From contig JBHIAE010000004.1 in the NCBI GenBank assembly GCA_046758445.1, forward strand, positions 32,001-96,000: a stretch of DNA of 64,000 nucleotides, written 5' to 3'. Positions 1-64,000 of the stretch are shown here, piece by piece. Source of the DNA: Candidatus Thorarchaeota archaeon. Lineage in GTDB: Archaea; Asgardarchaeota; Thorarchaeia; Thorarchaeales; Thorarchaeaceae. Every line of letters begins with the position of its first letter. Position 1 is the stretch's first letter. Made by a program: the position numbers and the translations under genes. The notes under the pieces were generated by a model. That model was not told the origin of the DNA, ran no database searches, and worked only from the letters and a program-made list of their open reading frames with translations.

Positions 1-1142
1 TCCAAGTCCGTGCACGTCTGCCGCGCCTCAGCACTCACAACCTCCACACGATCCAGCTTATAGAGTAGAGCAACGTCAACGGCCCGGTAGTACGGCCCTT
101 CAATGAGTACTACTCCGTATACTCCGTCGATTGGCGGAGTGTTCGCTAGTCTCTCGAGGATCTCGATGTTCTCCACCTCTTGTACTGCGATTAGATCAGG
201 CATTCTAAGAAGGTCGTGGATAGCTAGAGCATGCTTTGTGAGCTGCAGCTCGACCTCCCAAAGGGGTGGAGGCGGATCATGCTTGTCCGGGTCATCGAAC
301 TCGTCGAAGAGGTTGTACATGTTATAGGTGGCAACAGTGAGGCCAAACCTCAATCCGAGCGGCCACACCCAATCAGATTCGGCCCACCATTCGGGTATGA
401 CCTCTGGTGGTGCATCTGGGCTGGGCAGCACCTTGTATTCATCGTAGGTGTAGTCAAGGGGGCCAACGAGATCCTTGATGTAGTTGCCCGTCCTTGCAAC
501 GACTTCGTATCCTCCCGCATCGTCTGTGAAGATTATGTTACCTGTGCCCACAGGGTCATCCTGAAAGACTCGTTTCATGTGTGAGTCTGCGACAACGCCG
601 GCAGCCTCGCCATATTGGTTAGTGCCAGCAATCGCCCTCATGCATGCAACTGTAACGAGCATTCCCTCCAGTGCTTCATAGTAGACGTCAGATGCATAGT
701 CGTCGCGTGGCGGGTCGAGCTCAACCGGGTCAGGAAGTGGATTGTCCCAAGACAGTACCGTAACTGAGGGTCCAGACAGTTCAGTCAGGCCATAGTATTC
801 CACGACCTTACCTGATAGCCAGACCTCATCGCCTACACTCACGTCACTCCAGAAATTCCACACAAAGATACCATCTGAGGTGTCAGGATTGTCATCACCC
901 GCTACATCTTGCACAAAGAAGCCACTCTTCTCGTAGTAGCCTTGGTATACTGCCGTCACAACACCCCAAGTGTCAACATACTGGTTCTTGAACGGACTGA
1001 CAAAACCATCGCCTTGGATTTCAGGAATGGAATGGTCTGGATTGTCATAGGCTTGAACCATTCCTGGGACAAAGCCTAACGTCATCACAAAAATACTCAG
1101 AAAGCAGACTGTGAGTAGTCTGTGTTTCTTTGTCAGTGTCAT
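1..1142 (-). CDS. Secreted endonuclease/exonuclease/phosphatase (EEP) family nuclease with N-terminal OB-fold (ExeM/YhcR-like); 3' end runs off the window
   Basis: Not in the ORF track; translated by hand from ATG at 1142 and open to the window edge. Signal peptide MTLTKKHRLLTVCFLSIFVMTLGFVPGMVQA; OB-fold motifs IPEIQG, GVVTA, GFFVQD, TSDGIFV, VGDEV..G.VVEYYGLTEL; EEP motifs VATYNMYNLFD and PDLIAVQEVEN. Confidence 0.88.
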   Translation of the reverse strand, partial: MTLTKKHRLLTVCFLSIFVMTLGFVPGMVQAYDNPDHSIPEIQGDGFVSPFKNQYVDTWGVVTAVYQGYYEKSGFFVQDVAGDDNPDTSDGIFVWNFWSDVSVGDEVWLSGKVVEYYGLTELSGPSVTVLSWDNPLPDPVELDPPRDDYASDVYYEALEGMLVTVACMRAIAGTNQYGEAAGVVADSHMKRVFQDDPVGTGNIIFTDDAGGYEVVARTGNYIKDLVGPLDYTYDEYKVLPSPDAPPEVIPEWWAESDWVWPLGLRFGLTVATYNMYNLFDEFDDPDKHDPPPPLWEVELQLTKHALAIHDLLRMPDLIAVQEVENIEILERLANTPPIDGVYGVVLIEGPYYRAVDVALLYKLDRVEVVSAEARQTCTDL

Positions 1143-1331
1143 CTTCTTCTCTCTCTCTCCCTTTACGAAATGTCATGACATCCCTCTAGGTTGAATCGTC
1201 AGACATCGGATTGCTGTAGATGTTCACGTGGTATATGTCTGTTATGCCTCAATCTCTCTAAACTTCGGAGACTGGGACTGAATACGGTGAAACCTGGTAG
1301 ATTTTTGGACGCTGCTAGTAATGCTTGAACC

Positions 1332-2999
1332 TTACACCTGGCTAAGAGCCTCAGGGACAGCAATCATGTTACCACGATTTAGAAGCCACTTGGAATCCAA
1401 AGAGAGCTTCACTGCCTGCATTTCTTGAATTCCTCTCTTACCATACATGACCTCGAGGAATGCACGCTTGAGCTTGCCTATCCCGTGCTCGGCTGCGACT
1501 GTCCCGCCAATCTCTACAGCCCTCTTTGCAAAGAGCATGTAGTTGTCCATGCCTTGATGGACCTCCTCGTTGTTCCGAGGAAGCATGTTCACGTGAAGGT
1601 GATTGTCACCAATATGGCCGAAGATGACATATTCCATCCCTTGAGCTTCAAGGGTTTCTCGGTAGAATCTGAGATAGTCACGTAGAGCCTCATCCGGAAC
1701 AGCCATGTCTGTACCAATCTTATGGACCTCGTGGTACTCCGCCTTCCTCTGAGCAATCAGAGCATTCACAGTTTCAGGAACGAAGTGGCGAACTGTCTTC
1801 ATCTTCTTGAGTTCCGACCTGTCCATGCCTGCCCAGCTTGACTCGGAGGAGGTGTTGTTCTTGTTGAGAGCCTCCTCAAGACCCATGACCATCGACTCCA
1901 TGGTTTCATCCGTGTACGAGAACTCGAAGAAGACTATGGCCTTGGTTTCTGGCGACATTGCTGGAACCTTGATTCCTGAAGCGGCTGCCTTCTCCTTTAT
2001 CATCTCTATTGCATTCGGACCGAAATACTCTATGAAATTCATAGGAACAGGCGAGTCGGGAGCTCTGACGTCATATACGAAATTAACAGCATCCTCTTCG
2101 CCGGGAAAGAATGCCATTACGGTCATAATGTTATCTGGCATCTTGATGAGACCAAGTTCAACCTCTGTTATGGCTCCAAGGATTCCCTCACACCCAATGA
2201 AGAGATCAATAAGGTCCATGTCTGGCTTTGCGAAGAGTCCGGCTGCATTCTTAGTATTTGGCATCTTGTAGCTAGGGATTGGAACCTCAATCATACTCCC
2301 GTCGCTAAGTGTTATCTCGAACTTCCCGTCTTGCGCGAACACCTTCCCCCGTTCGATCTCAAGGATGTCTCCGTTCATCAGTACCACTTGAACTCTACAG
2401 ACCCAATCGCGCACAGATCCATGCCTGAAGGTCCTGGCGCCAGAGGCATTACATGCCACAATTCCACCGAGCCAAGCACTCATTTCGGTGGGGTCAATTG
2501 GAAATGTGAAACCGTCCGATTCTGCAAGAAACTTCTCAAGAGCCTTCTTTTGGTCTGGCGTTCCTTTGCCTTCTAAAGCATCAAGACTCTTCGATGTCAC
2601 TGCGCTGACCATGTCTTCTAGCAGCATTCCTGCCTGCGCGCATATAGAGTAGAGTCCATCTTTAGTACTGAAGTCCATATAGAGCAAGTCAGTCATCTTC
2701 TCCAGGTTTAAAGTCATGCCGCCGAGTGGGACCGCCGCTCCGGTGAGACCAGTTCTCCCACCTTGAATTGTGACTGGTGTTCCGGCTTCATTAGCTTCCT
2801 TCAGGATTGCCGCTACCTGTTCCGTTGAGTCAGGGAATGCTATCTTGTCTGTCTGGCCTTCGAAGGAGTGACTCTCATCGTCGAGGTAGAGAGCATAAGT
2901 GTCTGTGATCTCGGTTTGGTCTGTTGCCACCTTCATTTCAGAGAGGTCTGCGTCGGCAGGTGCCAACGCTTTGATTTGATTCGTCATGATGGGTTTCAC
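1332..2999 (-). CDS. FAD-binding oxidoreductase, GlcD/D-lactate dehydrogenase-like (FAD_binding_4 + FAD-oxidase_C)
   Basis: Motifs GGRTGLTGAAVP, PIDPTE..A.LGG..ACNASG, FIGCEGILG, FGHIGDNHLHVN, AEHGIGKLK. Confidence 0.9.
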   Translation of the reverse strand: MKPIMTNQIKALAPADADLSEMKVATDQTEITDTYALYLDDESHSFEGQTDKIAFPDSTEQVAAILKEANEAGTPVTIQGGRTGLTGAAVPLGGMTLNLEKMTDLLYMDFSTKDGLYSICAQAGMLLEDMVSAVTSKSLDALEGKGTPDQKKALEKFLAESDGFTFPIDPTEMSAWLGGIVACNASGARTFRHGSVRDWVCRVQVVLMNGDILEIERGKVFAQDGKFEITLSDGSMIEVPIPSYKMPNTKNAAGLFAKPDMDLIDLFIGCEGILGAITEVELGLIKMPDNIMTVMAFFPGEEDAVNFVYDVRAPDSPVPMNFIEYFGPNAIEMIKEKAAASGIKVPAMSPETKAIVFFEFSYTDETMESMVMGLEEALNKNNTSSESSWAGMDRSELKKMKTVRHFVPETVNALIAQRKAEYHEVHKIGTDMAVPDEALRDYLRFYRETLEAQGMEYVIFGHIGDNHLHVNMLPRNNEEVHQGMDNYMLFAKRAVEIGGTVAAEHGIGKLKRAFLEVMYGKRGIQEMQAVKLSLDSKWLLNRGNMIAVPEALSQV

Positions 3000-3153
3000 T
3001 CTCAGCTTGATGGTCTAGGGCCTGTAGTGTCCTCAATATCAAGCATTTGGTATGTTTGGAGCCATGTGATTGTGCAGACGTTTTTTATGACCTGGCTGCA
3101 TTGTCAATTCCTCTCTCATCTGCAGATTACTGCTTGCTAGGTGGTGATGAGGA

Positions 3154-4059
3154 ATGAGGATTGCGGCTCTTTCCGATCTTCACGTTCATCCAGACCAGGG
3201 TGATGAGTTCCTTCTTCAGGAGATTCATCATCGTGTTCAAGAGATTTCTCCAGATGTCCTTGTCATCGCGGGAGACGTGAGCAGCAAGTTGGACATTCTC
3301 TCTGATGCCCTATCTAAGCTCCACATTCCAAATGCAGCTAACCTGTTTGTTTCTGGCAACCACGACATCTGGTTCGAAGAGAAGATTGGACTAGGGTCAC
3401 TGGAGAAGTATTCTAGGTACATAGGGGACGTTTGCAGAGAGAATGGGTTCTTTCATCTTCCAGATGCCCCCCACATCGAGGAGGATGTCGCCTTCATCGG
3501 TTCTTTGGGATGGTATGACTACTCGTTCAGACGCACAGACATGGACATCCCAGAACATGCATACGAGCAGAAGGAGTATGGAGGGAGTGTGTGGTACGAT
3601 GTGCTCTGCGTCGACTGGGAGTTTACGGACAAGGAGGCCACTGATCTTTTCAACCAGAAGCTCGAGTATGACCTTTCTGTACTTCCAGACAGTGTTTCCA
3701 GAGTAGTCTACGTTTCACATCATCTTCCATTCCGTGACCTCACTCTATACAAGAATCGACTTCCTTGGGACTTCTTCTCCGCGTTCATGGGTGCGGCAAG
3801 CACTGGCGATATCTTGTTGAACGACGGGAGAGTTGTCCTAACCATATCAGGTCATAGCCACGTGAGAATGAACAAGACGTTCGATGGCATAACCTCGATT
3901 ACAGTACCACTTGGTTACGGGCGTCCAGCTGACGACGAGATTCCGGAGCTTGCTCAAGCCACAGTCGCCAACATCGAGCTCGTCGACAACACGGTTCAAG
4001 TTCATGATTTTGTCGAGGGAGATATCTGCGAGGGAATGCCATATAGAAATGCCAGATAG
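3154..4059 (+). CDS. Calcineurin-like metallophosphoesterase
   Basis: Motifs SDLH, AGD, GNHD, SHH and GHSH; RBS GGTGATGAGG upstream. Confidence 0.88.
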   Translation: MRIAALSDLHVHPDQGDEFLLQEIHHRVQEISPDVLVIAGDVSSKLDILSDALSKLHIPNAANLFVSGNHDIWFEEKIGLGSLEKYSRYIGDVCRENGFFHLPDAPHIEEDVAFIGSLGWYDYSFRRTDMDIPEHAYEQKEYGGSVWYDVLCVDWEFTDKEATDLFNQKLEYDLSVLPDSVSRVVYVSHHLPFRDLTLYKNRLPWDFFSAFMGAASTGDILLNDGRVVLTISGHSHVRMNKTFDGITSITVPLGYGRPADDEIPELAQATVANIELVDNTVQVHDFVEGDICEGMPYRNAR

Positions 4060-4143
4060 GCTCTCTGATACGACACATTAATGAGCAGGACCCAGACACA
4101 CCCTACTCAGTTGCCCTCCTGAAGTCATTCAGTAGGTAGAAGC

Positions 4144-5553
4144 ATGAATGGTGTGAGCACAACAATGAAGATGCCGGGATGGGAAGTCATCGGCGCACTC
4201 CTTGTCGCGGTGATGACCATCTGTGCACTCGTTTTGACTGCGGTCTTCAGCGAACTCAAAATCCCTGTCCTCATTGTGTTCGTAGGAACATACGTTCTAA
4301 TCAGTACTGAGAAGGTGAACAGGACCGCCATGTCACTCTTGGGCTTGGCCATTGTTGGCGTGGTTCTATGGGTTGGCCTTGAGATGGGGCTCGGGGGAGG
4401 CGAGGATTTTGAACACCTGATTGTGGGTATCGATTGGACAACCATCATCTTTGTCATCGCCATGAGCGTCATCGTGTCGGTTTCTGCGGCCTCTGGCCTG
4501 TTCCAGTACATTGCACTCAGGATTGCTGCACCCAGTGCGGGGGACCACAAGGCTCTGTTCACAACCTTCTTGGTTATTGTGGCCAGCATTAGTCTCTTCT
4601 TTGATACAGTTTCAACGATGCTAATAGCGGCTCCGTTCACAATCGAAATATGCAAGGCCCTCGAGATTGACTTCAAGCCCTTTCTGGTGTCTGAGGCAAT
4701 AGTGTGCAACTTCTCCTCGATACCCTCAATCGTTGGCGCAGTGCCAAATCTCGTCATCGCAGGTGTGACTGACCTCGATGTCGGATTCCTGTTTGTTGCA
4801 TTCATGCCGTTATCCATCATTCTGTTCTTGGTCAGCCTTCCGATACTGCACCGTTGGTACGGAAGCAAATTCGGCACATCAGACGAGCATCGGGTAGATG
4901 CGATTTTCTCAATCGACCCTGAAACAATGATAAAGGACCGCTGGGACTTCAAAGTATCAATAGTTGCCATTGTGTTTCTTGTAATTGGCTTTGCACTTGG
5001 CCCGACCTTTGGACTCGTGCCCCCGATGACTGCGTTGATCGTTGCTTCCATCATGCTCCTGATAGCGCATGAGAGAGCAAATGAGTTCTTGAACCGGATA
5101 GGATGGCCAACTGTCTTCTTCCTAGTGGGCCTCTTTGGTCTAGTTGTAGCCTTGGAAGTCACTGGCCTGATTAATGATCTAGCGCTTCTCGTGGGCGAGA
5201 TCATAGGCGACAATTCGGCCTTTGCAACAGTCTTCCTTGTCTGGATACCTGCTATCCTCTCGGCCTTCTTGGACAACCTGCCAGTATCAGCCGTGCTAGC
5301 ACCGATTGCTCAGCAGTACGCCGCTGTCAGCCCTGTACTTCCACTGGCGTTGGTGTTCGCAGTGAACATTGGCGGCTATATCTTCACACCTTTGGGGTCT
5401 CCAGCCAATATGGTTGTAATAGGACTGTCTGAGATTGAACATGATCCGATACCATTCATAGATTTCATCAAGATTGGCACATTACTGGGCATGATTCATC
5501 TCATCATTGGTAGCGGATATCTCCTGTTAATACTGGCTCTGCTAGGGGGCTGA
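4144..5553 (+). CDS. ArsB/NhaD (SLC13-like) ion-transporter permease
   Basis: About 12 hydrophobic segments; SLFFDTVST, VGAVPNLVI, SAFLDNLP, NIGG..TPLGSPAN motifs. The start may be a few codons downstream. Confidence 0.85.
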   Translation: MNGVSTTMKMPGWEVIGALLVAVMTICALVLTAVFSELKIPVLIVFVGTYVLISTEKVNRTAMSLLGLAIVGVVLWVGLEMGLGGGEDFEHLIVGIDWTTIIFVIAMSVIVSVSAASGLFQYIALRIAAPSAGDHKALFTTFLVIVASISLFFDTVSTMLIAAPFTIEICKALEIDFKPFLVSEAIVCNFSSIPSIVGAVPNLVIAGVTDLDVGFLFVAFMPLSIILFLVSLPILHRWYGSKFGTSDEHRVDAIFSIDPETMIKDRWDFKVSIVAIVFLVIGFALGPTFGLVPPMTALIVASIMLLIAHERANEFLNRIGWPTVFFLVGLFGLVVALEVTGLINDLALLVGEIIGDNSAFATVFLVWIPAILSAFLDNLPVSAVLAPIAQQYAAVSPVLPLALVFAVNIGGYIFTPLGSPANMVVIGLSEIEHDPIPFIDFIKIGTLLGMIHLIIGSGYLLLILALLGG

Positions 5554-5665
5554 GTTTTACAAGAACGCTTGGAACACGTCTGATGAGTTGAAGTCAGGGG
5601 CATCTTAATTGGCCCATTATAGAGCGTCCCAAGCAGACGAGTTATCAAGACGGAGAAATGCACTA

Positions 5666-6948
5666 GTGGACGTGGTAGCTGCAGTAGTACTGATCGTCTT
5701 CGGTGGCACATACATTGCCATCTCGTCCAGAAAGTGAACAGAACCGCTACTGAATTGTTGGGAATGGGAGTAGTCGGGATAATCCTCTGGACACCCGGGA
5801 CAATAGAGCCTTTCTCTCAAATCGTGCACGAGATTGAATGGGCGACCATTCTATTTGTGACGGCCATGTTCATTGTCGTCACTATCGCTGCGTCCTCGGG
5901 AATGTTTCAGTATCTCGCAATTGAACTCACTAGGCCCACGCATGGCGAAACGAAGCGCCTATTCGTCGCTCTGCTCGGTTTTGTGTTTATCATCTCCTTG
6001 TTCTTTGACACCACCTCTACGATGCTGATAATGGCACCACTTACGATTGAGCTCTGCAAGGCTCTTGAGATTGATTTCAGACCGTTCCTAATCTCAGAGG
6101 CGATTACCAGTAATTTCGCATCGATTCCTTCAGTTGTCGGTGCAGTGTCCAACCTCATTGTGGCAGACGAGGCATCTGTGGATCCTGCCTTCCTCTTCGA
6201 GATTCTAATGCCGCTCTCTGTCATTCTCTTCGTAGTTTCTGTACCACTTCTGCTCAAGTTCTTCGAGAATCAGCTTGAACCCTCTGAGGAGTATCTTGTT
6301 TCACAGACGATGCGCATTAGTTCGAAGTATATGATTCGCTCTCGGTCTGACTTCTATCTATCCATTGTCGCGATGTTCACGCTTGTGATAGGTTTCACTC
6401 TCGGGCCCGCATACGGACTCGAGCCTGCTGTGATTGCAATCACTGTGGCGGCTGCATTTCTGATAGTTTCACGCGAATGGGTAGACGAGATCTTGAAGCG
6501 GGTGAACTGGGGCACGATATTCTTTCTGGTCGGCCTCTTCGGGCTGATTGCAGCTCTCGAGCTCACTGGGGTGATCGAAATGCTGGGAGCAGGCATACAG
6601 GCGTTCATCCAAGGGAACGATGTCTTGGGGATAGTTTTCATGACGTGGGTGCCTGCATTGCTCTCAGCAGTCATCGACAATATCCCCATCTCCGCAGTCC
6701 TGTCACCTATTGCGGTACAGTTCGCTACTCTGAGCCCCCTTCTGCCAGTGGCCTTGATCTTCGCAGTTAACGTTGGTGGCTTCATACTGCCAATTGGATC
6801 ACCGGCGAACATTCTTGCATTGGCTCTCTCTGAGAAAGAGCGCAGGCCAATCAGAATGCGGGAATTTGCGAAGATAGGAGCTCCACTTGGGCTCCTGATG
6901 CTTGGTATTGGAACTGGGTGGTTACTCTTGGCAGGAATGTTAGTCTAG
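5666..6948 (+). pseudogene. Second ArsB/NhaD permease paralog with an apparent 1-nt deletion near 5730
   Basis: GTG at 5666 (GGAG upstream) gives VDVVAAVVLIVFGGTYIAISSRK-stop, which aligns to the paralog's VLIVFVGTYVLISTEK. Homology (VNRTATELLG...) continues in the -1 frame (track ORF 5734-6948). Confidence 0.7.
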
Positions 6949-6957
6949 AAAGAGGGT

Positions 6958-7015
6958 GGTGCCCGCCCCCGTCTTGTGCCGCCGGGAGGACAGAACTCAA
7001 CGGAGACAGGACACC
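6958..7015 (-). other. GC-rich long hairpin, candidate structured RNA element
   Basis: Minus strand GGUGUCC-U-GUCUCCGUU...GACGGGGGC-GGGCACC pairs over about 16 bp using several G-U pairs; the same positions are C-A mismatches on the plus strand. Confidence 0.45.
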
Positions 7016-7083
7016 GAACAGCTAGTTGTAACTGAATGCTAATTAGGTGTTTGGTAGGGACAGCCACACAAAGAAACAGGGGT

Positions 7084-7587
7084 ATGAGATTGCCAAAGCG
7101 TGCTCGTTGTCCACACTGCGACAGGTTGTTCAATCGTTCTGCATTGGATAATCATGTCATAAAGTGTAGAGCACGACGTAGGGTTGATGGTTCACATCGA
7201 GAGATTTCGAGAAGCTCCACTGTGATAGTTGATGGGAACAACGTAGCCTATCATTTGGCACCTAATGGAAATCCCAGGGTGGCAAACTTGATTCTCGCAA
7301 GCCGGAGTCTGACTAGAGCGGGATATAGACCCATCATAGTAGTTTCAGCTGCCTTGATTCATTCGGTTGACGACCCAGAAGCTCTACAGCAGATGATAGA
7401 CAACAGAAAGGTCGTTCAGGCCGCTAGGGGCACCAATGACGACTTGACCATAATTCGCATGGCCCAGCGCAACAATGCTGATGTGGTCAGCAATGACAGA
7501 TTCCTCGACTGGCGTGACAGACATCCATGGCTGGCATCTAGGCTCAAAAGGTACAGAATGACACCATCAGGTATCATCTTGGTCTGA
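7084..7587 (+). CDS. Zinc finger (C2HC) plus PIN/NYN ribonuclease domain (Zc3h12a/Regnase-like)
   Basis: CPHC-x11-H-x3-C finger followed by IVDGNNVA, NDD and VSNDRFLDW acidic PIN motifs. Confidence 0.8.
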   Translation: MRLPKRARCPHCDRLFNRSALDNHVIKCRARRRVDGSHREISRSSTVIVDGNNVAYHLAPNGNPRVANLILASRSLTRAGYRPIIVVSAALIHSVDDPEALQQMIDNRKVVQAARGTNDDLTIIRMAQRNNADVVSNDRFLDWRDRHPWLASRLKRYRMTPSGIILV

Positions 7588-7666
7588 GTTCCTGTGTTTC
7601 AGCAAAAGCGTTAAAATGATACAGGCAAAGCCCTCGTGAAACACTCCTGCTGAGAGGTGAAAGAGT

Positions 7667-9454
7667 ATGCGTATTGACGAGCTTCGGAAGACATACTTGC
7701 GGTTCTTCAAGGAAAAGGATCACGCAATATTAGGCTCGTCATCGCTTCTTCCGGAAACTGATCCGACTGTTTTGTTCACCATGGCAGGAATGCATCCGCT
7801 TGTACCTTTTCTACTCGGCCAACCGCATCCTCAAGGAACTCGACTCGCAAACTGTCAGAAATGCATTCGGACCACTGATATCGATGAGGTTGGTGACACT
7901 ACCCACCTCACGTTCTTGGAGATGCTTGGAAACTGGAGTCTTGGAGACTATTGGAAGGAAGAGGCAATAACCTGGAGCTATGAGTTCCTGACCTCCAAGG
8001 AGTGGCTTGGATTCGATCCAGAGAAACTGTCTGTCACAGTATTTGAAGGGGATAGAGACGCTCCACGAGATGATGAAGCGGCTAAAGTATGGAAGAGTGT
8101 TGGTGTACCAGCGGAGCGCATCTACTATCTGCCAAAGAAGGATAATTGGTGGGGACCCCCGGGAGAAGTGGGCCCTTGTGGACCCAGCACAGAGATGTTC
8201 ATTGAAGTAGATGAGATACCAAAGTGCGGTCCAGATTGCCAACCCGGCTGCAACTGTGGGCACTTTGTGGAGATTTGGAATGACGTCTTCATGGAGTACA
8301 ACAGGACGAAGGACGGCACATACGAGAAACTAGACCGAAAGAACGTTGACACAGGAATGGGCATGGAACGGACTGCAGCCATGCTCCAAGGAGTAGGCAG
8401 TGTCTACGAAACAGAAGGATTCCAGCCCCTCGTTGAGTGTGTAAAGCGGCTATCAGGGAAAGACGAGTTTGACGAGGAAGAGGTAAGACTTGTCCGGATA
8501 ATCACGGATCACGTGAAGGCTTCCGTGATGATAATGGCTGATGACGCACAGATTGCTCCCTCAAATGTCGAACATGGGTACATAGTACGAAGACTCCTGA
8601 GAAAGGCCATCCTGAGCGCAGACAAGATGGGTATTGGGAAGGGTTTCATGAATGACTTGGCAGACATCGTGATTGACATCTACAGGGACGTCTACGATGA
8701 GGTGACAAGGAATCGCGACTTCATTCATGAGAACCTTGAAGCAGAGGAAACCAAGTTCAGGAAGACTCTCAAGAAGGCTCTAGGCAAGTTCGACAGGATT
8801 CTGAAGGAAACGGGTTCCATAACAGGCACTGATGCCTTTTTGCTCTTCACGAGCTTTGGCCTCCCTCTAGAGATGACAAGGGATCTCGCCGAAGAGAATG
8901 GCATTGAGATAGATATGGAAGAGTTTCGGCGTCAATTCGAACATCATCGAGAGATCTCAAGAACTGCCACAGAAGGGAAGTTCAAGGGCGGCCTTGCTGA
9001 CCACAGCGAAGAGATTACAATGCTTCATACTGCGACTCATCTTCTACAGGCGGCACTCAGAATAGTCCTTGGGGATTCGGTTCGTCAGAATGGAAGCAAC
9101 ATTACTAGGGAGCGACTGCGCTTCGACTTCACCTTCCCGAGGAAACTCACTCCTGAAGAAGTTCAACAAGTGGAAGACTTGGTGAATGAAGTCATCGAGC
9201 AGGATCTGGAGGTTGAACACAGGTTCATGCCCTACGATGAAGCGATTGAACAGGGAGCTCTGGCATTCTTCAGAGAAACATACGGGGATGAGGTTTCTGT
9301 GTACAAAGTAGGCGACTTCAGCATGGAACTGTGCGGAGGCCCTCATGTAGTACGGACTGGGGTACTGGGCCGCTTCAAGATCACAAAGCAGAAGAGCATC
9401 GGGTCAGGACTGATGCGAATCCGTGCTGTGATTAGTCCCGAAGGGTCACCATAG
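7667..9454 (+). CDS. alaS: Alanine--tRNA ligase, short form (aminoacylation and editing domains, no C-Ala domain)
   Basis: DPTVLFTMAGM, QKCIRT.DIDEVG, EMLGNWSLGDY, GPCGPSTE, EIWNDVFM, DTGMGMER; editing motifs HTATH and ELCGGPHV. Confidence 0.96.
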   Translation: MRIDELRKTYLRFFKEKDHAILGSSSLLPETDPTVLFTMAGMHPLVPFLLGQPHPQGTRLANCQKCIRTTDIDEVGDTTHLTFLEMLGNWSLGDYWKEEAITWSYEFLTSKEWLGFDPEKLSVTVFEGDRDAPRDDEAAKVWKSVGVPAERIYYLPKKDNWWGPPGEVGPCGPSTEMFIEVDEIPKCGPDCQPGCNCGHFVEIWNDVFMEYNRTKDGTYEKLDRKNVDTGMGMERTAAMLQGVGSVYETEGFQPLVECVKRLSGKDEFDEEEVRLVRIITDHVKASVMIMADDAQIAPSNVEHGYIVRRLLRKAILSADKMGIGKGFMNDLADIVIDIYRDVYDEVTRNRDFIHENLEAEETKFRKTLKKALGKFDRILKETGSITGTDAFLLFTSFGLPLEMTRDLAEENGIEIDMEEFRRQFEHHREISRTATEGKFKGGLADHSEEITMLHTATHLLQAALRIVLGDSVRQNGSNITRERLRFDFTFPRKLTPEEVQQVEDLVNEVIEQDLEVEHRFMPYDEAIEQGALAFFRETYGDEVSVYKVGDFSMELCGGPHVVRTGVLGRFKITKQKSIGSGLMRIRAVISPEGSP

Positions 9455-9568
9455 TCATAGAATGCGAAGGTCTATTTGCCCTGCCACTGTAAGAGCGGCC
9501 AAGTGGGAGTCTTAGCTCCTTTTCAATTCAGGAATATGAGATAAACGGTTCAACATGAGTGAAAGAAA

Positions 9569-10231
9569 ATGGGAACGTTCTCTAGGATTTTCGGACTGGG
9601 AGACAAGGACCTGCAGAAGCAGGCAGATGAGCTTCTCCTAAGACTCAGCAAGGCGCTTCAATCCGCGAGTGCAAAGCTGAACGTCTGTGCAGACGACTGG
9701 GATGAGGGAAAGACGAAGAACCTTGATGACCTTGAGTCGGAGATCATCAGCCTTGAGAGAGAGGCTGACGTCGTGAAGGACGAGCTCTTTGAGAAGATAT
9801 TCTCTAAACGGGCATACCTTCCGCAGCAGACTCAGGAGCGGCATGAACTAGTCATACATATGGACAGCGTCATAGACGCAGCAGAGGAAGCTGTGAGAAT
9901 GATGCTGATAGGCCGCAAGTATGAGCCACCCAAGGAGATACATGAGATAGCCGAGAAAGGCTGGATTTGCACTGACCTTCTACAAGACGCAGTGAAGTAT
10001 CTCTTTACTGACTTCAAGAAATCAGTTGAGTATACTATCAAGCTTGACAGAGTCAGAGAGGAAGCGAGAGATCTCCAGTTTGCGCTCCTAGAGAGGCTCT
10101 TCAACGATGAGAGATTCAGTCCGAAGGAAGTAAGTCTGTTCCGTGCCATCTCGGAGAGAATTCTTCGCGTGGCCATTAGGGCTGAGGAAACAGGCGATTT
10201 CATCCGAACGCTCGCTGTGAAGTACTCATAG
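9569..10231 (+). CDS. DUF47/PhoU-like phosphate transport regulator
   Basis: All-helical; LEREAD.VK and D.VID..E motifs; directly upstream of a PiT gene. Confidence 0.85.
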   Translation: MGTFSRIFGLGDKDLQKQADELLLRLSKALQSASAKLNVCADDWDEGKTKNLDDLESEIISLEREADVVKDELFEKIFSKRAYLPQQTQERHELVIHMDSVIDAAEEAVRMMLIGRKYEPPKEIHEIAEKGWICTDLLQDAVKYLFTDFKKSVEYTIKLDRVREEARDLQFALLERLFNDERFSPKEVSLFRAISERILRVAIRAEETGDFIRTLAVKYS

Positions 10232-10248
10232 ACGGAGGGCCTTTTGGT

Positions 10249-11277
10249 ATGGACCCCCTCCTGTTAGGAGCCCTGCTCATCATCAGTTTTCTAGTTGCCT
10301 TTGCAATAGGGAGCAATGATGAGGCCATGGCTCCTGCTGTTGGGGCGCAGGTGTTCACAGTGCGGGCTGCTGTAGCCATAGGAGCCTTGATCACAGTATT
10401 TGGAGCGGTGTCCATGGGGGGCAATGTATCTGAAAAGGTGGGGTCAGACCTAGTAGGAGGAATGACACTCACCACTGGAATGGTATTTGCCATCCTAATC
10501 TCAATGGCTATGTGGCTACTGATTGCATCAGCGACAAAAGGTCTGCCAATTAGCACAACTCAATGTATCGTGGGTTCAGTGATTGGTGTCGCAATATTCG
10601 CTCCAGTCGCGGGCTATTCCGATTGGGGGTTACAAACAATTGACTGGCTTGTAGTCCTTGAGGTCTTTGCAGGTTGGATCATCTCTCCAGTGATTGGATT
10701 CTTAATTGCCGCCGCTGTCTTCGCATTCGTAAGACGCATTCAGAAGAGAGCACAAGGGTTCACAGCTCTTGAGAGGCAGGAGAGAATCGCATCCTACGGG
10801 CTTGCCGTCTTTCTCATTATCACGTCACTTGCCAGGGGAGGGAATGATGTCGCCAATGCGATAGCACCCTTGATAGTGCTGCCAGAGTTTGCAGGGACAT
10901 TTGACGTGGCAATCGCCGTCGTGCCAGCGATAATCATCCCATTACTGGTTGGTGGAATCGGTATGGCAATTGGCCTCATAGTGATTGGTCGGAAAGTAAT
11001 CAGGACTCTAGCTACAGAAGTAGTGACTCTATCTCCATCATCGGCACTCTCGGCAAGTGTATCAGTAGCCCTTGTGATGTTTGTGGGTACGCTTCTAGGA
11101 CTGCCCTTGAGTGGAACACATGTACTAGTGGCAGCGTTGATTGCAGTCGGTTGGGTGTCAGAAACACCAGTTCAGATGACGCAAGTGAAAGAAATCCTGA
11201 TTTCCTGGGTAGTCACTGTTCCCATATCAGCTCTGTTTGGAGTGGCTGTGCTTTGGATTCTTCAGGGTCTAGTCTGA
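10249..11277 (+). CDS. pit: Inorganic phosphate transporter, PiT family
   Basis: Signature motifs GSND.A, GLPISTTQ, GGNDVANAIAP, GLPLSGTH. Confidence 0.93.
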   Translation: MDPLLLGALLIISFLVAFAIGSNDEAMAPAVGAQVFTVRAAVAIGALITVFGAVSMGGNVSEKVGSDLVGGMTLTTGMVFAILISMAMWLLIASATKGLPISTTQCIVGSVIGVAIFAPVAGYSDWGLQTIDWLVVLEVFAGWIISPVIGFLIAAAVFAFVRRIQKRAQGFTALERQERIASYGLAVFLIITSLARGGNDVANAIAPLIVLPEFAGTFDVAIAVVPAIIIPLLVGGIGMAIGLIVIGRKVIRTLATEVVTLSPSSALSASVSVALVMFVGTLLGLPLSGTHVLVAALIAVGWVSETPVQMTQVKEILISWVVTVPISALFGVAVLWILQGLV

Positions 11278-11344
11278 GTTTGGCTAGGGCGAGAATCCTG
11301 TGAAGCGCGAATCTCATCAGAACGCTCATGAGCTCTTAGTGACC

Positions 11345-12097
11345 CTACCGATCGACTTGTGGAATCCTATGAATCAGGATATACTCCTTGGCCAGTTGTC
11401 CGATTTGCCTAGCCTCATCCTTGGAAAGATGGACCCTTCGCTCTGATTGAGGGGTTTCTTTTCTGGTGGCCTCTATGATAGCAAGGTCTGTGCCGCGTGC
11501 CACAGTTTCGGCACCAAGGCAAGGTCTTGTGTCACCGGTGTAACCAATTATGGTGTCCCCAACGCGTACCCTATAACCCAGAGCTGGCATGAATACATCT
11601 CCTTCTGCAGCATTCTCCATGCCGTAATGCTCTACTCGGATTCCTTTCACCTTGAAGAAATCGGTGTCGAATTCTGAATCTGGTTTCAGCTCATGATACC
11701 AGAAACTGAAAGGAAGAGTGTCGCTGTAGGCCTTCCTAAAACCTCTGATTGCATCTATTGCCTCTTTGCAGCCCTCTGGTAGGAGAATGTGCAACTGTTC
11801 TGTCCTCTTCATCATGCGTAAAAAGCCGAGGAGCGAATGAATTCCACCCATGTGATCAAAATGACCGTGAGTGATTGATACTAGGTCAAGATCATGCACG
11901 AGTTGAGTACCGCCCCATTCAAGCAGATCCCTGAGCGCACCATCACCCACATCCAACAGCATAATCTTGCCAGTGAATCTAGAGGTGAGAATGATGGTAG
12001 TGCCTACGCCCGCTGCACTGAAGGGTATATGGACCTCAACCTCATCATTCTCCCAATGGAAGGGTCCTTGTTCAGATTCTTGATTCATTTGAATCAC
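11345..12097 (-). CDS. MBL-fold hydrolase (RNase Z-like)
   Basis: THGHFDHMGG, YTGDT, EAT and late H motifs. Confidence 0.82.
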   Translation of the reverse strand: MIQMNQESEQGPFHWENDEVEVHIPFSAAGVGTTIILTSRFTGKIMLLDVGDGALRDLLEWGGTQLVHDLDLVSITHGHFDHMGGIHSLLGFLRMMKRTEQLHILLPEGCKEAIDAIRGFRKAYSDTLPFSFWYHELKPDSEFDTDFFKVKGIRVEHYGMENAAEGDVFMPALGYRVRVGDTIIGYTGDTRPCLGAETVARGTDLAIIEATRKETPQSERRVHLSKDEARQIGQLAKEYILIHRIPQVDR

Positions 12098-12177
12098 ATG
12101 CGTCTTGAAGTTCGAGAGTGCGGTGAGGTTCCTCGTGGAGGAATCTTGGGCGACTCCTCCATACTGGAACCGATAGA

Positions 12178-13401
12178 CTAGGATTGGTCATAGCCTAGCT
12201 TTGGAACTCGCGCAAGCCAGTTCAGGAAGTAACCTATGATAACTGAGATCACGAGGCCGCCTGATGCAAGGAGAAGCGTGTCAAAGAGCGTTGGAGTAGC
12301 CCCACTCAGAATCTGCATCCAGCTCCAGTAGAATCCTGCCAGAGTCATTCCTGAGAAAGCCACCTTCTTCAGCGGCACCTTGACGCGCTTGGTCTGGAAG
12401 ACGTCCATATCTGTCAGTGCGGCGGCCAGTGCGCCACCTTTGTCAGGCTTGAGTTTGAGGCGCTTCGAGAAGACGCCAACTGTCACCTTGCTCTTTGGCT
12501 TGACCACTTTCAATGCTTTTGGAGCGTAATCCGCAATGTCATCCGAGAAGTATCGCACAGCGCTTGGTACATCAATGCCACACTTCTGACACTCCACTGC
12601 GTTCTTCTTCCACTTCTTTCCACACTGTGGACACCTCTTGTGATCCCATGCGCTCCCAGCAGCCTCACTGACACGTTTCACGACCTCCTCTTTGCCTACC
12701 TTTTCAGCTTGTTTCTTTGGACTTCTCCTTAGCACGACCGCTGGTGGGAAGATCCCCACGTCTGAGGCGCTCTTTGCTCCTCGAAGCTTGCGTGCAGCAA
12801 ATATCCCCCCTTGGAAATCATCAAGTGCCATAATGAGGGAGAAGACAGCCATTATCGTGAACGTTAGTGTAAGGAGCCCGTTCAGTGAGAGTATTGCTCC
12901 GAAGCCCGTGGCTCCAAGTTGCATAATGAAATCCTGATTGAGTGCGGTATAGTTGCCTGGGTCCGCATCAAGCGTGTAGTTGAGCCCGAAGGATCCAAGC
13001 AACGTGCCTGACAAGAGATCAATTCCGCCATAGGTTAGTGAGGCCAGGGGGACTGACGCATTCATTAGACTCGCTGTGTATCCTGACGGCACAGATGCAC
13101 CTATTGAGAACGGTTGGTTGATGATTGGGACTCCGAGGTAGGTCATCATGAGGATTCCCGAGTGAAGTGTCATGTTCGCAGCCACATCTATTGTGATCTC
13201 AATGGTCATGCCTTCTGTCAGGTTTACTGGAATCTGGTTCGTTTCACTCGAGTCTGCAGCAGAAATACCATTCACTTCAAGTAGAAAGGACAGATTCCCA
13301 TCATCCGTCCATGTCTGTGCCTGCACCGGTAACATCAGTGGCGCACACAGAGTGTACGCTAGAAACAGCAAGAGCGCAATCTGTGGTAGCGTCTTCTTCA
13401 T
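12178..13401 (-). CDS. Membrane protein: signal peptide, extracellular domain, TM, Lys-rich zinc-ribbon region, two C-terminal TMs
   Basis: Signal peptide; CPQC...CQKC; hydrophobicity pattern. Confidence 0.7.
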   Translation of the reverse strand: MKKTLPQIALLLFLAYTLCAPLMLPVQAQTWTDDGNLSFLLEVNGISAADSSETNQIPVNLTEGMTIEITIDVAANMTLHSGILMMTYLGVPIINQPFSIGASVPSGYTASLMNASVPLASLTYGGIDLLSGTLLGSFGLNYTLDADPGNYTALNQDFIMQLGATGFGAILSLNGLLTLTFTIMAVFSLIMALDDFQGGIFAARKLRGAKSASDVGIFPPAVVLRRSPKKQAEKVGKEEVVKRVSEAAGSAWDHKRCPQCGKKWKKNAVECQKCGIDVPSAVRYFSDDIADYAPKALKVVKPKSKVTVGVFSKRLKLKPDKGGALAAALTDMDVFQTKRVKVPLKKVAFSGMTLAGFYWSWMQILSGATPTLFDTLLLASGGLVISVIIGYFLNWLARVPKLGYDQS

Positions 13402-13504
13402 TCAAGACTATCCTCCTATTGCCAAAGCATCGAAACGTGCTAAGTCTGCGTCACTTTAATGATTATCGAGTCTGTAATAGAGGGCGGGCATGACATGTCC
13501 ATTC

Positions 13505-13882
13505 TCAGTACTTGCTCTTGAATGCGTCTTCTATCTCCCTATCAAACTCCTCGTCGTCATCAAGCTCGAAAACTACGCGACGCTTTGGTGGAGGAGGCGG
13601 CGGCATCTCCCAGTGCAAGGCTGCACCCAGCGCAATCCCACCAAAGGTGGAGAAGATACTAAGCATGACCTCGAAAGTCCCAACATCTGTAAAGAATCCA
13701 GACCCTGCATAGGCAAAGGCGATGATGGCCCCTCCAAAGAGTCCAAAGACGATGCTTAGCATTGCACGATCCCGAACTCTGAAACTCTTGTACCCTCCCA
13801 AAGAGTAGCCGATAACGAACCCAATCAGTAGACCGGGAAGACCCCAGATGAGTGCATCAAAGGGTGTGATGGCCTGCAGCAA
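13505..13882 (-). CDS. Small 3-TM membrane protein with polyproline and acidic C-terminal tail
   Basis: Three Gly-rich hydrophobic segments, then MPPPPPPKRR and ELDDDEEFDREIEDAF. Confidence 0.7.
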   Translation of the reverse strand: MLQAITPFDALIWGLPGLLIGFVIGYSLGGYKSFRVRDRAMLSIVFGLFGGAIIAFAYAGSGFFTDVGTFEVMLSIFSTFGGIALGAALHWEMPPPPPPKRRVVFELDDDEEFDREIEDAFKSKY

Positions 13883-13999
13883 GACTCAATCCACTCGATG
13901 GATGAATATGAAGTCAGCTCACATAATACTTACCATTTCAGATTTGGCCATCAAAACAGTTTTACTCTGCGAGAAGTAGCTGCGATAAGGTGCATTTCG

Positions 14000-14560
14000 T
14001 TGAGCGCGAGGACCGAGCTAATCCTTGGGGAGATATTAAGGCGTAGAAGTGGCCGGGCGTATTCGGATGAGCCAGTACCTGATGATATGTTAGAGTCAAT
14101 CCTAGAGGCAGGCCGTAGAGCACCATCCTGTGGCAACACTCAAGCATGGAACTTCATTGTCTTGAAGGACAGAAACGTCTTGGAAACTGCACACGAAGCC
14201 TTGAGCCGAGGTAACTCATGGTGTAAGAGAGCTCCAATCATGCTCATCGTCGCTGCAAGAGAGGACGGTGGATGTTCTTCACATGGACTACCCTATTTCA
14301 TGATGGACATCGGTCTCACTACTGAGAACATCCTTCTTCAGGCGTTTCATCTCGGACTGATGGCTCATCCCACTGCAGGCTGGAGTGAAAAGAAGCTGAA
14401 GGAGATAACGGGAATTCCTGAGGAGTATCGGATTGGAACTGTGATCTTCATTGGATATGAAGGAAACATAGAAGAGCTAAATGAAAGAAACCGTGAGAAG
14501 GAGAAGACTCCCTCTACTAGAAGACCACTCTCTGAGATTGTACACTGGGACAGATGGTAA
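14000..14560 (+). CDS. Nitroreductase family protein
   Basis: RRSGRAY, APSCGNTQAWNF, MDIG...ENI.LQA..LGL; TTG start at 14000 with AGGTG upstream. Confidence 0.9.
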   Translation: MSARTELILGEILRRRSGRAYSDEPVPDDMLESILEAGRRAPSCGNTQAWNFIVLKDRNVLETAHEALSRGNSWCKRAPIMLIVAAREDGGCSSHGLPYFMMDIGLTTENILLQAFHLGLMAHPTAGWSEKKLKEITGIPEEYRIGTVIFIGYEGNIEELNERNREKEKTPSTRRPLSEIVHWDRW

Positions 14561-14561
14561 T

Positions 14562-14729
14562 CTACGGCTTGTACTCCATGTATTCTCCACAGTGCTCCGG
14601 CACCGATTGACTACCACAAGTTGCACCCATCCAACAGACTAGTTGGTCTCCCTCTTGGTGCATTTCCTTGCCGCAATGTATGGGAACGGCGATCTTCTCG
14701 CCGCACTTGGGACAGACTAGGCTTGCCAC
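14562..14729 (-). CDS. 55-aa Cys/His-rich metal-binding protein (tandem zinc-ribbon/desulforedoxin-like units)
   Basis: Not in the ORF track. GGAGG RBS, GTG start; MASLVCPKCGEKIAVPIHCGKEMHQEGDQLVCWMGATCGSQSVPEHCGEYMEYKP. Confidence 0.75.
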   Translation of the reverse strand: MASLVCPKCGEKIAVPIHCGKEMHQEGDQLVCWMGATCGSQSVPEHCGEYMEYKP

Positions 14730-14829
14730 TACATTGTTCCTCCATGAGACTACTAAAAGGCTCGATCGTCTAAGCCTCTTAACTATCGTGAACGGTTTTG
14801 CTGCTATAAAGCTTTGCCTGAGGCCTCAG

Positions 14830-16095
14830 TCATTTGGACTTCGGATAGTACTTCTTCGGGTCCTCGCTGAATACTTTCTCGGCTGTCTTGTGAGCACCAG
14901 GGGTGTCAAGCTCAATGTCCCGCTTCAATGACCGGTCTTCTTCTAGGACCTCCTTGAATACTTCATTCTGAATTATGAGCCTTTGAACTTCGTTGCTCCC
15001 AGTCCATATCGTCGCGAGCCTTGCATCTCGAAAGAGCCGCTCGATTGGATAGACATCCGTGTACCCAATTCCGCCAAGAATCTGCATAGACTCATGGACT
15101 GCATTATAACCCGCCTCGGTGCAAAATGCCTTGGCCATGGAAACCTCCTTCCTACACCAAGCGCCTGTGTCTGCAACCTTTGCAGCCCGGTACGCAAGAC
15201 CTCGGGCCGCATCGAGCTCCATTGTACAATCGGCGACTTTGAAACTAATCCCCTCAAACCTTCTGATTTGTCGACCAAAAGCTTCTCTCTTGTTTGCATA
15301 TCGAATAGCGATCTCAAGGGCGGCTCTTCCCATACCTATGCAACCCGCAGCAGACGTCAGTCGTTCTGGAACCATCATCGCATTGAAGACATCATTTCCG
15401 CTGTTGAGCTCACCCAGAAGATTGTCCTCAGGAATCTCTACATCCTCCATGACGATCCTCGCGGCACCCATCCCTCTACATCCTAATAGTTCATACTCTT
15501 CCTCGACGCGGACTCCGTGGTTCCGGTCCACGAGAAACGCGCTGAGAGACTCGTGAGGCTTGGCTTCGAGGGCAGTCTTTGCATAGATTAGGAAGTAGTC
15601 AGCACCCACTCCTCCCGCAACAAAGCGCTTCTCACCATTGATGACGAACTTATCCTTCTCTCGAACTGCAGTGGTTATGGTTCCAAAGAAGTCTGATCCA
15701 CTTCGCGGTTCAGTCAGTCCCTCGCCTCCGATTCTGTCACCTTTTAGTGTTGGAAGAAGATAGCCGCGTTTCTGTTCCTCAGTGCCGAACTTGTCGATTC
15801 CTTCTCCAATGATACTGGGGAGCGAATACGCGCAGCCGAGTGAGATTCCCAGAACGCCTATCTCTTCGATTGCGGCCATCTCAGATACCCACCCAAGACC
15901 ACGTCCGCCGTACTCCTTCGGGAATCTTAGGCCAAGAATATTCTCCTTCCCAGCCGCCTTGACGAACTCGTATGGATACTCCTTTTCCCTCGAGTCCATC
16001 TTCAGGATAAGGTCACGATCCACCTTGTCACGGACAAACGCTCGAACTTCGTCACGAACCTTCCTCTCTTTGTCGCTCAATAATACATCAAACAC
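14830..16095 (-). CDS. Acyl-CoA dehydrogenase
   Basis: GLTEPRSGSD, INGEKRFV, R.AFGRQI..FEGI.FK.AD, QILGGIGY, IWTGSNEVQR. Start is GTG 16095 or ATG 16128. Confidence 0.93.
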   Translation of the reverse strand: MFDVLLSDKERKVRDEVRAFVRDKVDRDLILKMDSREKEYPYEFVKAAGKENILGLRFPKEYGGRGLGWVSEMAAIEEIGVLGISLGCAYSLPSIIGEGIDKFGTEEQKRGYLLPTLKGDRIGGEGLTEPRSGSDFFGTITTAVREKDKFVINGEKRFVAGGVGADYFLIYAKTALEAKPHESLSAFLVDRNHGVRVEEEYELLGCRGMGAARIVMEDVEIPEDNLLGELNSGNDVFNAMMVPERLTSAAGCIGMGRAALEIAIRYANKREAFGRQIRRFEGISFKVADCTMELDAARGLAYRAAKVADTGAWCRKEVSMAKAFCTEAGYNAVHESMQILGGIGYTDVYPIERLFRDARLATIWTGSNEVQRLIIQNEVFKEVLEEDRSLKRDIELDTPGAHKTAEKVFSEDPKKYYPKSK

Positions 16096-16120
16096 GATCC
16101 TAACCTCACGACTTGTACCA

Positions 16121-16465
16121 CTATGCACCCCGCAATAAAGAGTCTAGGGTGTCACCGGATCCACCTTCTCTCTTGACATGAATGGCATCTGATGGACACA
16201 GTAGTTCGCAGACAAAGCAGAGTATGCAATCGACCTCGCGGGCTGGGTCCACAACCTCACCCCACTCATCAGTAGCCCAACGATTGAAGACGTCTGTAGG
16301 ACATGCCTCAACGCATTTCATGCAGCTGACGCAGGACTCCATGTGGACCCCGACAACGTCTCCGTGAATCGTGCCATCGGTTTCGCTGGACCCCCTCCAG
16401 ACGGGATGGGCTTCATGATGGGTCTGAACTGACCAGGTAGTTCTGAAGTCCCTGTCAATTGGCAC
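16121..16465 (-). CDS. 4Fe-4S dicluster ferredoxin
   Basis: CVSCMKCVEACP and CILCFVCELLCP. Confidence 0.88.
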   Translation of the reverse strand: MPIDRDFRTTWSVQTHHEAHPVWRGSSETDGTIHGDVVGVHMESCVSCMKCVEACPTDVFNRWATDEWGEVVDPAREVDCILCFVCELLCPSDAIHVKREGGSGDTLDSLLRGA

Positions 16466-16745
16466 GTCGCGTGAGGTAACGTCGCTTCTTATAGCACCTG
16501 TGCTCCTGCGGCTTCAAAGGCCTCTGCTACCGAGATGGTCCATCATTCTTCCGCTGGATCTGTGTTCTTTCGCCACTGAGCTCTTCCTAAACTGGAAGGT
16601 GTCGAACTATGCTCTGTCGGCGTACTGTTGCGGCTGTTCCTGAACCGATGGAATACCTTGAGTAGATAATCGATCTTCGTGTCTCATATGAATGACGTTG
16701 AAGCCTTGCTTCAATGAACAGGACGTCATCATTGTGAAAGGATTA

Positions 16746-17509
16746 GTGAGCAAGAGACTTGGTACCGTGACACCTCAGTTCGGAGTTGTCTTTCTACTGC
16801 TACTTCTGTCATTCGCCGCAGAACCCTGCAATGCGCAGAGGTGTGGTCGGACAACTTCGATGACGGTAATCACGATGGTTGGACAGCAAGTAGCTGCTCG
16901 GTCACTGCGGGTACTTTGCGAACAACGAGTGCCTCTGGATCTGCGTACCATGAGAGCACAGTCGCCGATGGCACATGGAGTTTTGATCTGGAGCACACAA
17001 ACTTGGCAGTAGGGGTATAGATTGGGGATGGCACGGTTACATTCTCCCAACGGTCTTCTTTGTGAGTACGCACCCTGAGGAAACGCCTTGGTACTTCTAC
17101 TGTGTTGTCGCCACTCAAGCATCAACGCAGACAGGATACAAGCCCGTTTTAGAGGCCCGCAAGAATGCTCCCGATGGAGCCGGAGCGTTCTACACTTGGG
17201 CCAAGATTGCCAGCTATGATGGTGAGGACGGTGACTTTGGTTGGAAACATGTCGACATAGCTCGAACGATAGGTGGGCAGATAACTGTCTGGATTAACGG
17301 CACTCTTGTCATTCAGGTGGTAGACACGGACATTGACACGTCGGAGTACTTCGTGTTCATGGCAGGAAATGATAGGGGGCATAGACAACGTGGTTGTGGA
17401 CAACGTGCCAATTGCAGCTGGAGTGCCTCTGGAGCTACTGGCGCTTGGAATCTGCGTGCCGGTCGTCATTGCCGGGACCGTAGTCTGGACTCGTAGAAGA
17501 GGTGCATAG
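16746..17509 (+). pseudogene. Frameshifted secreted beta-rich protein with C-terminal TM anchor (three frameshifts)
   Basis: Signal peptide (MSKRLG...EPCNA), then a -1 shift near 16836 (EVWSDNFDDGNHDGW...), a -1 shift in the G-run near 17012-17015 (IDWGWHG...), and a +1 shift in the G-run 17375-17379 (GIDNVVVD...LLALGICVPVVIAGTVVWTRRRGA-stop at 17509). Confidence 0.72.
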
Positions 17510-17711
17510 AACAGGTCATTTTCTGGCCTGGAGCAACAATCCACTACCACAGACTGCGGCAACTTGACACTATGTTGTTGTAACTCCCTAGCAATGCCCG
17601 GTCCTCAATCTACTACTGAGTCCTCACGACTTATATACACAACTACAGATAGGTTGCGGCACAACTTCGCGAAGAATACGCTTTTGCGGGTTGACACAGG
17701 AGGTTAACTTC

Positions 17712-19391
17712 GTGGAAAGAAACCAAACAATCGCGATAGTGGTGATTATCGTTATCATAGCGGGAGCAGCCGTTGGCTACTATATGTTTATGATCCCGCC
17801 AGAAGGCGGCCCTGTCGAGCAGGTTCTCATCATGGGAACAACTGACTCGGTGGAGTCTAGTCTCGATATCGCCCAATCGTATGACTACTTCGGTTGGGAG
17901 ATAATAGGATCTCTCAGTTCAGGATTAGTCGAAATACAACCCGGCTCTGAAGCAGGAGCCGATGACATAAACCCGGCTCTAGCCCTAAGTTGGGTACCGA
18001 GCTCGGGAGGAACAGTATGGGACTTCACCCTTAGAGAGGGTGTGTTATTCGAAGATGGTAGAGAGTTCAACGCCACCGATGTCGTATACACGTTCGAAAG
18101 GAACTGCAACCTCACTGGTGACGGTCTCTATGAAGGGGACGGACCTCAGCTCAACATGGGCTATGGTGACATCATCGACAACGTGACAGCCACAGGCGAG
18201 TTCACGGTTAGATTCGAACTCAACATCGCCTTTGCACCATTCCTTCAATTGATGGCTGCACAATCATCCTTCATGGTCGACAGAGTACATGCACCTAAGG
18301 CTACCCTAGTGGCCTACACTCAGGGTGAGAACCGCACAAGTCATCCTGGAGGCCTAGGTCCATTCCTCTTGGAAGAATGGTCCAGAATTGGCGGAACCGA
18401 TGAAAGGATAGTCTTGGTGAAGAACCCCGACTATTGGAATGCTGCTGCGGGACTGCCCAAGGCTGACAAGATCACTATCGTCATGTATGCGTCCGATACA
18501 GCATTGGCGTCAGCGATGACATCAGGTGAGATTGACATCGCATACAGGCAGCTCACTGCACCACAGATTGAGTCATTCAGAGCCAATCCGAATGTGCGTG
18601 TCTGGGATGGTATTGGTGCTCAGATCCAGTACATGTGCTTCCAGCAGGCCACATATCCCTACAACATAACTGGAGTCAGGCAGGCCATCACTGCTGCTCT
18701 AAACAGGAGTCGTGTAACAGAAACTGTCTTCCTTGGAACGTTCACCCCACTGTTCAGCATGATTCCAGCTGGAATGGCATACCACAAGCCGTCCTTCGAG
18801 GTACACGGGTCTGCAAACTACACGTTCACTCAGACCGAGCTTGCAAAATACGGGTACAACTCGACTAACAAGCTGGTCATTGAATTCTGGTATGAGAGCT
18901 CAGGGCACTACCCACAGAGTGCTGAACAGGCGCTTGTCTATGAGGAGGACTTGGAAGCGAGTGGAGTCATTCAGGTCAACCTGAATAATGCCGAATGGTC
19001 CTCATACAGAGACCACAGGAACGCGGGCGACATGGAAGTGTTCATCTACGGCTGGTATCCGGACTTCATAGATCCGGACAACTACGAGTTCTTGCCGTTT
19101 GCCTCGTGGCTCAACATGGGTTACAACGCGACCTACCCTGTGGGAGGCGGAGGCGAACAGCAAGCAGCCCTTTGGAACGATGGGCGCGCTGCTACTACAG
19201 ATGCTGCTAGGCAGGCTGCATACTATGCTTTGCAGGACCTGCAAGCCCAAGAGGCCTCTGTAGTTCCACTCTGGCAGAGTGCAACGACTGCGGTGACCAA
19301 GCCCACCGTCCATGGTGTTGTGCTAGACATCACTGTGACATGGCGCCACTGGCTCCTTTACCTCGGTGATGCAGCGACGACTGGTCCATAA
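17712..19391 (+). CDS. dppA: Peptide/oligopeptide ABC transporter substrate-binding protein (family 5)
   Basis: N-terminal membrane anchor; LALSW, FTLREGVLFEDG..FNA.DVVYTF, GWYPDFIDPD. Start is GTG 17712 or TTG 17691. Confidence 0.9.
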   Translation: MERNQTIAIVVIIVIIAGAAVGYYMFMIPPEGGPVEQVLIMGTTDSVESSLDIAQSYDYFGWEIIGSLSSGLVEIQPGSEAGADDINPALALSWVPSSGGTVWDFTLREGVLFEDGREFNATDVVYTFERNCNLTGDGLYEGDGPQLNMGYGDIIDNVTATGEFTVRFELNIAFAPFLQLMAAQSSFMVDRVHAPKATLVAYTQGENRTSHPGGLGPFLLEEWSRIGGTDERIVLVKNPDYWNAAAGLPKADKITIVMYASDTALASAMTSGEIDIAYRQLTAPQIESFRANPNVRVWDGIGAQIQYMCFQQATYPYNITGVRQAITAALNRSRVTETVFLGTFTPLFSMIPAGMAYHKPSFEVHGSANYTFTQTELAKYGYNSTNKLVIEFWYESSGHYPQSAEQALVYEEDLEASGVIQVNLNNAEWSSYRDHRNAGDMEVFIYGWYPDFIDPDNYEFLPFASWLNMGYNATYPVGGGGEQQAALWNDGRAATTDAARQAAYYALQDLQAQEASVVPLWQSATTAVTKPTVHGVVLDITVTWRHWLLYLGDAATTGP

Positions 19392-19405
19392 ACACATGAC
19401 TTGTT

Positions 19406-19446
19406 GAGAATGCAGGCTCAATGCCTGCTTCTCTCTCTTCTTTTTT
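19406..19446 (+). terminator. Hairpin plus T-rich tract after dppA
   Basis: GAGAA-T-GCAGGC-tcaat-GCCTGC-TTCTC followed by tctcttctttttt. Confidence 0.65.
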
Positions 19447-19611
19447 CAAGAATAGCTCATCTAGTGAGCTCCATTAACTTGCCCTCTTCATTTGGCGGAG
19501 CATATAGAGACCCTCACCACTGGGTGAGTACCGATTTCGAAGACCTTAAGTTGGCTTCACCAGCAGGCTCTTAGTACCGTCCTTCATGCCAAAGGACAAG
19601 AGGTGATCCGG

Positions 19612-20622
19612 ATGTCCCTGAGGTCCTACATTGTCACCCGTATACTGATGACGATTCCAATGATCATGCTTCTGCTCACATTCGTGTTTGTCATAATCCG
19701 TGTCATTCCAGGTGATCCAGCCCTTCTGCACTTCGAGAAGAATGTAGATCCTGCGGTCTTAGAAGCGTTTCGTACAAGGCTGGGACTGGACAAACCAATA
19801 CACGAACAGTTCATTGACTACCTAGTGGGACTGCCTCAAGGAGATTTCGGACTGTCAATGCAGGACTACAGCCCAATCAGCTCTCATATCGTTGCTAGGT
19901 TCCCAGCAACACTCGAGCTGACTATATACTCGATGCTCTTTGCTGTGCTTTTAGGAGTCGCCCTTGGGGTTCAAGCCTCAAAGAACTATGACACTATGAA
20001 GGACTACACGATCAGGACTTTCGGAATCGTGACCTATGCGATTCCAGTCTTCTTTCTGGGCATGATTCTCCAGTTCATCTTCTCAATATACCTCGGGATA
20101 CTGCCTACCGGGACCCGCTTCTCTCCACGGTATACGCCGCCAGATACGATAACTGGCCTCTATACTATTGACAGCATTCTCACGGGCAACTTCGAGGCGT
20201 TTATAATCTCGTTCAGATACTTGTTGTTGCCTGCAGTTACACTGGGTACAGTACTATGTGGCATCTTCATCCGACTGACGCGTACAAACATGCTTGAAAC
20301 TCTCAGGATGGACTTTGTTGTAGCGGCTAAGGCCCGAGGGCTGTCAGAAGGCACTGTAACATACAGCTACGCTCTCAAGAATGCGTTTCTTCCAGTCTTG
20401 ACTATGATCGGCCTACAATTCGCCGCCCTGTTGGCAGGAGCAATTCTTACAGAAACAACCTTCAGCTGGCCCGGACTTGGAACGTACCTTGTGCAGAGGA
20501 TTGCCCACCGTGACTATACGGCCATCCAAGGCACCGTGGTCTTCTTTGGGATTCTTGTCAGCTTGGTCACGCTGTTCGTTGACATACTGTATGCGTACCT
20601 AGACCCGCGCATAAGGCTCTAA
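19612..20622 (+). CDS. dppB: Peptide ABC transporter permease
   Basis: PGDPA, LGLDKP, GDFG.S, FPATLEL, ARGL, ET.FSWPGLG, YAYLDPRIR. Confidence 0.93.
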   Translation: MSLRSYIVTRILMTIPMIMLLLTFVFVIIRVIPGDPALLHFEKNVDPAVLEAFRTRLGLDKPIHEQFIDYLVGLPQGDFGLSMQDYSPISSHIVARFPATLELTIYSMLFAVLLGVALGVQASKNYDTMKDYTIRTFGIVTYAIPVFFLGMILQFIFSIYLGILPTGTRFSPRYTPPDTITGLYTIDSILTGNFEAFIISFRYLLLPAVTLGTVLCGIFIRLTRTNMLETLRMDFVVAAKARGLSEGTVTYSYALKNAFLPVLTMIGLQFAALLAGAILTETTFSWPGLGTYLVQRIAHRDYTAIQGTVVFFGILVSLVTLFVDILYAYLDPRIRL

Positions 20623-20634
20623 GGAGGACTTGCT

Positions 20635-21894
20635 GTGGAAAACGAGAAGATAGTAAGTGGAATGTTCTTCCGGGTTGGAAGAGTTCGGGACACTCTCAAG
20701 GACCGATCGAGAAAGTGGTGGGTTGGATTCATCGTCATTGTCGGGGGATCGCTAGTCCTGATCTCATCCTTCATCGGGCTCGCCGCGAGCTCGGGCAGTG
20801 GGGTTGGAGTTCAAGTCGTCATTATCACAATCGTAATAGGGCTTCTAGTCTTGATGGGTAGGTGGCTTGGGAGTGGTATAGAATCAGAAAGAAAGCTGAT
20901 TGCTCGATTGGTGACGCTCCTGCCTCTCATACTCTTCGGACTGATTGCAGTGATCACTCTGCCGGTCATATTTGACCCTATTGGCGGTCTGGGACTCTAT
21001 CTAGCCCTCCTAGAAGGGGGCTTTGTAATGTTTCTGATAATGCTGGTTCTGCACGATGGCTATCCCATGCTCAAGGATAGAGGCACTCCTGGCCTCATCA
21101 CAATGGCCGGTTTCCTGATCGTCTTCGCAGTGTTATACATGACTGCGATATCACTCTGGATTGTTCCGTATAATCCCGGACAACTGACCGTTGGGCCACT
21201 GTTGGGACCACCCTCGCCGAATTATCCACTGGGAACGACGTCACTGGGCCAAGACCTACTCAGTCGAACGGTATCAGGCGGGGCAGTCATGCTTCAGGTT
21301 GCGGCCGTGTCAGTGGCCGTATGTTTCTCGATTGGAGTACCACTAGGACTCGCCACTACATACAGAGGGGGAAACGTGGAGAAAGGGACAGGAATTGTGA
21401 TGGACAGTATCTTCGCGTTTCCAGGCCTTGTCCTTGCCATCGCCATCTCTGCGATGCTTGGACCAGGTGTGGTCAACATGGCACTGGCTATAGCTGTTGT
21501 CTACATTCCCTCGTACTACAGAGTAGTACGGAGCCAAGTGCTCAGCATCAAAGAACTCCCGTACGTTGAGGCGGCAGTGGTAATGGGGGCCAGAAACCGA
21601 GACATCATCTTCCGATACATTCTGCCGAATCTACTTCCCTCAGCTGTTGTGGTGATGTCAATCAACTTCGCTGATGCGGTCCTCACGGCAGCAGGACTGA
21701 CCTTCATCGGTCTGGGATTGCCTGTCAATGTGCCAGACTGGGGCTGGGATCTCACGTTTGGTTCCCACCAGTACATAACGGGCGCCTGGTGGGTAATCAC
21801 CTTCCCAGGAGTCATGATAGTGATTCTTGCTCTTGGATTCACCCTCGCGGGAGAGGGCCTCAACGAGCTTCTTACGCCCAAGCTGGAGGAGTGA
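20635..21894 (+). CDS. dppC: Peptide ABC transporter permease with extra N-terminal TMs
   Basis: PLGTTSLGQD, YVEAA..MGA, ILPN, PDWG, WW..TFPG. Confidence 0.9.
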   Translation: MENEKIVSGMFFRVGRVRDTLKDRSRKWWVGFIVIVGGSLVLISSFIGLAASSGSGVGVQVVIITIVIGLLVLMGRWLGSGIESERKLIARLVTLLPLILFGLIAVITLPVIFDPIGGLGLYLALLEGGFVMFLIMLVLHDGYPMLKDRGTPGLITMAGFLIVFAVLYMTAISLWIVPYNPGQLTVGPLLGPPSPNYPLGTTSLGQDLLSRTVSGGAVMLQVAAVSVAVCFSIGVPLGLATTYRGGNVEKGTGIVMDSIFAFPGLVLAIAISAMLGPGVVNMALAIAVVYIPSYYRVVRSQVLSIKELPYVEAAVVMGARNRDIIFRYILPNLLPSAVVVMSINFADAVLTAAGLTFIGLGLPVNVPDWGWDLTFGSHQYITGAWWVITFPGVMIVILALGFTLAGEGLNELLTPKLEE

Positions 21895-21900
21895 GGACCC

Positions 21901-22911
21901 ATGGCTGACATTCTCTCAATAAACGACCTCACAGTGGAGTACGTCACACGTAGAGGCACAGCACGTGCCGTAGACAAGGTGTTCCTAACGCTAGAGGAGA
22001 ACAAGACCTTGGGTCTGGCGGGCGAATCGGGATGTGGAAAATCCACTCTGGGCCGTTCGATAATGCGCCTTGTTCCTCATCCTGGTCGAATCGTTAAAGG
22101 GAGCATTGTCTTCAACATCAAGGAGGAAATTCAGTTCAATAAGCATTCTATCGAGAAAGGCAACGTAAACCTCATGGAGTTGAATGAGGATCAGATGAGG
22201 AGACTCCGCGGAGAGGAGATTGCCTACATCTTCCAAGACCCGATGACATCTCTCAACCCGATGTTGAGTATAGGTGAACATTTCACACAGCTCATGAAGG
22301 CACACGATCCAACCATCGAGAAAGAAGCTGCTATCGATAGAGCACAAGAGATCCTTGATAGCCTGGGAATACTTCCAGAAAGAACAATCGATTATCCTCA
22401 CCAATTCTCTGGAGGTATGAGACAGAGAGTGATGATAGGCCTGGGGCTGGCCCTGCGACCAAAGCTCCTAATCTCGGATGAGCCAACTACCTCTCTGGAT
22501 GTCATCGTCGAGGCTCAGATACTAGAGGAGATGGCTGCACTCAAGGATGAGTTCAATCTCACAATGATTCTAATAACACACAACCTTGGCGTTCTGGCGC
22601 AGACAGCGGACGACATAGCCATCATGTATACAGGAAGACTGATGGAGTTGGCACCTACGGATGTGCTGTTCGCGGAACCCTTGCATCCATATACTCAGGA
22701 GCTGCTGAAGGCCGTTCCCGATGTTACGAAGCCTGAGAAGAAACTATCCTGGATTCCAGGTGCACCACCAGACCTTGTTGACCCGCCACCAGGTTGCATG
22801 TTTCACCCAAGATGCCCCTATGTCATGGACATATGTAAGGTGGAAGTACCGCCTCTGATACCGAGCAAGACAGGCGGGGTGGTTGCTTGTCACCTGTATA
22901 ATGGAGGCTGA
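21901..22911 (+). CDS. dppD: Peptide ABC transporter ATP-binding protein
   Basis: GESGCGKS, FSGGMRQR, DEPTT, HPYT, GCMFHPRC. Confidence 0.94.
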   Translation: MADILSINDLTVEYVTRRGTARAVDKVFLTLEENKTLGLAGESGCGKSTLGRSIMRLVPHPGRIVKGSIVFNIKEEIQFNKHSIEKGNVNLMELNEDQMRRLRGEEIAYIFQDPMTSLNPMLSIGEHFTQLMKAHDPTIEKEAAIDRAQEILDSLGILPERTIDYPHQFSGGMRQRVMIGLGLALRPKLLISDEPTTSLDVIVEAQILEEMAALKDEFNLTMILITHNLGVLAQTADDIAIMYTGRLMELAPTDVLFAEPLHPYTQELLKAVPDVTKPEKKLSWIPGAPPDLVDPPPGCMFHPRCPYVMDICKVEVPPLIPSKTGGVVACHLYNGG

Positions 22912-22914
22912 ACC

Positions 22915-23892
22915 TTGAAGATCATAGAGGTGAAAGACGTCAAGAAGTACTTTCCAGTACAGAAGAGCTTCCTTGATTCGCTGGTTTCAAAGGATAAGGA
23001 ATATGTGAGGGCAGTGGACGATGTTTCCTTTGCCGTGGAGAAGGGAGAAGTCCTGGGCCTGGCGGGGGAGAGTGGTTCGGGTAAGACCACGACTGGGAGA
23101 CTCTGTGTACGCCTCATCGAGCCAACAGAGGGTCAGATCTTGTTCGATGGGAAGGACATCGCGAAGCTTCGAGGTAAGGAGCTTCGCCTCATGAGAAGGA
23201 GAATACAGTTCACCTTTCAAGATCCCACATCCTCTCTGAATCCTCGACGAAAGATTGGTGATGCTATTGGAGATGCACTCAAGCTGCAACAGATCGGCAC
23301 GCCTGATGAGAGGAAGGAGCGAGTGGAAGAGGTACTGGATAGAGTAGGACTCTCACCTGCGAGTTCCTTTATTGACAGACTGCCACACCAGCTGAGCGGT
23401 GGTCAGAAGCAGCGTGTCGTCTTTGGCAGAGCGATTGTGTTGAATCCTGAGTTCGTCGTCACTGATGAGCCCGTTGCCATGGTCGATGTCTCAATAAAGG
23501 CGCAGATTCTGGAACTGATGATGGATCTGAAGAAAGAGTACGGACTGACATATCTGTTCATTTCTCACGACCTTGCGACATCCAGACACGTGTGCGACAG
23601 AATTGGCATCATGTATCTTGGGAAGATAGTCGAAGTGGGTGACAAGGATAGCATCTACGAGGATCCATTGCATCCATACGCCGTCGGCCTAATCAGTGCC
23701 ATCCCTGTGCCAGACCCGAAAGTGAAGAAATCAGAGGCGATACCTCGCGGGGAGATTCCAAGCCCGATCAATCCCCCCAGTGGCTGCAGGTTCCATCCTC
23801 GATGCCCCAAGGCATTTGATAGGTGTCCGCTGGAAGAGCCGGAACTGCGAGATGTTGGCAACGGTCGTCTTGTTGCATGCCATCTGTATTGA
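22915..23892 (+). CDS. dppF: Peptide ABC transporter ATP-binding protein
   Basis: GESGSGKT, LSGGQKQR, DEP, HPY, GCRFHPRC. Confidence 0.94.
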   Translation: MKIIEVKDVKKYFPVQKSFLDSLVSKDKEYVRAVDDVSFAVEKGEVLGLAGESGSGKTTTGRLCVRLIEPTEGQILFDGKDIAKLRGKELRLMRRRIQFTFQDPTSSLNPRRKIGDAIGDALKLQQIGTPDERKERVEEVLDRVGLSPASSFIDRLPHQLSGGQKQRVVFGRAIVLNPEFVVTDEPVAMVDVSIKAQILELMMDLKKEYGLTYLFISHDLATSRHVCDRIGIMYLGKIVEVGDKDSIYEDPLHPYAVGLISAIPVPDPKVKKSEAIPRGEIPSPINPPSGCRFHPRCPKAFDRCPLEEPELRDVGNGRLVACHLY

Positions 23893-23939
23893 GTTCAGAG
23901 CCAGTCATCATTCGTGTGCTCGATATCCACTGCAAGATC

Positions 23940-24824
23940 TCATCCCCTCTTTCCGGCCTCGTCGAGCATGCAGTCCAGAACACTCTGCCAGATGGTCCCG
24001 TCATCACGCATCTTGTTCTCGAAGTTGTTGGTGTTGATCCATTCTTGAAGGGCTCCGTCAGCCTTCGAGGTGAAAGCATCGTCCACGGAATCAAGATAGC
24101 CCAGTGTCTTCAATGCTTCCTGAATCTTGACGGCCAAGTCGCCCTCTATTCGAAGAAGCCTACTCGGATCCTCTCTACTGAGGAGTGTCATGTCATAGAG
24201 AGAGAAGACGCGTTCAAGCTCCTCAATTGGACTCGGATGATCGTCGACCCTGACGTCAACGTATCTGTCATTCCCGCCTTCGTATCCGCCCGCCTCTCGT
24301 ACAACCAGAATGGCCGCAGACTGCATTCCTCTCCTGTCACCGCCTGCCGCTTGCCCAGCCCTCAGACTTGCAAGCAATCTGTCTATCAAGTCACCGTCTG
24401 TTCCTTCGTACGCGTCTGCCATGTTCTTTACAACGGCTTCTCCTGCGAGGATGTTTCCTTGGCATGCATAACCATCACCTACTATGTGACCCGCCCACTC
24501 CATGCACTCGCTTCCCGTGTGTGCAACTGCACGTCCTTTGGCGTCGACAATCCCGACCTGACGATGCTCAGCCTTTTCGTCATCGCTGAGAAGTGCCTTC
24601 AGTGTTTCAGAGGCACTCTTTCCAGCCAGCATTAACTCTAGCCCTCTTGGACCATAAGACGAATTGGCCCAGGCCTGAGTAGCAACGGCTCCAACCTCGG
24701 CCGCGGCCCAAGGCACGATTGCTCCGACGGCCGGAAACTTCGACTGCACGACGATTCCTAGGTCTCCATTAGTAGGGTCCCTTGCTACGATGGAGAACGT
24801 GCAGAGGTTGCTAACTTCCTTCAT
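23940..24824 (-). CDS. DUF1028 Ntn-hydrolase-like protein with C-terminal putative peptidoglycan-binding domain
   Basis: TFSIVARD, VGAVATQA, QGNILAG, AGGDRRG.QSAA, D.RVDDH..PI.EL; C-terminal IQEALKTLGY...NNFEN..DG. Confidence 0.87.
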   Translation of the reverse strand: MKEVSNLCTFSIVARDPTNGDLGIVVQSKFPAVGAIVPWAAAEVGAVATQAWANSSYGPRGLELMLAGKSASETLKALLSDDEKAEHRQVGIVDAKGRAVAHTGSECMEWAGHIVGDGYACQGNILAGEAVVKNMADAYEGTDGDLIDRLLASLRAGQAAGGDRRGMQSAAILVVREAGGYEGGNDRYVDVRVDDHPSPIEELERVFSLYDMTLLSREDPSRLLRIEGDLAVKIQEALKTLGYLDSVDDAFTSKADGALQEWINTNNFENKMRDDGTIWQSVLDCMLDEAGKRG

Positions 24825-24998
24825 GGTTCGTTGTCCTCCTTTTCATGGTTGACGCATGAATCTTCGTTCCTCTTTAGCCCATCGGTGAAAGTGACTAGAG
24901 TTCCAATGCAGAACAAGCAATTCTTAAGAGATGGAACTGCCTGTGGTCTGGTTGCCGTTCCAGCCATGTGCCAGGACTTACTGAGAGGTCTGCTCTCA

Positions 24999-25493
24999 AT
25001 GGCCGAGATCCACATCAGGTATGTCACAAGCACCGGACTTGAGAAGAGTCTAGAGATCAGAGCCAGCGAAACATACGTCAATCTGGACCTGCGTGACATC
25101 GCATCAATAGACTTGCTCCCTCTAATCTGGTGCACTGGCCTCGAAGAGCTCAGCATTCGGAATAACAAGATCTCATCTGTGGACCTGTCACCGTTGAGTA
25201 AGTGTAAGAAACTGCAGTCCCTCAGACTGAGCAACAATCAGTTGGAAGAAATCGATCTCACTCCACTTGGATCTTGTCCGGAACTTGCGGAGCTGGCACT
25301 CCAGGGTAACCGATTTAGAAGGGTTGACATATCAGCTCTCTTTCATTGCCAAGATCTGACCGACCTCAAGCTTGACGACTCAGTCACACTTCTAGCAGAC
25401 CTCACGCTGAAGTCTGTGGGCAGTTGGCCGGAAGTTCTGGTGGAGCGATTTCATAGAATCCTCTGGAAGGTTCCTGAACCTCTGCGAGGTTAG
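24999..25493 (+). CDS. Leucine-rich repeat protein
   Basis: 22-aa LRR units (L..L.L.NN.I..IDL.PL..C) repeated about 4 times; ATG at 24999. Confidence 0.88.
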   Translation: MAEIHIRYVTSTGLEKSLEIRASETYVNLDLRDIASIDLLPLIWCTGLEELSIRNNKISSVDLSPLSKCKKLQSLRLSNNQLEEIDLTPLGSCPELAELALQGNRFRRVDISALFHCQDLTDLKLDDSVTLLADLTLKSVGSWPEVLVERFHRILWKVPEPLRG

Positions 25494-25565
25494 ATGAAGA
25501 AAGACGGATCCGGGATTTCGTTCCGGGTCCGAACGTTGTCATGATTCTGACAGAGATTGAGGATA

Positions 25566-26567
25566 CTAACGCCGGGCTCTGACTATGACTACTAGTGCAA
25601 CCGCAGTGACTCCTCCAGCTAGTACCAGCAACTGAATGTAGTCTATTCCGAAGAACGTCCAAGTTGTCGCTAGTTGAGAGAGTCCAATCGTTGGGTCGTA
25701 GTCTAGGTCATCACTGCCGAAGTTCTCGAATGCCAGGTAGATTGACTTACCTTCCTGAGGTCCCAATGCGTCACCATGTGAGGCGTGCACTTGAACCTGA
25801 TGGCTCGCGTTGCCGGCAAAAGCATTCTGAGCGTACTCCATCCAACCATGCCCGAATGTGAACCTATTACCTTCGTGCTCAATGATGTCCACCTCCCGAG
25901 GTGATTGAATACGATTATGCTCGGATTCAGACACAGTGAACTGGAAGACAAGGATTGAGTCGTTGTATGTCCACTCCCATCCTGAGATGCGCAAGTCGAA
26001 CTTGAATTGGTCCGGAGTTGCTAGGTAGAAGTGTACTCGGATTTGAATCTCAACAACCATTGGATTCATGTGACCGGGCATTCCTGGCATTCCAGGCATT
26101 GTCGTGGTCATTCCAGCGCCTTGATGCGAGTAGGTTTCCGTGCTTGTGAAGTTGAAGTGTATTGCCGTGACAACACCGTTCTGTTCCTCTTCCACAAATC
26201 CATTGAACTCCCAACCTGCTACAGGCAACACAAACATGGCACCAACCAACCGATCCTCACCAGGTACGAACATACCATCGCCATTCGTGTCATTTGCCTC
26301 GAATAGTCTGAGGAACATTATGTGGTAGTCAGTACCAGGGTCAGTTTCGTTCCACCAACGAAAGTGCGGGACCTCACCATTGGAGCTGACCATCACACCA
26401 ATCTCACCTGTTGTGATGGTGGCAACTCCCATCGAGTACTGGTGTTGCATTCCGCGATGGGGCTGTGCAACTGCAAAAGGCGCTGACACAAGAAGCACCA
26501 ATGCAGCAAGCGTGACTAATACTCCTTTGTTGAACATCTTAGACGTCACCAAGATGTGACTCATCAA
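25566..26567 (-). CDS. Secreted/surface protein with C-terminal TM anchor and a Met/His-rich insert
   Basis: Signal peptide, DTNGDG motif, MTTTMPGMPGMPGHMNPM, C-terminal TM plus RARR. Confidence 0.72.
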   Translation of the reverse strand: MMSHILVTSKMFNKGVLVTLAALVLLVSAPFAVAQPHRGMQHQYSMGVATITTGEIGVMVSSNGEVPHFRWWNETDPGTDYHIMFLRLFEANDTNGDGMFVPGEDRLVGAMFVLPVAGWEFNGFVEEEQNGVVTAIHFNFTSTETYSHQGAGMTTTMPGMPGMPGHMNPMVVEIQIRVHFYLATPDQFKFDLRISGWEWTYNDSILVFQFTVSESEHNRIQSPREVDIIEHEGNRFTFGHGWMEYAQNAFAGNASHQVQVHASHGDALGPQEGKSIYLAFENFGSDDLDYDPTIGLSQLATTWTFFGIDYIQLLVLAGGVTAVALVVIVRARR

Positions 26568-26641
26568 ATATGTATATAATAGTTCTATTCCACGTCTATA
26601 GAATTCGGACTTCGATACCTCTCGAAGTGATTTTCATCAAC

Positions 26642-27499
26642 TCAAGGTATCGGAGCCGAGCTAATCAAGGCCAAGAGTAGAAGATTAAGATTCATCACAA
26701 CCAGTGTCACAATCGCGGCCCTCGAGTATCTCACTGCCTTGGCCCTCGCGACAGCTACTGTCAGAATGAGGATACTCCAACATATGATTGCGGTCAAGAG
26801 TATGGTGAGGGGCCACCCGCTGAGTATCTCAACGGATGGGATGAAGTAGAACATCATCTCTACGAGAATGTGTGGCACAAACGCTAGGGGAACTGACGCG
26901 AATAGACCCTTGGAAAGGCCTTGTTTGCGAAGGATTGGAGCCGAGAGTGCTTCAACGAGTAGGTAGGTAGAAATCCAAGATCCCAGTGCTGCTAGGATAG
27001 TGACTCCGGCGTCAAACCCTCCCTGAAGGAAGAATAGGAAGACGGGCAGAAGTCCTACCTCGGAGGCAAAGTAACCGTAAAGACCAAGGAATATTACAGT
27101 CTCAAAGAAGAATCGCCAGGGATCGGATTGAATTCGCACTACAATTGGCTTCAACGCGGTGAGGTCAACAATGATGGCTCGGTTGGTGCTAGATTGCTCT
27201 ATATCCTTTATAGCCATACCTGCCTGGTCCTCGCCTTGTAGAATGATTTCGTATGCGGCCTGGCCCAGTTCTGTAAGCGCATACAACTTGTTACCTGTAC
27301 GCTTCAACAAAGGCTCTTCAGACTTCGCCAGATGATCTAAATGAAAATAGAGCGTCCCTGGCTCAAGATCTAGCTCAGTCAAGTCAGTGTAGGAAACGGC
27401 CCCTTGGTCGCCAATCATTACGATGATCTGTCTTCGGATGGTGTGTGACAGAGCACTAAACACTGAGTCCAACACCGAGTCCTTGTCGATCAGATTCAT
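26642..27499 (-). CDS. Winged-HTH (ArsR-like) protein fused to a multi-TM domain
   Basis: VFSALSHTIRRQII...PGTLYFHLDHL...YALTELG followed by about 5-6 TMs; ATG at 27499. Confidence 0.78.
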   Translation of the reverse strand: MNLIDKDSVLDSVFSALSHTIRRQIIVMIGDQGAVSYTDLTELDLEPGTLYFHLDHLAKSEEPLLKRTGNKLYALTELGQAAYEIILQGEDQAGMAIKDIEQSSTNRAIIVDLTALKPIVVRIQSDPWRFFFETVIFLGLYGYFASEVGLLPVFLFFLQGGFDAGVTILAALGSWISTYLLVEALSAPILRKQGLSKGLFASVPLAFVPHILVEMMFYFIPSVEILSGWPLTILLTAIICWSILILTVAVARAKAVRYSRAAIVTLVVMNLNLLLLALISSAPIP

Positions 27500-27555
27500 C
27501 CCTCGTTGCAATTCTCTTGGTTCGCAGGCACGACCGCATCCACTTATTCGTTTCT

Positions 27556-28317
27556 CTACATTCGTGTTGCGTTGACCACGAGATTCCTCGAACTCTCCGG
27601 TTTGAAGGGACTTCGATTGTAGTCTGAGAAGAACTCTGTCCGTCCAAAGCCAGCCTTGGTCAACATACTCTTCACAACTTCCAGATTTGTGTGCAGGATG
27701 GGCTGAGTAGAGATACTTGTGACCCACTCCTTGCCTTGCCTGACAAAGGAGGAGGCAACCAGAGTCGAATGGGGTCCCTTGCCGTGTTCGTACAATCTGG
27801 AGAAGATTACTTCCTCGCCACTGCTCGTGACTCCACCCTTGAGTGGGAAAAACCGAAAGCCCGAGAGAAGGATCTCTTGGAAGTTGAGTACTTGGATGAT
27901 GAATATGCCCTGAGGGCTTAGAGAAGAGTAGACATCCTCAACCACACTCTCGAGAGTTTCCTTATTGGGCAAAAGCGCAAGTGAGTTTCCAAGGCAGATC
28001 ACTACATCAAACTGTTCCTCAATCACGGAGCGGAAAGTCATCATTTCTGCTACACGGAAATCAACAGCTACGCCGCGTTCCTTAGCTAGCCTCTTGGCGA
28101 AGTCTATCATGACTGGGCTGATGTCAAAACCAACAACTTCCATTCCATTCGCGGCCATCTCTACTGAGTGCCGGCCACTTCCGCATGCCATATCGAGAAC
28201 GCGACTCAGACCTGACTTGGGAATGCCTTCGAGCAAGAACGGCATCTCTCGCTTGAGCCGCGCATCCCAGTCAATCGAGTTGTTGTAGGCCAATGCAATC
28301 TCATCAAACGAACTCAT
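27556..28317 (-). CDS. Class I SAM-dependent methyltransferase
   Basis: VLDMACGSGRH, VGFDIS, FDVVICLGNSL. Confidence 0.9.
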   Translation of the reverse strand: MSSFDEIALAYNNSIDWDARLKREMPFLLEGIPKSGLSRVLDMACGSGRHSVEMAANGMEVVGFDISPVMIDFAKRLAKERGVAVDFRVAEMMTFRSVIEEQFDVVICLGNSLALLPNKETLESVVEDVYSSLSPQGIFIIQVLNFQEILLSGFRFFPLKGGVTSSGEEVIFSRLYEHGKGPHSTLVASSFVRQGKEWVTSISTQPILHTNLEVVKSMLTKAGFGRTEFFSDYNRSPFKPESSRNLVVNATRM

Positions 28318-28322
28318 TAGTT

Positions 28323-29165
28323 CTAGCCTCTCGAACGAGATGGATCTATCTCATCATGGCTGAAAAGTACCCGACCTTCCATTCCACCGGCTACGTTGAT
28401 TGTCTGCCCGCTGACGTGGCCCGAGAGTTGTTCGGAAGACAGGTAGAGTACTGTGTTTGCAATGTCCTCGGCCGAGGCGACTTTGCGCATTGGTATCGTT
28501 TGAAGGATTCTTCTCACCTTTTCATGGTCTTTGAGTGCGTAATCTGCCATTGGAGTGATAGTCCATCCTGGGTTCACCAGGTTTACTCTACCCTTACGTG
28601 CAAGATGAACTATCTCGTTCTTCAGACTCAGCATGAGACCATTGAGTGCTGCTTTCGAAGTCGCGTAGTCACAATACCATGCCTCTCCAAAGAAACCTGC
28701 CGTGGAGCCCATCAAGACCAGTGATGCGAATTCTCCGGGATGGCGTTCAAGATTGGCAAAGAAGTGTTTGACACAGAGGAATGTGCCTGTCAGGTTCACA
28801 GAGAGTGTATTCTCCCATTGCTCAAGGCTCATTTCTTGTACGCCCTTTCTTTCGGGGTTGACAATGCCCGCGCTTGGCACCATTATGTCAACCCTCCCAA
28901 AGGCAGCGTTTGCGTTGCGGAAGAGTAGCTCTACCTCATCCTCTTGGGACACGTCAGTCTGGCTGATAATCAAATCATCCGGCCATTTCTCCTGCAGGTC
29001 AACTAGCCCTCTCTTGGAAGTCCTGTAGGACGCTGTTACTCTGGCATCCTCCTCAAGGAAGACTCGAGTAATCTCGATTCCAATTCCCCCGGAAGCTCCG
29101 GATACAACGGCATGTCGATTCTGAAGACCAGTGTCCAAGGTATCGCCTCCATGTGGTAAGTGCAT
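28323..29165 (-). CDS. SDR family oxidoreductase
   Basis: SGASGGIG, YATSK, VNLVNPG. The start may be about 9 codons downstream. Confidence 0.9.
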   Translation of the reverse strand: MHLPHGGDTLDTGLQNRHAVVSGASGGIGIEITRVFLEEDARVTASYRTSKRGLVDLQEKWPDDLIISQTDVSQEDEVELLFRNANAAFGRVDIMVPSAGIVNPERKGVQEMSLEQWENTLSVNLTGTFLCVKHFFANLERHPGEFASLVLMGSTAGFFGEAWYCDYATSKAALNGLMLSLKNEIVHLARKGRVNLVNPGWTITPMADYALKDHEKVRRILQTIPMRKVASAEDIANTVLYLSSEQLSGHVSGQTINVAGGMEGRVLFSHDEIDPSRSRG

Positions 29166-29251
29166 CTAAGACTGGCAGATATCTCCCTTTCAAGGGTTAT
29201 GACGGTCTTGGTAATGCCCTGTTCTCATTCTTCTCATGGTTATGAATCAAG

Positions 29252-29539
29252 CTACTTTCTCAGAAGCAAAGTCAACTGTGCACCAATCATTGAGTCGGTT
29301 CCATGCACATTGACCATTCTACAGGCTACTTCGAGATTAAGACTGTAGAGGCATAGACGCATGTTCATGAGATTGGGGACTCTGATAACCAGTTGTTTCT
29401 TCATGAGCCGACGTAGTGCATCAGTCACAGTCCGGGATGGAATCTTGGATTTCCGGCCAATCTCCTTCGGAGACATAGGACCATGTCTGACAAGACTCTG
29501 GAGCACTGTGAGCGCACTCGCCGACAGGCCATACGACAT
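29252..29539 (-). CDS. Winged-HTH transcriptional regulator (MarR/TrmB-like)
   Basis: GPMSPKEIGRKSKIPSRTVTDALRRL; start overlaps the stop of the upstream peptidase gene. Confidence 0.78.
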   Translation of the reverse strand: MSYGLSASALTVLQSLVRHGPMSPKEIGRKSKIPSRTVTDALRRLMKKQLVIRVPNLMNMRLCLYSLNLEVACRMVNVHGTDSMIGAQLTLLLRK

Positions 29540-31029
29540 TATCCCGACCTCCTGCGACGTGCTAAGACGGCTAGAGAGATGACAACGATTGCGCCTGCTG
29601 ACGTAATCATTGAATGAGGCAGTTCAATTGCTCCTAAGAGTGCGGACTCCAATGAACTAGCTGCGGCATTCCATAAGTCAGCAATGGCAATGAGATGTCC
29701 TCTGATCTCGCTGAGCTCTTCATCAGAATCGGCGAGAGCAGCGTTGAGGTCTCCAGACTCACGATAGGCTTCTGCAACTCGACTGAAGGTTTCCGTAACG
29801 ATGGTCGCATTGCCGCTGTAGCCTATCTCAATGAGACTTGAGTTGTCACTGAGAACTTCAAAGTGAGGAAGAGCTTCGAGTCCTCGTTCTAGGAACTCGT
29901 CTAAATCAAGATCTGAGAGTATTCCTGGTAGAGCTTTGAGGCCCTCCCGGAAGGAGAGATATTGGAGGGCCAGCATGCCCTCCATCTGCATGCCAATTCC
30001 AATCAGTCCGTAGTATCTTTCTTCAACATTGGAACTGAAGTCATCAAGATAGGCGGCGATCTCATCTGGTGTGAGATCGTAGGCAAGGCCTCTGAATGAG
30101 TCGGCTCCGAAGTTCGCGAAGAAAATGTTCTCCAAACCCTCGCCGTAGGAGGCCCGGTCGCCGCGGAGTCTCTCACAGATGTAAGAGGCCAGTCTGGATA
30201 CGAAGTCCTCTGGAGGACCTGTGTTTGGCCTCACTACTATGCATCCATACCCTATCGGATTCATGGCATGTTTCAAAGAGATATAGTCGACCTCGTAATG
30301 CCAGCGGCCGTCATCGGGAAAGCCAAAGTACTCACCGAATGCGCCCACTCCGGGATCCATGACCTCCGCAGTGCCTGCAGTATCATTGTATCCGACAAGT
30401 AGAACAGCATGTCCCGAGCCTGTGTCTTCTGATTGAAGTCCAAGGTCTCTAGCTATGTCGTAGTCTATTGCAGGTAGGTAGTACGGGTCGGTCCATACCA
30501 CAATTGGATATCCCTCATCTATGGTCGTTCGTATCAAGTTGATAGTGTCCGTCCATCCATTGGTGTCTGTATAGTTCAACCCCCACGCGTCCATCGCAGG
30601 ACCGTAGAAACTACCGAAGCCCGAGTCATCATCATAGTAGATGTCAATATCAAGGCCATAGAGGTCTGCTAGAGTGGGCAGCGGTTCCATTTGTCTCAAG
30701 GCGGCTCCGGGGAGGAAGACCGCAAGTTCCTCATAGCGTATGTATCCTGCTGAGAATCCGATACCAGATGCTGCAAAGAGGTTCCGGAGGTCAAGCGGAG
30801 CACCAGCGTATTGTAGAGCCATTGATAGGGCAGACCAGTGACAGAAACCATTGATTTCCTGCCACTGGTAGGGAACTCCTGAAATGTGTCCATATCCCTC
30901 GATTGCGGGACTATGAACATGGTCGGTTGTGACAATATCTGGTGCGATGGCTGGTGTTGTGAGTTGCAGAGCGGTCAGACAGATGATGACAGCAAGCGCC
31001 GCTGTTTTGTAGCTCGAATTCACTTTCAT
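29539..31029 (-). CDS. Secreted, C-terminally anchored papain-like (C39/BtrH-N-like) cysteine peptidase
   Basis: Signal peptide; VPYQWQ...FCHWSALSMAL (Q, C), GHAVLLVGY (H), MDPG (D); C-terminal TM plus RRRR. Confidence 0.78.
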   Translation of the reverse strand: MKVNSSYKTAALAVIICLTALQLTTPAIAPDIVTTDHVHSPAIEGYGHISGVPYQWQEINGFCHWSALSMALQYAGAPLDLRNLFAASGIGFSAGYIRYEELAVFLPGAALRQMEPLPTLADLYGLDIDIYYDDDSGFGSFYGPAMDAWGLNYTDTNGWTDTINLIRTTIDEGYPIVVWTDPYYLPAIDYDIARDLGLQSEDTGSGHAVLLVGYNDTAGTAEVMDPGVGAFGEYFGFPDDGRWHYEVDYISLKHAMNPIGYGCIVVRPNTGPPEDFVSRLASYICERLRGDRASYGEGLENIFFANFGADSFRGLAYDLTPDEIAAYLDDFSSNVEERYYGLIGIGMQMEGMLALQYLSFREGLKALPGILSDLDLDEFLERGLEALPHFEVLSDNSSLIEIGYSGNATIVTETFSRVAEAYRESGDLNAALADSDEELSEIRGHLIAIADLWNAAASSLESALLGAIELPHSMITSAGAIVVISLAVLARRRRSG

Positions 31030-31047
31030 TCTAAATCACTCCCATAA

Positions 31048-32679
31048 TCAATCAGGTCTTGCCAGCCTCCTTGTGCCGACAGTTGTGAAGACGCTACCCA
31101 GTGAGATCATGACTGCACTGGGACCAAGAATCATCAAGATTAGGCTTTGAAACCCCGTCAGGAGTCCAATGGGTATCGCTAATTGTGTCGTTATCATGAT
31201 GACCAACATTGAGGCCCCAGTGTTGTCCTTGAACGTCTTGCTCTGCTGGTCATCATAGTTGGGATTGTTGGCTGTGATGCCAGTACTGACGAGAATCGAA
31301 CCAGTTACCGCAAGACAAGCATTTGTGAGTGTCATCAGTGCATCAAAGCCATGAAGTCCAATCATCATGCAGACGAAGGTTGATGAAGTCCAGGCCATTG
31401 GAAGAGCGAACATCATGGATTCAACTATTCTGGCTCTCACGAAGTTTGTGACCCCATTGGGGGCACTCTTTAGCATCCATAGTTGGTCCTTTGAATCTAG
31501 GAATCCAACTCCACCGAATGTCATAGCTCCAATCATGGCCAACATCACCCCTGCAGTGAGGGCAGAATAGAATGCGACAATCCCCGGGTCGTTTCCTCCG
31601 ATACCTGATACATTTAGCATCAGGGGAAAGACCACAGCAAGTACGACTCCAAAGGCAATCTTTGATGTGTTCTGGGCTTTCCTTGTGAAGTCCTTCAAGA
31701 CGGAAACGACTAGTATCCCGAAAGAACCAGGAAACAGTTGCCGCATGCCTCTGAGGACTATATTCTCTTTTCCAACAGTGGTCACCCTCTCGCTTCGGGC
31801 TCCGGCCTCGATTCTGAAGAGTCGGTCAGCAGTCACCAAGGCAACAGTGACTGTACACATGGAGAATGTTACAAGTAGAGCAAGGTCCACTGCCGGTCCG
31901 AACCCGAGGATTGACTCAAACGCAACAATGGAAGAGGGACTCAAGCCGATTCCATTAAACAGTACAATCACCCAGGTAACGAGGTCCGCGCCCCAAGTGA
32001 AGGGGAATATCAGGAAGATATCGAGCCCCATGAATTCGGAAAACGGCTCTGCCAAGAAGATGATCCCATACAATGGTATGAGCGTGACCAGACCGACGAA
32101 CATTGATAGCGCTCTGGCGACATCATTTCCTCTTGGAGACTCACCAAGCTTCGCCTGAATAGCAGTGCAGAGCAAGTTAGAGAACCAGAGTGTACTCAGT
32201 GCAACACCAATCAGAGTGAGATACATGAGCAGCTGCCCAGCCAGTGATACTTGGTAGACTATGGCATAGGGAGAAACGATGATAGACGTAAGGAACAGGA
32301 TTCCAAGGCCATACACAGGGATCTTGCCCACAAATGTGCCAGTCATTATGTCCCTAGTGCTAACGTCGCTGCTCAGCATAATCTCCCATTGGCCAATCTT
32401 GAGCTCTTCCAGTGCGTAGCTGATGGGGTAGAAGAGGAAGGTGACCCATAAGAAGAGAACAAAGGACCGCATGAATCCCGGGAGTCCAATCATCAACAAG
32501 GCATTGACTTCGGTACCCATCCACCCAAGGATGTATGACATGATAGAGGGGACCAAGAAGAGGGCCCAGACAAGAGTGAATACCAAGATACCTAGAAGCA
32601 TTATTCGACGTCTGCGACGGAATCGTGACGTCAGCACTAGGAACTCAGCCTTTGCTATGTGGTACCAGGCCCCCTTCAA
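31048..32679 (-). CDS. ABC exporter permease (about 12 TM), paralog 2
   Basis: Shares WYHIAKAE, KIGQWEI, TFVGKIP, RGND.A, SKDQLW...SAP.G and NPNY.D with 33590-35278; adjacent to an ABC ATPase. Confidence 0.8.
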   Translation of the reverse strand: MKGAWYHIAKAEFLVLTSRFRRRRRIMLLGILVFTLVWALFLVPSIMSYILGWMGTEVNALLMIGLPGFMRSFVLFLWVTFLFYPISYALEELKIGQWEIMLSSDVSTRDIMTGTFVGKIPVYGLGILFLTSIIVSPYAIVYQVSLAGQLLMYLTLIGVALSTLWFSNLLCTAIQAKLGESPRGNDVARALSMFVGLVTLIPLYGIIFLAEPFSEFMGLDIFLIFPFTWGADLVTWVIVLFNGIGLSPSSIVAFESILGFGPAVDLALLVTFSMCTVTVALVTADRLFRIEAGARSERVTTVGKENIVLRGMRQLFPGSFGILVVSVLKDFTRKAQNTSKIAFGVVLAVVFPLMLNVSGIGGNDPGIVAFYSALTAGVMLAMIGAMTFGGVGFLDSKDQLWMLKSAPNGVTNFVRARIVESMMFALPMAWTSSTFVCMMIGLHGFDALMTLTNACLAVTGSILVSTGITANNPNYDDQQSKTFKDNTGASMLVIMITTQLAIPIGLLTGFQSLILMILGPSAVMISLGSVFTTVGTRRLARPD

Positions 32680-32813
32680 GGGTGTTCACCTCCGCACAAT
32701 GGCCCTATAGTCTGGTGTGACTAGTTTCCCGGTCTTTCTCCGGTTTCGGAACCAGATGGCAATGACTGACCGCTCGGCCTTTCTTGCATGATAGCTCCTC
32801 CCCCTCAATGCTT

Positions 32814-33587
32814 CTACCTCCATGTCAAGAGTTTACTTCGGTCTACCTGACCGCCAACAATCTTGAGGTAGGCATCCTCAAGGTCTTCTGCTCCAGTTGA
32901 TTCCACGATGCCGCCGGGAGAATCGACAATTACGAGTGTACCGTCGTTGATAATGCCTACTACGTCACAGACGTCCTCTGCAAAGGAGGTCTGGTGCGTG
33001 CAGATGAAGAAGGTAGTTTCAGTTTCCTCTGCCAACACCAAGATTAGGTCCTTCACAAGAGCACCGGCGCTTGGATCAAGCCGAGATGTCGGCTCATCAA
33101 GGAAGACAAGTCTTGGTTCGTGGAGAAGTGTGGAAGCCACAAGCACCTTCTGTTTCATTCCGCTGGAGTATGTGTCTAGGAGGTCATCTTGACGACCTTC
33201 CAGACCTAGCATCGAGAGCAGGCTATCGATTCGCCTGCTCAGAACCACGCCCGTAAGCCCATTGAGAGCCCCGATGAAGTCAAGGAACTCCACTGCCGAT
33301 AGCTTTGAGTATAGGCCAGGGGTTTCAGGTAGGAGGCCAGTCATTGACTTGATCTCTCCCGCTTGAGATACGATGTCCATGCCGAGGACCGTTGCCGTGC
33401 CACTTGTGGGCTTCATCAACCCAGAAAGTATGCGCACTGTCGTCGTTTTTCCTGCCCCGTTAGGCCCCAGGAAGCCAAAGCGGCCTCCTGAGGACACTTC
33501 TAGGTTGAGATGCCTGACAGCATGAACCGGACCGAAGGTCTTGTTCAGCTCGAGAGTCTGGATGGAGATACCGCTGTTGCTCACCAC
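32814..33587 (-). CDS. ABC transporter ATP-binding protein (drug/peptide export type), paralog 2
   Basis: GPNGAGKTT, YSSGMKQK, LDEPT. Confidence 0.92.
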   Translation of the reverse strand: MVSNSGISIQTLELNKTFGPVHAVRHLNLEVSSGGRFGFLGPNGAGKTTTVRILSGLMKPTSGTATVLGMDIVSQAGEIKSMTGLLPETPGLYSKLSAVEFLDFIGALNGLTGVVLSRRIDSLLSMLGLEGRQDDLLDTYSSGMKQKVLVASTLLHEPRLVFLDEPTSRLDPSAGALVKDLILVLAEETETTFFICTHQTSFAEDVCDVVGIINDGTLVIVDSPGGIVESTGAEDLEDAYLKIVGGQVDRSKLLTWR

Positions 33588-33589
33588 AA

Positions 33590-35278
33590 TCAGACCTCCA
33601 CCTTGCCCAGGCTCCTAATGCCCAAGTTGAGCATCAAAGCGCCTACAAGCAGGAGCGCTATCGGCCCGAGAAGCATCTCCACAACCATGAAACCATCAAG
33701 GCCAAAGATGCTCTCCATGGCTGCAAAGAGATTGATGCCAAGCCCCATGTCAAGGAAGATTGCCGCAAAGAGAGGGCCGATGAGTGTGAACTGGGTCAGC
33801 ATCATTGCCGACATGAGCACGGTCTGGTGCGCTGAGGACTTTGTATCCTCATAGTTCGGATTCTGAGCGGTTATGCCCATACTCACCATCACTGCGCCGC
33901 AGACAACGATATAGGACACGATGAATAGCTGCAACATCATGAGAGGGCCTGTGTTGAAGATGATGCCAATCGCTATGCTTGGAGCCAGACTCAATGGAAT
34001 TGCCATAAGGAAACCTGATGCCAAGCGCGCCCTCATGAAACGTGATGCGCCCTTCGGTGCACTCCGAATTATCCATAGCTGATCCTTGCTTTCCAGAAAG
34101 CCCGTTCCTGCAAACGGGAACACACCAACAATGCCAATCATTATGCTGACCATGGGCAGGATTTCCATCAGAACATATTCGCCTCCCTCCACCAGGACCA
34201 CCTGCTGCATGATTACGGGAAGAAACACTGCCAGTACGACCCCGTAGAAGATCTTCGAGATGTTCTGAGCCTTTCTGCCAAAGTCCTTCAGACTCACGAT
34301 AGTCAGAGCACCGAATGAACCACTGCTTATGCTCCGGATTCCCCGCAGGATGATGTTTTCTCGTCCTACTGTGGTGACCGTTTCAGTCCGTACACCGGCA
34401 CTGACGGTGAAGACTCTATCAGCAGCGCCAATTGCTATGGGCACCCATGCTAGACCGAATGCCGCCATTAGGAGTGCGCTAGTCAACATGTCCAGCTGTA
34501 GAATTGTTCCAAATGCCAGTATCTGAGAACCAGTCAGACCGATTCCGTTGAATGTGATTGCAGTCCAGCTCACCAAGTCTGCAGGCCAGGTGAAAGGCAT
34601 CAGTAGGAATGCGTTCATTCCAAGCACATCAGATAGCTGCGGAAGGAAGAACATCAGACCATACATGGGCACAATGACGATTATTGCGATCACTACTGAG
34701 ATTGCCTTGGCGATGTCGTTGCCTCGAGATGAGTTTCCAAGTCTGGCCTGAACAACTGCTGTGATGAAGTTGGAGAGCCAGATGGTAGACAGCACCATTA
34801 GTGCGATAACTGTGTATACTAGTGCTTGACCCAGAAATGACACCTCAAAGGCTAGCATGAATGGGGAGATTAACAGTGGGGCTAGAAGGACCACAATCAA
34901 CCCGTACATGGGTATCTTGCCGACGAATGTCCCGGTGAGAATGTCTCTTGTCTTCACGTTGTTGGATAGGAATATCTCCCACTGGCCGATCTTGATCTCC
35001 TGAAGCGCGTATGATAGTGGGAACAGTAACAGCAATGCCCACAGGAAAAGCATCACCGTGCGCATCAGCCCCGGAAACATCACCATCAGGAGAGTACGCA
35101 TGGTCGACATGGGCATGAGCAGCCCCAGGAATCCACCTATAATCATGGGAGCAACGTAGGCTGCCCATACAATGGCTAGGGCGTATAGTAGAACTGTAAC
35201 AGCTCGTCTGTACCTTCTCATGCCAGAAGTCAGAACGTAGTATTCCGCCTTTGCGATGTGATACCACTTACGAGTCAT
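33590..35278 (-). CDS. ABC exporter permease (about 12 TM), paralog 1
   Basis: ATG 35278 (MTRKWYHIAKAE); paralogous to 31048-32679. Confidence 0.8.
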   Translation of the reverse strand: MTRKWYHIAKAEYYVLTSGMRRYRRAVTVLLYALAIVWAAYVAPMIIGGFLGLLMPMSTMRTLLMVMFPGLMRTVMLFLWALLLLFPLSYALQEIKIGQWEIFLSNNVKTRDILTGTFVGKIPMYGLIVVLLAPLLISPFMLAFEVSFLGQALVYTVIALMVLSTIWLSNFITAVVQARLGNSSRGNDIAKAISVVIAIIVIVPMYGLMFFLPQLSDVLGMNAFLLMPFTWPADLVSWTAITFNGIGLTGSQILAFGTILQLDMLTSALLMAAFGLAWVPIAIGAADRVFTVSAGVRTETVTTVGRENIILRGIRSISSGSFGALTIVSLKDFGRKAQNISKIFYGVVLAVFLPVIMQQVVLVEGGEYVLMEILPMVSIMIGIVGVFPFAGTGFLESKDQLWIIRSAPKGASRFMRARLASGFLMAIPLSLAPSIAIGIIFNTGPLMMLQLFIVSYIVVCGAVMVSMGITAQNPNYEDTKSSAHQTVLMSAMMLTQFTLIGPLFAAIFLDMGLGINLFAAMESIFGLDGFMVVEMLLGPIALLLVGALMLNLGIRSLGKVEV

Positions 35279-35282
35279 TCCT

Positions 35283-36065
35283 TCACCTCCAGGCCAACAG
35301 GACCTCGCGATCGACCTTGCCACCGACTATCTTGAGATAGGCATCTTCCAGGTTCCTTGCTCCGGCAGACTCAATGACCTCTTGGGGAGAACCACGGGTG
35401 ACGAGCTCACCTTCATTGAGGATTCCCATCACATCACAGACATCTTCTGCAAAACCTGTCATGTGAGTACAGATGAAGAAGGTAGTTTCAGTTTCCTCTG
35501 CAAGAATCATAATCATGTCCTTGATTATGGCAGTTGCACTTGGATCGAGCCGAGATGTTGGCTCGTCCAGGAAGACCAGCTTGGGTTCATGAAGTAGAGT
35601 AGATGATACCAACACCTTCTGCTTCATTCCCGATGAATATGACTCCAGAAGGTCATCCTGTCTTCCCTCAAGACCCAGAATTCCAAGCAGAGTGTCGATT
35701 CGTCTGTTCAGTGCCTCGCCGCTCCTGCCGTTCAGGGCCCCAATAAACTCAAGGAACTCAACAGCAGAGAGCTTGGAGTATAGTCCGGGGGTTTCAGGGA
35801 GTAGACCAGTGATTGCCTTTATGGCATCACGATCTCTGCTGACATCGAGGCCACACACCTCTGCGTAGCCACTTGTCTGTTTCAGTAGACCTGAGAGTAT
35901 GCGGACTGTGGTTGTCTTTCCTGCACCGTTCGGACCAAGAAAGCCGAACCTGCTACCCGCTGTCACCTCAAGGTCTAGATTCCTAACAGCTTGAACTGTC
36001 CCGAATGTCTTGTTCAAGCGTTGAGTTCGAATGGTTACATCGTTTTTTGCCAATGTTTTCACCAT
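35283..36065 (-). CDS. ABC transporter ATP-binding protein, paralog 1
   Basis: GPNGAGKTT, YSSGMKQK, LDEPT; highly similar to 32814-33587. Confidence 0.92.
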   Translation of the reverse strand: MVKTLAKNDVTIRTQRLNKTFGTVQAVRNLDLEVTAGSRFGFLGPNGAGKTTTVRILSGLLKQTSGYAEVCGLDVSRDRDAIKAITGLLPETPGLYSKLSAVEFLEFIGALNGRSGEALNRRIDTLLGILGLEGRQDDLLESYSSGMKQKVLVSSTLLHEPKLVFLDEPTSRLDPSATAIIKDMIMILAEETETTFFICTHMTGFAEDVCDVMGILNEGELVTRGSPQEVIESAGARNLEDAYLKIVGGKVDREVLLAWR

Positions 36066-36091
36066 TTGATTGTTTACTTCTGTGTGGGAAA

Positions 36092-36168
36092 CAATAACCT
36101 TATTGATATAAACCTTCCTAATAGCGTAGGCAAGATTAACCCGAAACCTTTATAGCTGAGTTTGGGTT
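36092..36168. promoter_or_regulatory. Divergent promoter region with inverted repeats
   Basis: CAATAA-cc-TTATTG (36092-36105); AACCC-G-AAAC...GTTT-GGGTT (36138-36168) flanking a TTTATA box. Confidence 0.5.
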
Positions 36169-36190
36169 TATGCTGCGAGGATAACTAACG

Positions 36191-36775
36191 ATGATACTCT
36201 CGGTTCACGAAGCAGTTGTCTGGTGGGAATACCATCAGGGCAAGACGACCAGTGACATTGCTAGTGAATACGAGAAGGGCCAGGCGGCTCCTCCCTATGT
36301 CTACGCGCTCTTCGAGAGCTCCAATAGTAAGTCCGAGAGGGAGGGGATACAGTCTGTCCAGCTGAAGGACACTCAGTATGTTTCGAGAGTACTCAACAGG
36401 GCAAAGGGCAAGGTCGGCAAGGCACTGAGTGAGCATGCGAAGAGTCATCGACTAGATGTTGAGAGCGTACTTGATGAAAAGGGCCTACTAATCGGGTTTG
36501 ACTACCAAGCTAATACCCAGGTCTATATCGTGTTCACTCTGAAGGCCGGGATTATAGTTTGGTATAAGCACGACTCGTACGCCGGCAAGCTATGCCCTGA
36601 GTGTCCAAAGGAGGAGGAATGCAGGGAAACCTTGGACACAATAACGGAAGAGTATGACATAACTCTCAGACCTGACGAAGAAGAACTCTACATGACTCAA
36701 CAGTCCACAGCTATCTTCAACAAAGTCGCAGCAAAGCCTTCTCCAAAGTATAAGAGATCAGAAGGGAGCGGATAA
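36191..36775 (+). CDS. Putative regulator: N-terminal HTH-like region plus His/Cys metal-binding motif
   Basis: GKTTSDIASEY...QYVSRVLNRA; WYKHD...CPECPKEEEC. Confidence 0.6.
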   Translation: MILSVHEAVVWWEYHQGKTTSDIASEYEKGQAAPPYVYALFESSNSKSEREGIQSVQLKDTQYVSRVLNRAKGKVGKALSEHAKSHRLDVESVLDEKGLLIGFDYQANTQVYIVFTLKAGIIVWYKHDSYAGKLCPECPKEEECRETLDTITEEYDITLRPDEEELYMTQQSTAIFNKVAAKPSPKYKRSEGSG

Positions 36776-36778
36776 GAA

Positions 36779-37531
36779 ATGCGTACAGATTATGGAAATG
36801 GGAAGGTGATTAGGCCACCTTTTGAGAAGGTCAGCAGTGGAAGACTGTTCAGACCGGACTCGCGGTTCAGGTACAAGATGTGGTCTCTCAGCGTGTTCAT
36901 CGTGGTGGTTCTGTGGACCATAGTGGTCGGGACTTTCTGGCTCTCCGCATACATTATGGGGGCGTTTGGCCTGGGAGGAACGACTCAGTCGTTTCTGGAC
37001 TATTGGCTGCCTCCAATCAACTTCTGGTACTGGGCAATTACACTACCAATCTTGGTCATTGCGCTGACTACGATAACTGTCTACATTAGATCGATACGGT
37101 ACTCTGTACGAGCAGAGTCCGGCGAGAGCATGCCGGAGGTATATGTCAGAAAGGGGATAATTGACATAACGGAGAAGCACGTGCCCTTGAGGACAATAAC
37201 AAACATCAACACAAAGACGGGCCCCTTTGATAGACTGTTTGGTATTGGCAGCGTCGAGATTGAAACTGCAGGTTATTCTGGGCCGACTCAATACGGGCCT
37301 GAGGAGAAGATTGAGGGGATCGTCTTCTATGAGGAGCTACGTTCATACATCCTTCAGCACATGAGGCAGATAGGGACCCCGTATGTGACTGGAACCGAGT
37401 CCCCCATGTCCTTTGAAGAACCCGTGCCCAGGATGGATGGTACACTAGATGACGAGATTCTGATGGCACTGCGGGAAATGCGTGATATCCTTAGGAGAAT
37501 TGATGACAAGCTTGACGGGAGGAATCGATAG
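36779..37531 (+). CDS. Bacterial PH (bPH_2, YdbS-like) domain membrane protein, copy 1
   Basis: Two TMs, then VRKGII...HVPLRTITNI..KTGPFDRLFGIGSVEIETAG. Confidence 0.83.
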   Translation: MRTDYGNGKVIRPPFEKVSSGRLFRPDSRFRYKMWSLSVFIVVVLWTIVVGTFWLSAYIMGAFGLGGTTQSFLDYWLPPINFWYWAITLPILVIALTTITVYIRSIRYSVRAESGESMPEVYVRKGIIDITEKHVPLRTITNINTKTGPFDRLFGIGSVEIETAGYSGPTQYGPEEKIEGIVFYEELRSYILQHMRQIGTPYVTGTESPMSFEEPVPRMDGTLDDEILMALREMRDILRRIDDKLDGRNR

Positions 37532-37533
37532 AG

Positions 37534-38301
37534 ATGGAATCTGGTACAGTGATTAGGCCACCGATGGATGATATCAAGAGTGGTAAAGTCTTCAAACCTT
37601 CAAGGGCCTTCATCTATAAAGGCTGGTTAGGAGCAATACTCGTTGCTTTTGGCCTCTGGCTTTTTGTGATGTTGTGCTGGCTAGGAATAGCGTACATAGT
37701 AATGGTCATGGATGAAGGAATCCCATTCTCTGGATATGTGGCCTACTTCAACAACTGGTGGATGCTAGTCAACTTCTGGTGGTGGGTCATCAACGCGTTC
37801 TGGCTTGTCCCAGCGATTGTCATATGGCCCTTCTATGTGAAGCGATTTGAGTACTCTGTGATTGCTCATTCTGGTGAAACCATGCCTGAGATCTATGTTC
37901 GAAAAGGGATAATCACTGTCACAGAGAAGCATGTGCCCTTCCGGACAATTACGAACATCTCAAGCAAGGCCGGCCCGCTTGACAGACTATTCGGAATCGG
38001 TAGTGTTGAGATTCAGACGGCTGGCTTCTCTGGTGGAGCTCAGGCAGGAGCAAAGCCAGAAGAGAAGCTCGAAGGGCTTCATATCTTCGAGTCAGTCCGT
38101 GACTTCGTCCTTAGAGAGTTGCGAAGGTTCACAGGGCAGTATGTGACCGGTACAGAAGTCATTGCGCCAGGCGATGTTCCCTTTGCCGGGGTTGAGGGCA
38201 GCCTGCAAGACGAAATCCTAATCACACTTCGACAGATACGTGACAGTGTAGCTCCTATACGAGAAGTTCTTGAGGAGCTTAGAAAGGATAAGAGCGACTA
38301 G
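37534..38301 (+). CDS. bPH_2 domain membrane protein, copy 2
   Basis: Same motif set (HVPFRTITNISS.AGPLDRLFGIGSVEIQTAG). Confidence 0.83.
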   Translation: MESGTVIRPPMDDIKSGKVFKPSRAFIYKGWLGAILVAFGLWLFVMLCWLGIAYIVMVMDEGIPFSGYVAYFNNWWMLVNFWWWVINAFWLVPAIVIWPFYVKRFEYSVIAHSGETMPEIYVRKGIITVTEKHVPFRTITNISSKAGPLDRLFGIGSVEIQTAGFSGGAQAGAKPEEKLEGLHIFESVRDFVLRELRRFTGQYVTGTEVIAPGDVPFAGVEGSLQDEILITLRQIRDSVAPIREVLEELRKDKSD

Positions 38302-38303
38302 AA

Positions 38304-39035
38304 ATGACATCAGATGGGACCGTGATTAGGCCACCTATCGAAGATGTTGAGAGTGGCAAGGTATTCAGGCCTTCAAAGGCGTTTCGAAACAAGATGTGGT
38401 TCACTGGCATCCTTGCTGCTGTAGGCATCTGGCTGATTCTGGCCGCAATCATGTTGGGACTCGGATACATCATCTTCGTGTTGTTCGGCGTGGGCGGAGG
38501 CGTCGCGGACTATGCTGGATGGCAGGCCATGTTCTGGGGAGTTGTGAACTTCTGGTATTGGATACTGACTGCCATATGGTTCATTCCTGCTGTCATTGCC
38601 GTGCCAATCTACCTTGCATCCTTTGAGTATTCAGTGATAGCTAAGTCAGGTCAGACCATGCCAGAAATCTACGTGAAGAAGGGGATAATCAACATCACCC
38701 GGAAACATGTTCCTTTCAGAACGATTACAAACATCTCCAGCAGAGCTGGGCCCTTTGACAGATTGTTTGGTATTGGCACCATCGAGATTGAAACCGCCGG
38801 ACAGTCCGGGTCAACTTCGATTGGCCCCGAGGAGAAGCTTGAGGGTATTGTGTTCTATGAAGAACTCAGGGACTTCATCCTCCGAGAGCTACGGAAGTTC
38901 AAGGACCCATACGTAACCGGAACTGAAGTGGTCTTACCTGAGAACGAAACTGTGATTCGTGTGGGCGGTACTATCGAAGATGAAATTCTGAGTGTGCTAA
39001 ATGAGATTCGCGATCTGTTAAGGGACAGAAGCTGA
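38304..39035 (+). CDS. bPH_2 domain membrane protein, copy 3
   Basis: Same motif set (HVPFRTITNISSRAGPFDRLFGIGTIEIETAG). Confidence 0.83.
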   Translation: MTSDGTVIRPPIEDVESGKVFRPSKAFRNKMWFTGILAAVGIWLILAAIMLGLGYIIFVLFGVGGGVADYAGWQAMFWGVVNFWYWILTAIWFIPAVIAVPIYLASFEYSVIAKSGQTMPEIYVKKGIINITRKHVPFRTITNISSRAGPFDRLFGIGTIEIETAGQSGSTSIGPEEKLEGIVFYEELRDFILRELRKFKDPYVTGTEVVLPENETVIRVGGTIEDEILSVLNEIRDLLRDRS

Positions 39036-39048
39036 GAGTGGCAAAATC

Positions 39049-39807
39049 GTGACCAAAGAGAGCGGCCGAGTCATCAGGCCCCCTATGGAGGATGTCTACA
39101 ACGGGAGAATCTTCAAGCCACTCCCTGCACTTCGCTACAAGAGGTGGCTGAAGTTCATTCTGGCTTCGTTCGCGTTGTACTTGGTCTTCTTGTTCTCGTT
39201 CTTTGGTCCGCCGCTGATCACTGTATTTGTCGTCGAGTTCATTCCTCTAAATCTGTGGTTTGTGCAAGAAGGTTGGGCGGTAGGAAGTCAGGTCTACTGG
39301 CTAATCACGCCTTTCTGGTTGATTCCGGCTCTGGTCTGGACGCACCTGTGGGTGAATAGCATAGAATACTCCGTGGTGGGTTGGAAAGGAGATACCATGC
39401 CGGAGATCTACGAGAGGAAAGGAGTGATCACAATCACTAAACGCCACGTTCCTTTTCGGACTATCACCAACGTCAAGAGTAGAGTCGGGGTATTCGACCG
39501 CGGCTTTGGAATTGGGGTCGTGAAGATTGAAACCGCAGGTGAGTCCGGAGGAATGCAGGCAACAGGCGTGCTCACTCTCATTCTCAAGTATTTGATGCGA
39601 CAAAGCTCTGAGGAGGTCATTGAGGGCATTGTGTTCTATGAAGAACTGAAAGATTTCATTCTTAGAGAACTCCGCGCATTTGGACGTTCACTCCCTCTTC
39701 AAGAAGGTGAGATTTCCGACCCGAGTCGACGGGGAATTCTTACTGAGAGCACGCTGAGAGCCTTTCAGGAGATACGAGATGTACTTCGAGAAGAAGGAGG
39801 ATTGTGA
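39049..39807 (+). CDS. bPH_2 domain membrane protein, copy 4 (most divergent, with an insert)
   Basis: HVPFRTITNVKSRVGVFDRGFGIGVVKIETAG. Confidence 0.82.
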   Translation: MTKESGRVIRPPMEDVYNGRIFKPLPALRYKRWLKFILASFALYLVFLFSFFGPPLITVFVVEFIPLNLWFVQEGWAVGSQVYWLITPFWLIPALVWTHLWVNSIEYSVVGWKGDTMPEIYERKGVITITKRHVPFRTITNVKSRVGVFDRGFGIGVVKIETAGESGGMQATGVLTLILKYLMRQSSEEVIEGIVFYEELKDFILRELRAFGRSLPLQEGEISDPSRRGILTESTLRAFQEIRDVLREEGGL

Positions 39808-39813
39808 AAGCAA

Positions 39814-39906
39814 GTGAGGTCTTGGAAACAGATTGTGGCGATAGTCATAGGTCTAGTAATGTTCATCGTGTTCCTACTCCTATACCTCTTCCTTAGGACG
39901 CCTTGA
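39814..39906 (+). CDS. 30-aa single-pass membrane peptide
   Basis: Not in the ORF track. GTG start, MRSWKQIVAIVIGLVMFIVFLLLYLFLRTP; GGAGG upstream; same frame as copy 4, just after its TGA. Confidence 0.5.
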   Translation: MRSWKQIVAIVIGLVMFIVFLLLYLFLRTP

Positions 39907-39909
39907 GAG

Positions 39910-40476
39910 CTAGTGCGTGTATTGAAGCGGAACTGTTGCCGTGGTGAGGATGGCTTGACCATCTGGGTCCCAAGTGAATAGAACTTGTGCGAAAAGGTCG
40001 GTGTCTTCTGCAACCTCTGGTGAAAAGATAGTTTCCCGATTGTTTGTGAACTCCAGGAACTCAGTTTCACCAGGCGCCACTGAGAATTCATCAAAGCAAC
40101 AGGTAAGCCCTGGTTCAATGTCGAAAGTCTGTAGTGGTGTAAGATTGTTGAAGTAGACAGTCACACGCAATACATCGAGGCCAAAGACCGTAGAGTTTCC
40201 TATGTTTGTGACGTTCAAACGTATGACGAGATGGAAAGGAGGTCCTTCTACAGGAACGATTGGCATGAAGTCTTGCCAGAAGAACGCAGAGGCAACCAGC
40301 TCTAGGTCGTCTACTGTGATTTCCTCAACAACTATTGAAGGAGGGTCATCAGGAGGCGGCACAGGCTCAGGAAACGCAAAGAAATCCCCAAGCAGAATGA
40401 CTGCTGTACCAGAGGCAATGACTATGGTAATGATTACAGCCACGATGATGCCTCGGCCAATTCTCACGGTCTTCAC
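39910..40476 (-). CDS. N-terminally anchored acidic beta-rich hypothetical protein
   Basis: N-terminal TM, Pro-rich linker, Ig-like pattern (LNVTNIGN, VAPGET). Confidence 0.65.
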   Translation of the reverse strand: MKTVRIGRGIIVAVIITIVIASGTAVILLGDFFAFPEPVPPPDDPPSIVVEEITVDDLELVASAFFWQDFMPIVPVEGPPFHLVIRLNVTNIGNSTVFGLDVLRVTVYFNNLTPLQTFDIEPGLTCCFDEFSVAPGETEFLEFTNNRETIFSPEVAEDTDLFAQVLFTWDPDGQAILTTATVPLQYTH

Positions 40477-40571
40477 TGAGATGAACTAACACATGGTGAG
40501 TATTGACTTTTCCGAAATAGACCATATGCTTCAGAAATATTAGGATGCAGCCATTAAGCCAATTGATTTGA

Positions 40572-41138
40572 ATGAATAATGATAGGATAAGAACCGTAGA
40601 GTATTCAGAGCGTCTTGCCAAACGCATTGCACAACATCTCCTCACGGGAGTGCCTCCTGAAGTTGTTCATGGCCAGAGGGTAACCCTACTGGCCCCGGGT
40701 CCTGACGAGGTCTATAGTGTCTGCTCCCTGAGCAACCAAGTTGTCGTTGGAATCTGCACAGGAGTGAGGATGAAGTGGCATGCATCCCGTCATCGCATAG
40801 AACTTGTCCAGTTAGTTGTTCATCCAGACTTCCAACGGAGAGGCATTGCTCGACAAATGATTAGGGCGATCTCCGAGCACTTCGAGGAGAGAGGCGCTGA
40901 AATCCTGCAAGTCAGTGCGGATGGCGGGAATCAAGCTGCAATTGAGGCATATCGTAGAATGGGATTTGTCGAGTTCGGTCGCCTTCAGAACGGACTGAAG
41001 TATGATGATCGCCATGCAGATGAGGTGATGATGGCCGCAGGAGTTGACGCCATGCTAGATGCTACAGACTACGATCAAGACTATCAGTCATTCTTACGAA
41101 ATTCATCAAGCTCTTCTCAGCAGCTTCTCGAGGTCTGA
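40572..41138 (+). CDS. GNAT family N-acetyltransferase
   Basis: VHPDFQRRGIARQM, N.AAIEAYRRMGF. Confidence 0.87.
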   Translation: MNNDRIRTVEYSERLAKRIAQHLLTGVPPEVVHGQRVTLLAPGPDEVYSVCSLSNQVVVGICTGVRMKWHASRHRIELVQLVVHPDFQRRGIARQMIRAISEHFEERGAEILQVSADGGNQAAIEAYRRMGFVEFGRLQNGLKYDDRHADEVMMAAGVDAMLDATDYDQDYQSFLRNSSSSSQQLLEV

Positions 41139-41898
41139 CCTCAAAGACATAGAGAGCGGGTTCAGGTAGTTCTGCCAAGAATCGTAGTGCGCGCTCGAAG
41201 TTGATAGACCCGTTTCCAACTATTTGATGCGACCCATATAGATCATTACGACCGTGGACGTGCACTATCTCAATTGCATCCCTGTGTTTCTTGAACGCTT
41301 CCCAGTCTTCAGCTTGGAGCTTTGGACCATAGAGCTTAGGGATGTCAAGGCACAGCTTCAGTCCCTTGGGGACCATTAGATCAATTGCCTCGCGTACAAT
41401 GGGAGTCCAAGCATGGTTTTCAAGGACTATGCTGACATGCTCTCTACAATGTACAATCAAGTCGGATAGATTGTCGCAGAGGACTGAGAGATACAGGTCA
41501 CGCCTGCTCTCGAAGAACTCGTCGCTCACCTGTGCGGCCTGTTTGAAGGAAGGGATAGCCCCAGCGTGAAGCACGATGTTTGCTCGGACCTTGCTGATAT
41601 CCCGGGCAAAATCGATGACGTCCCTGAAGAACTCAAGAATGGCTTGCCGAATGGGAGGATACGTTGTGAACAGGCTTACATCATCACCCGGAGCATGAAG
41701 ACACCACTCGACACCAAGCTCGTGAGATCTCTGTCGAAGCTGCATTCGCTCATAGAAAGTGATTCTCTCGGGTAACAACTCTGGGACTCCAAAGTCAGGT
41801 ACGACCCCATTCCAATCCGAAGTCGACACATAATCTAGGGCGGCCTCAAATGACGTATCGTATACCATATGGTATGCACGTTTCTGAGGAAGAGCCAT
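41062..41898 (-). CDS. Sugar phosphate isomerase/epimerase (xylose isomerase-like TIM barrel)
   Basis: LHAP, VLHAG, LEN, CLD, VHVHG, H..VG.G.INF, FEV. Confidence 0.8.
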   Translation of the reverse strand: MALPQKRAYHMVYDTSFEAALDYVSTSDWNGVVPDFGVPELLPERITFYERMQLRQRSHELGVEWCLHAPGDDVSLFTTYPPIRQAILEFFRDVIDFARDISKVRANIVLHAGAIPSFKQAAQVSDEFFESRRDLYLSVLCDNLSDLIVHCREHVSIVLENHAWTPIVREAIDLMVPKGLKLCLDIPKLYGPKLQAEDWEAFKKHRDAIEIVHVHGRNDLYGSHQIVGNGSINFERALRFLAELPEPALYVFEVRPREAAEKSLMNFVRMTDSLDRSL

Positions 41899-42196
41899 AC
41901 CGACAAATGGGTGATGATTGCATAAGAGGATGATTCGTTTCTACGTCGGTGCCACTCAGTCCGTTTCGGCAATGAAAGACAAGCATAAATGCCAGATTGA
42001 AAGGCCAATAGGAGGCAAACTCAGAATAGAGGCTAATGGTATCGATGGTTACAGTTTGTTTCAAAAGAGCAGACATTTTGTTACGCTTTTGTGTGTTCTG
42101 CATCTTTAAGTATAGGGTTTGTAACTACCCGCCCCTCATACTCTATGGTGCACTGATCAAGCACCTAGGGAGCTGCACGTTTCCTCTGCTTGCAGA

Positions 42197-42225
42197 GAAC
42201 GTGTGGGAGGAGAAGAATATTGAGA
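42197..42225 (+). repeat. 29-nt 5' UTR/start duplication shared with 44587-44615
   Basis: GAACGTG(T/C)GGGAGGAGAAGAATATTGAGA, 28 of 29 identical, precedes both peptidase paralogs. Confidence 0.85.
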
Positions 42226-44337
42226 GAAAAAACAGTACTGTTAGCACTAATCTTGACAATGAGCCTCGTCATCCCTGTGGCTTTTGTGTCATTTGGTGCT
42301 GCTGCGACTGCTGATTTTCCCGAGTACAAAGGTGTAGACCTTGAGAGTGGATTGGCAGGAGAGTCATATATGCCTGAGATCTCTGAATCTACTGCTGAGA
42401 CGGCCTATGGAGGAACCTATCAGTACGACGCAGCGGTACCCGTCGGGACTACTGTCTATGACTGGTATATTGGAGCAATCTCGGGATCTCCATGGATGAC
42501 TCTCCGAGCAGTTTCCGAGTTCGCTGAGGTCTGGGTGCAGGATGACCTCTCATTCCCTTAGGGGGATCCCAGAAATGACGACCCATACCTGTGGCAGGTG
42601 ACTGATGAACAGAGTCAGTATCTGGCAGACGAGTTCGACTCAGTAATCTATCAAAGACTCACTCAGTTCTTTGGAGTACCACACGACAGGGATGGTACAG
42701 GCACCATCTTTGAGTTAATCGGATTGCCGGCCTTCACGTACGATTGGCTGAATGCGACCGACAACCCTCAGAGAACAATAATCAAAGTCCTCAACTATCG
42801 CGACGAGAACTACTATGACCCGAACTATCCCTACTATGTGATCGGCTTCTTCAGCTCCACATATTCAGGATACTAGTAGAGAAACATGATCCACATCGAC
42901 AACTGGGCATGGTATCAGAGAGTTGGGGCCGAAGGAACTCAGTGGTATCCTGACGACCGTCCCGAGTTGGTGGTCACCCGACCCTACACCTACGAGGGTA
43001 CGATCGCTCATGAGTATCAACACCTCATCCATAGAGACTATCAGGCCGATCCTGCAGCCTTCATGAATGAGGGCAGCTCAATGTATGCCGAAGTTCTCTG
43101 CGGTTATGGTATTCCATGGAGTCACATCAACAGCTACTTGGCCACACCGGACAATTCACTCACCGACTGGGAGGACCAAGGAGGCATCAATGTCCTCGCG
43201 GATTATGGAGCAGCGGTACTCTGGACCATATACCTGAGCGATCACTTTGGAGCTGAGTTTCTAAGCTACTACGTGGGAGCAGGTATTCCTGGTATTGAGG
43301 GAATCAATGCGGCTCTGGCGCACTTTGGCTACGACTTGACCTTTGACGAGGTTTTCCACAACTGGAAACTCGCAAACCTGATACATTCGGACTTCCCAGG
43401 TGGAGGGTTGTACAACTACGACACACTTGACTTGGGCAGCGCAGATGCTGAACCAGCCAGAGTGTATGAAATTGAGAAACTACCTGTGCCGACGACTTTC
43501 GGTTCGGACTTCGGTTCAACTGTGAGTATTCTCGGATACGACACAGGAGTTACGAACCTTGGTCCATACGCAACTGACTATATCGCTCTTACCAAGTGGC
43601 AGTTCCAGAAGCCATGGTTCAAGAGTCTTGAGTTCGATGGCGATGATCGAGCAGTCTACGGTTGGACGATGACAGAGCTCGGTTGGTACTCCGGCGCTCT
43701 GAATCTAGTAGACACGTTGTTAGTCGGCGAGGGATTCGTAGATCCAGATGATCCAACACTGGAGCTCACGACCTACTTGGACATCGAGGACTACTGGGAC
43801 TTCGGGTTCGTCCAAGTTTCCACAGACGGAGGTCAAACATGGGTGTCACTTGAGAACGAATTCACCACTTTCGACCATGACCCTGATGCACATCCGACTG
43901 TTCTGGCGAACCTTCCAGGACTTACGGGTTGGAGTGGAGACTTCCTAACGATTAGCTTCGACGTTTCAGCCTACGCAGGACAGACAGTGTTATTCGGATT
44001 CCGATACGTGACTGACTGGGCCACCCTATACGAAGGATGGTATATCAGTGAGGCCAGCATCAGCGGGACGGCACTGGACCTTATGCCTGTCTATCCAGAG
44101 GCAGACTTCCAGGTTTCGCTGGTCTACTACATGAAGTTCAGTGGAGAGTACTATCCAATCTTCGTCTGGGACCTGAGTCTTGATTCAGCGACAGAAGAAG
44201 GAACCACGTGGGTATTTCCGCCACACCGTGGCTACGTCGTATTAGTCGTTAGCGCGATCCATGATGCCGGATTGGCTGACTACTCCTTCGAGGTAGACTT
44301 CTTGCACAAGCGTCATTGTGGTTTTTGGATTGAGTAG
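42220..44337 (+). pseudogene. Secreted M6/immune inhibitor A-like zinc metallopeptidase interrupted by three in-frame TAG codons (42559-61, 42874-76, 42877-79)
   Basis: The three track ORFs (42190-42561, 42598-42876, 42886-44337) share one frame and align colinearly with the intact paralog 44610-46694; AHEYQH zinc motif. Confidence 0.85.
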
Positions 44338-44362
44338 AGTAAAGGTTCCATAGAAACGGAAC

Positions 44363-44411
44363 AGCTGTGAACGCTGGAAGAACGCAGGGTTCACAGCTCT
44401 GATTTCTTTTT
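44363..44411 (+). terminator. Hairpin plus T-tract after the first peptidase
   Basis: AGCTGTGAAC...GTTCACAGCT followed by ctgatttctttttt. Confidence 0.65.
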
Positions 44412-44609
44412 CAGGACTGTCACCGAAACGACCGTCCAATAATAGCCGGTATTTTCGAATTCTGAAATGACTGGTTTTATTCTGAAATGGTCCAATACTT
44501 AAATAGCGGATTTGTCCATGGGGGCTCTGCATCAAGTAGTGTGTTATTAACGCACAGTGCAATCTGGCACGTTCTCTTTTTCTAGTGAACGTGCGGGAGG
44601 AGAAGAATA

Positions 44610-46694
44610 TTGAGAAGAGAGAAAACAACAGTACTGTTAGCTCTGTTACTAGTGTTTGGCATGTCAACAGTAATGTTTTTCGTGCCATCCGCTGCAGGCG
44701 TCAGTGCTGAGCTTCCTGACTATGAACCGATAGATGCCGGTCCAAGGCTCAGGGATGCTAACTATCCCATACAACCGGATAACGGTGTGATCACTAACGG
44801 TGGAGGAGATGGGGATGACGCTGTGGAGTACGACAGGAAGGAATGGCTGTCACTCGATGACTACTATGCGTACTACTTCTTCACCAACTTCAGCCTTAGG
44901 GCGTTCTCTGCCACAACGGAGATCTGGGTGCAGGTCTACGAGGAGCGTGGATTCCCTGCGGACGACTCAAGAGGCACTCCAGTGATCACTCAGGCGGAAG
45001 TTGAGTTTCTGCTAGCTGAGTTTGATTCGAACATCTATCCAACAGACTCGGGCTACTTTGGGACTCCTGACTTCCACGACGGGACTTGGTCATTGTTGGA
45101 GTATTGGGGATACTTCCCACCTGGATACTACTTCAATGAAGATGGGAGAAACGTCATCCTAGTGTCAAACTTCAGAGACGACAACTTCTACGATGAACTC
45201 TACCCATACTACATAGCTGGTTTCTTCTCGAGTTCACTCGAGGCGTACCACGATAGGAACATCATAAGCATTGATACTTGGCAATGGGAGAATAGAATTG
45301 GTCCGGAGGGAACCGAATGGCTTCCCGGCATATTTGTTCAACGTCCTTATCTATATGAGGCCGTAATCGCTCATGAGTATCAACACCTGATACACTCTGA
45401 CTACCACTCGGGCGATCCTAGCTTCATAAACGAGGGCGCTTCGATGTTCGCGGAGGTCCTCTGTGGCTATGGAGTCCCATGGGGTGACATCAATAGTTAT
45501 CTGGCTACTCCAGACAACTCACTGACAGAATGGGGTGATCAGGGAGGCCGCAACATCCTGGCGGACTATGGTGCAGCAGCGTTATTCGCAATATACCTTA
45601 ACGACCAGTTCGGAGCTGACTATTGGAGCAACTACATGGCTCAACCAGTGAACGGAATTCCCGGCCTTGAAACAGGGTTTGGCGGAATGACCTTCGATAA
45701 GGTCTTCCACAACTGGAGGATTGCTAACCTGATCCACTCAGACAAACCTGGACATGGAAAGTACAACTATAAGACCCTTGACCTCGCCGACGCGGATCCT
45801 GTTAGAACGTACTCCGTGGAAGGACCCTATGTCCCATGGACGTCGGGCTCAAGCTTTGGAACGACTGTGACCATTCTTGGATACGATACCGGCATATCAT
45901 TGGTAGGCCCATACGGCACCGACTACATAGAGATTACAAAGGTGAATAAGAGACGCGCTAAGCTGTTCTTGTTTGATGGCGACGATTCAGCCTATGTGGA
46001 TCCAGGTCCGCAATGGACATACCTCCCTGACTCCGGTATGTGGTACTCAGGTGCTGATGACCTGATGAACACAGTCATTGCAGGAGTGGCAAATGTGGAT
46101 CCTGGTGATCCAACCCTTGTGATGACTACGTATTGGGACATCGAGGACTATTGGGACTACGGCTTTGTACAGGTATCGACCGACGACGGCATGACATGGA
46201 CATCACTTGAGAATGAGTACACTACGTACGACCACGACCCAGCTGCTCATCCAAACGCTGTGGAGAACCTTCCAGGACTGACGGGTTGGAGCGGTGACTT
46301 CATAGAAATTGCTTTCGACCTCACTGGCTATTCTGGTGAAGTCCTTATCGGCTTCCGATACGTGACTGACTGGGCTTTCACCTATAAAGGCTGGTACATT
46401 GTGGACGGCGTGACTGTCAGTGGTGTGCCGCTGGAGCTTGCTCCTTGGTTCCCACCCCCACCAGAAGCAGACTTCATGGTAACTCTGGTTTCGGTCAGGG
46501 AGAAACATGGAAGACTCAAGTACTCTGTGAAGGACGTTCACACCTGGGACGAGTTCGAGTTCGGATTGCGATTCGTCAAGTGGGGCAAACCGGATGCTAT
46601 CTTCGTGGTTGTCAGTCCTATACACGAGGCTGGTGTCGTTGACTACCAGATAGCCATGATTCCGTTCCGGTTCTGTTGGCACTTCTGGAAGTAG
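44610..46694 (+). CDS. Secreted M6/immune inhibitor A-like zinc metallopeptidase (intact)
   Basis: Signal peptide; AHEYQH; FINEG; DIEDYWDYGFVQVSTDDG.TW and FRYVTD motifs typical of the InhA-like C-terminal beta domain. Confidence 0.85.
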   Translation: MRREKTTVLLALLLVFGMSTVMFFVPSAAGVSAELPDYEPIDAGPRLRDANYPIQPDNGVITNGGGDGDDAVEYDRKEWLSLDDYYAYYFFTNFSLRAFSATTEIWVQVYEERGFPADDSRGTPVITQAEVEFLLAEFDSNIYPTDSGYFGTPDFHDGTWSLLEYWGYFPPGYYFNEDGRNVILVSNFRDDNFYDELYPYYIAGFFSSSLEAYHDRNIISIDTWQWENRIGPEGTEWLPGIFVQRPYLYEAVIAHEYQHLIHSDYHSGDPSFINEGASMFAEVLCGYGVPWGDINSYLATPDNSLTEWGDQGGRNILADYGAAALFAIYLNDQFGADYWSNYMAQPVNGIPGLETGFGGMTFDKVFHNWRIANLIHSDKPGHGKYNYKTLDLADADPVRTYSVEGPYVPWTSGSSFGTTVTILGYDTGISLVGPYGTDYIEITKVNKRRAKLFLFDGDDSAYVDPGPQWTYLPDSGMWYSGADDLMNTVIAGVANVDPGDPTLVMTTYWDIEDYWDYGFVQVSTDDGMTWTSLENEYTTYDHDPAAHPNAVENLPGLTGWSGDFIEIAFDLTGYSGEVLIGFRYVTDWAFTYKGWYIVDGVTVSGVPLELAPWFPPPPEADFMVTLVSVREKHGRLKYSVKDVHTWDEFEFGLRFVKWGKPDAIFVVVSPIHEAGVVDYQIAMIPFRFCWHFWK

Positions 46695-46708
46695 ATTGAA
46701 ACTAAGGT

Positions 46709-46755
46709 TGTGACTGCAACATCTGTGTTGCTTTCACATCCTGTTCTCTTTTTTC
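46709..46755 (+). terminator. Hairpin plus T-tract after the second peptidase
   Basis: TGTGA-CT-GCAACA-tctg-TGTTGC-TT-TCACA then a T-rich run. Confidence 0.55.
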
Positions 46756-46979
46756 TGGTGGGAGCAGAGCAGCAATACAAGGACTGTTTCGGAGTCTTCT
46801 GGCATTCCGATAGATTGTCTGATCAGAGCTCAATTTCCTTTTCCAGAATGTGGATTGTGACGACTTACCACTCTGAATGTCAGAGTCACTCCCATGTGCT
46901 CGGATTTGTTTCTTGTCGTTTGCTGCAAGCCATGCATACGGGACCAGAAGAAGCAGAGGACTACTAGCTGCTCGGAATC

Positions 46980-48347
46980 TTACCTTCTTCGAAACATGAC
47001 TATCAACACTACAACTATGCTAGCAACCAGTATAGAACTCGCGACAATTACCAGAAGCTCGGTTTCTGGGGGTGGGGATATTGTCGTTGTGGTTTCTCCA
47101 GTTGTGGAGGTTGCGGTCGTAACGGTTGTCATATCCGTTGTGGTTGTAGACACTTCGCCAGTAGAGAAGTAGCTGCTCATCATTGTGAAGATCTGCGTGT
47201 CATCGATTTGATTGGCCTGCGGCAGGCCGGCAAAGGCATCTCCGAATAGGAACAGCGGCACATCTGCAGCAGTATGGCCTCTCGTGGTCCACGAAACAGA
47301 GATGTTCTTTGACCGAGAGACTCTCAATGCTCGGTTCTCCTCCTCAGTATTCGAGTCCGAAGGCAAGACATCACCAAGTGTGTCACTAACTACAAGAAGG
47401 CCTCCTGTTTCATGGTCCGCGGTCACGATGAGTATCGTGTTGCTGTGCTCCTGAACATACTTCAGTGATGCATTGACAGCTTTGTTGAAGGCAATCGCTT
47501 CCAGCGCGGCATATGTCTTGTTGTTGTCGTGGCAGCCCCAGTCAATCTGGCCGCCTTCAACCATGAGGAAGAAGCCATCAGAGTCCTGCGACAGAATCTC
47601 CAGCGATTTGTTGGTCATTTCAGCCAACGAGGGAGTGGTTGTGAGATTGCGTGTCTGTTCAGTGTCCATCCCTGAGTGGGAGAAGAGACCCAGAACCTTG
47701 CCGGACGTGACTTGCTCGAACTCGACACGATTCTGTACATATGTATAGCCGTTGGCCATCATAGTCGCCAGCTGACCAGAAGAGAAAGAGGAGTTACCCC
47801 CGCCCATGATGACATCAACAGCGGCCTCTTCGACAATCTGCCTTGTGATCTCTGAATAATCCGTCCGGCTCATAACGTGGGTCATGAAGGACGCGGGAGT
47901 AGCATGGTTTACGGTCGTCGTTGTGATGACGCCGGTGGCCTTGTTCATAGATTGAGCAATCTCTAGGATGGTCTGAACTGGGAGGCCAAAGGTGTCCATC
48001 GCAATCATGCCGTTGTAGGTCTTGACTCCTGAGGAGATTGCAGTGCCTGCAGCGGCAGAGTCGGTAATCGGGCTATTGGCGCTATAGGTGGTAGCTGACC
48101 AGCTGAACAGACCCGTTTCCATGGTGAGGTTCATGTCCTTGCCGACTTCTACCCATCTTGCAAGCTTGACTTGCTGAAACCCCATGCCATCGCCAATCAT
48201 CAGAATCACACTGAGATTGTTGGAGGGGGGTTGAAACGTGGAACTGGAATGCGACAGGCTGTAGACTGGCAAGGATAGGACAAATGCAGAAATGATCAGA
48301 ACTGTCAGAATGTGTTGGTAGTCAAATCGTGGCGCAGTCATTGGCAT
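46980..48347 (-). CDS. phoA: Alkaline phosphatase with Thr-rich linker and C-terminal TM anchor
   Basis: IGDGMG, TDSAAAGTA, HATPA, VEGGQIDWGCH, TADHETGG, GHT. Confidence 0.93.
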   Translation of the reverse strand: MPMTAPRFDYQHILTVLIISAFVLSLPVYSLSHSSSTFQPPSNNLSVILMIGDGMGFQQVKLARWVEVGKDMNLTMETGLFSWSATTYSANSPITDSAAAGTAISSGVKTYNGMIAMDTFGLPVQTILEIAQSMNKATGVITTTTVNHATPASFMTHVMSRTDYSEITRQIVEEAAVDVIMGGGNSSFSSGQLATMMANGYTYVQNRVEFEQVTSGKVLGLFSHSGMDTEQTRNLTTTPSLAEMTNKSLEILSQDSDGFFLMVEGGQIDWGCHDNNKTYAALEAIAFNKAVNASLKYVQEHSNTILIVTADHETGGLLVVSDTLGDVLPSDSNTEEENRALRVSRSKNISVSWTTRGHTAADVPLFLFGDAFAGLPQANQIDDTQIFTMMSSYFSTGEVSTTTTDMTTVTTATSTTGETTTTISPPPETELLVIVASSILVASIVVVLIVMFRRR

Positions 48348-48415
48348 CCAAGCATATCTGTCCCACAGACCACTAGATAAGTTGTCGCAAATGGCATCAC
48401 GAAGGTCGTTGGGGT

Positions 48416-49126
48416 CTATTTCAGAGCTCTGTGGATTGCGGCCAGTCCCAGAGCCACGTAGTGGAAATCGATTCTGCTGAACCCTACACTATGGAGAATC
48501 TCGCCGAGGGTTTCAGCATCATAGAAATTACGAACGGTGTTGGAGAGATAGCCGTACCCAATCCTTGATCCGGATATTAGATGCCCAACGGGTCGTACCA
48601 GAAGACGTATGTAGCGATGAAATAGCCATCTGACTAGACGTGATGGTGGCTGACTTGTTTCGAGGTTGATGAACATACCTCCCGACTTGAGAACTCGACG
48701 AAACTCACTGAATGCCTCCGTCAGTTTCTCGAGATTGAGGTTGATATTTCGCGTCGCAAAAGAGATCACGACGAGGTCAAACGACTCGTCTGGAAAAGGC
48801 AGCTTCAGGGCATCGGCCAAGGCAAGACTGAGCCTTTGTGCCTCTGGTTTTCCTATTGCAGTTCTGAGCATCGGAACGCTGAAGTCCGCAGCGACCACTT
48901 TGGTGTTCTCTCCAGCCATACGGCTCAGGTAGATGGACGTTTCACCTGTTCCGCTACACACCTCTAGCCATCTGGTACCTCCATGCTTGGCTGCTAACTT
49001 GGCGGTCTGTCTACGCCACAGAATGTCGAGTCCCAGTGTAAGAACGTGATTCACAGCTTCGTAAGTGTGGGAAACCTGGGAGAATATTCTCTGAACACCC
49101 TTGCTCAATACGATCACTCCGGACAA
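48416..49126 (-). CDS. ubiE: UbiE/MenG family methyltransferase
   Basis: F..VS.TYE.VNHVLTLGLD..WR, LEVCSGTG, LPFPDESFD, F.TRN, RVLK.GG. Confidence 0.85.
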   Translation of the reverse strand: MSGVIVLSKGVQRIFSQVSHTYEAVNHVLTLGLDILWRRQTAKLAAKHGGTRWLEVCSGTGETSIYLSRMAGENTKVVAADFSVPMLRTAIGKPEAQRLSLALADALKLPFPDESFDLVVISFATRNINLNLEKLTEAFSEFRRVLKSGGMFINLETSQPPSRLVRWLFHRYIRLLVRPVGHLISGSRIGYGYLSNTVRNFYDAETLGEILHSVGFSRIDFHYVALGLAAIHRALK

Positions 49127-49240
49127 ATCTACGTGAGTTGTGTGCGTCCAGAAGAAACCCTAGATATTCACCTGATGGTTTCTGCAGCAGAAAAGAGAAT
49201 GAAGGATAAAAAGGTAGTCAATCTGTAAATCACGTGGAGT

Positions 49241-49711
49241 CTAAACGCTGTACGGAATTGTACGTGGTTCGAGTCCTAGAAGTCGGTAGTATACTGTAAT
49301 CTGGCCACGATGGTGAACACTATGCTCAATCATCTCAAGGATGATCTCGGCGACTGAAGCAGAATGATTGAAGGAGTCGATGACTTGAAGGAGTCCATCC
49401 GGAGTGATCTTGTTCATATAATCTACAGCACGTCCGAATACTTCGTTCGCGAGCGTCCTGATTGCTTGTGAAGACCTGTAGAATTCTACTGTGTAGGGGA
49501 GAGGGTCCCATATCTCTGTAGTCAGTCCTCTCATGTAGTACTCAGTCGACCGCAGTAGGTGAAGTACAATTTCACCCAGCTCTCTCCCTTCCTTCAAAGG
49601 TTTGCTCAAGACAATGTCGTCGCTGAGCTGGCCTATCAGGGGTGAGGTTTCATGGAAGTGGCGTTCAATCGCATCTCTCAGAAAACTGTGAAGCATATCT
49701 CCATCGACCAT
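49241..49711 (-). CDS. DinB superfamily protein
   Basis: EIVLHL and EHSVHHRGQITVYYRLLG metal-binding His motifs. Confidence 0.88.
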   Translation of the reverse strand: MVDGDMLHSFLRDAIERHFHETSPLIGQLSDDIVLSKPLKEGRELGEIVLHLLRSTEYYMRGLTTEIWDPLPYTVEFYRSSQAIRTLANEVFGRAVDYMNKITPDGLLQVIDSFNHSASVAEIILEMIEHSVHHRGQITVYYRLLGLEPRTIPYSV

Positions 49712-49768
49712 CTAGTCACAACTTCCAACGAAGTAGAAGATCATTCAGGACTGTGGAACTAGCCAGCA

Positions 49769-50146
49769 TTATTCGCAGTCGCCAACTCTCATAACAATGA
49801 CTTTTGCTTCATCGGCAAGGTCACCGAAGACTTGGTGGAAGTAGCGCGCCGCATCAACGAAGCCCTCTTCGCCAGCCTCTGTCAGGCGATAGACCACCTG
49901 TCGTCGGTCGCCTTCCTCCTTGGAGCCCTCAATCAGACCTCTGTCCTTCAGGTCCTTGAGTGCGGGGTAGATTGTACCTGGTGTTGGCTTGGTCCCACGC
50001 CGCTTGGCGATCTGCTGAGCAATCTGCTGACCATTCATTGGACTCTTGCTTAGCTCCCACAGAATCTGGAACGTCAGGAAGCCCCTCATGTCACAACAGT
50101 CCGGAGGACAACATAGCTCATTCTCACTCTGGTCTGTCACATTCAA
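49769..50146 (-). CDS. PadR family regulator with N-terminal CCPPDCC motif
   Basis: MRGFL...IL..L...PMNG, PGTIYPALKDL, YRLTEAG. Start is TTG 50146 or GTG 50140. Confidence 0.88.
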   Translation of the reverse strand: MNVTDQSENELCCPPDCCDMRGFLTFQILWELSKSPMNGQQIAQQIAKRRGTKPTPGTIYPALKDLKDRGLIEGSKEEGDRRQVVYRLTEAGEEGFVDAARYFHQVFGDLADEAKVIVMRVGDCE

Positions 50147-50215
50147 TATTGGACATCCGATACATTTAAGTGTATATGTAGGACGCCCGATAGTAGTAAT
50201 ATTGGTCATCCAATA
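50147..50215. promoter_or_regulatory. Three 16-bp palindromic operator-like sites between padR and arsM
   Basis: TATTGGACATCCGATA (50147-62), TGTAGGACGCCCGATA (50177-92), TATTGGTCATCCAATA (50200-15); a TTTAAG/TATA-like box lies between sites 1 and 2. Confidence 0.72.
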
Positions 50216-50228
50216 CAAGGTGAAGACG

Positions 50229-51014
50229 TTGACAGAAACAAATAAAGTCACTGAAATGTCGGATGAAGAGATCAAGGAAGAAGTGAGGAAGACCTACGCC
50301 AAGGTAGCACAACCCACTGCAGCCAGTTGTTGCGAACCGCGTGCAGCCGAGAGTTGCTGCGGACCTGAGATGGCTAGTGGAACTGTTAGAACCTCATATG
50401 CTGAATCACTAGGGTATTCTGTGAAGGATATGCCTGAATCGGCAGTAGAGTCCTTCGCGGGTTGCGGTAATCCCGTGGCTCTTGCCAGTCTAAAAGAGGG
50501 GGAGGTTGTCCTCGACTTGGGAAGTGGAGCAGGACTGGATATGTTTCATGCTGCACGAAAGGTGGGGAATACTGGCCGAGTAATTGGTGTGGACATGACC
50601 CCAGAGATGATTGAAAAGGCTGAGATTGGTGCTGAGCAACTGGGACTGGAGAATGTGGAGTTTCGTCTTGGAGATATAGAAGACCTGCCGGTGGATGACA
50701 GTTCAGTAGATGTCATAATCAGTAACTGTGTCATCAATTTGGCACCAGACAAGTCCAAGGTATTCAGGGAAGCTTTCAGGGTTTTGCGTCCAGGCGGACG
50801 ACTGATGGTTTCTGACATTGTGTTGGAGGCACCATTGACTGATGAGATTCGCAACGACATCGCATCCTACACAGGATGCCTTGGAGGAGCAATCAATGTC
50901 GACGATTATCTGCAGGCCATTCGAGATTCGGGCTTCGAAGATGTGGAGATCGTTCAAAGCGCCTCCTTCGGAATTGCAGCTAGTGCAAAGATTGCAGCAT
51001 ACAAGCCGAAGTAG
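50229..51014 (+). CDS. arsM: Arsenite S-adenosylmethionine methyltransferase
   Basis: N-terminal CC pairs, GCGNP, VLDLGSGAG.D, IGVDMT, ISNCVINL, GCLGGA. Start is TTG 50229 (GGTGA upstream) or ATG 50256. Confidence 0.92.
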   Translation: MTETNKVTEMSDEEIKEEVRKTYAKVAQPTAASCCEPRAAESCCGPEMASGTVRTSYAESLGYSVKDMPESAVESFAGCGNPVALASLKEGEVVLDLGSGAGLDMFHAARKVGNTGRVIGVDMTPEMIEKAEIGAEQLGLENVEFRLGDIEDLPVDDSSVDVIISNCVINLAPDKSKVFREAFRVLRPGGRLMVSDIVLEAPLTDEIRNDIASYTGCLGGAINVDDYLQAIRDSGFEDVEIVQSASFGIAASAKIAAYKPK

Positions 51015-51091
51015 ACTGTCGAGAACCGAACATCCTTTACATGTGAAGCATCTCTTGTGAGAATGTAGTGGTTCGCTAACCAGGATTCCAC

Positions 51092-52936
51092 TTGACTAGT
51101 CATCCACAGGTGAGAACAATCCGCACAGAGAGTTCTTTGGGAATCGATCGTGCGTCATCACGAGAAGACGCAAAGCGGCTGAGAGCGCTTCTTGAGCGAT
51201 TGGTACCTTCCCATGAATGGTCAGAGATTCGCAGAGAACTTGCTGAGGCACTTTCAAAGAGATTCGATCGGGGAGGTCTCGAGAGTCAGAGATTCCTGAT
51301 GAACACATTAGATGTCGAAGAGCTAGTCGGCATTGATGTTGACGTGGTAACTCTATTGAGTTCTTTTGAGGATCCTAAGGACTTTGAGGACCTCCGTCGC
51401 CTGTTCAGCCAACGGGTTGTTGAGCTGATACGAGATCAAGTGGCGAGTGGAGGGCCCACCTTACTGTTCGACCTTGACAGGATGCTCGACACGTCCGCAG
51501 CTGTGTTAATTCCTCTGATAGCAGATCAAAGACAGAATGAGATACAAAATGCAGCTGCCTACCGCCTAGGCAACATAGTTGATCTCAGAAGCCTGTGGTT
51601 CACCGGCTATGGATACAAGATTCTCTCTGCGCTGGGCGCTCATTTGGTGACAGATATAGGAGGGTTGCAGTCCGTCAAGCTGAAGCTAAAGGCGATAGGA
51701 CAGGACCTCCTTGTTAGTGATTGGGAGAAGCAAAGAGAAGAGTCATCAAGGTCCAAGATGTCAAGCGACTTTCAGCTCAGAGTACTGCGTTTGGGCATTC
51801 GTGAGCGCCAGAGGCTGCCGAATGGTCTTCTCTCATCACTGATAGCTGAATGCATTGAAGAGATGGAGTCTGGAAAGCTCTCATTATTAGCTGATGTCGT
51901 AGCATTGGACACTTCTCCATATGTGGTAGTAAGGGAGGTTCTTCAGACACGCGCGCTCGTCGAAGATGCCCAAGTTCAGATTGGGATAGGAGAGCTCATC
52001 AAGTCTGAGAAACGCCCATCGGCCCTCTTCAAGATGCTCAGGACAAAGGAGGCCATTCTGGAGAAGAGCGTAATTCAGAAAGCCATCGGGGCTGTAATCC
52101 GGACAAGTATCAATCCGCAGAGGGCCATAGAGGCCATAGCGGACGAGTCAAGTATCTGGAATAGTCTTGAGATGCAGGAGGCAATCTCGGAGGCGATCAG
52201 GTCTTCCCATAGGCCTTGGGCCTTAGTCCGTGCATTTGGTGGTGAGGGGTTGGCATGCACAAGGCCAGTCAGGAATGCGATAGCGTACGCTTTGATCTCT
52301 GTTCCTGACCCTTCCGAACTAGTCGCAGATGTTCTTAGGACACAATGCCTCCGCGAACATCGTGAACTCCTAGATGCAGTGATAGAGTGTTTGGAGTCTA
52401 GAACAAGAAAGTGGCCATTGAATAGGCTGTCTTTGGAAGCAATCCTCGCACATCTAGATTTGATACCCAAGAGAGTCGCACAGAGAGCAGTAGCCGATTT
52501 CATCAGTTCACCAAAGACTCGATATCGTGAGCTAGATGTCGTCACGATTAGTGATTCAATCACTGAAAGTGATGTCGTTCAGGCAGCAGTTGCAGACCTC
52601 ATTAGAAGAGTAAACGAGCCGCTAACCATACTTGATAAGCTCAGAGATTCAGAGGCTCTGATGATGGCCGAATCCGTCAGACTAGCTATTGAATCGAGCG
52701 TCCCGAGTGTCGTGGAAGAGCTCGGTCATAGTGAGTACCCTTGGAGAGTCATCGCCATCATCAAGGATGTCGACCAGCTGGCTTCTAGTAGTAGAATTCA
52801 GAGTGCGATAGCCCAGACAATACAGAGTTCAGACGATCCAAAGAGAATTGTTCAAGCCTTAGGCGATTCTGAGTCCCTTCTAAGTAGCCCAGAAATCGAG
52901 GAATCTATTGCTTCCCGGAAGTCTGATCTCAGGTAG
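51092..52936 (+). CDS. Hypothetical protein with about 10 C-terminal ~33-aa helical repeats
   Basis: Repeats such as IQKAIGAVIRTSINPQRAIEAIADESSIWNSLE, VQAAVADLIRRVNEPLTILDKLRDSEALMMAES, IQSAIAQTIQSSDDPKRIVQALGDSESLLSSPE. Confidence 0.75.
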   Translation: MTSHPQVRTIRTESSLGIDRASSREDAKRLRALLERLVPSHEWSEIRRELAEALSKRFDRGGLESQRFLMNTLDVEELVGIDVDVVTLLSSFEDPKDFEDLRRLFSQRVVELIRDQVASGGPTLLFDLDRMLDTSAAVLIPLIADQRQNEIQNAAAYRLGNIVDLRSLWFTGYGYKILSALGAHLVTDIGGLQSVKLKLKAIGQDLLVSDWEKQREESSRSKMSSDFQLRVLRLGIRERQRLPNGLLSSLIAECIEEMESGKLSLLADVVALDTSPYVVVREVLQTRALVEDAQVQIGIGELIKSEKRPSALFKMLRTKEAILEKSVIQKAIGAVIRTSINPQRAIEAIADESSIWNSLEMQEAISEAIRSSHRPWALVRAFGGEGLACTRPVRNAIAYALISVPDPSELVADVLRTQCLREHRELLDAVIECLESRTRKWPLNRLSLEAILAHLDLIPKRVAQRAVADFISSPKTRYRELDVVTISDSITESDVVQAAVADLIRRVNEPLTILDKLRDSEALMMAESVRLAIESSVPSVVEELGHSEYPWRVIAIIKDVDQLASSSRIQSAIAQTIQSSDDPKRIVQALGDSESLLSSPEIEESIASRKSDLR

Positions 52937-52976
52937 GTCTTGAAGCAGAAAAGTCGCAAGGGTTGAAACTGAGGGT

Positions 52977-53291
52977 CTACTCCGGGATCCACTTTGGAGT
53001 AAGTCGTGTTGCTTTGGTGTCCAGACGTATCTCATCGAGCTCTTTTGTCAGCTGAACATAACGCTCGTCACTTCGGAGCAGTTCGACCTTTCTCTTGTAG
53101 TCATCCTCATTCTCGTACTTGGAGAGGTAGTAAGTTTCTGTCGGGTCTTCCGCACTTTCCCAGAAACCAACAATGTTGACCTCGTACTTCCTGTAGATCT
53201 CTTCAAACTTCGTCCGTATCTCGTCAATCTTCTCTAGTCTGTCACGATGTTCAGGCTTTGCCTTTGAATGATAGAGCATATAGACCGACAT
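52977..53291 (-). CDS. NIPSNAP-like dimeric alpha-beta barrel protein
   Basis: 104 aa; Y..KP, IVGFW, YYL..Y, L.P pattern. Confidence 0.65.
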   Translation of the reverse strand: MSVYMLYHSKAKPEHRDRLEKIDEIRTKFEEIYRKYEVNIVGFWESAEDPTETYYLSKYENEDDYKRKVELLRSDERYVQLTKELDEIRLDTKATRLTPKWIPE

Positions 53292-53395
53292 CTCGAATCA
53301 TCGGAATAAACTATAGTTAACCATCGTATATATGCCTTCTGATAGGTTTTGAGTTTCTAGTAAAAGTCTTCGCCTTTTCCTATGTACACAGAATC

Positions 53396-55351
53396 CTATC
53401 TAAGCTGTCGAATCTCATCAAGTGCTTCTGGATTGACTAGTGAAGAGGTGTCGCCCAGGTCCTCGTCGAGATAAGCTGCTCTTATCATTCGCCTCATGAC
53501 TTTGGCATTGCGTGTCTTAGGTAGGTCCGTGACGAAGAGGATCTCTCGAGGAGCGAGAGGTTTTCCTAGCTCCTTGATTATGAGCGCATTCAGTTCTGCC
53601 TGAAGATCTTTGTTCGGTTTCACTCCGGGCCTGAGAACACAGAAGACCACTAGCTCGTTGCCCTTGACATCATGTGGAATGCCGATTGTCGCGGCCTCAA
53701 TCACGCCAGGGTGGTTCACCACGACCGATTCAGCTTCAGCAGGACCGAAGCGCTTGCCAGCCACCTTGATGATGTCATCAGAGCGTCCAAGAATGTACCA
53801 GAGACCGTCGGAGTCGACGGCTGCAAAGTCCCCGTGAACCCAGACATCCTTCCATCTTGACCAGTAGGTTTCCTCGTATCGCTGGGGATTCTTCCAGAAA
53901 CCGCGTGTCATTCCAATCCAGGGAGCTCGAATTACTAGCTCACCGACCTGATCACGGATTGGTTTTCCGTCCTCATCGAAGACATCGCCTGCGATTCCTG
54001 GACACAGACCAGAGAATGAACAAGGTTTCAGAGGCAGGATTGGGTTGCCCATCACAATTCCACCCGAAATCTCAGTGCCGCCAGAGTAGTTGATAATCGG
54101 AATCTTCCCTCCACCGACCTTTTCAAAGAGCCACATCCATGGGTCATGATTCCAAGGCTCACCAGTGGATGCGAAGAACCGAAGCGATGATAGGTCATGT
54201 TTCTGAAAGTGCTCATCCCCTTTTGGTATGAGTGCTCGGACAAAGGTGGGAGACAGTCCGAGAGTGGTGATACTGTGCCTTTCAACCATAGCCCATACTC
54301 GATCAGGCCCAGGATAGTTCGGAGCACCGTCGTAGATCATGAAGGTGGAGCCCAAAAGAAGAGCACCAAAGACAAGGAAGGGCCCCATCATCCACCCCAT
54401 GTCAGTCATCCAGAAGAGTATTTGACCAGGGTGCAAATCTGTGCCGAAGGCCATATCTTGGGCTGACTTTACAGGAAAGCCGCAGTGAGTGTGAAGAGCT
54501 CCCTTTGGCGTTCCGGTTGTACCAGAGGTGAAGATGACCATCAAGGGCTCCTCTGCGTCAGTGATTTTTGTTTCCGCTTCACTAGACTGACTCAAGACCA
54601 AGTCGTGCCACCAGTGATCACGACCCGTTTGAAGAGAAACCTCGAGATTTGCATTGTTCAACACAATCATGTGTTCAAGAGTAGGCACCTGTTCAGCGGC
54701 TTCGTCGGCAATCTCCTTGATGTTAATGGGCCTCCCTCTTCGAAAGAAGCCATCAGCTGTGAAAAGGGCCTTTGCATCCGCGTCTGCCAGTCGAGTGACG
54801 ACCGCCCAGACACCGAACCCAGAGAAGAGGGGTAGCGAAATGCCGCCGATCTTCGCGATTGCCAAAAGCGCGACGACTATCTCCGGGGTCATTGGCATGA
54901 AGATGCCAATCGCATCTCCCCTGCCTAGACCCAATTCTCTCAGTGCATTGGCTCCCTTATTCACCAGAGCATGAAGTTCGCCGTAGGTCACTGATCCGTA
55001 TTCTCCCCCCTCGCGCTCCCAGATGAAAGCGCGTTGGTCCTCCTTTGGAGTACCAATATACTTGTCCAGGCAGTTGTGCACGATGTTCATCTTTCCACCC
55101 ACACACCATTTGGGCCAAGCTATACCTTCGGCTAAATCAACCACCTCGGTGTAGGGCTCATAGAACTGAATGTCAAGGTATTCCAGTATCGACTTTGTGA
55201 ACCAAGCGACATCATCCGCGGCACGGCGAATCAGCTCGTCAAAGTCCTTGATTTGATATTTCCGCATGAAACGCGTGATATGAGCGTTCTCAACATAATC
55301 CGGTGTAGGTCGCCAGACGATGTCACCACCGAACTCGAACTTGCCGCGCAT
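53396..55351 (-). CDS. Acetate--CoA ligase-like AMP-forming acyl-CoA synthetase
   Basis: FTSGTTGTPKG, STGEPWN, YSGGTE, GD.A..D.DG, GRSDD.IKVAGKR, PKTRNAKVMRR. Confidence 0.92.
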   Translation of the reverse strand: MRGKFEFGGDIVWRPTPDYVENAHITRFMRKYQIKDFDELIRRAADDVAWFTKSILEYLDIQFYEPYTEVVDLAEGIAWPKWCVGGKMNIVHNCLDKYIGTPKEDQRAFIWEREGGEYGSVTYGELHALVNKGANALRELGLGRGDAIGIFMPMTPEIVVALLAIAKIGGISLPLFSGFGVWAVVTRLADADAKALFTADGFFRRGRPINIKEIADEAAEQVPTLEHMIVLNNANLEVSLQTGRDHWWHDLVLSQSSEAETKITDAEEPLMVIFTSGTTGTPKGALHTHCGFPVKSAQDMAFGTDLHPGQILFWMTDMGWMMGPFLVFGALLLGSTFMIYDGAPNYPGPDRVWAMVERHSITTLGLSPTFVRALIPKGDEHFQKHDLSSLRFFASTGEPWNHDPWMWLFEKVGGGKIPIINYSGGTEISGGIVMGNPILPLKPCSFSGLCPGIAGDVFDEDGKPIRDQVGELVIRAPWIGMTRGFWKNPQRYEETYWSRWKDVWVHGDFAAVDSDGLWYILGRSDDIIKVAGKRFGPAEAESVVVNHPGVIEAATIGIPHDVKGNELVVFCVLRPGVKPNKDLQAELNALIIKELGKPLAPREILFVTDLPKTRNAKVMRRMIRAAYLDEDLGDTSSLVNPEALDEIRQLR

Positions 55352-55445
55352 TCAAACCACTCCTGGTAGACTCACCAAGTTTGGCACTATTGAAGGAACG
55401 ACCTATTATACCTGAGGTTGGACCACTGAGCCAGAAAGCACTCCA

Positions 55446-56342
55446 TCAGATAATGCTACCTGGAGCCTCTCTCCGTTCTCTCATGGCTCTGAACATGGTG
55501 TCTTTCTCTTTGATGACAATCCTGTATTGTCTGAGCATTGACGATAGCGCCCTAGTAGCTAGGACCAGACGGCTCCAGGCGGCCGGAATATCATCGCCGA
55601 TGCTCTGCTGAATCATTACATCAAACCCATGAGGACCGTCGCTTGGAATCCACTGTGCGATGTCTGCCAGCGTGAACAGGTGAGCGCTAACATCTGGATA
55701 GACTCTGTCGTCAAACATCACGTATGGCCGATAGGGCTCTCTGTCAGGATGATCAGCCAATAGCCCAGAACAACTCTCCTTGGTTGCGAAGCCTAGGCCG
55801 TTGATCTCTCGAATAAATGGTCTTATCGACTTGTCTACATATTCTAGAAACTCATCAACAGATTGCGGCTCGTGGTCGGGAGCATCACGGAGTCCAAGAT
55901 GCCACTGTGTTTCGTGATGTGCCCAAACGACCTTGGGAATTGTTCCTTGATCCACCCACTTCATGTAAGGTTTGAGGAGGTCTGTCAATTGATCGAACGC
56001 AGTGAGTAGCCCAAGCCAGGCGTCAGACCTGGCCTTCTTGAGGGTGGTACCGCTGCTAGCTTTGTCGAACTCTGTGGGCCTGTAGATAGCTACATCTCCT
56101 GATTCTCTGAAGACAGGCATCCACAATGCTGAATCTGCAATGGTGAACAGGTGAGCCTCAACGCCCGGATACACCTTATGACCCAGGACAATGTGGGGCA
56201 CGTCATCGTCCTGTGCTCCGAGCCCCAGGTTTATGGTGCGGACTGATTGGCCTGCCTTAAGCATTGTATCAAGTACGTGCCTCTCTTTCACCAAAGGCAT
56301 AGGCCGCCCTCTAGGCCCGATGATAGCCGGGTCTGGTTTCAA
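55446..56342 (-). CDS. Hypothetical protein with an internal duplication and a T..SCSG motif
   Basis: VYPGVEAHLFTIAD...W.P repeated as VYPDVSAHLFTLAD...W.P; D.SIRPFIREIN.LGFATKESCSG. Confidence 0.65.
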   Translation of the reverse strand: MKPDPAIIGPRGRPMPLVKERHVLDTMLKAGQSVRTINLGLGAQDDDVPHIVLGHKVYPGVEAHLFTIADSALWMPVFRESGDVAIYRPTEFDKASSGTTLKKARSDAWLGLLTAFDQLTDLLKPYMKWVDQGTIPKVVWAHHETQWHLGLRDAPDHEPQSVDEFLEYVDKSIRPFIREINGLGFATKESCSGLLADHPDREPYRPYVMFDDRVYPDVSAHLFTLADIAQWIPSDGPHGFDVMIQQSIGDDIPAAWSRLVLATRALSSMLRQYRIVIKEKDTMFRAMRERREAPGSII

Positions 56343-56343
56343 C

Positions 56344-57186
56344 CTATACGTATGTCATCAGATAAAGCAATGCGATGACTCCAAGGAGGATGTAAATCGG
56401 ACTCACCAAGATGACTCTCTTGTCTATCAGGCGAAACTTCCAGAAGATTGCGATTCCAGCGAGGAGATACGCCAGTATCATCGCTTGCATTATCGGCTCC
56501 TGATGCACAAGCATGGACAGAAAGAGGACAATGATTGTGGCAAGAGTCAAAGTCGTTTCATGTTTGAAGCTCTGCCCTACCGTCAGATTCCGTTTGTAGC
56601 CCTTGAAGAGCACAAGATAAAGACACGAGAACCCAATTGCGAAGAGATACGGGAAGCTGAAAAGGTCGCTAGTGATGGTCCATGGAAGGAATATCTTCAA
56701 AGACTGCATGATAAGAACAAGTGGAAGACCTACGACAGTGTGCTTTAGGCGTAAGTTTTCTGAATCCTTCCTACTGGGTAGAGGGGCAGAGTACAAGAGG
56801 TTGACAAGGATCAGACCACTCACGACTCCTAAAAAGAGGAAGCCCAGAATGGTAGATACCAACAGGCCTGTGAACAGATAAAGAAGGCATATCACAACTG
56901 CTTCTGTCCGTTCTACAGATCCACTAGCCAAAGGCTTCCTCGTGATTTTCTCTGTGTCAGTCGCATCTTCTGCAGCATCAAAGAGGTCATTGAAAATATA
57001 GACTGATGAATAGGCGATGATGAATGCGACCAACCCGATCATCATAGGGGCTGTTTCGTATGATATTCGATAGAGGACCAGAAGCAAGACACCAACCGAG
57101 TAGAGTCCTAGGTTCTTTACTAGATTGTCAACTAGGTTTCTGAAGAGCAATGTCTTCTGAATCATTGTAGTAAGTCTCAAGTCCAT
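56344..57186 (-). CDS. UbiA family prenyltransferase
   Basis: YIFNDLFDAAED..D..K..RKPLASG, LLYS.P, RLK; multi-TM. Confidence 0.85.
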   Translation of the reverse strand: MDLRLTTMIQKTLLFRNLVDNLVKNLGLYSVGVLLLVLYRISYETAPMMIGLVAFIIAYSSVYIFNDLFDAAEDATDTEKITRKPLASGSVERTEAVVICLLYLFTGLLVSTILGFLFLGVVSGLILVNLLYSAPLPSRKDSENLRLKHTVVGLPLVLIMQSLKIFLPWTITSDLFSFPYLFAIGFSCLYLVLFKGYKRNLTVGQSFKHETTLTLATIIVLFLSMLVHQEPIMQAMILAYLLAGIAIFWKFRLIDKRVILVSPIYILLGVIALLYLMTYV

Positions 57187-57360
57187 TGTGTCTACCATAG
57201 ACTGGGGGAAACACATCGAAAAAGGCTGTGATTATGTCAGTGATCGACCAGTGGAACCGACTCAGTAATCTTCGCGCATTTCGTGGCTTCCGATCAGATC
57301 CATCTGGAACAACTTGCACGGGAGGGCAGAAACGCATTGTTCGTGAAGAGGGGGGTCACC

Positions 57361-57412
57361 TTAGTCAACAGGCCCACAAGAGTGTTCTCGGGTCCGAGAA
57401 GCTGTTGACTAA
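57361..57412. other. Nested inverted repeat (11-bp outer stem, 7-bp inner stem)
   Basis: TTAGTCAACAG...CTGTTGACTAA enclosing TTCTCGG-gt-CCGAGAA. Confidence 0.6.
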
Positions 57413-57485
57413 CTGAAATGCTCTCAGAGGCAGGGGTACTATGGAATATGATTGGACAGGTCATCAAGGTAGGAGGTGGTCCTAC

Positions 57486-58436
57486 TCAACTCTGTTCATA
57501 TGTAGTGTCTTGAGGCATTGACAGCTCAACAACTACTTTAGTCAAACCCACCCCTGCAAACTTCGTTTCCAGCGCCTTCATGTTGCGACGCAATGAGCGC
57601 TCATAACAGGCATGAACGACGGAGATCGGAGCAATTGCCAGAAACGGAGCCCCAACAATAGAGATAACGGGAACCAGAAGAATGATGACAGGGAATGATT
57701 CCGGAAGAGTGATGGTCTGGTACCATTCAATGGTTCCTATGGCAACGAGTAAGTAGGCAAGGATGGTAGTTATGCCTGCAAAGCCTTTCAATGGCGCAAG
57801 GTACCAGTTCCCGACTCCCTCTATGTCTGCTGTGATGCGTCTTCCGCTGATCTCTTTCTTGCAGATTGCTCCACTGTCCTCGAGAAGCCAGAGAGGGACA
57901 AACAGAAGCGTGACGCCACTGGCTATCAAGATAAGAATGAAGAATATGGGCAGACCCACTTCAATGACTCCAGCCGATTCGTCGAGGTTCCCGAAGCTCT
58001 CGTAAACGAATATGTATCTGGCTACCGACCTGATGTTCGAAACTGCCGTTGCAAGACCTAAAGCGACGAAGGCCGGAACAATGAGTCGTCTGCCTTGACT
58101 TCTCTTTGTGGCCTTTGGGTCTAGTGCTTGCACATAGTATTTGTAGTGGCCCGCTGTCAGGAATCGATGTGCCTTCCAGAAGAGAATTGACAGGCTGGGT
58201 GCCGCCACGTATGTGACCAGACCGGCAACAAAGGAGAATATATAGACCCAGACGAAATCAAACAGAATGTCACCAGGCAGGGGACGATAGAGTCCAGGAG
58301 GGTCGTAAAAGGGGAATATCCTTAGATAGCTGAGCACGACCGCACCAGCCGCCAAGAATAGGACAATTATGTTAGTGAGAACTACGAGTTTCTTAGGAAT
58401 TGCCGGTTCGATTTGATCCTCAGTCAAGACTGTCAC
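57486..58436 (-). CDS. Multi-TM membrane protein of unknown function
   Basis: About 6 hydrophobic segments; PLWLLEDSG and IEGVG.WY motifs. Confidence 0.7.
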   Translation of the reverse strand: MTVLTEDQIEPAIPKKLVVLTNIIVLFLAAGAVVLSYLRIFPFYDPPGLYRPLPGDILFDFVWVYIFSFVAGLVTYVAAPSLSILFWKAHRFLTAGHYKYYVQALDPKATKRSQGRRLIVPAFVALGLATAVSNIRSVARYIFVYESFGNLDESAGVIEVGLPIFFILILIASGVTLLFVPLWLLEDSGAICKKEISGRRITADIEGVGNWYLAPLKGFAGITTILAYLLVAIGTIEWYQTITLPESFPVIILLVPVISIVGAPFLAIAPISVVHACYERSLRRNMKALETKFAGVGLTKVVVELSMPQDTTYEQS

Positions 58437-58504
58437 ATCCTGGACATGAAGCAGTTATCTCCCAGAGCAGTACTTGATTCTTCTGCGCATTGACTCTTGC
58501 TGGT

Positions 58505-59719
58505 TCAGCCTATGTGAACGAACTCAACAGCTCCCTCTTCACAAACGACGGCGCACAAGCCACATCCATCACATTTCTCGTTATTGACGAGTGCTACTCC
58601 TTCTCTCATCTGAATTGCAACGTATCCACCATCGGCACATGCAACGACGCAATCCTTGCAGCCTGTACACTTCTCTTCAATCACCTTGGCAACAAGCGGA
58701 GGGAGCTTGCTGAGAGCCGTCCACGAGGTGATTTTTGGGAGGGCCTTGCCAATCATCGCATCCAGTGTTTCATAGCCAATGCGTTCCATGAACCCTATCA
58801 TTCCGTCAGTCATCTTGCTAATGATTGAAAAACCATGCCACATGACAGCCGTACACACTTGCAGCGTGCTGGCACCGACCATGAGATACTCCACAGCACT
58901 TCTCCAGTCCTCAATGCCTCCAATTCCAGAAATAGGTGTCTTCGGAAGTGCTTTGGCAATCTGAGATACGACTCGAAGCCCTATTGGCCGCACAGCGGGA
59001 CCACAGAGACCCCCGTAGGTGCTGAGCTGTTCATTCTGGTCCAGCCCATAGGCCACTGGGATAGGCGTAGCCGTTTCAACGTCGATGCCTATGAGTGACT
59101 CCACGGTGTTGATGGCTGACAGCCCGTCAGCACCTCCTCTCACAGCTGCCTCAGAAACAGGCACGATGTCTGTGACGTTTGGCGTTAGTTTCACAAGTAT
59201 CGGAAGGTCAGTCCCTTTCTTTGCCGCCCGCGTGACCTGCTCAACCAATGATGGGTTCTGGCCGATGAAAGCACCCATGTGTTCCTCGGGTGAACCATGA
59301 GGACACGAAACATTGAGCTCGATGGCGTCAGCTCCAGTCTGAGACATGGTTTCCGCCAGTGCGGTCCAACCCTCAGGCTCTAGCCCACTCATCATGCTGG
59401 CTACAAATATGAAGTCGTCAGGGGCCTCTCTCTTTATCTTTGGAATCCAGTCTTCAGTCCAAGTAGTCAAGGGCTCGCGAGAGAGAAGCTCGATGTTGTT
59501 CATCCCAATTGGTTTGCCGCTCCTTCGAAGAACACCCAACCGCGTTCGTGGATCAACGGTGGGTTCCTCCGTGACTGTCTTCATGACGGCCCCTCCCCAG
59601 CCGAGTCGAGCGGCTCTCAGGATGTGACGAGCGTCCATCGTAGGGGGCGCGGAGGAAAGCAAGAATGGATTCTTGAAACCAATTCCTGCGAACTCGACTG
59701 ATAAAAGGTTGTCAGACAT
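58505..59719 (-). CDS. preA: NAD-dependent dihydropyrimidine dehydrogenase, FMN/Fe-S subunit
   Basis: NPFLLSSAPPT, GWGGAVMKT, NNIELLS, ELNVSCPHG, KLTPNVTDI, AINTV, GGLCGPAVRPI, C-terminal 2[4Fe-4S] motifs. Confidence 0.9.
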   Translation of the reverse strand: MSDNLLSVEFAGIGFKNPFLLSSAPPTMDARHILRAARLGWGGAVMKTVTEEPTVDPRTRLGVLRRSGKPIGMNNIELLSREPLTTWTEDWIPKIKREAPDDFIFVASMMSGLEPEGWTALAETMSQTGADAIELNVSCPHGSPEEHMGAFIGQNPSLVEQVTRAAKKGTDLPILVKLTPNVTDIVPVSEAAVRGGADGLSAINTVESLIGIDVETATPIPVAYGLDQNEQLSTYGGLCGPAVRPIGLRVVSQIAKALPKTPISGIGGIEDWRSAVEYLMVGASTLQVCTAVMWHGFSIISKMTDGMIGFMERIGYETLDAMIGKALPKITSWTALSKLPPLVAKVIEEKCTGCKDCVVACADGGYVAIQMREGVALVNNEKCDGCGLCAVVCEEGAVEFVHIG

Positions 59720-59900
59720 GAATGATCGCTCCTCCAATCTGAGTTGATGCCACTGCCTCCCCTAAAGTCTTTGTTTATAATCGGGGCCTGTTGAAATGAA
59801 ACCAACTCACGCAGGCATGAAACCAAGATGACAAGGATATTGGATCCGAAAAGAAGGGACTTCTGGACTGGTACGGAGCTGAGTCGTCGACACACAGAAA

Positions 59901-60665
59901 TCAAGGATGCCCAGTTCTGGAAATGGAAAAGAGAAGACCCTCAATACCCTTTACAATCACATTCTTGAACCCGTTCTTCTCCAAGATCATCCGCAGCTGG
60001 TCTTCATCTAGCCCTGGTGGATTCTTTAGGCCAAAGAACTGCTCGAAATAGACTCTTGCAAAGATGTTGTCAGTCTTCTCAATCTCAATTATCACCAGAG
60101 CGCCATTTCCCTTTAGCGCTCCTTTAAGATGGTTAATGCGATTTGTAATCTCGTTCAGCTCGTTTCCCATGAAGCATCCGACACCCAAGAAGCTAACGAC
60201 CATGTCGTAATGGCTACGAATGACAGGCGCGTCTTCCGAAAAGATAAGGTCGTTTCCTGCGAGGACACGTCTTATGCTCTCATGATTCAATGTGCATAGA
60301 ACCCTCTGACGGTGTTTCAGTTGAAGCAGTCCGGTTACGTCTTCCATCACCCTAGCGAGAAGCTGTGACTCGTCATTGCAGAATGTCTTCACCGCATGTA
60401 CAAGATACCCTCTGAGATGTTCTATGCCATACCGAGTTGGAAAGTACACCTTCCTGCGGGTCATTCCCGTTTCCACAGTCTCAAAGTCTATGAGCTCTTT
60501 CTTCTTGAGCGAATCAAGAACTGGATAGATTGTGCCGGGGCTTCTGAGGCCCAGTCTGTCCATCAGTTAAACTCCGCAGAACGGCATTTCCCTGAGAGTC
60601 AAGAGCACTCTTGCTTCAAGTGGACCAGCTATCATCTTTTCGGTGGCTAGCAAGGCATCGCCCAC
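59901..60665 (-). pseudogene. PadR wHTH fused to a methyltransferase-like domain; in-frame TAA at 60567-60569
   Basis: Upstream in-frame sequence MIAGPLEARVLLTLREMPFCGV-stop-LMDRLGLRSPGTIYPVL restores the PadR N-terminal helices. The C-terminal region YDMVVSFLG...LKGNGALVIIE...LEKNGFKNV resembles the second half of a class I MTase fold. Confidence 0.72.
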
Positions 60666-60741
60666 TATCGTGTGCCGATACTCTCGTTTATACGCCTATT
60701 GAACAGAGTAATGTTCGACCACTGACACTACATGTCGACAT
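60666..60741. promoter_or_regulatory. Divergent promoter with inverted repeats
   Basis: TATCG-tgtgc-CGATA (60666-80) abuts the padR GTG; TTTATA (60687-92); GAACA-n6-TGTTC (60701-16); ATGTCGACAT (60732-41). Confidence 0.5.
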
Positions 60742-60759
60742 CTTCAGGATTTGAACAGG

Positions 60760-62718
60760 ATGAGTTATGTCTATATGAAGGCCCTTGAGTTGGCTCCCGA
60801 GCGATACGATAAGGGAATAAGCTGGCTTGGATGGGGTGGGCTTGATGACATTCGGACCAAGATAGCAGACCTTGCCGAAACAGAAGGAGAGAACGTTCTG
60901 GATATTGGGGTTGGCACTGGCACACAGGTGCTAATGTGTGCTGAACGTGGCTTGAGTGTTGTGGGGATTGACCACTCTCCAGGGATGCTATCAGTTGCCC
61001 GCAAGAAACTAGAAACGATGCATGAAGAGGGGGGAGAGTCCAGTGTAGCTGCGTCCAGAGTCGTGCTGATGCAGAGAGCAGCCGTGGAAATGGATGAGTT
61101 CTCCGAGGAGTCATTTGGGCTAGTTACATCTACTCTAGTCTTCTCAGAACTCTACGAATCAGAACAGAGATACGTCCTCGCCAATGCGTTTCGCATCCTG
61201 AAACCTGGAGGTGCCTTGATACTAGCAGACGAAGTCGTACCTGATAAGAGACTGAAACGCTTCGCTCATGCAATCCTCGCTACGCCCTTGAAGCTCCTAA
61301 CATATCTGCTTACACAGACTAGCACTAAGCCCACTCAGAACTTGGTTAGAAGAGTTGAGGAGGCAGGCTTCGCGATTGAAGAAGTTGAGAAATATCAGCT
61401 CGATTCATTCCAGTTGATTCTCGCTCGTAAGCCAGAGAATCACATCTCAGACCTCGACTCCCATCGCTCATCCGAATCTGGAATCATCGGTCCTCCAAGA
61501 GGTGGCTTCTTGTCCACAGCGTGGCAGACTGCAGCAAGGATGATCGGGCACTCCACAGAGATTGGACTGATTCCGGTGGGCACACCTACTAGGGATAGCC
61601 CAGTTCTCTGCACCTGTAACTTCAATTTGACAGTTCGTCGCCTCGTTGGGCTTCTAGAACGGGAGGAGATAGATGCTTGGATTCTTGTAGCGCCTACGGG
61701 TGGGCACAATGTGTGGTGCGCTTCAGAGGCCGAAGAGTTCAATGCAGGGTCTGTGATCACTGCAATCAAGATCTCCAACTTGGAAGAGTGGGTGGACCAT
61801 CGTAGAATCATTCTCCCCCAACTTGCTGCTCCAGGTGTTGACCCAGGCAGGGTTAGAGAGGTGACAGGATGGAACTGCGTATGGGGCCCGGTCCACATGG
61901 ATGACTTGCCACGCTTTCTCAACGATTTGCCTGGCTCGATTCGGAACAAGACCAAGAGGCAGAGGAGTGTCAGATTCGACCTCAGGGACCGTATTGAGAT
62001 GGCAACAACAGTCTTACTCCCAACATTCTTGATCTTGTTGGTCCCTCTCCTAGTTGTCTTTGTGTTTCTTGATTCATGGGTTTGGGCACTTCCGATCTTT
62101 GCAGAAACTGCGCTCTTCTACTATGGAGTCTTTCTGTTCTGGCCAAGAATCCCAACAAGACTCGGTACAAGGAAGGTCGCCATTTGGACCTTGGTATTCT
62201 TGGTATTCTTGTTCACGATTTCGTGGGTAGTTACAGGCTACCTCGGAATCCCAGTCCCGTCAGCTTCATCCTTTCAGGGGTCCTATGCAATGCTAAACTG
62301 GTTGCCACTTGAGATTCTCGTGCCTGTCCTTGCTATCGCCTTGGCCTATGACGCTGATGGCTCAACACCCAATCAGAGGAGTACTCTGTTCACAAGAGCA
62401 TGGAACACAGGGGAAATCCATGTACGAGAGAGATGGGGGGCTAAACTGGTCACGACACAGTATGGCAAGATAACTGCCGACGTCAAGTCATGTACCGGAT
62501 GCGGCATATGCGTGGATGTCTGTCCGATGCAGATTCTTGGCATGGATGATACCGGCAGGAAGGTTTCCCTCCAAGACCCGGACTCTTGTATCAACTGTCG
62601 TGCCTGCGTGAATCGATGTCCAAATGATTCACTATTTCTGGTACCTGAAACGGAAGCTGGATGGCGAGCGTTTGAGAAACTACAGAATGCACAAAGGCAT
62701 TCCATGAAAGCCGTTTGA
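60760..62718 (+). CDS. Fusion of class I SAM methyltransferase, HgcA-like corrinoid domain, TM helices and HgcB-like 2[4Fe-4S] ferredoxin
   Basis: VLDIGVGTG and RILKPGG (MTase); G.P..DSPVL.T.N..LT, AWILV..T.G.NVWCA, HRRIILPQLAAPGV, WGPV...DLP.FL (HgcA/CdhD-type); about 4 TMs; CTGCGICVDVCP and CINCRACVNRCP. Confidence 0.88.
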   Translation: MSYVYMKALELAPERYDKGISWLGWGGLDDIRTKIADLAETEGENVLDIGVGTGTQVLMCAERGLSVVGIDHSPGMLSVARKKLETMHEEGGESSVAASRVVLMQRAAVEMDEFSEESFGLVTSTLVFSELYESEQRYVLANAFRILKPGGALILADEVVPDKRLKRFAHAILATPLKLLTYLLTQTSTKPTQNLVRRVEEAGFAIEEVEKYQLDSFQLILARKPENHISDLDSHRSSESGIIGPPRGGFLSTAWQTAARMIGHSTEIGLIPVGTPTRDSPVLCTCNFNLTVRRLVGLLEREEIDAWILVAPTGGHNVWCASEAEEFNAGSVITAIKISNLEEWVDHRRIILPQLAAPGVDPGRVREVTGWNCVWGPVHMDDLPRFLNDLPGSIRNKTKRQRSVRFDLRDRIEMATTVLLPTFLILLVPLLVVFVFLDSWVWALPIFAETALFYYGVFLFWPRIPTRLGTRKVAIWTLVFLVFLFTISWVVTGYLGIPVPSASSFQGSYAMLNWLPLEILVPVLAIALAYDADGSTPNQRSTLFTRAWNTGEIHVRERWGAKLVTTQYGKITADVKSCTGCGICVDVCPMQILGMDDTGRKVSLQDPDSCINCRACVNRCPNDSLFLVPETEAGWRAFEKLQNAQRHSMKAV

Positions 62719-62937
62719 GAAAGATCTGCCTAGCTGTCAGAGGACAAAAGAAGAGAAGCAGACTCTTCACATGAAACACAGAACTACGTCTATCATTCAT
62801 ACTGGTGTCGACGTGCTAGGCGGCTTGAACACATGGCGCTCAATGTGAGGCTTCTTAATCATGCTTTTCGCTGACTAACAAAGTCTTTAGGACGGGGGAA
62901 CATGCTGTATACTACTGACAGAGGATTGGTGGGAAGA

Positions 62938-64000
62938 ATGACTGATGACCTGATTCCTGAAGACCTCCGCAAGGAATACACCAAAGAAGAGATTCTAGAG
63001 ATTGAGAAGAAGCATATGGCACCTGCAGTGGCCCACTATTATGAGAATCCTGTCCTACTAGTCCGAGGAGAAGGAGCCACATTGGAGGACAGCTCCGGCA
63101 AGTCCTATATCGACCTCTTCGCGGGCATCTGCACGACAATCACCGGATACTGTCACCCAAAGTATGTTGCTACAATCAATTGGCAGGCCGAGCGGCTGGT
63201 CTACACAAGCTCCATGTATGCCACCATTCCGTATGCGGTTCTTGTGAAACGACTTGCTGAGATAGCTCCGAGGGGCCTCACTCAGTCTTTCATCGTCAAC
63301 AGTGGTTCAGAGGCGAATGAAGCTGCCCTTTTTATGGCACGCAAGTATGTGGGCAATCCCTACATTGTGGCATGCCATCACGCGTATCATGGTCGGACTA
63401 CTCTTGCGAGAGAACTCTCAAGTGCTGGATGGCGCACGGTCCCGGAGAGCCATCCATCGGGCGTGCGTTTTGTTCCATACGGATACTGTTATCGTTGTAG
63501 TTTTGGCAAGGAGTTTCCGGAGTGCGACATAGAGTGTGCCCGTTACCTTCGAGAAGTGATACGTGCAGAGACCAATAGTGCCATTGGGGCTTTCATAGCT
63601 GAACCCATTCAGGGGGTTGGCGGCATCATTCAACCACCTCCGGAGTACTTCCAGATTATTCATGAAATCGTGAAGGAGTATGGAGGACTGTACATCTCTG
63701 ACGAAGTACAGACAGGGTTCGGTCGAACTGGCGGCAAGTGGTGGGGGATACAGCATGCAGATGTGGATCCAGACATCATCACAATGGCAAAGGGCTTTGG
63801 CAGCGGCATTCCAATTGCCGGATTCGTCACTCGTCCTGAGATCGCCGAAGACTATACAATCTCTGACGGTTTCGCCACTTATGGTGGCAATCCTCTGTCC
63901 TGCGCGGCCGCAGTGGCCGTGATAGAGATCATCCAAGAGAGCAACTACTTAGAGAGAGCCACGAAACTGGGGAGTCACCTGAAGAAGAGGCTGGAGTCAC
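62938..64000 (+). CDS. Class III PLP aminotransferase (AGXT2/beta-alanine transaminase-like); 3' end runs off the window
   Basis: Not in the ORF track; translated by hand: YIDLFAGI, CHP, NSGSEANE, AEPIQGVGG, SDEVQTGFGRTG, PDIITMAKG. Confidence 0.92.
   Translation, partial: MTDDLIPEDLRKEYTKEEILEIEKKHMAPAVAHYYENPVLLVRGEGATLEDSSGKSYIDLFAGICTTITGYCHPKYVATINWQAERLVYTSSMYATIPYAVLVKRLAEIAPRGLTQSFIVNSGSEANEAALFMARKYVGNPYIVACHHAYHGRTTLARELSSAGWRTVPESHPSGVRFVPYGYCYRCSFGKEFPECDIECARYLREVIRAETNSAIGAFIAEPIQGVGGIIQPPPEYFQIIHEIVKEYGGLYISDEVQTGFGRTGGKWWGIQHADVDPDIITMAKGFGSGIPIAGFVTRPEIAEDYTISDGFATYGGNPLSCAAAVAVIEIIQESNYLERATKLGSHLKKRLES

What the first reader, a model, noticed from the sequence alone, without database searches (positions are those of the whole stretch)
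60760..62718. Single-chain SAM-methyltransferase / HgcA-like corrinoid / membrane / HgcB-like ferredoxin protein
Seen in sequence: one 652-aa ORF with a Rossmann SAM-MTase (about aa 1-220), a corrinoid domain with the cap-helix motif NVWCA (61708-61722), about 4 TMs and two CX2CX2CX3C motifs. Established: HgcA (N[VI]WCA[AG]GK) plus HgcB methylate mercury; SAM has been reported as the methyl donor; two-part HgcAB fusions exist in some archaea and those tested did not methylate Hg. Here the cap helix reads NVWCASEA, and the C-terminal vicinal cysteines of HgcB are absent. Inference: this is a self-contained membrane methyl relay (SAM to cobalamin to an unknown acceptor, with ferredoxin re-reducing cobalt). 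The fusion is Rosetta-stone evidence that this MTase family partners HgcAB-like proteins, and may point to the native non-mercury function of the family.
Basis: partly seen in the sequence, partly recalled or inferred. Interest (0 to 1): 0.9.

Follow-up and report, generated by a model that had tools for sequence, protein, structure and literature searches.

The report
Single-chain CpaM–HgcAB-like methyl relay protein
This Asgard-archaeal gene fuses a SAM methyltransferase, a vitamin-B12 membrane protein related to the mercury-methylating enzyme, and a ferredoxin into one chain; it is a fused form of a widespread, already catalogued two-gene module whose substrate is unknown.

Summary
Window 60760-62718 (+) is one intact 652-aa ORF. 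It holds a class I SAM methyltransferase, an HgcA-like corrinoid domain with the NVWC cap helix, four TM helices and a 2x[4Fe-4S] ferredoxin.

It is not true HgcA or HgcB; both score below the NCBIfam cut-offs. It passes two curated NCBIfam models: CpaM ("corrinoid protein-associated methyltransferase") and "HgcAB-like fusion protein".

- Across 251 Asgard genomes, 49 of 52 HgcAB-like genes have CpaM fused (12) or directly upstream (37).
- Across 80 loci from many bacterial and archaeal phyla the figure is 75 of 80, plus one ~700 nt upstream.
- Methanococcoides methylutens, a tested non-methylator, also has cpaM overlapping its HgcAB-like gene.

The triple fusion is not unique. About 100 database clusters carry it, in Asgard archaea and in bacteria, and it arose at least twice. 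This genome also carries a two-part and a three-gene version.

The function is untested. The most likely mechanism is SAM to Co(I) to an electrophilic, probably non-mercury, acceptor.

This scan has already reported the CpaM plus HgcAB-like pair in at least 38 other genomes. The single-chain form was not among the notes retrieved. Interest is moderate.

The parts
60760..62718 (+). Whole ORF, 652 aa plus stop: CpaM - HgcA-like corrinoid domain - 4 TM - 2x[4Fe-4S] ferredoxin
   Evidence: Open frame. NCBIfam NF043040 scores 247 bits (cut-off 180) over aa 2-224, and NF043039 scores 356 bits (cut-off 285) over aa 252-625. AF2 mean pLDDT 83, pTM 0.83.
60763..61431 (+). CpaM-type class I SAM methyltransferase domain (aa 2-224)
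   Evidence: Foldseek finds small-molecule Rossmann MTases (CmoA, Coq5, PE N-methyltransferase), TM-score by target 0.73-0.76. Invariant in 53 family members: G50, G52, G54, D71, E10, Y16, D17, E130, E135, E158.
60901..60921 (+). SAM-binding motif I, DIGVGTG (aa 48-54)
   Evidence: G50, G52 and G54 are invariant.
61432..61512 (+). Linker between MTase and corrinoid domain (aa 225-251)
   Evidence: pLDDT below 50 at aa 231-238. This is the position of the gene boundary in the split cpaM / hgcAB-like versions.
61513..61989 (+). HgcA-like corrinoid-binding domain (aa 252-410)
   Evidence: Pfam CdhD aa 266-382. PDB CFeSP large-subunit B12 domain (4djd_C, 2h9a_A), E 6e-20 to 3e-19 with the family profile. 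pLDDT mostly 83-97.
61708..61722 (+). Cap-helix motif NVWCA (aa 317-321); Cys320 is the codon at 61717-61719
   Evidence: NVWC was found in 120 of the 121 homologues, the exception being the 389-aa P0037, and is invariant in A3 and A4. The full motif NVWCASEA does not fit the Hg-MATE true-HgcA motifs quoted.
61981..62346 (+). Membrane domain, four TM helices (aa 408-529)
   Evidence: Hydropathy and AF2 helices 408-436, 440-459, 469-494, 507-529. An even number of helices, with Arg/Lys-rich flanks before TM1 and between TM2 and TM3, puts all three soluble domains on the cytoplasmic side (inference from sequence).
62470..62634 (+). HgcB-like dicluster ferredoxin (aa 571-625); CX2CX2CX3C at nt 62491-62523 and 62587-62619
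   Evidence: All eight Cys are invariant. HgcB model NF040864 scores only 46 bits (cut-off 99). No C-terminal CC.
59901..60635 (-). Divergent PadR-like regulator gene, interrupted by an in-frame TAA at 60567-60569; possible local regulator
   Evidence: Pfam PadR on the 220-aa ORF 59901-60563. Read-through translation shows the wHTH continuing upstream of the TAA. Its role is inferred from position only.

Best explanation
The gene encodes a single-chain version of the CpaM + HgcAB-like module. The likely cycle has four steps.

1. The C-terminal dicluster ferredoxin domain reduces the cobalamin held by the HgcA-like domain to Co(I).
2. The N-terminal CpaM domain binds SAM and presents its methyl group to Co(I), giving CH3-Co(III) with Cys320 of the cap helix as the lower ligand.
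3. The methyl group then passes to an electrophilic acceptor at the cytoplasmic face of the four-helix membrane domain. This acceptor is most likely a soft metal(loid) or another membrane-associated electrophile, and probably not Hg(II).
4. The cofactor is re-reduced.

Shown here: the architecture, the family membership, the near-obligatory and repeatedly fused CpaM/HgcA-like partnership, and conservation of the SAM-binding, cap-helix Cys and cluster Cys residues. Inferred: every chemical step and the acceptor.
For: (1) Curated family matches over cut-off for both halves.

(2) Partnership. Among 52 over-cut-off HgcAB-like genes in 251 Asgard genomes, 12 are in one frame with CpaM, 37 have cpaM immediately upstream on the same strand, and 3 are undetermined at contig ends. 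Among 80 loci from many phyla, 11 are fused, 64 adjacent, 1 about 700 nt upstream, 3 at contig edges and 1 has none. cpaM overlaps the HgcAB-like start by 4 nt in M. methylutens and ends 4 nt before it in T. argininiproducens.

(3) No other neighbour is conserved. The next most frequent are ArsR in 8 of 82 loci, an ABC-2 exporter in 7 of 82 and TetR in 5 of 82. The functional unit is therefore just these two parts.

(4) Fusion arose more than once. An AU test on 379 columns rejects a single clade of all triple fusions (p = 3e-7). Separate double fusions (MTase-HgcA-like without ferredoxin) exist in Anaerolineae and Asgard.

(5) This genome holds three paralogous sets: triple fusion, MTase-HgcA-like plus separate ferredoxin, and three separate genes. 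Each has its own CpaM-like partner with a matching score tier, which suggests co-diversification.

(6) SAM motif I, the motif II Asp, NVWC and the eight cluster Cys are invariant.

(7) AF2 pTM of 0.83 for a 652-aa multidomain chain. Complex prediction of the CpaM domain against the corrinoid domain gave weak support: score 0.37, best control 0.00, runs agreeing in at least 70% of contacts, partner pLDDT at least 68. In calibration the mark was reached by 58 of 80 solved complexes and 2 of 110 mismatches. Passes at 0.60 or under are weak, so this is more often wrong than right unless the guess was likely beforehand.

(8) Published biochemistry shows purified HgcAB forming methylcob(III)alamin from SAM with Cys ligation (PMC11588087).

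(9) The genome uses cobamides: eight B12-binding-domain matches over cut-off and a PduO-type adenosyltransferase.
Against: There is no biochemical datum for any CpaM or HgcAB-like protein. I know of no class I Rossmann SAM methyltransferase that methylates a protein-bound corrinoid (own knowledge, not a search result). Purified HgcAB used SAM without an added MTase, so a dedicated MTase may not be needed for that step. The complex prediction is only weak support. The acceptor is unknown, and the neighbourhoods (ArsR, TetR, PadR, exporters, a P1B ATPase in Thermococcus) hint at stress or detoxification only loosely. CobS and CbiB were not found in this 92.7%-complete genome, so the cofactor would have to be imported.
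Confidence: 0.55

Rival explanations
1. Sequential pathway rather than relay. The corrinoid/Fe-S/membrane part performs a reduction, such as reductive dehalogenation or reduction of a metalloid oxyanion, and the CpaM domain then methylates the product directly from SAM. Cobalamin never carries the methyl group.
For: The CpaM domain looks like ordinary small-molecule MTases (CmoA, Coq5, PE N-MTase, ArsM-like). A 2026 preprint reports halomethane dehalogenation by Hg methylators and heterologous HgcAB (10.64898/2026.04.26.720869). Corrinoid plus 2x[4Fe-4S] is also the cofactor set of reductive dehalogenases (own knowledge).
Against: The tight 1:1 coupling, translational overlap and repeated covalent fusion directly N-terminal to the corrinoid domain fit a physical complex better than two pathway steps. 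The invariant Cys-on cap helix is the feature tied to methyl transfer in HgcA. The MTase domain has a single Cys (C60), so it lacks the ArsM cysteine triad.
Confidence: 0.15
2. SAM plus ferredoxin serve only for reductive reactivation of oxidised Co(II), as in methionine synthase. The catalytic methyl donor or substrate is something else, such as a methylated compound or methyl-pterin.
For: Reductive methylation by SAM plus a low-potential electron donor is the established repair route for MetH (own knowledge; discussed in PMC11588087). The protein combines exactly those two inputs.
Against: There is no MT1/MT2-type TIM-barrel methyltransferase domain in the protein, and none is a conserved neighbour in 82 loci. 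Carrying a whole dedicated MTase in 1:1 stoichiometry, often fused, is expensive for an occasional repair function.
Confidence: 0.15
3. It is a genuine mercury methylase, a functional HgcAB orthologue with a built-in methyl-loading domain.
For: It shares the NVWC cap helix, a membrane domain and a dicluster ferredoxin with HgcAB. Foldseek matches the HgcAB integrative model 9a0b at 27% identity.
Against: HgcA model NF040863 scores 138 bits against a 275 cut-off, and HgcB NF040864 scores 46 against 99. The cap helix NVWCASEA is not among the accepted motifs. The HgcB C-terminal CC is absent. Both cultured carriers of HgcAB-like fusions that were tested made no MeHg, and one of them, M. methylutens, has the cpaM partner.
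Confidence: 0.05
4. Assembly or frameshift artefact that joins separate cpaM and hgcAB-like genes, or a decaying pseudogene.
For: Most family members are two genes. The divergent PadR gene next door carries an in-frame stop.
Against: More than 30 independent full-length homologues share the same single frame, including other species of the same GTDB family, with open frames of 645-672 aa. All catalytic motifs are intact.
Confidence: 0.02

Closest known systems
CpaM + HgcAB-like fusion protein module (NCBIfam NF043040 + NF043039); the 'fused HgcAB' of Podar 2015, Gilmour 2018 and Lin 2023, e.g. Methanococcoides methylutens, Thermococcus, Kosmotoga
   Same: Both halves pass the curated cut-offs. 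The domain order is the same as the gene order cpaM then hgcAB-like. The NVWC cap helix, membrane domain and dicluster ferredoxin are the same.
   Different: Here the MTase is covalently joined, giving three parts in one chain (652 aa) instead of two genes. The ferredoxin follows a longer post-TM linker and ends in an extra C-terminal helix. The window protein is only 30-38% identical to the two-gene forms.
HgcA/HgcB mercury methylation proteins (NF040863, NF040864; P. mercurii ND132)
   Same: A corrinoid domain of the CdhD/CFeSP type with a Cys-bearing cap helix, a C-terminal membrane domain and a 2x[4Fe-4S] partner. SAM is reported as the methyl source for HgcAB (PMC11588087).
   Different: Scores are far below both cut-offs. 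The cap helix reads NVWCASEA rather than N(V/I)WC(A/S)(A/G/S)GK. There is no C-terminal Cys pair. HgcAB has no dedicated MTase. Tested relatives of this family do not make MeHg.
Corrinoid iron-sulfur protein large subunit (AcsC/CdhE; PDB 4djd_C, 2h9a_A)
   Same: Homologous B12-binding Rossmann-like domain.
   Different: Only the C-terminal B12 domain is shared. There is no N-terminal [4Fe-4S] or TIM-barrel domain, the protein is membrane-anchored, the methyl source is probably SAM rather than methyl-H4folate/H4MPT, and it is not in an ACDS operon (NF003195: 87 bits against 306).
Methionine synthase (MetH) reactivation: SAM plus reduced flavodoxin giving CH3-Co(III)
   Same: The same inputs (SAM, a low-potential electron and a protein-bound cobalamin) are combined in one modular chain. 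This is a mechanistic analogy from established knowledge.
   Different: The SAM-binding fold is unrelated (class I Rossmann here). Here SAM is probably the turnover donor, not a repair reagent.

Membership tests
HgcAB-like fusion protein (NCBIfam NF043039) | Whole-protein score over the curated cut-off (285 bits) | tested here: met
   356.4 bits, aa 252-625, profile 2-349 of 350
HgcAB-like fusion protein (NCBIfam NF043039) | One chain with a corrinoid domain bearing the NVWC cap helix, TM helices and two CX2CX2CX3C motifs | tested here: met
CpaM, corrinoid protein-associated methyltransferase (NCBIfam NF043040) | Score over the curated cut-off (180 bits), with intact SAM motifs | tested here: met
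   247.3 bits, aa 2-224; DIGVGTG and D71 conserved
CpaM, corrinoid protein-associated methyltransferase (NCBIfam NF043040) | Encoded with an HgcA(B)-like corrinoid protein | tested here: met
   Fused in the same frame. The general rule was checked in 52 Asgard and 80 cross-phylum loci.
CpaM + HgcAB-like module | SAM-dependent methylation of the bound corrinoid, with a defined acceptor | not testable with these tools
   No biochemical report was found. Complex prediction gave weak support only.
HgcA, mercury methylation corrinoid protein (NF040863) | Score over the cut-off (275 bits) | tested here: not met
   137.9 bits
HgcA, mercury methylation corrinoid protein (NF040863) | Cap-helix motif NVWCAAGK or an accepted variant (NVWCASGK, NVWCAGGK, NIWCAAGK, NIWCAGGK, NVWCSAGK) | tested here: not met
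   The motif reads NVWCASEA; the accepted list is from PMC10087281
HgcB, mercury methylation ferredoxin (NF040864) | Score over the cut-off (99 bits) and a C-terminal vicinal Cys pair | tested here: not met
   46.1 bits; no CC in the last 30 residues, and the only Cys after aa 373 are the eight cluster ligands
ACDS / CFeSP gamma subunit (NF003195, Pfam CdhD) | Full-length match including the N-terminal cluster and TIM-barrel parts | tested here: not met
   Only profile positions 268-382 of 387 (Pfam) and 324-445 of 450 (NF003195, 87 bits against 306) match
Arsenite methyltransferase ArsM | Family score and the conserved As(III)-binding cysteines | tested here: not met
   NF008823 scores 41 bits against 263; the MTase domain has a single Cys, C60

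The most novel reading that the evidence does not exclude
CpaM is a new kind of enzyme: a class I Rossmann SAM methyltransferase whose substrate is the Co(I) of a protein-bound cobalamin. On this reading the CpaM/HgcA-like machine is the ancestral SAM-driven 'methyl carbanion/radical' donor for electrophilic metal(loid)s or membrane compounds, and mercury methylation by HgcAB is a side branch of it. The single-chain Asgard form would then be the simplest natural object in which to prove the whole cycle and find the native acceptor.
Probability: 0.4. Interest if true: 0.7.

Novelty: new variant of a known kind. Interest (0 to 1): 0.4.

Why it matters
The native role of HgcAB and its 'fused' sister family is a long-standing open question in mercury biogeochemistry. 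The 2024 report that SAM is the methyl donor for HgcAB was described by its authors as unexpected. The near-obligatory pairing of the sister family with a dedicated SAM methyltransferase, and its repeated fusion to one, is independent comparative-genomic support for SAM-to-corrinoid loading across the superfamily. In the papers I could search, this pairing appears only as a database name (CpaM) and as a passing 'ubiE' neighbour note. A one-polypeptide version with all three activities is a convenient target for expression, spectroscopy and cryo-EM. It also matters for metagenomic hgcA surveys: these genes should not be counted as mercury methylators, and an adjacent or fused CpaM is a simple flag for that.

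Tried and rejected
- **True HgcAB orthology:** rejected on NCBIfam scores, cap-helix motif and the missing CC tail.
- **ArsM-like arsenite methylation by the MTase domain:** rejected, with one Cys only and a low score.
- **In-frame TGA in the paralogue on contig C11 as selenocysteine:** rejected. The TGA sits at the end of the MTase-HgcA-like ORF, and an ATG-started 108-aa ferredoxin ORF follows 6 nt later, so it is an ordinary stop.
- **Conserved third partner genes:** none was found in 82 loci.
- **Single origin of all triple fusions:** not rejected on the 163-column corrinoid domain alone (AU p = 0.30), but rejected on 379 columns (p = 3e-7). The group was defined by architecture, though I had seen a first tree beforehand.
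- **Profile search of solved structures:** gave only CFeSP B12 domains and polyferredoxins.
- **Foldseek on the whole model:** gave generic MTases.
- **Model coordinates:** not exposed, so the SAM-to-cap-helix distance could not be measured.
- **Complex prediction:** two calls failed because the machine was busy. The third returned 'weak support'.
- **Kosmotoga pacifica:** The look-up of encoding contigs had no record for its protein.
- **Literature searches for CpaM or an MTase fused to HgcAB:** no paper describing it was found.
Full report
**Observation.** Window 60760-62718 on the + strand is a single open frame of 652 codons. Pfam places a class I methyltransferase domain at aa 46-155, a CdhD-type corrinoid domain at aa 266-382 and two 4Fe-4S motifs at aa 571-624. 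The cap-helix string NVWCASEA starts at aa 317, so NVWCA lies at nt 61708-61722. The two CX2CX2CX3C motifs start at aa 578 and 610. The tail has no vicinal cysteines. Hydropathy and an AlphaFold2 model (mean pLDDT 83, pTM 0.83) both give four TM helices, at aa 408-436, 440-459, 469-494 and 507-529. With four helices and Arg/Lys-rich cytoplasmic flanks, the MTase, corrinoid and ferredoxin domains should all face the cytoplasm; this is inferred from the sequence.

**What it is.** NCBIfam already has curated models for both halves. NF043040, 'corrinoid protein-associated methyltransferase CpaM', scores 247 bits against a cut-off of 180 over aa 2-224. NF043039, 'HgcAB-like fusion protein', scores 356 bits against 285 over aa 252-625. 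The true mercury-methylation models fail: HgcA scores 138 against 275 and HgcB 46 against 99. The cap helix is not one of the motifs accepted for true HgcA (PMC10087281). The protein is therefore a covalent fusion of the two components of a catalogued module, not an HgcAB orthologue.

**How general is the partnership?**
- I searched 251 genomes of the window's phylum (Asgard archaea) with both models and compared coordinates.
  - Of 52 HgcAB-like genes over cut-off, 12 share one open frame with CpaM. Six are in the window's GTDB family with open frames of 645-672 aa, and six are in another genus at about 600 aa.
  - A further 37 have a separate 218-290-aa frame carrying cpaM directly upstream on the same strand.
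  - The remaining 3 are undetermined, at contig ends or without a hit.
- A scan of GTDB species genomes found 354 relatives of the HgcAB-like part. The best 80 loci span Asgard and other archaeal groups, Chloroflexota, Acidobacteriota, Myxococcota, Planctomycetota, Nitrospirota and others.
  - With an HMM built from CpaM domains, 11 are fused, 64 have cpaM directly upstream, one has it about 700 nt upstream, three sit at contig edges and one has none.
- In Methanococcoides methylutens, one of the two cultured 'fused hgcAB' organisms shown not to make methylmercury (PMC5893877), a 216-aa CpaM (269 bits) overlaps the HgcAB-like start by 4 nt.
- In Thermococcus argininiproducens the pair lies behind an ArsR/SmtB regulator, a Cd/Zn/Hg/Pb-type P1B ATPase and a PEMT-like membrane methyltransferase.
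- No other neighbour is conserved. ArsR occurs in 8 of 82 loci, an ABC-2 exporter in 7 and TetR in 5.

**How special is the triple fusion?** Not very. The word-indexed search returned about 30 full-length Asgard homologues at 53-81% identity. These come from Thor-, Hel- and Hodarchaeota and 'Promethearchaeota', and several are already labelled 'HgcAB-like fusion protein' by NCBI. It also returned about 60 bacterial triple fusions of roughly 590 aa at 31-36% identity (Marinimicrobia, Calditrichaeota, Desulfobacteraceae), plus roughly 540-aa MTase-HgcA-like double fusions without ferredoxin, labelled CpaM in Anaerolineae. The exhaustive search of 50%-identity representatives found 146 clusters at E <= 1e-30, about six of them full-length triple fusions. 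NVWC, the SAM motif and all eight cluster cysteines are invariant.

**Origins of the fusion.** On trees of the HgcA-like part, the triple fusions fall in three groups. These are the window's Thor-type clade, the bacterial clade, and a roughly 600-aa Asgard clade nested with 96% SH-aLRT support among two-gene Asgard forms. A single clade of all triple fusions is not rejected on 163 columns (AU p = 0.30). It is rejected on 379 columns (p = 3e-7). The fusion therefore arose, or was lost, at least twice.

**A fusion series in one genome.** The window's own assembly is 3.25 Mb and 92.7% complete. It carries three paralogous sets:
- the triple fusion described here;
- on contig C11, a 579-aa MTase-HgcA-like fusion followed after a TGA stop by a 108-aa ferredoxin that does end in a ...KCCSD cysteine pair;
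- on contig C1, three separate genes: cpaM of 218 aa, an HgcA-like gene of 327 aa that overlaps cpaM by 4 nt, and a 74-aa ferredoxin gene.

None reaches the true-HgcA cut-off. Each HgcA-like paralogue has a CpaM-like partner in its own score tier. The same tiers recur across Asgard genomes, and the C11 type alone has about 60 close Asgard relatives annotated only as 'methyltransferase domain-containing protein'. This pattern suggests the two parts diversified together.

**Mechanism.** Ferredoxin reduces cobalamin to Co(I). CpaM delivers the SAM methyl to give CH3-Co(III) on the Cys320 cap helix. The methyl then leaves to an acceptor at the membrane domain.
  - the obligatory, translationally coupled and repeatedly fused partnership;
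  - the conserved catalytic residues;
  - a confident single-chain fold;
  - a weakly supportive complex prediction between the CpaM and corrinoid domains. It scored 0.37 against 0.00 for the best control, and passes at this level are weak by the tool's own calibration.
- Support from the literature: purified HgcAB makes methylcob(III)alamin from SAM with Cys ligation (PMC11588087).
- The organism is a cobamide user, with eight B12-binding-domain matches over cut-off and a PduO-type adenosyltransferase. CobS and CbiB were not found, so it probably imports corrinoids.
- None of the chemical steps is shown. The acceptor is unknown, and mercury is unlikely.
- The rivals cannot be excluded. They are a reduction-then-methylation pathway, a MetH-like repair role for SAM, and true Hg methylation.

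**Comparison with what is known, and novelty.**
- Fused HgcAB proteins have been known since Podar 2015.
- Lin et al. 2023 placed Thor- and Lokiarchaeota sequences in the fused-HgcAB clade but trimmed the first 327 alignment columns as 'poorly aligned' (PMC10083202). In the fused members, the MTase domain occupies the N-terminal ~230 aa.
- Villar et al. drew a 'UbiE methyltransferase' next to Nitrospina hgcA-like genes (10.1101/648329).
- I found no paper that names CpaM or discusses an MTase fused to HgcA(B)-like proteins. The link exists as an NCBIfam family name.
- This scan has itself reported the CpaM + HgcAB-like pair in at least 38 other genomes, with the same verdict of catalogued module and unknown substrate. 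The single-chain form was not among the notes retrieved.

I therefore class the finding as a fused architectural variant of a known, uncharacterised module.

**Verdict.** The finding has moderate interest, mainly as a convenient one-polypeptide target for finally testing what this family does. It is also a reminder that such genes should not be scored as mercury methylators.

Noticed in passing
own genome outside the window: G000:C11:58717-60789 (L002:730-2802) and G000:C1:171083-172955 (L010:509-2145, L005:1447-1671): Two further CpaM/HgcA-like/ferredoxin sets lie in the same genome. One is a 579-aa MTase-HgcA-like fusion plus a separate 108-aa ferredoxin ending in ...KCCSD. The other is three separate genes of 218, 327 and 74 aa. 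With the window's gene, the genome shows all three architectures.
   Followed up: partly
window 59901-60635 (-): The divergent PadR-like gene has an in-frame TAA at 60567-60569 inside the winged helix (…REMPFCGV*LMDRL…). It is either a pseudogene, a sequencing error, or only the downstream 220-aa ORF is made.
   Followed up: partly
own genome (G000), whole assembly: No CobS (PF02654) or CbiB/CobD (PF03186) match was found in the 92.7%-complete assembly. There are eight B12-binding-domain matches over the cut-off and a PduO-type adenosyltransferase. The organism looks like a cobamide importer rather than a producer.
   Followed up: partly
L108:277-6174 (Thermococcus argininiproducens CP080572.1): Here cpaM + hgcAB-like lies in one same-strand run with an ArsR/SmtB metalloregulator, a Cd/Zn/Hg/Pb-type P1B ATPase and a PEMT/ICMT-like membrane methyltransferase. 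An unknown 298-aa protein, DUF302 and a second P-type ATPase follow. This is a heavy-metal-type neighbourhood.
   Followed up: partly
G189:C684:3102-4160 and G198:C66:4340-5392 (Asgard genomes): Two HgcAB-like genes that score over the cut-off carry one in-frame stop each, TGA and TAG respectively. These could be pseudogenes, sequencing errors or recoded codons. I did not look at them.
   Followed up: no
L031 (CAYWBC010000305.1, 1768 bp, labelled uncultured Bacteroidales): This short contig, binned as Bacteroidales, encodes a Thor-type triple fusion (52% identity to the window protein) cut at the contig end. It is probably a mis-binned Asgard contig.
   Followed up: no
window 55446-59737 and 62902-63999: The flanking genes are a PreA/DHODH-like flavoprotein with a 2x[4Fe-4S] tail (58505-59737, -), a UbiA prenyltransferase (56344-57216, -), two ORFs with no Pfam match, and a class III aminotransferase (62902 onward, +). 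None of them recurs next to homologues elsewhere.
   Followed up: partly
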